Below are positions 1-32,000 of a DNA stretch of 32,000 bases, piece after piece (the stretch's first letter is position 1; every line of letters starts with the position of its first letter). The stretch spans positions 5,340,001-5,372,000 of the forward strand of contig NZ_CP074694.1 of assembly GCF_018398935.1 (NCBI RefSeq), read 5' to 3'. The DNA comes from Telmatocola sphagniphila (lineage in GTDB: Bacteria; Planctomycetota; Planctomycetia; Gemmatales; Gemmataceae). Both the position numbers and the translations under genes were made by a program. Under the pieces are notes generated by a model. That model made no database searches. It saw only the letters and a list, made by a program, of their open reading frames with translations, and was not told the origin of the DNA.

Positions 1-1125
1 TCCCAGGCTTTACGCATTCGAAAGAAGAAAGCTCTCCAGAACCCTAAAAAGCCCGAATCAAAAACGCTTCTAAAACTCCAGGCCCTCGATGATCGAATCG
101 TTCCAAATGCCTCTCGATTAATAGGTATTTATCCCGACATTCGCGATCTGATTGGTAGCTACTCTTCCTCTACAACCGCCAATTCCGTGGTCACTCACTT
201 TGCCGTCATCACCTCGCCGCAGACCACGGCGGGGGCCGCGCGCGAGGTGGAAATCATTGCCCTCAATGCGAATAACCGGCCGGTTTCCAACTATACGGGA
301 ACGGTTCAAATCACCAGTTCCGATAGCGCTGCCGTGCTGCCCGCCACTTACACCTTCACCGCGGCGGACCATGGCCGGCACGAATTCAGCGTCATTCTCA
401 ATAGCACCGGTAGCGAAACCATCACGGCCACCGACACAAGTACCTCCACCCTCTCGGGAAGTACCTCAGTGACTGTGAACCCGGCTCTGGTGGCTACCCA
501 TTTTGCTCTGCTGACGCAGAAGAATGTCTACAGCGGGGCGATTGAATCGGTCACCGTGGTGGCACTCGACGCCAGCAACCGAGTGGTACCCAACTATACC
601 GGGACGATCCAGTTCAGCACAGCCGCGACGGGTGTCACTTTACCGGCCAATTATACCTTCACTTCCGCCGATCAAGGTGTCCATACGTTCCAGATTACTT
701 CTACCACCATCGGCAGCGAGACCCTCACGGCCACCGATACCGCCAGCCCCAGTATCACGGGGTCGGTTACGGTCAATGTGAAAGCCGATCTGGTGGCAAC
801 GCACTTCGCACTGATCCAACTGCCCAGCGCCTACGGCAGTACCACCGCGCAATATCTAGTGGTCGCTCTGGATGCGAATAATCGGGTGGTACCAACTTAC
901 ACGGGTACCATCCACTTCACCAGCACCGATAGTGGGGCGACTTTACCGGCGGACTACACATTTACGCTGGCCGATGGCGGTTCGCATGTGTTTAGCGTGA
1001 CTTACTCTTCAGCGGCTACCAAGTCCACGACAGTGACGGTCATCGATACGACGAACTCTTCCCTTACGGGAAGCTCTACCAACTCGCATCGTAGAGATAA
1101 CTTCGTCTTCAACTTCGGCTGGTAA
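1..1125 (+). CDS. Secreted/cell-surface repeat protein with three tandem ~100-aa Ig-like repeats; 5' end lies outside the window
   Basis: Frame 1 is open from nt 1 and has no in-frame ATG/GTG/TTG before the GTG at 187, so the start is probably upstream of the window. The 5' part translates to ...KTLLKLQALDDRIVPNA..., matching the L-x-x-L-(E/D)-D-R-x-x-P motif I know from N-terminal regions of planctomycete secreted proteins. Three repeats follow, each with VATHFA...NYTGT(I/V)QF...LPA-YTFT-AD-G-H-F...GSET-TATDT...TGS. Stop is TAA at 1123-1125. Confidence 0.75.
   Translation, partial: SQALRIRKKKALQNPKKPESKTLLKLQALDDRIVPNASRLIGIYPDIRDLIGSYSSSTTANSVVTHFAVITSPQTTAGAAREVEIIALNANNRPVSNYTGTVQITSSDSAAVLPATYTFTAADHGRHEFSVILNSTGSETITATDTSTSTLSGSTSVTVNPALVATHFALLTQKNVYSGAIESVTVVALDASNRVVPNYTGTIQFSTAATGVTLPANYTFTSADQGVHTFQITSTTIGSETLTATDTASPSITGSVTVNVKADLVATHFALIQLPSAYGSTTAQYLVVALDANNRVVPTYTGTIHFTSTDSGATLPADYTFTLADGGSHVFSVTYSSAATKSTTVTVIDTTNSSLTGSSTNSHRRDNFVFNFGW
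187..1086 (+). repeat. Intragenic tandem repeat, 3 x ~300 nt (units start at 187, 487, 790)
   Basis: The three translated units align residue for residue: (V/L)VATHFA(V/L), ALxAxNRxVxxYTGTxxF, LPAxYTFTxADxGxHxF, TATDT. The third unit is the most diverged at its C-terminal end. Confidence 0.8.
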
Positions 1126-1291
1126 GGAACTTTCCGCGACTCGCACTTTGTAAGAGATTGAGGATCGTTTTTGGCGATCCTGCCATCGAATCCATTTCCG
1201 AAAAGGTTACTTGGCGTCGGCAACCCGCGCCCAGTTTTTCGGACGTGCGTTCACTTCCCAACATCTCAGGCGGGTTGCGAGGATTTTTCAG

Positions 1292-1783
1292 ATGAACTAT
1301 TTTTCGATTCCGAAGGCACTGATCGCTTTCGCACTTCTGGCGGGATTCGCCGGGGAAGCTTCCGCTCAAGGCCGCGGCGGGCAACGGGGAGGCGGAGCAG
1401 TTCGATCCACTGCCGCGAGTGGCAATTCCTCGCAGTCGTCGAACTCGACGAATTCCACCGCGACGGGAAAATGCACGGGCAACAAACCATCCACCTCGAC
1501 AACCGGTACCACCAGTACTGGCACGAGTACTACCGCCCGAACCAGCACGGCGACATCCTCGAACACAACCGTCAATAAGGCACTTTTAAGCCAGCAGCTC
1601 ACGGCTCTGCAACAGACGGTGGTTCGGTTGCAGACGCAACAGGCCAACATTCAGGCCAAGGAAGCGAATCTCAGCGGCGAGCAGTTAACGATCGCTCAGA
1701 CACAGCTGTCAAATATCAGTACGCGCCTCACGGCCTTGCAGACGCGAATCGCACAGCTGCAGGCAAAGATTTCCAGTTCTTGA
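1292..1783 (+). CDS. Hypothetical secreted protein with a Ser/Thr-rich tract and a Gln/Leu-rich coiled-coil-like C-terminus
   Basis: Start is the ATG at 1292, inside the longer 1211 ORF. MNYFSIPKALIAFALLAGFAGEASAQG looks like a signal peptide. A Gly/Arg segment and an S/T/N low-complexity tract follow, then a Q/L-rich segment with a repeated LTALQ. No family recognised. Confidence 0.65.
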   Translation: MNYFSIPKALIAFALLAGFAGEASAQGRGGQRGGGAVRSTAASGNSSQSSNSTNSTATGKCTGNKPSTSTTGTTSTGTSTTARTSTATSSNTTVNKALLSQQLTALQQTVVRLQTQQANIQAKEANLSGEQLTIAQTQLSNISTRLTALQTRIAQLQAKISSS

Positions 1784-1790
1784 GGAGGCA

Positions 1791-1842
1791 AAAAAGAGGG
1801 GGGAATCGAACTGATCCAGTCGATTCCCCCCTTAAGATTTTT
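1791..1842. terminator. Bidirectional rho-independent terminator between convergent genes
   Basis: GGGGGGAATCGA (1798-1809) pairs perfectly with TCGATTCCCCCC (1820-1831), giving a 12-bp stem and a 10-nt loop. An A-run lies on the left (1791-1795) and a T-run on the right (1838-1842). It can therefore serve both the + gene ending at 1783 and groES ending at 1861. Confidence 0.75.
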
Positions 1843-1860
1843 CTGTGAGTAGCCGGTCGA

Positions 1861-2148
1861 TTAGCCGACTACAGCCAGGATGTCGTCTTCGGTCATGATC
1901 AGGTAATCTTTACCGTCGACATTCACTTCGCTGCCGGCGTAGCTGGTGAACAGAACCTTGTCGCCCTTCTTCACCTGGAAAACGGCTCGCTTGCCACTGT
2001 CGAGCAATTTGCCTTCACCCAGTTCGAGCACCTTGCCCTGTTTGGGTTTTTCCTTGGCCGTGTCGGGCAGCACGATGCCGCCAGCGGTCTTGGTTTCGGC
2101 TTCCAGACGTTCGACAACGATCTTGTCGTTAAGGGGTACAACTTTCAT
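1861..2148 (-). CDS. groES: Co-chaperonin GroES (Cpn10)
   Basis: The 95-aa product MKVVPLNDKIVVERLEAETKTAGGIVLPDTAKEKPKQGKV...GDKVLFTSYAGSEV..DGKDYLIMTEDDILAVV matches Cpn10 end to end, including the mobile loop. An AAGGAG Shine-Dalgarno sits 6 nt upstream of the ATG at 2148. Confidence 0.95.
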   Translation of the reverse strand: MKVVPLNDKIVVERLEAETKTAGGIVLPDTAKEKPKQGKVLELGEGKLLDSGKRAVFQVKKGDKVLFTSYAGSEVNVDGKDYLIMTEDDILAVVG

Positions 2149-2168
2149 TCATTACTCCTTGAGTAGTA

Positions 2169-2654
2169 CTATTGCAGAGGTTTATCAGGGGTGGTTGCGG
2201 CCGGTTCCGCCGGCTTGCTGGCCGGGGGTTCGCCGTTCTTCGGATTTTCCACCACGTTATCGCCATAGAATCGAATGAGTGCCCGCACTACGGTCGTGGT
2301 CACCACATTTTTAGAAAACGGCTTCGGTATCACACTGTAGAACTGGGCATTCATGGCCTTGCGGACCAGTTCCAGGGTGGCGTCGGCCGTAATCAGTATC
2401 GCCGGGAGTACTTCCTGCATCTGTCGGAGCAGCTGCAGCGTTTCCATCCCCGTCAGTTGGGGCATCTGGTAGTCCAGCAGGGCCAGATGGACCGTTTCGG
2501 ACTGAGCAATCTCACAGGCTTCGTTGCCATTGGCTGCCAGATGAGTTTTGAAAGCGCCCACGGCCTCGACGATTTCCCGCAGCATGGCGCGCATGTTCGG
2601 ATCATCGTCGGTGATGAGAATGTGCAGATCGCGTTGGGGCAGGGTGGCCGTCAT
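2169..2654 (-). CDS. Single-domain response regulator (CheY-like receiver) with a Pro/Ala-rich C-terminal tail
   Basis: All receiver signatures are present: acidic pocket ITDDD, phospho-acceptor Asp in LLDYQMP, Thr in ILITAD, Lys in IPKPF. The ATG at 2654 is preceded by GAGG; the TTG at 2696 is an alternative start. No output domain. The stop lies 20 nt upstream of the groES start. Confidence 0.85.
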   Translation of the reverse strand: MTATLPQRDLHILITDDDPNMRAMLREIVEAVGAFKTHLAANGNEACEIAQSETVHLALLDYQMPQLTGMETLQLLRQMQEVLPAILITADATLELVRKAMNAQFYSVIPKPFSKNVVTTTVVRALIRFYGDNVVENPKNGEPPASKPAEPAATTPDKPLQ

Positions 2655-2762
2655 CGCAAATACCTCATCCCGATTGTCGATTGAAATAATGGACAATCGG
2701 ATGTCTCGTCCTGAGACTTTGGCTGGTCAGTAGGAAGTAATAGAGCAAAAATCGTACCAGAC

Positions 2763-2792
2763 AATAATTGCGAGAATTCTCGCAGTATTATT
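2763..2792. promoter_or_regulatory. Candidate operator: perfect 16-bp palindrome TGCGAGAATTCTCGCA (2769-2784) with AT-rich extended arms
   Basis: The palindrome was read directly. The flanking AATAAT / ATTATT extend the symmetry with a 2-nt offset. It lies in the divergent intergenic region, ~115 nt upstream of the response-regulator start. The binding factor is unknown. Confidence 0.35.
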
Positions 2793-3097
2793 GGTCAAAT
2801 TTTCTACTCAGATCATGGCTTATCCCGCCGAACTGGGCAAGAGAGACTTCCTATTCTGCCAAATTGACAGAGCCGGGGGATCGTTATCCTAAGTCTAAAT
2901 CCGCGCGCCAGATAGGTCGCGGCGGCGGGGAATTAACGAAAAGCGGAAGTTTGCCGGCTGGGGGGAGGGGGAGGACTGCTGCAGCAGTCACTTTTATTCC
3001 TCGAAATTAACGGTTGAACCCTCGGAGTACGCTATCTGTCGAGTCTATTTCACGTAATCGAAGTCTTAGGTCAATCGAGTTCGATGAGGGAGGTACG

Positions 3098-3601
3098 ATG
3101 GCCGAGCAATTCACATTCTTCTGGAAACATCGCCTCAGTCAGTGGCAGCATGCCCCGTTCGTTCTGGGAGGAATCACCTTCACCCATGCGGAACAGTACA
3201 TGATGTATGCCAAAGCCCTTCTATTCAGCGACCGGGAAGCGGCTGGTCGAATCCTCGCTGCAGAAACTCCGCGCGAGCAGCAGGAGATCGGTCGGAGAGT
3301 GCGCGGGTATGACGAATCGGTGTGGGTACTGTTCCGAGAAGGGATCGTCTTCACTGCCAATTATGCCCGCTTCAGTCAGAATGAAGATCAGCGAGAATTA
3401 CTCTTTTCCACTCGAGGGACGACTCTCGTTGAAGCCTCGCCGCACGATCGGATATGGGGAATCGGCTTGAGCGCGGACGACCCCCGGGCGCGGGATCGAT
3501 CACAGTGGCTCGGTCTGAATCTGCTGGGGGAGGTACTGATGCGGGTTCGAGAAGCGCTGCTTTGGACTTTCGAATTCAGGCGTGGTATTCACGCTTCTTA
3601 A
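3098..3601 (+). CDS. NADAR (YbiA / DUF1768) family protein
   Basis: The ATG at 3098 is preceded by GAGGGAGG (3086-3093). FFWKHRLSQW, FTHAEQYMMYAKALLFSD, GRRVRGYDESVW and LVEASPHDRIWGIGL match the conserved NADAR/YbiA motifs as I remember them. Confidence 0.8.
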   Translation: MAEQFTFFWKHRLSQWQHAPFVLGGITFTHAEQYMMYAKALLFSDREAAGRILAAETPREQQEIGRRVRGYDESVWVLFREGIVFTANYARFSQNEDQRELLFSTRGTTLVEASPHDRIWGIGLSADDPRARDRSQWLGLNLLGEVLMRVREALLWTFEFRRGIHAS

Positions 3602-3835
3602 GCCGATTCAACTAACATGAGTGTGAACCAGCACGCCGAAAGTCTGGAATAGGTACCGTTGACTTGAAGGTCGGATGATTGAGTAAGAGATCGATCAAAG
3701 ATTGAAATTTGCAAACGCTTAAAGTCATGTACAATCGGCATCTGAGCTGCACAAGCTCAGCCCGACCTCTCCCAGATGCATTGCGAATAACTTCGAAATT
3801 GAATCGACGATTTCAATTGTGTAAGAGGATTTATT

Positions 3836-4276
3836 GTGCCTAGCCGATTACCCTACTGCCCATTATTCTTGCCTGTTTTGCTTTCACGCCCTGCAACGTC
3901 AACATCATCGCTCATGATCCATCATCGCCCGGAAAAACAGCTCAAGAATTTGCCGAAATTGCCTTCATGAAATCCGATTATGTCGCGGCACGCGCTCTGT
4001 TAGCCCCACAAACACAGCAGGACGTATCAATAGAGAAAATTACCGCGGAAGAGGCTCGCATGCACCCAAAAACAAAACCGGCAGAGGTTTCAGCTATAGA
4101 GTTTGAGCCAATATCCGGTCAGCGTGCCATCAATATCTTTCTGAAGGGCCAACAAGGGGTACGAGTTTTTTTATTATCGACTGCTTCTTACGGGTGATAA
4201 ACAAGCGGGTTACCAAGTGAGTGGGCTATGGAGAGGTACCGGCCCCTATCCTCCCTCAGCACGTAAGCCACTATGA
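3836..4276 (+). pseudogene. Small lipoprotein-like gene broken by two apparent frameshifts (or by assembly errors)
   Basis: AAGAGGA (3823-3829) plus the GTG at 3836 make a good start, in frame 2. The convincing signal-peptide and body reading is in frame 1 from 3844 (PITLLPIILACFAFTPCNV...GKTAQEFAEIAFMKSDYVAARALL...INIFLKGQQGVRVF). That frame is blocked upstream by TAG at 3841. After the T7 run (4166-4172) the sensible reading moves to frame 2 (YYRLLLTGDKQAGYQVSGLWRGTGPYPPSARKPL, stop 4274-4276). The ORF-track entry 3967..4197 is the middle fragment. Confidence 0.45.
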
Positions 4277-4496
4277 GCTACTCATCACGTAATCCAGGTG
4301 CATGTTTACTCGTTGCGCCGTGGGAAGCGAACCGTCTTGATTTCGTAACTAACTTCCCACTGTCGAACCGAAATCAAACTCTCTTGCCCCTTCAAGCGAT
4401 AAATATCGCTGTAACTCTTCTTGCCATCGGCTGCAAGTATCGGGTCGTCTTTAATGTGAAGGTTACCTTACTGACTAATATTGAATCGAGCCCCTT

Positions 4497-5564
4497 ATGA
4501 TCACAGCTTGGTCTACGCTTCACTTTGGTCTACTTTTCATGTTAAACCAGGCCTATCCTGTAACGGGGGAGATTGCCAATTTTTGCTACCGCGAAACGGC
4601 CGAAAGGGCGATGAAAATATCCTGTCCTCCCGACGGGAACAAAAATTTTCCGGAGAGGGAGTTTGCTCAGGGATGGTATGATGCTGCTATCGTAAGAATT
4701 GACGAAAACCTGACCAAATATCCCATCAACAAAAAATATCCCGTTCTAATGCCTTATTTTACAGAAAAAGTATTTCAGAGATTTAAAGGGGGATCCTTCA
4801 GTTCAGGCAGTTATCTCCGACCTCCGTTCGAGCCAAGGATCGGCGATAAAGTCATTATCTGGGTCAAGCCGAGATTGAGGTATTACTTGGCAGTGACCTC
4901 GATTGGAGATTCTCATCAAGTGGTGTCGAAACCGTTACAATTGCACTCGGTATTTGAAGTCTTTATGCCCAAACCTCTTCAATTTCAAATGGTCTACAAG
5001 TTCGAAGACCTCTACTTTGAGAAATCTCGAAAGGAGTTTCACTCTTGGAAAAACTGCATTCGGGATACCCTAAATCGGGACTTGGAAGAGTCGAATTTTA
5101 CCACCCTCTTTGCAGAGGCAAAAACCCCTGAAAAGGCCTGGGCGCTCTTCTACTACTGCACACAAAAAAAGAATATCTCCACTCAAAAAATTACAGATTC
5201 TCTGAAGACGAAATTTGAAAGCGTATATCAATTCTATGCCAGCGATTGCGCGATGCTTCAATTGAGTCAGTACTGGCAGGATTCCTCAGAGCGAGTGAAA
5301 GCACTAAAGCAGGCGCTGGGCTTAACCCAGACGGAAAGTGATAATGATGTCCTGTTCAAACACGTTTTTGAAACGGGAAGCGAAGACCTATTATCGACTT
5401 ATTTCAAGGATTATTTTTTCTCGGAAGTGGCTAAACCAAGCGAACAAAAGAATAGAAAATTTACATTGCAGGCCGATTGGATCAGACGCTCGTCACACAA
5501 AGAAACTTATGAACAGATAGTTCAGATTGCCCCAAAATATGGTTACAAATTACCCGAAAGATAA
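4497..5564 (+). CDS. Hypothetical protein (355 aa), no family recognised, AT-rich
   Basis: This is a long uninterrupted ORF in an AT-rich patch where random ORFs of this length are unlikely. The start is uncertain: ATG at 4497, 4539, or 4611, and only the last is preceded by GAAAGGG. The hydrophobic N-terminus LHFGLLFML could be a signal or anchor. Confidence 0.6.
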   Translation: MITAWSTLHFGLLFMLNQAYPVTGEIANFCYRETAERAMKISCPPDGNKNFPEREFAQGWYDAAIVRIDENLTKYPINKKYPVLMPYFTEKVFQRFKGGSFSSGSYLRPPFEPRIGDKVIIWVKPRLRYYLAVTSIGDSHQVVSKPLQLHSVFEVFMPKPLQFQMVYKFEDLYFEKSRKEFHSWKNCIRDTLNRDLEESNFTTLFAEAKTPEKAWALFYYCTQKKNISTQKITDSLKTKFESVYQFYASDCAMLQLSQYWQDSSERVKALKQALGLTQTESDNDVLFKHVFETGSEDLLSTYFKDYFFSEVAKPSEQKNRKFTLQADWIRRSSHKETYEQIVQIAPKYGYKLPER

Positions 5565-5567
5565 TCC

Positions 5568-5593
5568 ACCGCACCGGGTTCCCCCGATGCGGT
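5568..5593. terminator. GC-rich hairpin between convergent genes, without a U-tract
   Basis: ACCGCA-c-CGGG-ttcc-CCCG-a-TGCGGT gives 10 bp with one 1x1 mismatch. It sits between the stop at 5564 (+) and the stop at 5610 (-). No flanking T/A runs, so its terminator role is tentative. Confidence 0.35.
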
Positions 5594-5609
5594 CGAGTTG
5601 AAGAAATTT

Positions 5610-5927
5610 TTACTCTTCGTGGTAGCCGCGGAACGGATCGGAGACCGGAACGTGCAGCGACTCTTCCGACCAGCCGGTAAAAAGGCTGCGGGCGACCAGC
5701 AGTATGACCACCCAGATCATGGTGAAGATAAACCAGTTCACGGCCAGGATGACCGCGACCGCGAAAGTATCCCCGGCCATCTTCGAGGCGGCGAATCCCG
5801 GATTGATCAGCCAGCGAAGGAAATCGAGTTCCAGCAGATAATACAATCCCCAGGCCACCACCTGAGTCAGAAATCCGCGGGAAGCTGCGGTTTTTAGCAA
5901 ATCCATTTCGTCTTTGTCATTCCACAT
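5610..5927 (-). CDS. Small integral membrane protein (hypothetical)
   Basis: At least two hydrophobic helices (VVAWGLYYLLEL, FAVAVILAVNWFIFTMIWVVILLVA). It lies directly downstream of the DUF11 gene on the same strand. I prefer the ATG at 5927. The TTG at 5963 would overlap the upstream TGA as TTGA and is an alternative start. Confidence 0.6.
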   Translation of the reverse strand: MWNDKDEMDLLKTAASRGFLTQVVAWGLYYLLELDFLRWLINPGFAASKMAGDTFAVAVILAVNWFIFTMIWVVILLVARSLFTGWSEESLHVPVSDPFRGYHEE

Positions 5928-5959
5928 AGGTGTAGACCTAAAGTCAGGTCCGCGTCCTT

Positions 5960-8317
5960 TCAACGACGAATATCCGATCGACCAGTATCGAACTCGGTCC
6001 GGCTGCCAGGTCGAACGCTGGTCATCTCTTCCACGCTAATGGCACGTGAATGGGATAGACTCTTCAATTCGGCCTTGAAGCGGGCTTCGCCGGGCGTAAC
6101 GGCCTCCGCTTCGACACGGAATACAATCTCGTCTCCGGGTTTCAGGGTGTCCCAAACAGGGAATGCCACCTTCTGTCCGCTGATATCGCCTCGATCATTC
6201 TCCCGGAAGCCATACGCGGCCACCGGTTTCATATTCGCGGCCACTTCGCCCCGGAGCTGTAGCTTGGTCGCTGCCAAAGTACCGGTATTGCGAATGCGGA
6301 TGATGTAGGTCGTGCGATTTCCCACCTTAACCGGATCGACCGAGTCTGAAACTTCCATGTGCAGCGCCGGTACACCGAGGACTTCCAAAGCCACTGGACA
6401 TGATGCCTCGGCCCGTAGCGCTTTCGATAATGAAGCAGTTCGGAAAACTCCCTCCCGTTTCACAAGCGGGTCCGCTGAAACCGTGGCGGAAAGTACGGCG
6501 CGAGAGGTCACGGATGTACAAATCCCTGTAACCCGAACATCGAGCGATTGTCTCTTGGGGGCTGTGCCGAGTGTCCACTCTATGGCGCCATTAGCGGCTT
6601 TGCCGTCTTTATCGGAATTCTGAAATTTGACCTCGGGAGGCAGCACGGCCCGCAGCGTTACATTCGTCAATTCCACTTCGGAAGGATTTTCCACATGGAT
6701 CACCCATTCCACCGGCTGGTTCACGAATGCCATCGCCGGACCCTTGACGGACACCGAAAGCTGAGGATTGCCGATTGTAACGGTTATCGGTTCCGATGGC
6801 GTAAACTGGCTACCCGCACTGTTCGCACTGGCCCGCACGCTATAGCTACCCGGCTTCTCGGCTTTCAAGGAAATCGGAATGATCTTCGATTCCCCCGCCG
6901 GCAGACTTTCAATCAGTTGCTTGAGGGAATTCGGCCCGTTCTCCGCCGTCAGTCCCGGCGGCACCAGAACGTCGTACTCGACTGCTTCGGCGGCTCCGTT
7001 CCCGGCGTTCTTGACGGTCAACTCGAACGGCAACGCCTCGTCCAATACGCCCGTCTCCGGACCTTTGAGAGAAATCTGTAAGGAAGGCTTACAAATGAGC
7101 ACATCGGTGAAGGCATCGATCGTTTGATTGTCGGCACTCCGCACGTTGAAGGCCGGTCTGATCAATCCGAGCTGGCTCCCCTTCAGTTTCAATTGCAGCG
7201 AGCTCTGCTTACCAGCTGGAACCGAAGGCAAAGACCAAAGTATTTCGTTGCCATCGCGGGTGGCCCGTTCGCTCGACGAAGTGACTTGCACGCCCGCCGG
7301 AAGATTCAAGCGGATAAAGACTCCCTGGCTGGCCGCTCGACCATTATTGGTGACAGACAGAGTCGTGGTAAATTCTTCGCCGATCGGCGCGGACTTTGGA
7401 GCATCGACCGAGGCCGAGAGATCTGGTGAATGCCAGTTCACCGTGGCTTCTCCCTTACCGAGCACAACGTTCGAGTTGTTCGTCGGGTCGGGCCGGGCAA
7501 TATCGATGGCGAGTCGATTGACGGTTGTGGTCGGGCTGACCTGGGTCAGGCGAATGACGGCGAGGCCGTTCGCATCGGTGATGGCGATCCCTTCGCCCGA
7601 CTCCGATTTATAGGCCGAGCCGACCCACTGACAGGAAGGACCTTCTATCACTCGATACCGGACCACGTAACCCTGCAAGGGCTGCTCGTCCTTCATGCGG
7701 ACGACGGTCGCCTTCAGTACCGCTTCGGTGCCAATGCGGGCGTTGATGGACACCGGCAATTTCCACTTCGCGTCGACCCAGATCACTTTCACGGAACGCC
7801 GTTTGCCGTCGCGGTCCATTTCCGGACTGTCCATGGTGATGTTGGTTTGCCCTTCGACGTTGGATCGGATCGCGATCCAGGTCTGGCCGGGCCGGACCAC
7901 AAAAGAGTGTCCATCCACGGTTTGGGTCGTTTCGCTGCTGACCGTGTTGGCGGTCAGATAGCGGATATTATTACGAGTCTGAGTGTTTCCCTGGGTTCCT
8001 TCGGCCGTATTGGTGATATCGCCGGTGCCTGACACGGCCCATTCCACTTTACAGCGTTTGACGGGAGTGTGCTTGTCGTCGTAAACCGTCGCCAGAAAGA
8101 TCTGCGTGGTACCGGTGGAGAAAAAACTGTCCTTGGGTCGAATTTCGATCCGGACCGGTTTGCCCCCGAAGTCGATGGTGCCTTTGATCGGCGTGGCCGA
8201 GTCTTTTTTCTTGGGATCGGCATTGAGATTTTGGGCGGTAGCAAACCCGGCCGGCGCGAGCGAGGTCAGTCCGGCAAGCAACAGAATTGCTCGAGAGTAG
8301 TGACTGACCCAGCCCAT
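5960..8317 (-). CDS. Secreted DUF11-repeat (CARDB-like) protein
   Basis: Signal peptide is MGWVSHYSRAILLLAGLTSLAPAGFATAQ. Four units of the DUF11 type recur in the C-terminal half: LSVTNNGRAASQGVFIRLNLPAGVQV, LTVKNAGNGAAEAVEYDVLVPPGLTA, IHVENPSEVELTNVTLRAVLPPEVKF, IIRIRNTGTLAATKLQLRGEVAANMKP. The N-terminal half is beta-rich and Ig-like. Confidence 0.8.
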   Translation of the reverse strand: MGWVSHYSRAILLLAGLTSLAPAGFATAQNLNADPKKKDSATPIKGTIDFGGKPVRIEIRPKDSFFSTGTTQIFLATVYDDKHTPVKRCKVEWAVSGTGDITNTAEGTQGNTQTRNNIRYLTANTVSSETTQTVDGHSFVVRPGQTWIAIRSNVEGQTNITMDSPEMDRDGKRRSVKVIWVDAKWKLPVSINARIGTEAVLKATVVRMKDEQPLQGYVVRYRVIEGPSCQWVGSAYKSESGEGIAITDANGLAVIRLTQVSPTTTVNRLAIDIARPDPTNNSNVVLGKGEATVNWHSPDLSASVDAPKSAPIGEEFTTTLSVTNNGRAASQGVFIRLNLPAGVQVTSSSERATRDGNEILWSLPSVPAGKQSSLQLKLKGSQLGLIRPAFNVRSADNQTIDAFTDVLICKPSLQISLKGPETGVLDEALPFELTVKNAGNGAAEAVEYDVLVPPGLTAENGPNSLKQLIESLPAGESKIIPISLKAEKPGSYSVRASANSAGSQFTPSEPITVTIGNPQLSVSVKGPAMAFVNQPVEWVIHVENPSEVELTNVTLRAVLPPEVKFQNSDKDGKAANGAIEWTLGTAPKRQSLDVRVTGICTSVTSRAVLSATVSADPLVKREGVFRTASLSKALRAEASCPVALEVLGVPALHMEVSDSVDPVKVGNRTTYIIRIRNTGTLAATKLQLRGEVAANMKPVAAYGFRENDRGDISGQKVAFPVWDTLKPGDEIVFRVEAEAVTPGEARFKAELKSLSHSRAISVEEMTSVRPGSRTEFDTGRSDIRR

Positions 8318-8470
8318 GCCCAGAATCCCTTCCCTGCCGGTGCGTCTTCCCTGACGCGGGGAGTGCTTATACGTCCGGAGGGAAATTCAAGCAAGAGGAA
8401 ATTTTGATCGAAAACTGCCCAGATAGGCCGGTTTACTGCGGCACGGCGAAAAATCAGGGGGCGTCTGAAA

Positions 8471-10327
8471 TCAGGACCTTATTTGTCCAATAGCGTGGGT
8501 AAACGGCGCGAATTTGGAAAGCCACTTGCGCCGGAGCCGATCGAGTAATTGATTGACGCGGGACCGTGGTAGTGGCTTGATCGCATCGACGATCAGTGAA
8601 GTATAGTTTAACTGGCCATGAGCATTGCGCGAATCTGTTCGGGCACTGCGGCGGATGGGCCCATCTTCCGCCGACCAAGCGGCCTGGTGAAAGTGTCTGT
8701 TTTCATCCCAGTATTCGAGCAGCTGAACTTCGAATCCCGCCGACTCCAGCAGCTTACCCAGACTCTCATACGTAAACAGGACTTTGTGATCGTCGCAACC
8801 GGGGCCGCTGCCGCCGGGCCGGACTCGTTCGATATAGCCGGGGTCGGGATGCCATCCGTCGGGAACGGCGATTCTTAATCGGCCGCCCGGTTTCAGAAAT
8901 TCGAAGCAAATATTCACCGCCGTGATGGCGTCGACGGGTGTCAAATGCTCCCAGACATGTTCGGCAAGAAATGCCGCCCGGCTGTTTGGCTTCCACTTGT
9001 TGGCGAAGTGTCCTCGATTCCGAAGATCCAATATGTCGCCATCGGTCGTTCGCCAACCGGGGAGGGAGGTGCCTCCCGCGCCGATCAATACTCGAGGGCT
9101 GTTCGACCAGTGGCGGTGTTCCCGCAACTGCTCCCGCTTTTGCATTCCGTATTGCTGAATCCGCTGAGTAAATCGTCTGAGCGAAGAAACCGGTCCAATA
9201 ATCAGCCGTCCCATTTTCCAAGTCCAGGAGTTTCGCATTCGCTGACATTCCGCCAAATCGAACTCCTGAACTTTCAAAGCGGCTTCCAGCTTGGCGATCA
9301 GTTTTTCGCGCTTTTGTATCTCGACCCAGGCGAAGGTCTCGCGTTCTCCCAGCAAAGTCTGCATCTGCTGGAGCTGTTCCGTCAGCGACAGGTTCGATTG
9401 AGAAACTGAACAGGACCGCAGAGCGTCGGCCATGCGAATCGCCTGCCTCAAAACCGAGAGCCAGCCTCGCGACAGGTCGTCTACCTGCGGCGTGTAACGC
9501 AATTCGCTACCGCGATAGGGGAAAGCATTCTCGGTCAGTTGCGGCTTGAAATCGAGCCCGTCCGGAAGGGCATATCTCTGCGAAGCTTCATGAGAATAAG
9601 CCATAAATGCGGCCGGATTGTCGAGTAGAAGTTGAAAGGGTTTGCGATAGATCCAACCGGGGGCCGTTTCCAGTTCGGAGGCTGCCCGCTTCTGCAGAAC
9701 GTGAGAAACGACCTTGGAGATATACTGGCCGGGGGAGCGGATCGGAAAATGGGCCATCTGAACGTCTGAGAAGACCGGTTCGAGGTTTTGCCCGTTTCTC
9801 TCTACGCCATGCTGACCGGGTAGCAGTTTCACCGTTTCATCGAGAACCAGCGAACGAGGCAGGAGGATCTTGGTCCAGGGCCAGCCTTCTTCGACCAGGC
9901 GATGTCGAACGCGCCGGACGGGATTTTGTTCTTGTGCGTCATCTCCGGATGTGCTTGCAAAGCTCTGCCAGCGGAGGGCCACCGGGCTTTCGGGGGTGGC
10001 TTGAGCGGGAATTAACTCTTGGGCATTCTCTGCCAGTAAAAATTCATCCGCATCCAGCGGCAGGAACCATTCAATTTCCGGATTAGCGATAGCCAGTTTG
10101 CGGAGGTGGTTTTGAAACAGCAGGCGGTTGCGGTATCCGACAGTCGGTTCATCCTGGACTTCGAGGGGGAGGCCTTCCTCGACGAGGGATTGCAGCACTT
10201 GCCGTGTGCCGTCTGTGCTGCCATTGTCGATAACCAGGAGTTTTGAAACTATCGAAAGGTTGTGACGCACAAACGCTTCGATAATGTCAATCTCATTGAG
10301 TACGACGCTAGCGGCGATCAATCGCAT
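8471..10327 (-). CDS. Fusion protein: glycosyltransferase family 2 (N-terminal), coiled-coil linker, SAM-dependent methyltransferase (C-terminal)
   Basis: The N-terminus MRLIAASVVLNEIDIIEAFVRHNL...VIDNGSTDGT...LPLDADEF is typical of GT2 (Glyco_tranf_2_4-like). The central segment LTEQLQQMQTLLGERETFAWVEIQKREKLIAKLEAALKVQEFDL looks like a coiled coil. The C-terminus VLIGAGGTSLPGW...AEHVWEHLTPVDAITAVNICFEFLKPGGRLRIAVPDG is typical of class I methyltransferases. Confidence 0.8.
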   Translation of the reverse strand: MRLIAASVVLNEIDIIEAFVRHNLSIVSKLLVIDNGSTDGTRQVLQSLVEEGLPLEVQDEPTVGYRNRLLFQNHLRKLAIANPEIEWFLPLDADEFLLAENAQELIPAQATPESPVALRWQSFASTSGDDAQEQNPVRRVRHRLVEEGWPWTKILLPRSLVLDETVKLLPGQHGVERNGQNLEPVFSDVQMAHFPIRSPGQYISKVVSHVLQKRAASELETAPGWIYRKPFQLLLDNPAAFMAYSHEASQRYALPDGLDFKPQLTENAFPYRGSELRYTPQVDDLSRGWLSVLRQAIRMADALRSCSVSQSNLSLTEQLQQMQTLLGERETFAWVEIQKREKLIAKLEAALKVQEFDLAECQRMRNSWTWKMGRLIIGPVSSLRRFTQRIQQYGMQKREQLREHRHWSNSPRVLIGAGGTSLPGWRTTDGDILDLRNRGHFANKWKPNSRAAFLAEHVWEHLTPVDAITAVNICFEFLKPGGRLRIAVPDGWHPDPGYIERVRPGGSGPGCDDHKVLFTYESLGKLLESAGFEVQLLEYWDENRHFHQAAWSAEDGPIRRSARTDSRNAHGQLNYTSLIVDAIKPLPRSRVNQLLDRLRRKWLSKFAPFTHAIGQIRS

Positions 10328-10532
10328 GAAAAACTCGCCTCAAATCAAAGGATACCTTCGCTTTCCCTTATCGAATGGAGGGCGTAAGCCGCTATGGTGT
10401 GAAACTTGGATGAAATGGGTATTTTCAGATTTGAGAACGGATTAACCGTTCCATTTTCTACATCAGGGTCGATTTGAAAGGGATTTAATCAACAGCGCAA
10501 GAGCAAGATCAAAATCTGCACTTTCGAGAATC

Positions 10533-10569
10533 AAAAAAATGTCCGGCGAAGGAGCGATCACCCGCCGGA
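10533..10569 (-). terminator. Rho-independent terminator of the YdjM-like gene
   Basis: TCCGGCG (10542-10548) pairs with CGCCGGA (10563-10569). On the minus strand the hairpin starts 14 nt after the stop and is followed by T7, the complement of the A-run at 10533-10539. Confidence 0.65.
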
Positions 10570-10582
10570 TTTCATTTTCGTC

Positions 10583-11578
10583 TCATTTTCTAAACGGGCT
10601 TTCCCCTTCCCGGAGGGAACGGATCGAACCGCCCCCGGAACTCGAGGAGTCGCCGTACTGGTCGTATCCCTTGATGCGTGGATCACCGCTGGGATCTTTT
10701 TGTCGGCTCGTGGGAGTGGCCGGAATGGTCGGTTTGTTGGTGGAATTGCTATTTGAGGTCGTCTGATTACTGTTCGAGGAGTTCGATTTGCTCGAATCAG
10801 TCGAAGTTGTTGAGGTAGAAGTATCGCCGGTGTTGATGTTATTGAGTTTGTTTTCTACGTTCTTTCCGAAATTGATGATGTTGGTCAGCTCCCCTTTCAG
10901 GGTGGTGTTGCCCAGATCGACATTACTCATCAGCCCCAGGCTGCCGAGGATCGAATAACAGGCGGTGGTGGCCCATTTGGAATTGCTCCAGAGTTTCAGG
11001 GCGGTGCCGACGCCGGGAGCTGAGGACAGAACGCCGCTCGCTTTCGATTTGCCACTACTTTTGACTGGGGCGGCGTTCATGCCGCGCACTTCATCGAGAA
11101 TCAGGTGCGACAGGAAGCCAATCATCATGGCAATCGCCAGGAAATAGCGATGGCTCTGTTCCGGCTTGCGAAAAGCGAGATAAACCACCAGCCCGGAAAT
11201 GATCATGGCGGGGATGGAATGGAACATTCCCCGATGGACACTTAGTTTCTTGACGAGCAGGATGAAGCCGTAGCGGACGCTCAGGAAGGCCCCGGCCAAA
11301 ATGAGAATCACTTTTTCGGGATCGTTATTCAAATCCAGATTTTGCCAGCGCCGGATGACCATTATCGAACCGAGAGCTACCGCGAGGCTGAAAATTTCGC
11401 GAATAGTGGAATTCGACTCATCTCCCAGCTTATCGAGATCGGGGAGCAATCCTCCCAAAGTGCAGATTACCGCGGCCAGAATGGCCAGCTGTTCCGCAAA
11501 GTGGAAGTGGTAATAGCCCAGGTAACCGTAAACCGCCCCCAGAGAACCCGAAAACAGAAGATGTCCTGTGTAACTCAT
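10583..11578 (-). CDS. Membrane-bound metal-dependent hydrolase, YdjM/DUF457 family, with a Ser/Thr/Asn-rich C-terminal tail
   Basis: Polytopic protein with the family landmarks GHLLFS near the N-terminus, GGLLPDLD, GMFHSIPA and LSHLILDE. The last ~95 aa are low-complexity (TSTSTTSTDSSKSNSSNSNQTTSNSNSTNKPT...). Confidence 0.75.
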   Translation of the reverse strand: MSYTGHLLFSGSLGAVYGYLGYYHFHFAEQLAILAAVICTLGGLLPDLDKLGDESNSTIREIFSLAVALGSIMVIRRWQNLDLNNDPEKVILILAGAFLSVRYGFILLVKKLSVHRGMFHSIPAMIISGLVVYLAFRKPEQSHRYFLAIAMMIGFLSHLILDEVRGMNAAPVKSSGKSKASGVLSSAPGVGTALKLWSNSKWATTACYSILGSLGLMSNVDLGNTTLKGELTNIINFGKNVENKLNNINTGDTSTSTTSTDSSKSNSSNSNQTTSNSNSTNKPTIPATPTSRQKDPSGDPRIKGYDQYGDSSSSGGGSIRSLREGESPFRK

Positions 11579-11967
11579 GGGAAATCCATTTCCAAACCAG
11601 ATATTTCAGGCCCTTTTAGGCCCGTATTGGCCCATTCCGTCGCAGCGGAAATGAGATTTAACCATAGTTGGGGCGGGGCGCACAGGCGAATTTCGAGGTC
11701 GGATGAACCATTTTCGGGCGCAAATTCAATTATTAAAATCGCATTTGCGGTAGAAAAATGAAGAAAATCCTATCTTTGGGTGCGGTTTGTATCAATTTTA
11801 ACGCCTTGTTAAAAGAAGCTGAGGTGAACGATTTGTTAAATTTTGACAACTGACATTCTGAACACCAGTTGCGCGCTATAATTTGGATGGCATCCTGTCA
11901 ATGGATATTTGGAGGGAAGGAATCCTCAGGGTTTTTTCCTATTGAATTCGATTGGAAGAGATGCGCC

Positions 11968-12252
11968 ATGACGAACGACGTGATTGCACGCCGATTGCAA
12001 CTGGAAGCCCGCGAAATGGATACTCGGCCGGAACAATTCTACAGCGCTCGCGCCTTGCGGCGGGCCGCGGAAACCATTCTTTCCTGCAAAGAATCGATTC
12101 AGGATCTTTGGGAAAGTCGCGGCGACGACTATCTGCAGCAGCTTCCCGGAATCGGCGAGCGGATTGCCGAGCGAATCGCCGGATATATCCGTTTCGAAAA
12201 AACTCTCGATCAACTGAAGCGTATGACAGCGGCAGTTCCGTCGAGGAATTAA
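11968..12252 (+). CDS. Small helix-hairpin-helix protein resembling the N-terminal domain of family-X DNA polymerases
   Basis: The ATG at 11968 is preceded by GGAAGAG. MTNDVIARRLQLEAREMD...FYSARALRRAAETILSCKESIQDL...LQQLPGIGERIAERIAGYIRF follows the PolX N-terminal pattern (N-x-x-IA, R-x-x-AY-RRAA, LPGIG-x-x-IA-x-KI). No polymerase or PHP domain follows. Confidence 0.6.
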   Translation: MTNDVIARRLQLEAREMDTRPEQFYSARALRRAAETILSCKESIQDLWESRGDDYLQQLPGIGERIAERIAGYIRFEKTLDQLKRMTAAVPSRN

Positions 12253-12305
12253 TCGGCTATAAACCGGTATCGGACTGTATTAATTAATTGTGTATATCCC
12301 GCAAC

Positions 12306-12338
12306 CCGGGGCCGTTTGATTCCCGCCTCGGTTTTTTT
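12306..12338 (+). terminator. Candidate rho-independent terminator of the HhH gene
   Basis: CCGGGGC (12306-12312) pairs with GCCTCGG (12325-12331) for 7 bp including one G-U pair, with a 12-nt loop, and is followed by T7 (12332-12338). Confidence 0.45.
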
Positions 12339-12347
12339 GCCCGCACC

Positions 12348-15300
12348 TCATTTCTTCTGATAAATCGCATCCGATGGATCATTAGTGACATACCACGGCT
12401 TGCCATTCTTGAGATACATTTTCTGCATCTCTTCACCGTTCAGCGGACGGGCCCCAACCCGACCAAAGACGCCGATCTGATTGCCGACTTCATCCACCGC
12501 CCGGTCGCGATCCAGACCTTTCGAAATATTCAAAGCGTGTCCGCCGTGCGGAATGCGGTAAGTAGCGATCAGCCGAGGGTAGGGCCGGGCGGCAAAGCCA
12601 TCATTTCCCGGGGTGTCCGGACTGGTTAATTGCAATACCCGCATACCGTTTTTGCCATCGGCAAGATAGGCAAACAGCGAATTATAGGTCACGCCCACTT
12701 TCACATCATGTAAATCATTAATGGCCCCGTTGGCCGTGTAAATCTGGTCAACCTTCGGCTCCTCGGCATTGGTAATATCGAGAATCACCAGCCCGCGGCT
12801 CCCGGCCGAGACATAAGCATAAGAGCGGCCCAGATAAATGTTCTGCACGTCGGGCAATCGAATCATCGACTTGGCCACCGGATGCGCCAGATCGGTCGCA
12901 TCCAATACCTTGATGCCTTCCTCGTCGCAGACGTAGGCATAACGGAACTGCACCTGCACGGCCTTCGGCTTCTTGATGGTTTTCTCATCAAGCACCGCCG
13001 TGACTTTCAAATTCTTGGGATCTTCCAGAGAAACGACCACCAGACCGGCATCGCAGCATATATAGGCGTAGTAGCCGACGATGGTAATGTTCACCGCGCC
13101 CTTCAGAATACCATCCGGATTGAAAGGTGTTTCCGCTTTCAGGAAGTTATTCGCGGGATTGCCATCAATGGTAGTGGCCGCCCCGACGAGGATTAAGCCA
13201 TCGTAAAGATCGGTGACATACAGATAGCCAAAGTAGGGATGGATCGGCCCTTCCTTATTCTCTGGCCGATGCGATCGCGTTGGATCCACGGCCACCGTCG
13301 TCGGTGCAGCCACGGCGGTAGCGTATTTGGTCTGCGCGTAGAACTTTTGACCGATGGGTGAAACCGGAGCAGTGGTAATCCTCTCCGAGAAGCCCTTATT
13401 GTCGATGAATGCAATATCGAAGACGCGTACCCCGGCACTGCCGCACGCGGCATAAAGGTATTCGCCGCGAGCCTGCACCTGCAGAATCTCCGGCTTCTTC
13501 CAGGGCCTGGTAATTTCCTGCGATATATCTTTCCCGGGATGCTCGTGAGCATGCTCCAGAAGGCCTTTGCGTTTGAGGTGTTCCTCAAAGTGCTCCGGGA
13601 AGGCCACTTGTTGCAAGGAACTTCCGATGACCGCTTGAGGTTCCTGCCGTTCCGTGACCACCACACCCATCAAGCCATCTTCCCCGGCGGCCACCCAGGC
13701 GTATTTGCCGATCAGGTTCATGATGTTGGTGCCCTGCATCAGCAGCTGGGCCATCCAGGCGTTGTTGTCGTTGGTAAGCGACAGATGGCAATCGGTACAC
13801 TGCTTAGTTTCGCGAACGCCCCGGCCGCGCACGGTATGTGGCACGTTGGTGGAAAAGGCAGTGCCCCCAAAGCCTTCGGTGGAGATCGTCTGCTGTAAGG
13901 TATAAATCGATTCGCGTAAGCCGTTGTAGCTGCTGACGTGAACGGCACAGCTGGAACGAGCGGGGTTGATGCGGTTCTTGGTGGCATCGCCATCCCGGGC
14001 CAGCATGAACACATCATCCCGCAAAGTCTGGAAATTATATTCGGACTGGTTGCGGGACACTTCCCCTTCCGCGTGCAACTGCGGCATCTTGACGTTAGCT
14101 TTCTGCGGCAGATGGCAGCCGAAACAGCTCGGATTCCAAGCACTATGACAGGCGATACAACTCATGTTCTTATTTTCATGAGCGCACTTTCCAGTACTCG
14201 GCATACTGCCCCAGACCATCTGCTCCCCTTCAAAGCGCACCGTCTTGGCCAGGGCCGACTTGGCGTTATACCGGCCATGCTTGGGATCGATGGTATCTTT
14301 GGTCTGCACGACTTCCCAACGCAGATTCGGTTCCACATTGGAGTTCTGGTAAATCCGTTTCGGACCATTCACCTTGTCGTCCGAAAGATATTCAATCTCA
14401 AAGCGCGGCTTGCCAAAAGGCGTTCGCAAACTCAACAGGTTGCGTCCCCCTTCAGGCGAGGAAGTATAGGAAGCCGGTCCGCTGGTGCGCAGGGTCGCAA
14501 AGTTCTGGGGCGTGCCGTGGCAATCGATGCATTGAATTTCGGAAGCGGCCCGCACTTCCATATGCAGCTTACCGTTGCCGTGCATATCCTGCGTGAAGTG
14601 GCAATCGACGCAGTGCATGCCCTTCTCGAGGTGAATATCCATCAGGTGCACCGGCTGTCCGGCCCGTTTCTGATTCAACTTGTCTTCGGCCGCCACCGCC
14701 TGAGTGGCATCGCGGAACTGATTCTGTTCGTGGAAGCTTTTCACCATGCAGGGAAAGTTAATGGCCTCACTCAGTTTGTGCGGCGTCGGCTGCTGAACCT
14801 GCACCCCCTGATAGTCGATCAAGTTGCCCTTGATATCCCGCTTGAAAACCGCCCGGAATACCCAGCCGTGACCGTGGAAATCGGCGAACTGCGCCTTATC
14901 CATCTGACCATTGAGCTGGGTGATATCGTTGAGGAACTCCGGATTCGACCAGTTCCCCTTGGCGGAGGCCGCATCGGGATTGTTCATCTGATAGCGAATC
15001 GCGTCTTCCGGAGTGAGCTTCTTCGACTTCTCCGGATACATCAGCCGGGCGTGGGTCTCTTCATCCCACCACATGTAACCGGGATAGGAATTCATCACCG
15101 TCGTTCCCGGGTGAATATGGCAGACCATGCACTGGCTGGTCGGGATCGCATTGGTAAAGCGATGCTCGATTGGATGGCCCGGTTCATTCTTGGGAATCGT
15201 CGGATCGAACGTCGCCGTGGTTCCCCGATTGCCGAAGCGGGCATAGGGTCCGGAATGAATGGGTGAACGGTCATTGGCGTAAATCACATGGCAGGCACTG

Positions 15301-16292
15301 CAGCCACTGGAGCGGTAATCGCCCGGATGATCGTTGGTGCCCATGAAATTCAAGGTGGGATCGAACAAGCGGGTCTTGTTTAAGCTGACCAGACCGGGGT
15401 CGGTTCGATTTTCCGTTCCCAGTCCGCGCTCGCTCAGTCGAACTTTCGTACGGCCCGGATCGTCGAGTCGTTCCGGAATGCCAACTTCGGGCTTGAACCG
15501 GCCACCCCGTTCGAAGATCCGAAGAATGTTGCCGGGCTGACCGACTTCAAAGCGCGGCAACGGCTCCAGGAACGGTACCACGCCCAGCGTCATTTCTTCC
15601 GGCGTCGGAGGCGGGTTGTTGAGGATTCGCAGCGGCGCGCCGGTCATGCTGTAGGCTTCGCCGTAGCGGGCCCGCTTATTCGAAATCGTGCCGTTGTTAT
15701 AAAGCGCGGCCCCCCACAGCATGCAACCGGTGGCCATGATCTGTTTGCGGTTAGTTTGCACCACTTGCGGATGGCAGCCGGAAGTGCCGCAGCTGATATG
15801 GGCTATACGAAAATCGCCGGGGTTCACAAAGCGAATGAACTCGGGCGATTCGTGATTCAGGAGCGTGTAGGAGCGCACCGGATTGGCGGAAGTCGGCCAG
15901 AACTGCGGAAACTTCGGGGCAATATGTGCCCGGTTCTTATCGGTAGTACTCGGGTCACCGCCGTGACAATCGGTGCAGCCGATTCGCAAGGTCGCTTTGC
16001 CGTGCGGGTCGCCAGTGTTCTTGTGGCAGGCGATACAACCAGCGCTCTTGGCCAGCTGCTCTTCAGGAGTCTGCTTCAGCAGTTGCACATCTTTGAGTTC
16101 GGGCGGCATTGGGAACGGATCGTCCGGATCGGTGGAAAAGGGATTTGTCTTACGGTCGTCTTTTTCCTGGGCGCGCAGCATCTGGGGAGGCAGTGCAGAG
16201 TAGACGATCGCACCGAGGGCTCCAAAAATCAGCAACCCGGCCAAGGCCGATTGCAGCCAAGGTGCCCAGGACCCAACCAAGTAGGAGCGCAT
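12348..16292 (-). CDS. Membrane-anchored multiheme cytochrome c fused to a C-terminal LVIVD-repeat beta-propeller (1314 aa)
   Basis: An N-terminal TM helix (ALAGLLIFGALGAIVYSAL) is present. There are nine CxxCH motifs (CIACH, CTDCH, CSACH, CMVCH, CVDCH, CIDCH, CIACH, CFGCH, CTDCH) and one CX4CH (CGTSGCH), spanning roughly nt 16040-13780. Six LVIVD-type units follow: YLYAACGSAGVRVFDI, YLYVTDLYDGLILVG, YAYICCDAGLVVVSLEDP, YAYVCDEEGIKVLDATD, YAYVSAGSRGLVILDITN, FAYLADGKNGMRVLQLT, at roughly nt 13470-12348. Confidence 0.85.
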   Translation of the reverse strand: MRSYLVGSWAPWLQSALAGLLIFGALGAIVYSALPPQMLRAQEKDDRKTNPFSTDPDDPFPMPPELKDVQLLKQTPEEQLAKSAGCIACHKNTGDPHGKATLRIGCTDCHGGDPSTTDKNRAHIAPKFPQFWPTSANPVRSYTLLNHESPEFIRFVNPGDFRIAHISCGTSGCHPQVVQTNRKQIMATGCMLWGAALYNNGTISNKRARYGEAYSMTGAPLRILNNPPPTPEEMTLGVVPFLEPLPRFEVGQPGNILRIFERGGRFKPEVGIPERLDDPGRTKVRLSERGLGTENRTDPGLVSLNKTRLFDPTLNFMGTNDHPGDYRSSGCSACHVIYANDRSPIHSGPYARFGNRGTTATFDPTIPKNEPGHPIEHRFTNAIPTSQCMVCHIHPGTTVMNSYPGYMWWDEETHARLMYPEKSKKLTPEDAIRYQMNNPDAASAKGNWSNPEFLNDITQLNGQMDKAQFADFHGHGWVFRAVFKRDIKGNLIDYQGVQVQQPTPHKLSEAINFPCMVKSFHEQNQFRDATQAVAAEDKLNQKRAGQPVHLMDIHLEKGMHCVDCHFTQDMHGNGKLHMEVRAASEIQCIDCHGTPQNFATLRTSGPASYTSSPEGGRNLLSLRTPFGKPRFEIEYLSDDKVNGPKRIYQNSNVEPNLRWEVVQTKDTIDPKHGRYNAKSALAKTVRFEGEQMVWGSMPSTGKCAHENKNMSCIACHSAWNPSCFGCHLPQKANVKMPQLHAEGEVSRNQSEYNFQTLRDDVFMLARDGDATKNRINPARSSCAVHVSSYNGLRESIYTLQQTISTEGFGGTAFSTNVPHTVRGRGVRETKQCTDCHLSLTNDNNAWMAQLLMQGTNIMNLIGKYAWVAAGEDGLMGVVVTERQEPQAVIGSSLQQVAFPEHFEEHLKRKGLLEHAHEHPGKDISQEITRPWKKPEILQVQARGEYLYAACGSAGVRVFDIAFIDNKGFSERITTAPVSPIGQKFYAQTKYATAVAAPTTVAVDPTRSHRPENKEGPIHPYFGYLYVTDLYDGLILVGAATTIDGNPANNFLKAETPFNPDGILKGAVNITIVGYYAYICCDAGLVVVSLEDPKNLKVTAVLDEKTIKKPKAVQVQFRYAYVCDEEGIKVLDATDLAHPVAKSMIRLPDVQNIYLGRSYAYVSAGSRGLVILDITNAEEPKVDQIYTANGAINDLHDVKVGVTYNSLFAYLADGKNGMRVLQLTSPDTPGNDGFAARPYPRLIATYRIPHGGHALNISKGLDRDRAVDEVGNQIGVFGRVGARPLNGEEMQKMYLKNGKPWYVTNDPSDAIYQKK

Positions 16293-16445
16293 ACCCGGTC
16301 CCCGAGAGTGAATCTATTTTCCCCCGACTAACTTGTCGGGGAATAACAGAAGGACCTGAGCTGTCAAGATGGATTGGTTTGCAGGAAGATTTCCGGAAGT
16401 TGAACCCTCTTCGAGTTCAAGCTCCGGAAACTCCTTGCTGAGAAA

Positions 16446-18563
16446 TTACTTGAGGAGATCTTTCACGGCGGTGACCACTTTTTCCACTGTGAAGCCGAAG
16501 TGTTTCAACAGATCTTTCAACGGCGCGGAAGCCCCGAACGTTTTCATACCTACCACGGCACCGGTAGTGCCGACATACTTGTACCAGCACATCGGCGAAG
16601 CCATTTCCACGGCGACGCGAGCGGTCACGGCTTTGGGTAGTACGCTCTCCTTGTACGCTTCGTCTTGCTTATCGAAGACTTCGGTACAGGGCATCGAGAC
16701 TACGCGAGCGGCAATTCCATCGGCCTTCAATTTTTCATAAGCCTCTACCGCCAGACCCACTTCGGTACCGGTGGCAATCAGAATCACTTGAGGTTTGCCA
16801 TTCGGAGCATCGGCGAGAACGTAGCCGCCCTTCGCCGCACCGCTGGCCGGGGCGTACTTGCTGCGATCCAGGATCGGCATGTCCTGGCGCGAGACCACCA
16901 TCAGCGCCGGGTTGTGCGACAGTTTCATCAGCACCTTCCAGGACTCAGCGACTTCATTGGCATCACCTGGCCGGAAGACATAGAGATCGGGAATGGCCCG
17001 CAGGCTCGAAAGTTGTTCGATGGGCTGATGCGTCGGGCCATCTTCACCAACTCCGATGGAATCGTGGGTGAAGACATAGATGGGCGAAATGCCCATCAAA
17101 GAAGCTAACCGAAACGGCGGCCGTCCGTAATCGCTGAAGATCAGGAAGCCGGCACCATACGGTCGCACGCCGGAGAGTGCCATACCGTTGATGATCGAAC
17201 CCATCGCATGCTCGCGAACGCCCCAGTGGAAATTGCGGCCACCCGGAGTCCCCGGCTGAAAATTGCCGGCGCCTTCAAATGTGAGTAGCGTCTTGGTCGA
17301 AGGGGCCAGGTCGGCCGAACCACCGATCAACCAGGGCACCGACTTGGCGACGGCGTTCAACACTTTACCGGATGCTTCGCGACCGGATATTGCGGCCGGT
17401 TTCTTCACGCCGGGATTCTTCGGATCTTCGGTCGGTTCCGAACTGAAGGCAGGAATTCCTTTTTCCCAGCCTTCGGGCAATTCGTGCTTCAGCAGCAACT
17501 CGAGTTGCTTGGCCAGTTCCGGGTAGGCCTTGGTATACTCGGCGAATTTGGCGTGCCAGGCGGTGCTCAATTCCTTGCCGCGCTTGCCGATGCCGTTGGC
17601 AAAATTTTCGTAGACACCGTCCGGGATTTCGAAAGTCTTCTCCGGATCGAAGCCCATGAGTTTCTTGGCTTCGGCGATCGGCTTGGTTCCCAGCGGTTCG
17701 CCGTGGGCCGTGTGGCTGCCTTCCTTGCCGGGAACTCCCCAGGCGATCACCGAATTGGCGACTACGAAAGTCGGCTTATCGGTCGTCTTCTGGAAGGTTT
17801 CGATGGCCTTGTTCAATTGAGTTAAATCGTTGGCATCGGTCACATGCAGAACGTTCCAGCCGAGGGCTTCCAGCCGTTTGGCGGTATCTTCCGTGAACGT
17901 GAGGCTGGTCGAGCCTTCAATCGTGATGCGGTTGCTATCGTAGATCCAGCAGAGGTTGTTCAGCTTCAGGTGCCCGGCCAGACTACCGGCTTCGTTACTG
18001 ACCCCTTCCATCATGCAGCCGTCGCCGCAGAGGGCATAGATGCGGTGTGTGAAAATGTCGAAACCGGGTCGGTTGAAGTAATTCGCCAGCCATTTCTGAG
18101 CGATGGCCATGCCGACTGAGTTGGCGACGCCTTGTCCCAGTGGTCCGGTGGTCGTTTCCACCCCGGTGGTCAGATGGCTTTCGGGATGGCCGGGGGTCTT
18201 GCTACCGAGCTGCCGGAATTTTTTGATGTCATCGAGGCTGACGGCGGGAAGTCCGGCCGGGCCATGCTGCGGCAGTTGTTTTACCTGCGTCAAATGCAGG
18301 ATGGAGTAGAGCAACAAGGAAGCATGGCCGACGGAGAGAACGAAACGATCGCGGTCGGGCCAGGCGGCGTCGGCGGGATCGTAACGCAGGTAATTCTGAT
18401 AGAGGTTGTAAACAATCGGCGAGAGCGAAACCGGCGTTCCGGGATGGCCCGAATTGGCTTTTTGAACCGCGTCCATGGCCAGGCAGCGCATGGTATGGAT
18501 GCTCAGCAGATCTATTGAACTGCCGTAAGCGGGGTTGGGGGTGCTCACAATCGTGTCCTTCAT
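16446..18563 (-). CDS. tkt: Transketolase
   Basis: The 705-aa product is collinear with transketolases. It has the ThDP-binding N-terminus (AVQKANSGHPGTPVSLSP, GHASLLLYS, GPLGQGVANSVGMA, GDGCMMEGVSNEA), the Pyr domain (GREASGKVLNA, HWGVREHAM, FSDY) and the C-terminal domain. Confidence 0.95.
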   Translation of the reverse strand: MKDTIVSTPNPAYGSSIDLLSIHTMRCLAMDAVQKANSGHPGTPVSLSPIVYNLYQNYLRYDPADAAWPDRDRFVLSVGHASLLLYSILHLTQVKQLPQHGPAGLPAVSLDDIKKFRQLGSKTPGHPESHLTTGVETTTGPLGQGVANSVGMAIAQKWLANYFNRPGFDIFTHRIYALCGDGCMMEGVSNEAGSLAGHLKLNNLCWIYDSNRITIEGSTSLTFTEDTAKRLEALGWNVLHVTDANDLTQLNKAIETFQKTTDKPTFVVANSVIAWGVPGKEGSHTAHGEPLGTKPIAEAKKLMGFDPEKTFEIPDGVYENFANGIGKRGKELSTAWHAKFAEYTKAYPELAKQLELLLKHELPEGWEKGIPAFSSEPTEDPKNPGVKKPAAISGREASGKVLNAVAKSVPWLIGGSADLAPSTKTLLTFEGAGNFQPGTPGGRNFHWGVREHAMGSIINGMALSGVRPYGAGFLIFSDYGRPPFRLASLMGISPIYVFTHDSIGVGEDGPTHQPIEQLSSLRAIPDLYVFRPGDANEVAESWKVLMKLSHNPALMVVSRQDMPILDRSKYAPASGAAKGGYVLADAPNGKPQVILIATGTEVGLAVEAYEKLKADGIAARVVSMPCTEVFDKQDEAYKESVLPKAVTARVAVEMASPMCWYKYVGTTGAVVGMKTFGASAPLKDLLKHFGFTVEKVVTAVKDLLK

Positions 18564-19172
18564 TCGGTGTAACGAGTCAATCGAATACGCTGCGCATTTT
18601 ACGAATCAAAGTCCAAAAGGCGGGGAAGAAATCCAAGGAAATGGCAGGGAAAGGAATTCCGCTGGGGACGCGGGGGATTTGCCCGTCCCACCTTTGCCCC
18701 GGGCCCACGATTTTCCATGTTTGGATACGAATCCCGACTCATCATTCTGTCTAAAAGCCCCTTTTTCATAATGGTTTACCCTGGAAGGTCATCAGATCAT
18801 CATTTTTCATATAGTGGAAAACGCGATTTTGATGACCTTCGGTTATTTCTTGGGATATAAGGGCCTTTTGACCAATTTCGAGAATCGGCGGTCAGTAAGC
18901 GAATTTGCAGTCTCCTTTCGAGAAATTCGTTCTGAATTGCAAGTAAAACTGGGCCTGATGCTTTGGTCATTCGGCGCTCTTGCGGGTCTTGTCCACGAGT
19001 CTGTTTTGCACAGGTTGGTCGCTGAGGCGGCTAGGCAATCCATCGAGAGCGGGCCAGCAATTGAAATCGCGGATCAGACCATTTGTCCGCACGCTTCAGC
19101 ATAACGGATAAAGGAACGCAGGGCCATGTGGGTTGCCAGGGGGGAGTTTCGTGGAATTCTCGTGCAGTCTTT

Positions 19173-19919
19173 GTTAGCCCGACTCGGTTGGCCCGATTTT
19201 GTTAGCCCGACGCGTGAGCGAGGGCATTAAGTACATATACATTTATAACAAATCAATTAAATATTTTTGTGATAGTAAATAATACGTTCAACGAAACCGG
19301 GATATTATGAATTTATATTGCCCTCGCTGACGAGTCTAACAAAGAGAGTGCTCAAGTCGATTGGTCACGAAGCATTTTGCAAATCCCTCAATTAAAGTTG
19401 TATTAAACTAAGGTTTTGTTAGACGCGTGAGCGAGGGCATTAAGAGTCTGTTCCAAAAGCCCCTATTTCGGATGAATTTCTCGAGGATTTGTAGGGTTAG
19501 TCCCGGCTTTTGGAACAGACTCTAAGTACATATACATTTATAACAAATCAATTAAATATTTTTGTGATAGTAAATAATACGTTCAACGAAACCGGGATAT
19601 TATGAATTTATATTGCCCTCGCTGACGCGTCGGGCTAACAAAGAGAGTGCTCAAGTCGATTGGTCACGAAGCATTTTGCAAATCCCTCAATTAAAGTTGT
19701 ATTAAATTAAGGTTTTGTTAGCCCGACGCGTGAGCGAGGGCATTAAGTACATATAAATCTATAACCAATCAATTAAATAATTTTTGTAATAGTAAATAAT
19801 ACGTTCAAGGAAGCGGGATATTATGATTTCATATTGCCCTCGCTGACGCGTCGGGCTAACGAAGCGAGAAGCCGGGATATTTTGATTTTATATTGCCCTC
19901 GCCGACGCTTCGGGTTGAC
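19173..19919. repeat. Tandem array of long GC-armed palindromic units (3 full units plus partial ends; 144-nt unit + 77-nt linker = 221-nt period)
   Basis: Each unit is GTTAGCCCGACGCGTGAGCGAGGGCA + a 92-nt AT-rich core + TGCCCTCGCTGACGCGTCGGGCTAAC. Unit 1 is 19201-19340. Unit 2 is 19418-19639 and carries an 82-nt net insertion. Unit 3 is 19717-19860. The 77-nt linker is at 19341-19417 and 19640-19716. A partial left arm is at 19173-19183 and a degenerate extra right half at 19861-19919. All read directly from the sequence. Confidence 0.9.
19443..19523. mobile_element. MITE-like 81-bp insertion with perfect 19-bp terminal inverted repeats, nested in array unit 2
   Basis: AGAGTCTGTTCCAAAAGCC ... 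GGCTTTTGGAACAGACTCT interrupts the otherwise conserved cattaag|tacat junction of the unit. The flanks can be read as a TAAG direct duplication (19441-19444 and 19523-19526) around a 78-bp insert. No coding capacity. Confidence 0.6.
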
Positions 19920-19945
19920 AGCCTCGTAGTGGGCTAACATAATCG

Positions 19946-19988
19946 AAAAGCATCGCCAGATAGCCTGAGCCATCCGCCGATGCTTTTT
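19946..19988. terminator. Candidate bidirectional terminator downstream of the SDR gene
   Basis: AAAAGCATCG (19946-19955) pairs with CGATGCTTTT (19978-19987). The core stem GCATCG/CGATGC is 6 bp plus A-T extensions. The 22-nt loop weakens the call. Confidence 0.45.
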
Positions 19989-20043
19989 ATCTGGAACCGG
20001 TAGTATCAGCTACCGGGTTATCTAAGGAATATTCACAAGCGAA

Positions 20044-20766
20044 TTACCCGGCAAACTGCTTCTCGGCTGCTTTGTGATCTGCTTTCCAAGCGGCGTAAAA
20101 CTGCTTCGACATCGGATCGGGGAAAATGTCCTCGGCTCCTTTTTCGATACCCTGAATCACTTCCTGCGCGACATGGCTGGGCGGTGTCTTATCCATGGGG
20201 AAATCCTTGGCCATATCCGTATCGATGGGACCCGGGTAAATACTGAAGACTTTAATATGGCGTTTGGCCACATCCGCACGAAGTGACTGCGTGAACGACC
20301 AGGCGGCCGCCTTGGAAGCACTATAGCCGGCGATACTAGGGAATCCGACCAGAGAAACGACGCTCAGCACATTGGCGATGCCCCCGCCGCCATTTTTTTC
20401 AATCACCGGAACAAAGGCCTGCGTTACCTGAATCAGTCCGAAGTAGTTGACCTCCAGATCCTTCTTCAAATCGGCCTGGGAAATTTCCGTCGCGGTACCA
20501 AAAGTCGCCACACCGGCGTTGTTGATCAGGAGATTCACATCGGCCGCCACTTTAGCCGCGGCTTCGACTTGTTCGGGTTTCGTGACATCCAGAACCAGCG
20601 GCACGATTCGCTTGGGATCGAGAGCCACAATCGCATCCAGGTCGGAACGCTTGCGGGCCGCGGCGTAAATCTTCCGGGCACCTTGAGCCAAAAAGCCTTC
20701 CACGAAAGCTTTGCCTATACCCCGATTGGCCCCGGTAACCAGAACAGTGGATTGATTCGTTTTCAT
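20044..20766 (-). CDS. Short-chain dehydrogenase/reductase (classical SDR)
   Basis: TGANRGIGKAF (the TGxxxGxG cofactor motif), NNAG, the catalytic YSASKAA (YxxxK), and PGPIDTDM. An AGAGGA Shine-Dalgarno lies upstream of the ATG at 20766. Confidence 0.9.
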   Translation of the reverse strand: MKTNQSTVLVTGANRGIGKAFVEGFLAQGARKIYAAARKRSDLDAIVALDPKRIVPLVLDVTKPEQVEAAAKVAADVNLLINNAGVATFGTATEISQADLKKDLEVNYFGLIQVTQAFVPVIEKNGGGGIANVLSVVSLVGFPSIAGYSASKAAAWSFTQSLRADVAKRHIKVFSIYPGPIDTDMAKDFPMDKTPPSHVAQEVIQGIEKGAEDIFPDPMSKQFYAAWKADHKAAEKQFAG

Positions 20767-20802
20767 CGCTTGGTCCTCTGAAGGGAAAAATTCAACATGC
20801 TA

Positions 20803-20822
20803 TTTGTACCGTTCGGTACAAA
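20803..20822. promoter_or_regulatory. Candidate TetR-family operator: TTTGTACCG-TT-CGGTACAAA
   Basis: This is a perfect 9+9 inverted repeat in the 75-nt gap between the TetR stop (20842) and the SDR start (20766), 37-56 nt upstream of the SDR ATG. A degenerate relative, CTGTACCGATTGGTCAAG, lies at 21475-21492 upstream of the tetR gene itself. Confidence 0.6.
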
Positions 20823-20841
20823 CTATCTAACAAAGAATTTT

Positions 20842-21435
20842 TCAGCTGTGCAAAGTAGCACCGGAAAGTAGTCGAATGGCTTGATCGCGAACCGATTGAA
20901 TAACGTCGGGTTTTGCTCCCGCTCGAACCAGGACTTGCATGCCGAATACGAGCGCCAGCAAGGTACGGCCCACAGCGATACTATCCAGCTCGGCCGGGAT
21001 CTCGCCGAGCGCCTGCGCGGCCTGTAAAGCCCGCCGGTAACATTCTTCATGGCGTTCGAAATTCTTTTGGATTAGATCCTGGACGGCCGGATCTTTCGGG
21101 GCCATTTCCAGGGCCATGTTCACCACGTAGCAGCCTCGGCCCTTACCCGCACAATCGGGCGCTGCGATCCGCTGAAAGTGTTCAACCAATGCCTCGCGCG
21201 GGGAGGGCTGTTTGGCCAGGCCATCGAGATAGCAAAAGCTTTTATTGATGTAAGCTTCGAGGGAATCGAGCATAACTTGATGCTTGCTGGAATAGGTCGC
21301 GTAAAAGCTCCCTTTCTGGATGCCCATCTCTTCCAAAAGAGTATTAAGAGAGATCCCCTCGTAGCCATATTTCCAGAAGGCGTCCCCCGCTCTTTCCAGA
21401 GCTTCCGATTCGTTGAATTGTTTCTCCCACGGCAT
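20842..21435 (-). CDS. TetR/AcrR family transcriptional regulator
   Basis: The N-terminal HTH AGDAFWKYGYEGISLNTLLEEMGIQKGSFYATYSSKHQVM is the canonical TetR_N pattern. The C-terminal ligand domain is helical. It lies immediately upstream of the SDR gene on the same strand. Confidence 0.9.
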   Translation of the reverse strand: MPWEKQFNESEALERAGDAFWKYGYEGISLNTLLEEMGIQKGSFYATYSSKHQVMLDSLEAYINKSFCYLDGLAKQPSPREALVEHFQRIAAPDCAGKGRGCYVVNMALEMAPKDPAVQDLIQKNFERHEECYRRALQAAQALGEIPAELDSIAVGRTLLALVFGMQVLVRAGAKPDVIQSVRDQAIRLLSGATLHS

Positions 21436-22056
21436 GCTTAAGACTCCCCTCCGGGCGTCTTAATTATTGGTTGTCTGTACCGATTGGTCAAGAAAATTCG
21501 CAAAACCAGGTCGGATGCGGGAAAGGGAACGTAGTGGAGTTGAAAAAGGGAAAAAAACTCCCCGGTGGGCGATGGCGGGGGTGTGGGAAGATCGAAACAA
21601 CAGGGCGTAAAAAACCTGCTCCGAATAAGCTCGGAGGCGGTCTACTCATAAGACGCGGATTCTCAGTGAGTGTGACGGGAAAGTGATTTTTTCTTCAAAA
21701 TAGTTGGTTTGTAAGTATAAAACATCTCTTTGTTAATAAAAAAGCCGTTCAGATAGCACTTTCAAACGAGTTTCGGACTAGGGCATAACACAAGTTTGAT
21801 CGACAGAGGAAAAAGTTCGAGGCTTCGGAATAAATATTCAGGCATAATTATGAAAGGAATATGACTTAGGTAGCTATTCTTACTGTCCAGCAATTGCAGT
21901 ACGATCTTGACAACGCGTCAGCCGAAGTTTCGTTAGCGAGATGGAATCGGGTTTTCTTCAGCAAGGGTAGTGGAGCACTATCCTCCGTATCTCGAAAAGG
22001 GTGCAGTCGTGATACCAGCCAGAAAAGGAAGTTCGGTAGTTCAAGAGGCCAACGAC

Positions 22057-22557
22057 ATGCTTCAGAGCCTGACGCTTCATTATCGAGGCATGATCTCGGA
22101 AAATCTTCGATCCAAATTAAGCGCCTCAGACCTGATTCAGGAAACCCTGATCATCATCCACAAGCATCACGAATCTCTTGAACTGATGAGCGTGGAAATG
22201 CGCGAGGCGTGGATCTACAAAACGCTTCGCCGCGAGCTCATTTCTTTTGTTCGGAAATATCGAACCAGCAAACGCAGCACTCAGCTGGAAGTCCTCACGG
22301 AACTTTCGAACGTGAGCGACAAATCGCTCTCCGACGGCTGGAATTTTTTGATGGAATGCGAATGCCAGGAGCGGCTTGATCGGGCCTATAACCAGCTGAG
22401 CGAGAGCGAAAAAAATATTCTGGCGCTCCACCTTCAACAGGAACTGAGTTACAAGCAGATTTCCGATCGGACCGGCACCAGCGAGGAAGCGGTGCGGCAG
22501 GCGTTTTCCCGGGCCCGTGCCGCCTGGAAAGCCCTTTACGAATCCACTCAAGAGTAG
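22057..22557 (+). CDS. ECF-type RNA polymerase sigma factor
   Basis: Region 2 is SDLIQETLIIIHKH and region 4 HTH is LSYKQISDRTGTSEEAVRQAFSRARAAWKAL. I prefer the ATG at 22057, which has AAGAGG 9 nt upstream. The GTG at 21970 is an alternative start. The stop lies 6 nt before the kinase ATG. Confidence 0.85.
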   Translation: MLQSLTLHYRGMISENLRSKLSASDLIQETLIIIHKHHESLELMSVEMREAWIYKTLRRELISFVRKYRTSKRSTQLEVLTELSNVSDKSLSDGWNFLMECECQERLDRAYNQLSESEKNILALHLQQELSYKQISDRTGTSEEAVRQAFSRARAAWKALYESTQE

Positions 22558-22563
22558 AACCCC

Positions 22564-24039
22564 ATGTCCGGCCTCGCCCACAACCCCGATCCCGACCCCG
22601 AGTTGAGCGAAGAGGAAGCCGATTTCTTCCTCAAAGCCATCAAGGAATACTTCCGGTCCCGGGACCGGAAGAATCCGACTTCGCCGAAATTCCTCGGCAA
22701 TTACATACTGGAATCGATCGCCGGGCAGGGAGGCTTTGGCATCGTTTACCGCGCCCACGATACGATCCGCAAACGGACGGTTGCCATCAAAATTCCCCGG
22801 TCGGAATTTCTGGGGGACGAGCAGTGCCGGCGCACCCTCGCGCGGGAAGCCCGGGCGGCCGCTCTGGTACGCCATCCGGGTGTGGTGGAGGTTTTCGATA
22901 TCGTTGAGGCCGATGGCACGAGTGGAATTGTCAGCGAATTCTGCGAAGGCACTTCGCTATACGAGTGGTTGAAAAAACAGGCGGCGACGGTGCCGACGAA
23001 ATCAGCCCTCTACGTGATGACTCGGTTATGCGAGGCCCTCGAGTACGCGCACTCTCAGCAGGTGTACCATTGCGATCTGAAACCGGCCAACGTTCTGTTG
23101 ATTCCTAAAAGCCCGACTGAGCAGGAACTATCTGCACTGCCGCTCGAAGCCTTCGATATTAAACTCACCGACTTCGGATTGGCTCAGGTCAAGCTCGAGG
23201 GCTTTTCTTCCATCAGTCACTTGTCGGCCGGTACGCCGCATTACATGCCGCCGGAGCAGATCAACGGCGAGAAAAATACGCCCCGAGCTGCGATCGATAT
23301 TTACAGCTTGGGGGTGATGCTGCACGAAATGCTGGTGGGACGGACGCCGTTCGATAATACTGAGAATCTGCTGGGCATCTACCAGCAGATTTCCAATCGG
23401 TCGATGCCTTCCGCCCGGCAGCAAAGCCGTTCGATTCCTCGCGATCTGGATCGCATCTGCCTGAAAGCCATGGCCTATACTCCGGAACACCGCTATTCCA
23501 GCGTGGCGGCCTTGAATCAGGATTTGCAATCGTTTGCCGAGGAGAAGGCCATCTCCTGGGGGTTTTCAGATCGGCTGAATCGCGCCAAAACCTGGCTGGG
23601 CCATACCAACCGCATCGCTGAAACGGCCTGGTTTCTTATCGCATCGAATGCGATGGTTTTTCTCTGGGTAATGGCCTTAATTATCTGGTTGGGACACATC
23701 GAACGACAGTACGGAGTTTTGGGGGCTACTATTGGTGTAAGTTATCTGCTGGCGTCGGATCATCTCTTCATGATGTTGGGAGCCTGGCAGCTGCTGCGTG
23801 GTCGTTACGTCTACTTTTACCCGCTGTTTTGCGCGGCCACATTTAATCTAGTCCTAAGCTTCCTGGGAATGGCCGGGATTGTCTATCCCCACGTGGAAGT
23901 TTACAACAATCGCATTTTTCGCATTATCCTTTTTACGCTGTTGCATTCCGGTTTCTGTCTTCAGATGATTGTTCTCATTCTCGGGTATTATTGCTTTCGA
24001 AAGAATACCCGGCCAAAAACCATCCTCGGCCCGAAGTGA
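22564..24039 (+). CDS. Ser/Thr protein kinase with a polytopic C-terminal membrane domain
   Basis: Hanks-type motifs are present: GQGGFGIVY, VAIK, HCDLKPANVLL, DFGLA, GTPHYMPPEQ. The C-terminal ~150 aa contain 4-5 hydrophobic helices (TAWFLIASNAMVFLWVMALIIWLG, LGATIGVSYLLASDHLFMMLGAW, FYPLFCAATFNLVLSFLGMAGIV, IILFTLLHSGFCLQMIVLILGYYCF). Confidence 0.9.
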   Translation: MSGLAHNPDPDPELSEEEADFFLKAIKEYFRSRDRKNPTSPKFLGNYILESIAGQGGFGIVYRAHDTIRKRTVAIKIPRSEFLGDEQCRRTLAREARAAALVRHPGVVEVFDIVEADGTSGIVSEFCEGTSLYEWLKKQAATVPTKSALYVMTRLCEALEYAHSQQVYHCDLKPANVLLIPKSPTEQELSALPLEAFDIKLTDFGLAQVKLEGFSSISHLSAGTPHYMPPEQINGEKNTPRAAIDIYSLGVMLHEMLVGRTPFDNTENLLGIYQQISNRSMPSARQQSRSIPRDLDRICLKAMAYTPEHRYSSVAALNQDLQSFAEEKAISWGFSDRLNRAKTWLGHTNRIAETAWFLIASNAMVFLWVMALIIWLGHIERQYGVLGATIGVSYLLASDHLFMMLGAWQLLRGRYVYFYPLFCAATFNLVLSFLGMAGIVYPHVEVYNNRIFRIILFTLLHSGFCLQMIVLILGYYCFRKNTRPKTILGPK

Positions 24040-24063
24040 TCGATCAGAAAAACTCAGTTAACT

Positions 24064-24091
24064 AAAACAGCACGGCATTTGGGCCGTGCTG
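24064..24091 (-). terminator. Rho-independent terminator of the outer-membrane protein gene
   Basis: CAGCACGGC (24068-24076) pairs with GCCGTGCTG (24083-24091) around a 6-nt loop. On the minus strand it is followed by TTTT (complement of 24064-24067). It lies 40 nt after the stop at 24131. Confidence 0.6.
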
Positions 24092-24130
24092 TGGGGTGGA
24101 ACTCCCCCTCCGGAAGGGGAGATTCGGGTA

Positions 24131-25189
24131 TTAATAGCGGAGGATCAATTCCGCCTGGATTCGGCTGTCGAGCAGGTCCTTGCGGCTGGTCAGCGGGAAT
24201 TCATAGACAACGCCGGTTTCGGCATGGGGGCTGATCTTGACCTTGAAGCCCAGAGCCATCGAAACCAGGTCATTGCCGGCCACACCGCTGGTGCCCAGGT
24301 TCAAAAGACCATCGCCTTCCCCCAAAGCGGGAGGCAGGCCACGATTGCCACCGGCCAGCCAGTGATACCAGTTGACTTCCATCAAGGGGTAGAGCCACTC
24401 GTTCACCTGGCGGTCGAGGTGCAACTGGGTGTAGAACAGACTGCTGTTCTGGTTGCTATCGACGGGAACAATGTAGCCGCCGTTGACGATGATGTGATTC
24501 TTGCACCAGAATTCCTGTCCGTAGGTGGCGAAGAAGGTGAAAATCCCATCTCCCTGACCCTGGAACACTTTGCTTTCACCGGTCTGAGGTTCGAACATGA
24601 ACCCCGCGGCCGCCAAAGTCTGATTTTCCACGTCGCGATAGAAGGTATATTTCAATCCAGCCGCCAGATTCAGGAAGCCGGTTTCGTGCGGAGCACCTTT
24701 GGCACTGATGGAGGCAATACCATCCTTATCGGCAATCAAGGTCAAGCGGTCGGTCAAGGCCAGGCGAATCTGCATGGCGTAAACCTGGAAGTTGCCGCCG
24801 CCCAGGGGGTTGCTGTTGGGAATATTGTTATCGATGAACAGAATGCGAGCTTCCGTCAACGAACGGGGATCTTTGCTCAGCACCGGATTGCTGGAAGGTC
24901 CGACGAAGTTGTCGAAAGCGTGATCGCTTTCGAGGAAACCGCGGCTGCTGGAATCGCCCATCAACTGCGTGGTGGGGATAGCCGGTGCACCGCTCATGAT
25001 GGACGCGGTGGGGGCCGTCGGCGTCACGCTCGTAATCATCGGAGCGGGGGCCGTGGGGGCGGGGGCCGGCGCGCTGATGGTCGCCGGAGCCTGACCGCTG
25101 CCATTGACGCTGGCGGTGCCAACGGGATCGGCGGCGTTGGCGGTTACCCCCAAACATCCTGCCATCACGCCGACTAAAAATCGTTTCAT
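24131..25189 (-). CDS. Putative outer-membrane beta-barrel protein
   Basis: Signal peptide is MKRFLVGVMAGCLGVTANA, with an AGGAGG Shine-Dalgarno. An Ala/Pro/Thr-rich linker follows, then alternating amphipathic strands, and the protein ends in ...AELILRY (terminal aromatic residue, typical of OM barrels). The exact family is not resolved by eye. Confidence 0.6.
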   Translation of the reverse strand: MKRFLVGVMAGCLGVTANAADPVGTASVNGSGQAPATISAPAPAPTAPAPMITSVTPTAPTASIMSGAPAIPTTQLMGDSSSRGFLESDHAFDNFVGPSSNPVLSKDPRSLTEARILFIDNNIPNSNPLGGGNFQVYAMQIRLALTDRLTLIADKDGIASISAKGAPHETGFLNLAAGLKYTFYRDVENQTLAAAGFMFEPQTGESKVFQGQGDGIFTFFATYGQEFWCKNHIIVNGGYIVPVDSNQNSSLFYTQLHLDRQVNEWLYPLMEVNWYHWLAGGNRGLPPALGEGDGLLNLGTSGVAGNDLVSMALGFKVKISPHAETGVVYEFPLTSRKDLLDSRIQAELILRY

Positions 25190-25411
25190 GATTGCCTCCT
25201 GAATTGAATTCTTTTGTCCGTGCTTCCCAGCAACGGTTTGTCTGCTTTACCCATCGTCACTCAAATTGTGCCGTATGAATTACTCCAGTTTGATTTGTGT
25301 TTTTAGTTGTCCCGACATTTCCGAATGATCAATCAGCACCAGTTGTATGACCTTTTCTTGGTAACTTTTGTCGGTCGCAGCGAATGTAGGGGACCACTTT
25401 TCCATGTTCAA

Positions 25412-25428
25412 AATTTGATCATCAAATT
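25412..25428. promoter_or_regulatory. AT-rich 8-1-8 palindrome AATTTGAT-C-ATCAAATT, a candidate operator
   Basis: Read directly. It lies in the 479-nt divergent intergenic region between the OM protein gene (start 25189, minus) and the 25669 gene (plus). Confidence 0.3.
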
Positions 25429-25668
25429 CTTTGAAAATCCAAACTGGCAATTGCCGTGCAAAAAATGATCAGGGCGCGGCGTTTTATCCTGCAAATCGAC
25501 AGCAAAGGAGCAATTTGACTCCTAGTAAGCTCGAAGCCGTGCGCGACTCTGGCAATGTGAAATTTCGAATAAAACTCCCAATCCGCATAATCATTCAACT
25601 TGCGAAATTCCAGCGGCGCACTAGGCCTTAGTAGTTCCTATTTTCGCGGCTTTCACTCGAGTCCTGAA

Positions 25669-26118
25669 ATGAGTTACGCTTCGAATCCTCGTTCTGCGCT
25701 GGGTTTTTGGGCGGCCGTGCTTTGGTTGTCGCTCCCGGGTGGGGTCTCTGCCCAAATAGGCAGCGCCCCGGTCTCACCTTCTGGCGGCACGACCAATTGG
25801 CAGAACAACATGCCCTCCAGCGTCAACGATTGGGCTAAGAATCGCGAGAAGACCAATGAGGAATTTATCAAAACAATGACGCCCACGGGCGTGCCCAACA
25901 TTTCCGTGAATCCCGTCGCGAAATCGACCATGTCCGCCGTGCAAAATTACTATCGGGTGCGATTCATCATCGCCCTGGCCGGGCTTTTCGTTGTGGTAGC
26001 TGTCTTCGTGATCCGAAACCTGCAGCGCTCCACCGCCAAGCATCCGGCCATAAACGATCCCTGGATCCGCTCTCAACTGGCTCAGCAATCGGGTCCGGGT
26101 GGTTACACGGCCCAGTAA
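25669..26118 (+). CDS. Hypothetical exported protein with a C-terminal membrane anchor
   Basis: The ATG at 25669 gives MSYASNPRSALGFWAAVLWLSLPGGVSAQ, which is signal-peptide-like. A C-proximal TM helix FIIALAGLFVVVAVFVI is present. No family recognised. Confidence 0.6.
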   Translation: MSYASNPRSALGFWAAVLWLSLPGGVSAQIGSAPVSPSGGTTNWQNNMPSSVNDWAKNREKTNEEFIKTMTPTGVPNISVNPVAKSTMSAVQNYYRVRFIIALAGLFVVVAVFVIRNLQRSTAKHPAINDPWIRSQLAQQSGPGGYTAQ

Positions 26119-26267
26119 ATATTCCGTTACAGGAATTGGCCCAACGGTTTTTGCACTTCGTATCGCTTTCTCATTCCTCGGCCCCGACCCAACTCGGGGC
26201 TTGACTCATCACTTCGCTTCCCGCAAACTGATTGCGATTGCTCCCCTTCCCACCATTGAGAAGTTTC

Positions 26268-28898
26268 ATGAAGTTTCCGATTCATTTATGCGCCTCTCTT
26301 TTGCTGTTTCCGGCCGCGACTTCGGCGCAGGAGGCCATCGCTTATAAAGCCGCCCACATCCTCACGGCGGCGGGCGATCCCATCGATAAGGGCGTGCTCA
26401 TCGTTCAGAAAGGGAAAATTCTGGCTGTCGGCAAAGCGGCCGAGGTGAAACTCCCCGCCGGTACGCAAGAAGTCGATCTGGGCGAGGCGACTCTGATCCC
26501 TGGTCTGGTTGACACCCATTCCCACATTGGCATTTACTCCCGGCCCGGTGTACCGGCCAACTCCGATGGCAACGAAATGAGCGGGCCGTTTCAACCGGGC
26601 ATCCGCGCTCTCGATGCCATCGATCCCCACGATCCGGGGATTCGCATGGCCACCGCCGGGGGAGTGACGGTAGCTAACATCATGCCCGGATCGGGGAACG
26701 TCATCGGCGGCCAGACTCTTTATGTGAAATTGCGCGGCGATGGAGTAGAAGCGATGCGGATCGCCTCGGATACCGTGCTGGGCGGTTTGAAAATGGCCAA
26801 CGGCGAGAATCCCAAAGGTTACGGCCGGCGCGGTCAGGCTCCCTTTACTCGAATGAAAGTGGCTTCGCTGCAACGCGATCAATTCGTCAAAGCTCGCGAG
26901 TATCAGAAGAAATGGCAGGCCTACAAGGATAAGGTGGCCAAAGGGGAGAAAGCCGCGGCCCCGGAAGTCGACGCCAGTATGGAACCGCTCGTCGAAGTGC
27001 TGGAGAGAAAGCGAACTGTCCACTTCCACAGCCATCGCTCCGATGACATCATGACGGCGATCCGGATTTCCGAAGAATTCAATTTCGAACTGGTGTTACA
27101 GCACGTGACCGAAGGCTACCTGATCGCCGATGAACTGGCGAAGCGAAAAATCCCAGCTTCCTTGACACTCATCGACAGCCCGGGCGGCAAAGCGGAAGTG
27201 ATGAACCTGATCGAAGAGAATGCCGCCTTGCTGGAAAAAGCGGGTGTGCTGGTCGCCATCAATACCGATGACTCGGTCACCGAATCGCGCTTCCTGCTGC
27301 GGACAGGGTCGATCGCGGTGCGCGGCGGCATGTCGGAGGCTTCCGCTCTGAAGGCTCTGACTATCAATCCGGCCAAGATGATGCACCTCGACAATAAGCT
27401 CGGTTCACTCGTTGCTGGCCGCGATGCCGATTTCGTGGTCCTCTCGGGTGCTCCCTTCAGCGTTTATACCCAGGTGCTCGCCACCTATATCGATGGTGTG
27501 AAAGTATTCGACCGGGCCAACGCCAAGGATCACGCTTATCAAACCGGGGGCTTCGCCCTGGCAGATGCCAAGAGTCTCCCCCCCACCTACGCTCCGGCTA
27601 AATCGCCGGAGGCCGCGCAGCCAGTTACCGTATCGCCGGCCAAGTCGGAATTGAACACCGGCACAGTCGCCATTGTCGCGGGCCGCATTCACACGGCGTC
27701 CGGTGCCGTGATCAATAACGGCGTCATTCTGGTCGATAAGGGCGTGATTAAAGCCGTTGGCCCGGCGGCCGACGTCAAGATTCCGGAGGGAGTTCGCATC
27801 CTCACTGCCAAGGAAGTGACGCCCGGCTTGATCGATGTCCATTCCGCCTGCGGTCTATCGGGAGCTTTGAATATTTCGCAGGATCAGGACCAGGACGAAG
27901 GAAGCGATCCCAACGGGGCCGACTTGCGTGTACTGGATGCTTTCAATCCGAATGAACCGCTCCTGGAATTCTTGCGCCGCGAAGGGGTAACGGTGATTCA
28001 CGCACTACCGGGTCGGGCCAATGTGCTGGCCGGGCAGTCGGGCGTCTTCCGAACGTATGCCCCGACCGCCGAGAAAGCCAAGTTGAAGTTCCCGGCCGCG
28101 TTCCTGGTGAACCTGGGCGAAGTTCCCAAGAGTACTTACAAGGATAAAGGTCCGCAAACCCGTATGGGCACCGCCGCGTTACTGCGAACCAATTTCACCA
28201 AAGCGAATAACTACCTGGCGAAGAAAGCGGGCGATGAGGACAAACGGCCGCCGCGCGATTTGAAGATGGAAGGTCTGGAACCGGTCCTCAAAGGGGAGAT
28301 CCCGGTTTACTTCAGCGCTCAGCGGGCCGACGACATTGGCACCGCACTGCGAATTGCCGAAGAATTCAAATTGAAACCGGTCATCAATCTGGCGGCCGAG
28401 GCCTATTTGATGACTGACCGGCTGGCGAGTGCCAAGGTTCCCGTGGTTGTGCATCCGACCATGCAGCGCGCCGGCGGAAGCATGGAAACTCTGAACAGTC
28501 ATCTCAGCAATGCAGCCGTGCTGGCGGATAAGAACATTCCCATCACTATTTGCACGGCTTTTGAAGGTTACGTTCCCAAGACGCGCGTTCTGCGAGTGGA
28601 AATGGCCCTGGCCATGACCAATGGTCTGGGGGCCGATCGGGCGTTGAAGGCTGTGACGATTGATGCCGCGAAGTTGTTGGGAATCGATAAGGAATTCGGC
28701 AGTCTGGAAGTGGGTAAGCGAGCCGACATCGTTTTGTATGACGGCGACCCGTTCGAAAACACCACCCATGTGGTTTATACCCTGATGGACGGCAAGGTCG
28801 TTTGGGATCGCGCCGATTATTTGAAACTGCCTTTCGCTCGCCGGGCGTTGCCGTTGTCGACGACCGGCGGCGGCACCTGCTGCATGGGACAGTGGTAG
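26268..28898 (+). CDS. Secreted double amidohydrolase: catalytic-looking N-terminal module fused to a degenerate C-terminal module
   Basis: The ATG at 26268 gives MKFPIHLCASLLLFPAATSAQ (signal peptide). Module 1 has the amidohydrolase landmarks IPGLVDTHSHIG, VHFHSHRSDD and AINTDD. Module 2 starts near nt 27655 and is collinear (TPGLIDVHSACG, VYFSAQRADD, ITICTAFEG) but has replaced most metal-ligand positions. Confidence 0.85.
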   Translation: MKFPIHLCASLLLFPAATSAQEAIAYKAAHILTAAGDPIDKGVLIVQKGKILAVGKAAEVKLPAGTQEVDLGEATLIPGLVDTHSHIGIYSRPGVPANSDGNEMSGPFQPGIRALDAIDPHDPGIRMATAGGVTVANIMPGSGNVIGGQTLYVKLRGDGVEAMRIASDTVLGGLKMANGENPKGYGRRGQAPFTRMKVASLQRDQFVKAREYQKKWQAYKDKVAKGEKAAAPEVDASMEPLVEVLERKRTVHFHSHRSDDIMTAIRISEEFNFELVLQHVTEGYLIADELAKRKIPASLTLIDSPGGKAEVMNLIEENAALLEKAGVLVAINTDDSVTESRFLLRTGSIAVRGGMSEASALKALTINPAKMMHLDNKLGSLVAGRDADFVVLSGAPFSVYTQVLATYIDGVKVFDRANAKDHAYQTGGFALADAKSLPPTYAPAKSPEAAQPVTVSPAKSELNTGTVAIVAGRIHTASGAVINNGVILVDKGVIKAVGPAADVKIPEGVRILTAKEVTPGLIDVHSACGLSGALNISQDQDQDEGSDPNGADLRVLDAFNPNEPLLEFLRREGVTVIHALPGRANVLAGQSGVFRTYAPTAEKAKLKFPAAFLVNLGEVPKSTYKDKGPQTRMGTAALLRTNFTKANNYLAKKAGDEDKRPPRDLKMEGLEPVLKGEIPVYFSAQRADDIGTALRIAEEFKLKPVINLAAEAYLMTDRLASAKVPVVVHPTMQRAGGSMETLNSHLSNAAVLADKNIPITICTAFEGYVPKTRVLRVEMALAMTNGLGADRALKAVTIDAAKLLGIDKEFGSLEVGKRADIVLYDGDPFENTTHVVYTLMDGKVVWDRADYLKLPFARRALPLSTTGGGTCCMGQW

Positions 28899-28910
28899 AA
28901 GGAGAGTCCT

Positions 28911-29036
28911 GCCGGGTGCCAATGACTAAGCCATTGGCATTTCAAAAAAGATCGAGAGATCCTGTCAGAATGGTTCCGGTTTTTCGTGAAATACGCAGAA
29001 AACTGAAAGCATCTTGATTTGCCAATGGCACCCGAA
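28911..29036 (+). repeat. Composite hairpin element, copy E1 (REP-B family)
   Basis: It starts 13 nt after the amidohydrolase stop. The left end is GCCGGGTGCCAATGACTAAGCCATTGGCATTT (hairpin TGCCAATG-C...GCCATTGGCA) and the right end is TTGCCAATGGCACCCGAAACC. By my own alignment it is collinear with 31761-31885 at roughly two-thirds identity. Confidence 0.7.
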
Positions 29037-29074
29037 ACCAAGCCTTTGAAATTGAACGATTATAATACCGCTTT

Positions 29075-29350
29075 ATGTTTTCAAGAGATGGGGCAATGAC
29101 AAACTTACGACTGTCTAAATCTCAACGTATAATTCTAGAAAAGATCAATTCGCATAATGGAGAGATAAACTGGTATAAATTAGGACGCGCTTGTATCGCC
29201 CTTCTTGCAAACCCGGCGGATTTTTCACTGCAACCACTATTAGACGCTGAATATATTCGAGAGCAAGCTGTTGAAAATGAGCCGCTGCCCAGGTTGCATA
29301 TTACTGACAGCGGCAGGGTGGCACTGGCAATCCCTATTCATTCACCGTAA
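29075..29350 (+). CDS. Hypothetical small protein (91 aa; 84 aa if it starts at ATG 29096)
   Basis: An intact ORF in the AT-rich patch. TATAAT at 29061-29066 lies just upstream. No family recognised and no strong Shine-Dalgarno. Confidence 0.45.
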   Translation: MFSRDGAMTNLRLSKSQRIILEKINSHNGEINWYKLGRACIALLANPADFSLQPLLDAEYIREQAVENEPLPRLHITDSGRVALAIPIHSP

Positions 29351-29354
29351 GTCA

Positions 29355-29582
29355 TTACCCAGTAGTAGTTTGGGTGGCACTGGCTATTTGCCAGTGCCCT
29401 GAAGTACGATGATACAAAAAACAGACCCCTGATTTAGCATGCTTGCAAAATTCGTAAAGAAGATATAGGCTTTGAGGTGAGGTTTCCTCACTGCCAAGAT
29501 ACCCTTCCCAGTAGTCATCGAATTGAACTACCCGCTGATCCAGACTATCACCTTCAGCTCGACTTCGCTCGAAAAATTTCAT
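29355..29582 (-). CDS. Doubtful hypothetical ORF (75 aa)
   Basis: Only ORF length supports it. Its last ~15 codons are encoded by the REP-A hairpin at 29368-29400, so it is either a REP-truncated gene or spurious. Confidence 0.25.
   Translation of the reverse strand: MKFFERSRAEGDSLDQRVVQFDDYWEGYLGSEETSPQSLYLLYEFCKHAKSGVCFLYHRTSGHWQIASATQTTTG
29368..29400 (-). repeat. REP-A hairpin, inverted orientation, left of the RAYT gene
   Basis: The minus strand reads AGGGCACTGGCAAATAGCCAGTGCCACCCAAAC. The 9-bp stem GGCACTGGC/GCCAGTGCC is perfect. It belongs to the same family as 30284-30315 and 31969-32000. Confidence 0.75.
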
Positions 29583-29617
29583 TGCAGTGATGTTCCGAAG
29601 ATGTTTAGGATGATTTG

Positions 29618-30241
29618 ATGTCTAAACGCATCGCTCATCGCAAGACTTTCGAACGTCGACACCAACCGGGCGACTTTCATGAACTGACGTTTTCGATCTA
29701 TCGACGCTTTCCAGTTCTCGAAGGTGACTATCGCCTAAAGCAGCTCGCACGCTGCATCGACGCTGCGACCGAAGAACTCCGTTTGCAACTCGTGGCATTC
29801 GTATTCATGCCGGACCACATCCACTTGCTTGTCTTTCCCTTGGAAAAAGAACCCGATTTGGTCGGATTCCAGGCACGTTTCAAGAGACGGTTTTCACGAT
29901 TTGTGAAGGAGAATCTCATCGAAACTGGTTCGCCGTTACTCGAAAAGATGATAGTGCGCGAACGGCCAGGAAAGCATTGCTTTCGCCTTTGGCAAGAGGG
30001 GCCAGGCTACGACAGAAATCTCTTTACGATGGAAGCTGTTTGCAACTCGATTGAGTATCTTCATGCCAACCCGTTACGAAAAGGCTTATGCGAGCGAGCT
30101 ACAGACTGGAAGTGGTCCTCGGCTAAATATTACTCCCAGCAGAGTTTAGAAGGGCTAGATGGAGATTTGCCAAAAATACATGGCCTTTCGAAAGACTGGC
30201 GTGGATACGAGCTCAAAGGTCGTGAGTTCTTGCTGGGTTGA
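29618..30241 (+). CDS. REP-associated tyrosine transposase (RAYT; IS200/IS605-like Y1 HUH transposase family)
   Basis: It has the HUH motif in FMPDHIHLLVFP and the catalytic-Tyr helix CNSIEYLHANPLRKGL, followed by WKWSSAKYY, which is the RAYT pattern as I know it. It is bracketed by inverted REP-A hairpins. The start is the ATG at 29618; a TTG one codon earlier is possible. Confidence 0.85.
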   Translation: MSKRIAHRKTFERRHQPGDFHELTFSIYRRFPVLEGDYRLKQLARCIDAATEELRLQLVAFVFMPDHIHLLVFPLEKEPDLVGFQARFKRRFSRFVKENLIETGSPLLEKMIVRERPGKHCFRLWQEGPGYDRNLFTMEAVCNSIEYLHANPLRKGLCERATDWKWSSAKYYSQQSLEGLDGDLPKIHGLSKDWRGYELKGREFLLG

Positions 30242-30283
30242 AAATAGGTTAGGCGAACCGGATAAAATTTGATGTTTTCAGAA

Positions 30284-30315
30284 CGGAACTGGCAGTAGCC
30301 AGCGCCTCCCAAACC
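30284..30315 (+). repeat. REP-A hairpin, forward orientation, right of the RAYT gene
   Basis: CGGAACTGGCAGTAGCCAGCGCCTCCCAAACC is a degenerate copy with two stem mismatches. It lies 43 nt after the RAYT stop. Confidence 0.7.
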
Positions 30316-30382
30316 GTTACTGGAGCATGACTGACGGAGAATGATTGGGGCTGACAGCACCACCACGCAGCAAATAAGCTTA

Positions 30383-30835
30383 TCACTGAACAGCATAATA
30401 CCACGAACTCGATATTTTGTTAATTTTGTGTACGTCTGCATAGTCAAAATACGATCCTAACCGTTTACTGTTTAAAACCAACTTTGCTGGCCTATACAGC
30501 AGACCGTTGGATGATCCGAAAGTTGAATCGGAGTAGATATAAAGAATCGAATCTGTATATATTCTTACTTCAATTATTCCTAAATCACGTAACCTTCCAG
30601 TCGGGTAGTAAACCGATTCATTGAGGACGTTTCTATCCTCAATAAATTCTTTCGTGAGTTCCTCGATTAGCTCAGTGTGACGACTCAGGTGAAGCGCTTC
30701 GAGATAGCTTATTGAATTGAGTAGTAAAACTATAACTACCAAAAAATTAAAGACAGCAAAATAACCTAGTATGTTTTTAAAAATGGCCAGAACTCCTTTA
30801 ATTCTACGAACAGCGCTTGTGCTATCAGTAATCAT
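30383..30835 (-). CDS. Hypothetical membrane-anchored protein (150 aa), AT-rich
   Basis: An N-terminal TM helix ILGYFAVFNFLVVIVLLLNSI is followed by a soluble domain. No family recognised. Its AT-rich composition differs from the backbone genes. Confidence 0.5.
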   Translation of the reverse strand: MITDSTSAVRRIKGVLAIFKNILGYFAVFNFLVVIVLLLNSISYLEALHLSRHTELIEELTKEFIEDRNVLNESVYYPTGRLRDLGIIEVRIYTDSILYIYSDSTFGSSNGLLYRPAKLVLNSKRLGSYFDYADVHKINKISSSWYYAVQ

Positions 30836-31082
30836 ATTCCATGAGCCTTCCCATTTTGCTCGGAAACGAATTTAAGTTACTTTGATTTTTCTTTTGTATT
30901 CGCTTTTGGAAACGTGTCATCGACTCGTATGCATTAGCCGTTCCGCCAGTTCCCTTCTTGATCGGTTAGTTACCCTGAAGGCTTTCTCAACCTTTCAGTA
31001 GTCGGCGGCATGGCGAAGCCCCATTTACGAGATCCCCAACGCGAACAATTATGGCGGGCGACTTTTCAATCCAGGCAATCGA

Positions 31083-31206
31083 GCCGGGTGCCAATGGCTA
31101 GGCCATTGGCATTTGTGTAAATAATCTCCAATTCGGAGATTCCCTCAGACATACAGGGTGATTCGTGGCCATGCCACTCGCCAATGGCGGAGCCATTGGC
31201 ACCCAG
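31083..31206 (+). repeat. Composite hairpin element, copy E2 (REP-B family)
   Basis: The left end GCCGGGTGCCAATGGCTAGGCCATTGGCATTTG is near-identical to the E1 left end. The right end is CGCCAATGGCGGAGCCATTGGCACCC, a full hairpin with a 9-bp stem. The ~60-nt interior differs from E1 and E3. Confidence 0.65.
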
Positions 31207-31339
31207 GATACTACGACCCAACCATTCTTGAATGGTAAATTTCTGTGAAGGGTTACCAGAGCCACCTCTCCTCGACTACTTTTCGGTGAATGACCATTAT
31301 TGGAAGATGAGTAGTTTGCACTTAACGATCGCCATACCT

Positions 31340-31600
31340 TCAGTCATTCGTGCTTGTTTGCGATTCTTTTTTGTTCATCATGCCATAAACCAACCCAAAT
31401 ATTGCCCCTAATATAAGGCCTATATGAATAAAAAAATACATCCATATCTCTGGGAGCCTGAGTGGCTGTTTTTTCATATCCTCAGACAGGCTATGCCAAA
31501 TTTGGCTACCAACATAAACGCCGATAACAGAGCCTATTCCTGAAAATATCAGTGAATATTTCAAGACATATCGGACCAAGTTAGGTGAATGCTTACCCAT
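31340..31600 (-). CDS. Hypothetical small two-TM membrane protein (86 aa)
   Basis: Two clear hydrophobic helices (YSLIFSGIGSVIGVYVGSQIW, WMYFFIHIGLILGAIFGLVYGMM). AT-rich, with no family recognised. Confidence 0.5.
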   Translation of the reverse strand: MGKHSPNLVRYVLKYSLIFSGIGSVIGVYVGSQIWHSLSEDMKKQPLRLPEIWMYFFIHIGLILGAIFGLVYGMMNKKESQTSTND

Positions 31601-31760
31601 TGATTATCGACAGAATGTCCAAAATTTAGAATCTCAAAAAAATCGATTAGCGATACCGAATTATGTGCTGTGCTGAAAGCAATCTTTTACCTGATCTGTG
31701 AAAACAGCCAGAAAGCAGATCGCTTTGGATGATTGATTCGATCCATCCAATAATAGAAGA

Positions 31761-31885
31761 GCCAGGTGCAAACGGATCCGCCATTGACATTTCTCCAAGA
31801 TCCAAAGATTCTATCAAAATAATTGAGTTTTCTCTTTAGATTTCCAGAAAACAGGGAGTATCTTGGTTATCCAATTGGTACCCCG
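31761..31885 (+). repeat. Composite hairpin element, copy E3 (degenerate REP-B family)
   Basis: GCCAGGTGCAAACGGATCCGCCATTGACATTTC ... ATCCAATTGGTACCCC is collinear with E1 throughout, but both hairpins have decayed. Confidence 0.6.
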
Positions 31886-31893
31886 GCATCGAC

Positions 31894-32000
31894 ACGAGCT
31901 CAAAGGTCGTGAGTTCTTACTGGGTTGAAAATAGGTTATGCGAGCATGAAAAATCGATGTTTTCAGAACGGCACTGGCAATAGCCGGTGCCACCCAAACC
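31894..32000 (+). pseudogene. Remnant of a second RAYT copy: last ~11 codons plus downstream spacer and REP-A, running to the window edge
   Basis: 31894-32000 aligns with 30207-30315, covering ACGAGCTCAAAGGTCGTGAGTTCTT(G/A)CTGGGTTGAAAATAGGTTA...GATGTTTTCAGAACGG(A/C)ACTGGCA(G/A)TAGCC...CCCAAACC. The stop TGA is at 31926-31928. Everything 5' of it is replaced by composite element E3. Confidence 0.7.

Follow-up and report, generated by a model that had tools for sequence, protein, structure and literature searches.

A BIME-like array of inverted hairpin arms in Telmatocola sphagniphila is probably a REP-type repeat cluster partnered by class 3 Y1 HUH enzymes

Telmatocola sphagniphila belongs to the Gemmataceae (Planctomycetota), and the stretch of its genome that was analysed here as a whole (hereafter the window, 32 kb) contains a repeat array at positions 19173-19919. 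The genes on its two sides, both on the minus strand, encode a transketolase (16446-18563) and a short-chain dehydrogenase (20044-20766). A terminator-like hairpin (19946-19987) is located just past the stop codon of the dehydrogenase gene, between this stop and the array. The array is composed of seven copies of a GC-rich arm of 22-26 nt in alternating orientation, and its period of 221 nt comprises an arm, a 92-nt core, an inverted arm, and a 77-nt linker (Table 1). The GC content of the cores is 21%, compared to 53% across the window.

Table 1. Components of the repeat array, with positions counted from the first letter of the window.
Feature	Position	Strand	Remark
Two partial 5' arm halves, 14-nt tandem repeat (GTTAGCCCGACTCG, GTTGGCCCGATTTT)	19173-19200	+	left edge
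Arm L1, full 26 nt, GTTAGCCCGACGCGTGAGCGAGGGCA	19201-19226	+	model R1, 14.7 bits
Core 1, AT-rich spacer of 92 nt, 21% GC	19227-19318	.	no similarity elsewhere in the window or in fetched loci
Arm R1, 22 nt, with a 4-nt deletion and one substitution	19319-19340	-	
Linker 1, 77 nt, 35% GC	19341-19417	.	
Arm L2, 22 nt, with the mirror-image 4-nt deletion	19418-19439	+	partial match to model R1, 10.4 bits
Core 2, including the nested insertion	19440-19613	.	equals core 1 minus the insertion and one TAAG
Nested 78-nt hairpin element	19445-19522	.	inverted repeat 19443-19461 / 19505-19523
TAAG direct repeats around the 78-nt element	19441-19444 and 19523-19526		
Arm R2, full 26 nt, TGCCCTCGCTGACGCGTCGGGCTAAC	19614-19639	-	model R1, 14.2 bits
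Linker 2, 77 nt	19640-19716	.	76/77 identical to linker 1
Arm L3, full 26 nt	19717-19742	+	model R1, 14.7 bits
Core 3, 92 nt	19743-19834	.	83/92 identical to core 1
Arm R3, full 26 nt	19835-19860	-	model R1, 14.2 bits
Partial copy, 3' third of the core	19861-19893	.	
Arm R4, degenerate, TGCCCTCGCCGACGCTTCGGGTTGAC	19894-19919	-	model R1, 11.5 bits

The repetitive nature of the region was confirmed by several approaches. Searches of the window for the 26-nt arm returned four matches at up to three mismatches, two on each strand (none in 100 shuffles), and the 16-nt core of the arm matched seven times, always within 19201-19919, against 0.65 matches expected. The output of Tandem Repeats Finder for the array consisted only of the 14-nt partial-arm repeat at its left edge. 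A previous examination based on the nucleotide letters (the sequence-only reading) had described three 144-nt units here, and the repeats are indeed real and lie where it had placed them, including the partial left arm and the degenerate extra right half (19861-19919) at the array boundaries. The full arm sequences, which differ between left and right arms at a single G/C position, and the two 77-nt linkers with their one-base difference were also recovered as described. The array is less regular than claimed, as unit 3 (19717-19860) is the sole complete unit of 144 nt, two of the arms (R1 and L2) are shortened to 22 nt, core 2 is interrupted, and core 3 has diverged from core 1. The right arm of unit 1 reads TGCCCTCGCTGACGAGTC----TAAC and the left arm of unit 2 has the mirror-image deletion of 4 nt (GTTAG----ACGCG...); these two arms therefore still pair perfectly across linker 1. 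The element interrupting core 2 has perfect 19-bp inverted ends and is accompanied by the TAAG duplication, and without this element and one of the TAAG copies, core 2 matches core 1 at all 92 positions. No match to the core, the linker, or the 78-nt insert was obtained from the arm loci fetched from other genomes or from the window outside the array.

The arm itself is a unit of approximately 21-26 nt with the form foot-AGCCCGACGCGTSAGCGAGGG-CA (window arm aligned as GTTAGCCCGACGCGTSAGCGAGGGCATTA), which folds into a two-tier hairpin of a GCCC/GGGC stem, an internal loop, a CGC/GCG stem, and a GTSA tetraloop. This corresponds to the single-arm fold put forward in the sequence-only reading, in which the G/C difference between the arms falls in the tetraloop. 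Folding of the whole array region is likewise far better than that of shuffled sequences, with z = -13.9 for DNA and -12.2 for RNA. Columns 10/24 form a stem pair in 97% of 416 distinct arms of all variants, with G-C in 250 arms and C-G in 148, a pattern that is partly fixed by the search seeds, while the intermediates and partner arms were not seeded. The intermediate arms keep this pair regardless of the base at column 13, and the loop position is free (C in 184, G in 173, A in 31, and T in 28 of the 416 arms). The covariation check thus came out in favour of the single-arm hairpin, which is supported by the compensatory swap between G-C and C-G as well as by the published structures of the closest relatives of the arm.

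The arm is the unit of a repeat family that is spread through the Planctomycetota. An exact scan for the arm 20-mer CCGACGCGTSAGCGAGGGCA in one genome per species, with the source genome T. sphagniphila not among the genomes returned, identified 85 loci, approximately 79 of which carry the whole arm with its foot and usually also a partner arm; six look like bare chance matches. The whole-arm loci are mainly found in metagenome-assembled genomes (MAGs) labelled Planctomycetaceae, Pirellulaceae, Gemmataceae, or Planctomycetota (n = 74, at least three families), and the other five in two MAGs carrying other labels, which are taken as given. Up to eight loci with the exact 20-mer occur in a single MAG of these relatives. 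An inverted partner arm is located downstream of 56 of the 88 seed arms, with loops of 3-28 nt in 36 cases and 40-127 nt in 20, and upstream of ten (two of which also have a downstream partner), leaving 24 seed arms with no partner. The outer 5-7 bases vary by lineage (GTTAGC, GGAAAC, CCAAC, GGTAGC, and others) and are complementary between partner arms. Four loci (L004, L041, L060, and L076) contain clusters, tandem arms, or partial tandem arms like those of the window, and in L004 a tandem of arm 5' halves resembles the left edge of the array. According to a crude gene call based on GC3, 48 of 62 classifiable copies are intergenic. Long loops elsewhere in the family have an ordinary GC content, unlike the 21%-GC cores of the window. 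The 26-nt arm had no match in metagenomes, the core 20-mer and the arm 20-mer had none in viral contigs, and a text search of 8 million papers did not find the exact arm strings. With singles, doublets, and clusters recurring across the phylum, the arm search in relatives recommended by the sequence-only reading indicates that the array is not a local oddity.

These findings make it highly improbable that the array is a local duplication without wider significance or an assembly artefact. All copies in the window are confined to one intergenic gap, the core, linker, and insert are unique, and a contig of this organism that was assembled independently from short reads (Logan contig L086) terminates at 19726, within arm L3. 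That this contig ends inside an arm shows that the array breaks short-read assembly. However, the contig reproduces unit 3 together with the extra half unit, and many other genomes also contain the arm. Collapse or expansion during assembly is further disfavoured because each unit has private mutations, i.e. deletions, the insertion, or a diverged core 3, which such a process would not have made. The number of upstream units rests on one assembly, while L086 covers unit 3 and the half unit.

The inverted ends of 26-32 bp around a non-coding core are also what would be expected of a miniature inverted-repeat transposable element (MITE), in which the 144-nt unit or an arm-linker-arm unit would be mobilised by a DDE transposase with the arms as terminal inverted repeats. 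Like the Correia and Nezha elements, the unit is small and has a non-coding core between inverted repeats that look terminal, and in one Pirellulaceae MAG the arm hairpin is contained in a dispersed repeat of approximately 115 nt. However, the arm pair forms the centre of a larger lineage-specific repeat in some genomes, so that the arms are central and not terminal in several of them. Furthermore, direct repeats are missing from the flanks of 25 of 36 hairpins and measure only 1-3 nt at the other 11, consistent with chance; this lack of a target-site duplication argues against a cut-and-paste MITE. The TTTG/CAAA flanks in the window belong to the palindrome and are not direct repeats. In contrast to the known elements, the arms are often internal or solitary and the core is not common to the copies: the core and linker of the window are found nowhere else, and arms also occur as single and partial tandem copies. 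A MITE is thus a very unlikely explanation.

A primary role as a transcribed structured RNA or as a cis-regulator, such as a terminator, mRNA stabiliser, or insulator between the two neighbouring genes, would agree with the very stable predicted RNA fold, with the GNRA-type loop (GUGA) of the G variant of the arm, and with the influence of Escherichia coli REPs on mRNA stability and termination (PMC6006769). We nevertheless regard this role as unlikely. A search of 18500-20500 against Rfam at E values up to 1 returned only noise, the best hits being plant miRNA models that scored 20-30 bits where the cut-offs are 94-250 bits. A scan for promoter- and terminator-like sites gave no excess over shuffled sequences, and the position between the dehydrogenase stop and the array is already occupied by the terminator-like hairpin. 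Moreover, the arms occur in either orientation and between neighbouring genes of every arrangement (25 tandem, 13 convergent, and 10 divergent), and the observed covariation is equally expected of a hairpin formed by single-stranded DNA. The window contains no tRNA or tmRNA genes.

An integron attC site was also considered. The R''/R' box consensus of attC sites, RYYYAAC ... GTTRRRY, bounds a palindrome located next to cassettes and an integrase. The GTTAGCC/GGCTAAC ends of the arms misfit this consensus and have the opposite order relative to the stem, and no integrase was detected among the open reading frames near the array that were scanned against Pfam.

The organisation of the array resembles that of the REP/BIME and REPIN repeats of enterobacteria. 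Both consist of short imperfect palindromes of 20-40 nt in extragenic clusters of alternating orientation, with fixed head-to-head and tail-to-tail spacers and, as in BIME-2, a doublet amplified in tandem. Both are mostly extragenic and lack a target duplication, and the dedicated Y1 HUH gene flanked by REPs has a counterpart among close variants of the arm. The sequence of the arm is unrelated to that of REPs and its likely partner enzyme belongs to a different Y1 class (see below). The GT[AG]G foot of REPs is missing, as the window has GTTAG, and GTAG is found only in a few relatives (L014, L020, L061, and L083). BIME spacers are much shorter than those of the array and are not known to be AT-rich. 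The BIME-like organisation proposed in the sequence-only reading is therefore borne out by the alternating arms, the clusters, and the close arm variants that flank a Y1 HUH gene.

The window itself encodes a class 2 RAYT (29615-30241; 82.3 bits to the NCBIfam model REP_Tyr_transpos with a cut-off of 80), and together with the alternating layout of the BIME type this could suggest a canonical REP/BIME cluster mobilised by the RAYT 10 kb away. However, this RAYT and its homologues in L087, L088, and L089/90 are flanked by another palindrome, GGGTGSCACTGGC-N3-5-GCCAGTGC, which in the window is located just upstream of the gene (29316-29399) and recurs at 28.9-32.0 kb, and no arm is found near the gene. 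The class 2 RAYT thus serves a different palindrome and was rejected as the partner of the array, and this explanation is effectively refuted. Profile searches of the 85 arm loci yielded two further candidates that are not bounded by the arm and were also rejected, namely a RAYT in L023 with a third palindrome family and an IS200-type TnpA in L081 with end hairpins of its own. The translated sequences of the Rhodopirellula baltica REP families GTAG-20/21 (Di Nocera 2013) differ from those of the arm.

A likely partner is provided by the small class 3 of Y1 HUH proteins (TnpAY1), which is mainly found in Planctomycetes, Acidobacteria, and Legionella and was flagged as a possible evolutionary intermediate between the IS200/IS605 transposases and the REP-associated RAYTs (Quentin et al. 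2018, BMC Genomics 19:475; PMC6006769). In one paragraph and with no experiments reported, that study described "atypical secondary structures", hairpins with a CnGA foot, that flank class 3 genes. Its supplement tabulates the neighbouring sequences CACGAGCCGGAAGCGTGAGCGACGGGT and ACGAGCCGGAAGCGTCAGCGACGGGCATTT, one of them a GTGA variant, for the class 3 gene of Planctomyces limnophilus (ADG69454.1) (PMC6006769). The P. limnophilus sequences align with the window arm without gaps, sharing the centre GCGTSAGCGA and the free loop position. The family is therefore not wholly unfamiliar, contrary to the impression given by the sequence-only reading, because a gene-flanking variant was tabulated in 2018; the unfamiliarity stands for the variant of the window, of which we found no description. 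To our knowledge, enzymatic activity has been shown for no class 3 protein.

The P. limnophilus motif is present in at least 120 metagenome loci. In two of these, an entire class 3 gene bearing the signatures NHVH and YVVEEQ lies within an array of four to eight arms on each side. Two protein searches recovered 1288 and 1745 clusters of class 3 homologues, respectively. All eight distinct class 3 genes examined (L112, L191, L211, L212, L213/214, L215, L216-218, and L219) are flanked by hairpins or arrays of type A arms (variants ACGAGCCGGAAGCGTNAGCGACGG), and in at least five of the eight the stop codon forms an arm loop. The close variants thus flank class 3 genes in the same way as REPs flank RAYT genes. 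The connection to the window-type arm is closest in L219, from a Gemmataceae MAG, where the hairpin downstream of the gene consists of a standard arm and the partner AGCCCGAAGCGTCAGCGAGGG, which is identical to the core of the window arm at 20 of 21 positions. In addition, arms with C-G at columns 10/24 share contigs with type A arms in L054, L096, and L158. A covariance model (R1) was derived exclusively from 60 arms of the class 3 type. When run without filters on both strands of the window (64 kb), it had six window arms in register as its top matches (Table 1), followed by a best other match of 7.6 bits. The single matches are marginal (E = 0.06-0.7) because the model is short, and the weight of this result lies in the clustering of all six within one stretch of 750 nt.

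Compared in detail, the window arm and the class 3 REP-like elements have the identical centre GCGTNAGCGA and the same two-tier hairpin with a lower GC stem, an internal loop, a short upper stem, and a GTNA loop in which the third position is free. Both occur in Planctomycetes and form inverted doublets and clusters. In contrast, the lower-stem pair of the window arm is C-G instead of G-C, its upper stem has three pairs instead of two, and its spacers measure 77 and 92 nt, the latter with 21% GC. The CnGA foot is replaced by GTTA in the window and by GTAA, GGAAA, CCAA, CTAA, or GTAG in type B relatives, whereas the arms flanking class 3 genes have ACGA, CCGA, or CAGA. A class 3 gene adjoining the exact window variant was not found, as neither the 32-kb window nor the 79 loci with a window-type arm contained one. 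Telmatocola was absent among the best 120 of 1288 and the best 120 of 1745 hits of the two class 3 protein searches, lists that cover less than 10% of the family.

Taken together, the array is probably a BIME-like cluster of REP-type, non-autonomous DNA hairpins that was amplified in tandem, with a class 3 Y1 HUH enzyme as the likely partner. It is thus an unusual example of a known selfish repeat and not a new kind of element, although the variant in the window differs from the published ones in its foot, one stem pair, and the size and composition of its spacers. By analogy to IS200/IS605 TnpA and E. coli TnpA-REP, the biochemistry of which has been summarised previously (PMC6006769), a class 3 enzyme would act on single-stranded DNA, such as that at the replication fork, where it would recognise the arm by its folded hairpin and 5' foot. 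Cutting and rejoining without a target-site duplication could then seed arms and arm doublets in intergenic DNA.

In T. sphagniphila, such a doublet may have gained unusually long spacers, i.e. the AT-rich core of 92 nt and the linker of 77 nt, and the resulting 221-nt composite may then have been amplified in tandem by slippage or by unequal exchange between arms. Units 1 and 2 appear to be recent because their cores are identical, and unit 3 would be older. Later events would include the partial-arm duplications at both edges, the insertion of the foreign and unrelated 78-nt hairpin element in core 2, and a 4-nt deletion in both arms closing linker 1. For the mirror-image deletions in R1 and L2, the best explanation is a single concerted event at a time when these arms were paired as a hairpin. 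Should the array influence its neighbouring genes, for instance through termination or insulation between the 3' end of the dehydrogenase gene and the region upstream of the transketolase gene, this would be a by-product of the selfish repeat. The sequence-only reading had named no established function for the array, and this still holds.

A less conventional interpretation is that the arm is more than selfish DNA and is used for a host function by a conserved partner acting in trans, with the array as a functional unit. This partner might be a domesticated class 3 HUH enzyme, and its conservation would fit the 20-nt stretch that is identical in MAGs labelled Gemmataceae, Pirellulaceae, and Planctomycetaceae while the outer sequences differ. 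We consider such a host function doubtful. If it were true, the arms and the easily melted cores with 21% GC might act as a supercoil-driven cruciform or insulator or, alternatively, as a site associated with replication that lies upstream of the transketolase gene.

For genome annotation and assembly, two practical points arise from a repeat cluster of this type. The annotated RAYT nearby is not the partner of the array, and annotators should not connect the two; furthermore, the array interrupts assemblies built from short reads, as seen for the same organism. For the repeat family, the array and the related loci collected here reveal a wide distribution in the Planctomycetota, a hairpin structure kept by a compensatory swap in the stem, and arrays with a BIME-like organisation. 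Finally, the embedding of all inspected class 3 genes in these hairpins offers a concrete pair of substrate and enzyme for biochemical tests.

At five of the compared loci (L212, L213, L216, L219, and L191), class 3 HUH genes (TnpAY1 class 3), the Y1 HUH genes flanked by close variants of the array's 22-26-nt arm hairpin, have their 3′ end within an arm. The tetraloop of this arm supplies their stop codon, either TGA or TAA, and its 5′ half encodes the C-terminal residues of the protein (...EPEA). In two class 3 proteins, P0195 and P0199, arm copies are inserted in-frame directly after the HUH motif and translate as RAESVSAG, similar to the REP insertions reported inside some genes for REP-associated tyrosine transposases (RAYTs).

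At several loci of one Pirellulaceae MAG (L007, L017, L018, L036, L063, L078, and L076), the arm hairpin forms the centre of a dispersed repeat of ~115 nt with the outer inverted ends GAAGTTGCAC, and L076 carries three repeats of the left arm plus half-loop with a 47-nt period. The arm-linker-arm layout of the window array is mirrored at four loci of a single 8.3-Mb MAG (L015, L037, L044, and L066) and at L072, where the arm order is reversed (right arm, 17 nt, left arm) and the pair sits within a longer palindrome with the outer ends GTCCGGGAATTC. Each of the 85 loci in which the genome contig scan located the arm 20-mer belongs to a MAG; the scan listed no cultured isolate, the source species included. 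The arms most similar to those of the window (with the foot GTTAGCCCGAC) are found at four loci of a MAG whose label, Alcaligenaceae, seems doubtful.

Within the window, L086, a Logan short-read contig of the same organism, breaks off at position 19726, within unit 3's left arm, which makes the array an assembly breakpoint. Core 2 contains a 78-nt element that is flanked by a TAAG duplication and resembles an independent small mobile hairpin; neither the window nor any of the fetched loci yielded a further copy. A 610-nt stretch (window 18564-19172) separates the array from the transketolase start and has no assigned gene; Pfam gave no match for its longest ORF (18814-19104, 96 aa).

A second REP system, unrelated to the array, is also present in the window and comprises a class 2 RAYT gene, located within a stretch of 42-46% GC, and copies of the palindrome belonging to this gene, GGGTGSCAMTGGC...GCCAGTGC. 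This RAYT is paired with this palindrome in Lignipirellula cremea and on two metagenomic contigs as well. Furthermore, locus L023 holds a third RAYT/REP pairing in the Planctomycetota, with GGGCACGTAGGAAACGTGCCCCAC copies on both sides of the RAYT.

Positions of the arm-associated, nested, and REP-type features in the window and the compared loci
Feature	Position	Details
Class 3 gene ends within arm	L212 3537-3553; L213 3510-3526; L216 2208-2238; L219 569-599; L191 5692-5708	
In-frame arm insertions	L211 4307-4365; L215 759-775	P0195 and P0199
Nested hairpin element in core 2	window 19445-19522	78 nt; perfect 19-bp inverted ends, 43-nt loop
Class 2 RAYT gene	window 29615-30241	208 aa; HIH and YLHANP motifs
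Other sites of the second REP system	window 28913-29034, 29316-29399, 30283-30303, 31087-31203, 31983-31994	
Third RAYT/REP pairing	L023 3020-3200 and 3870-3990
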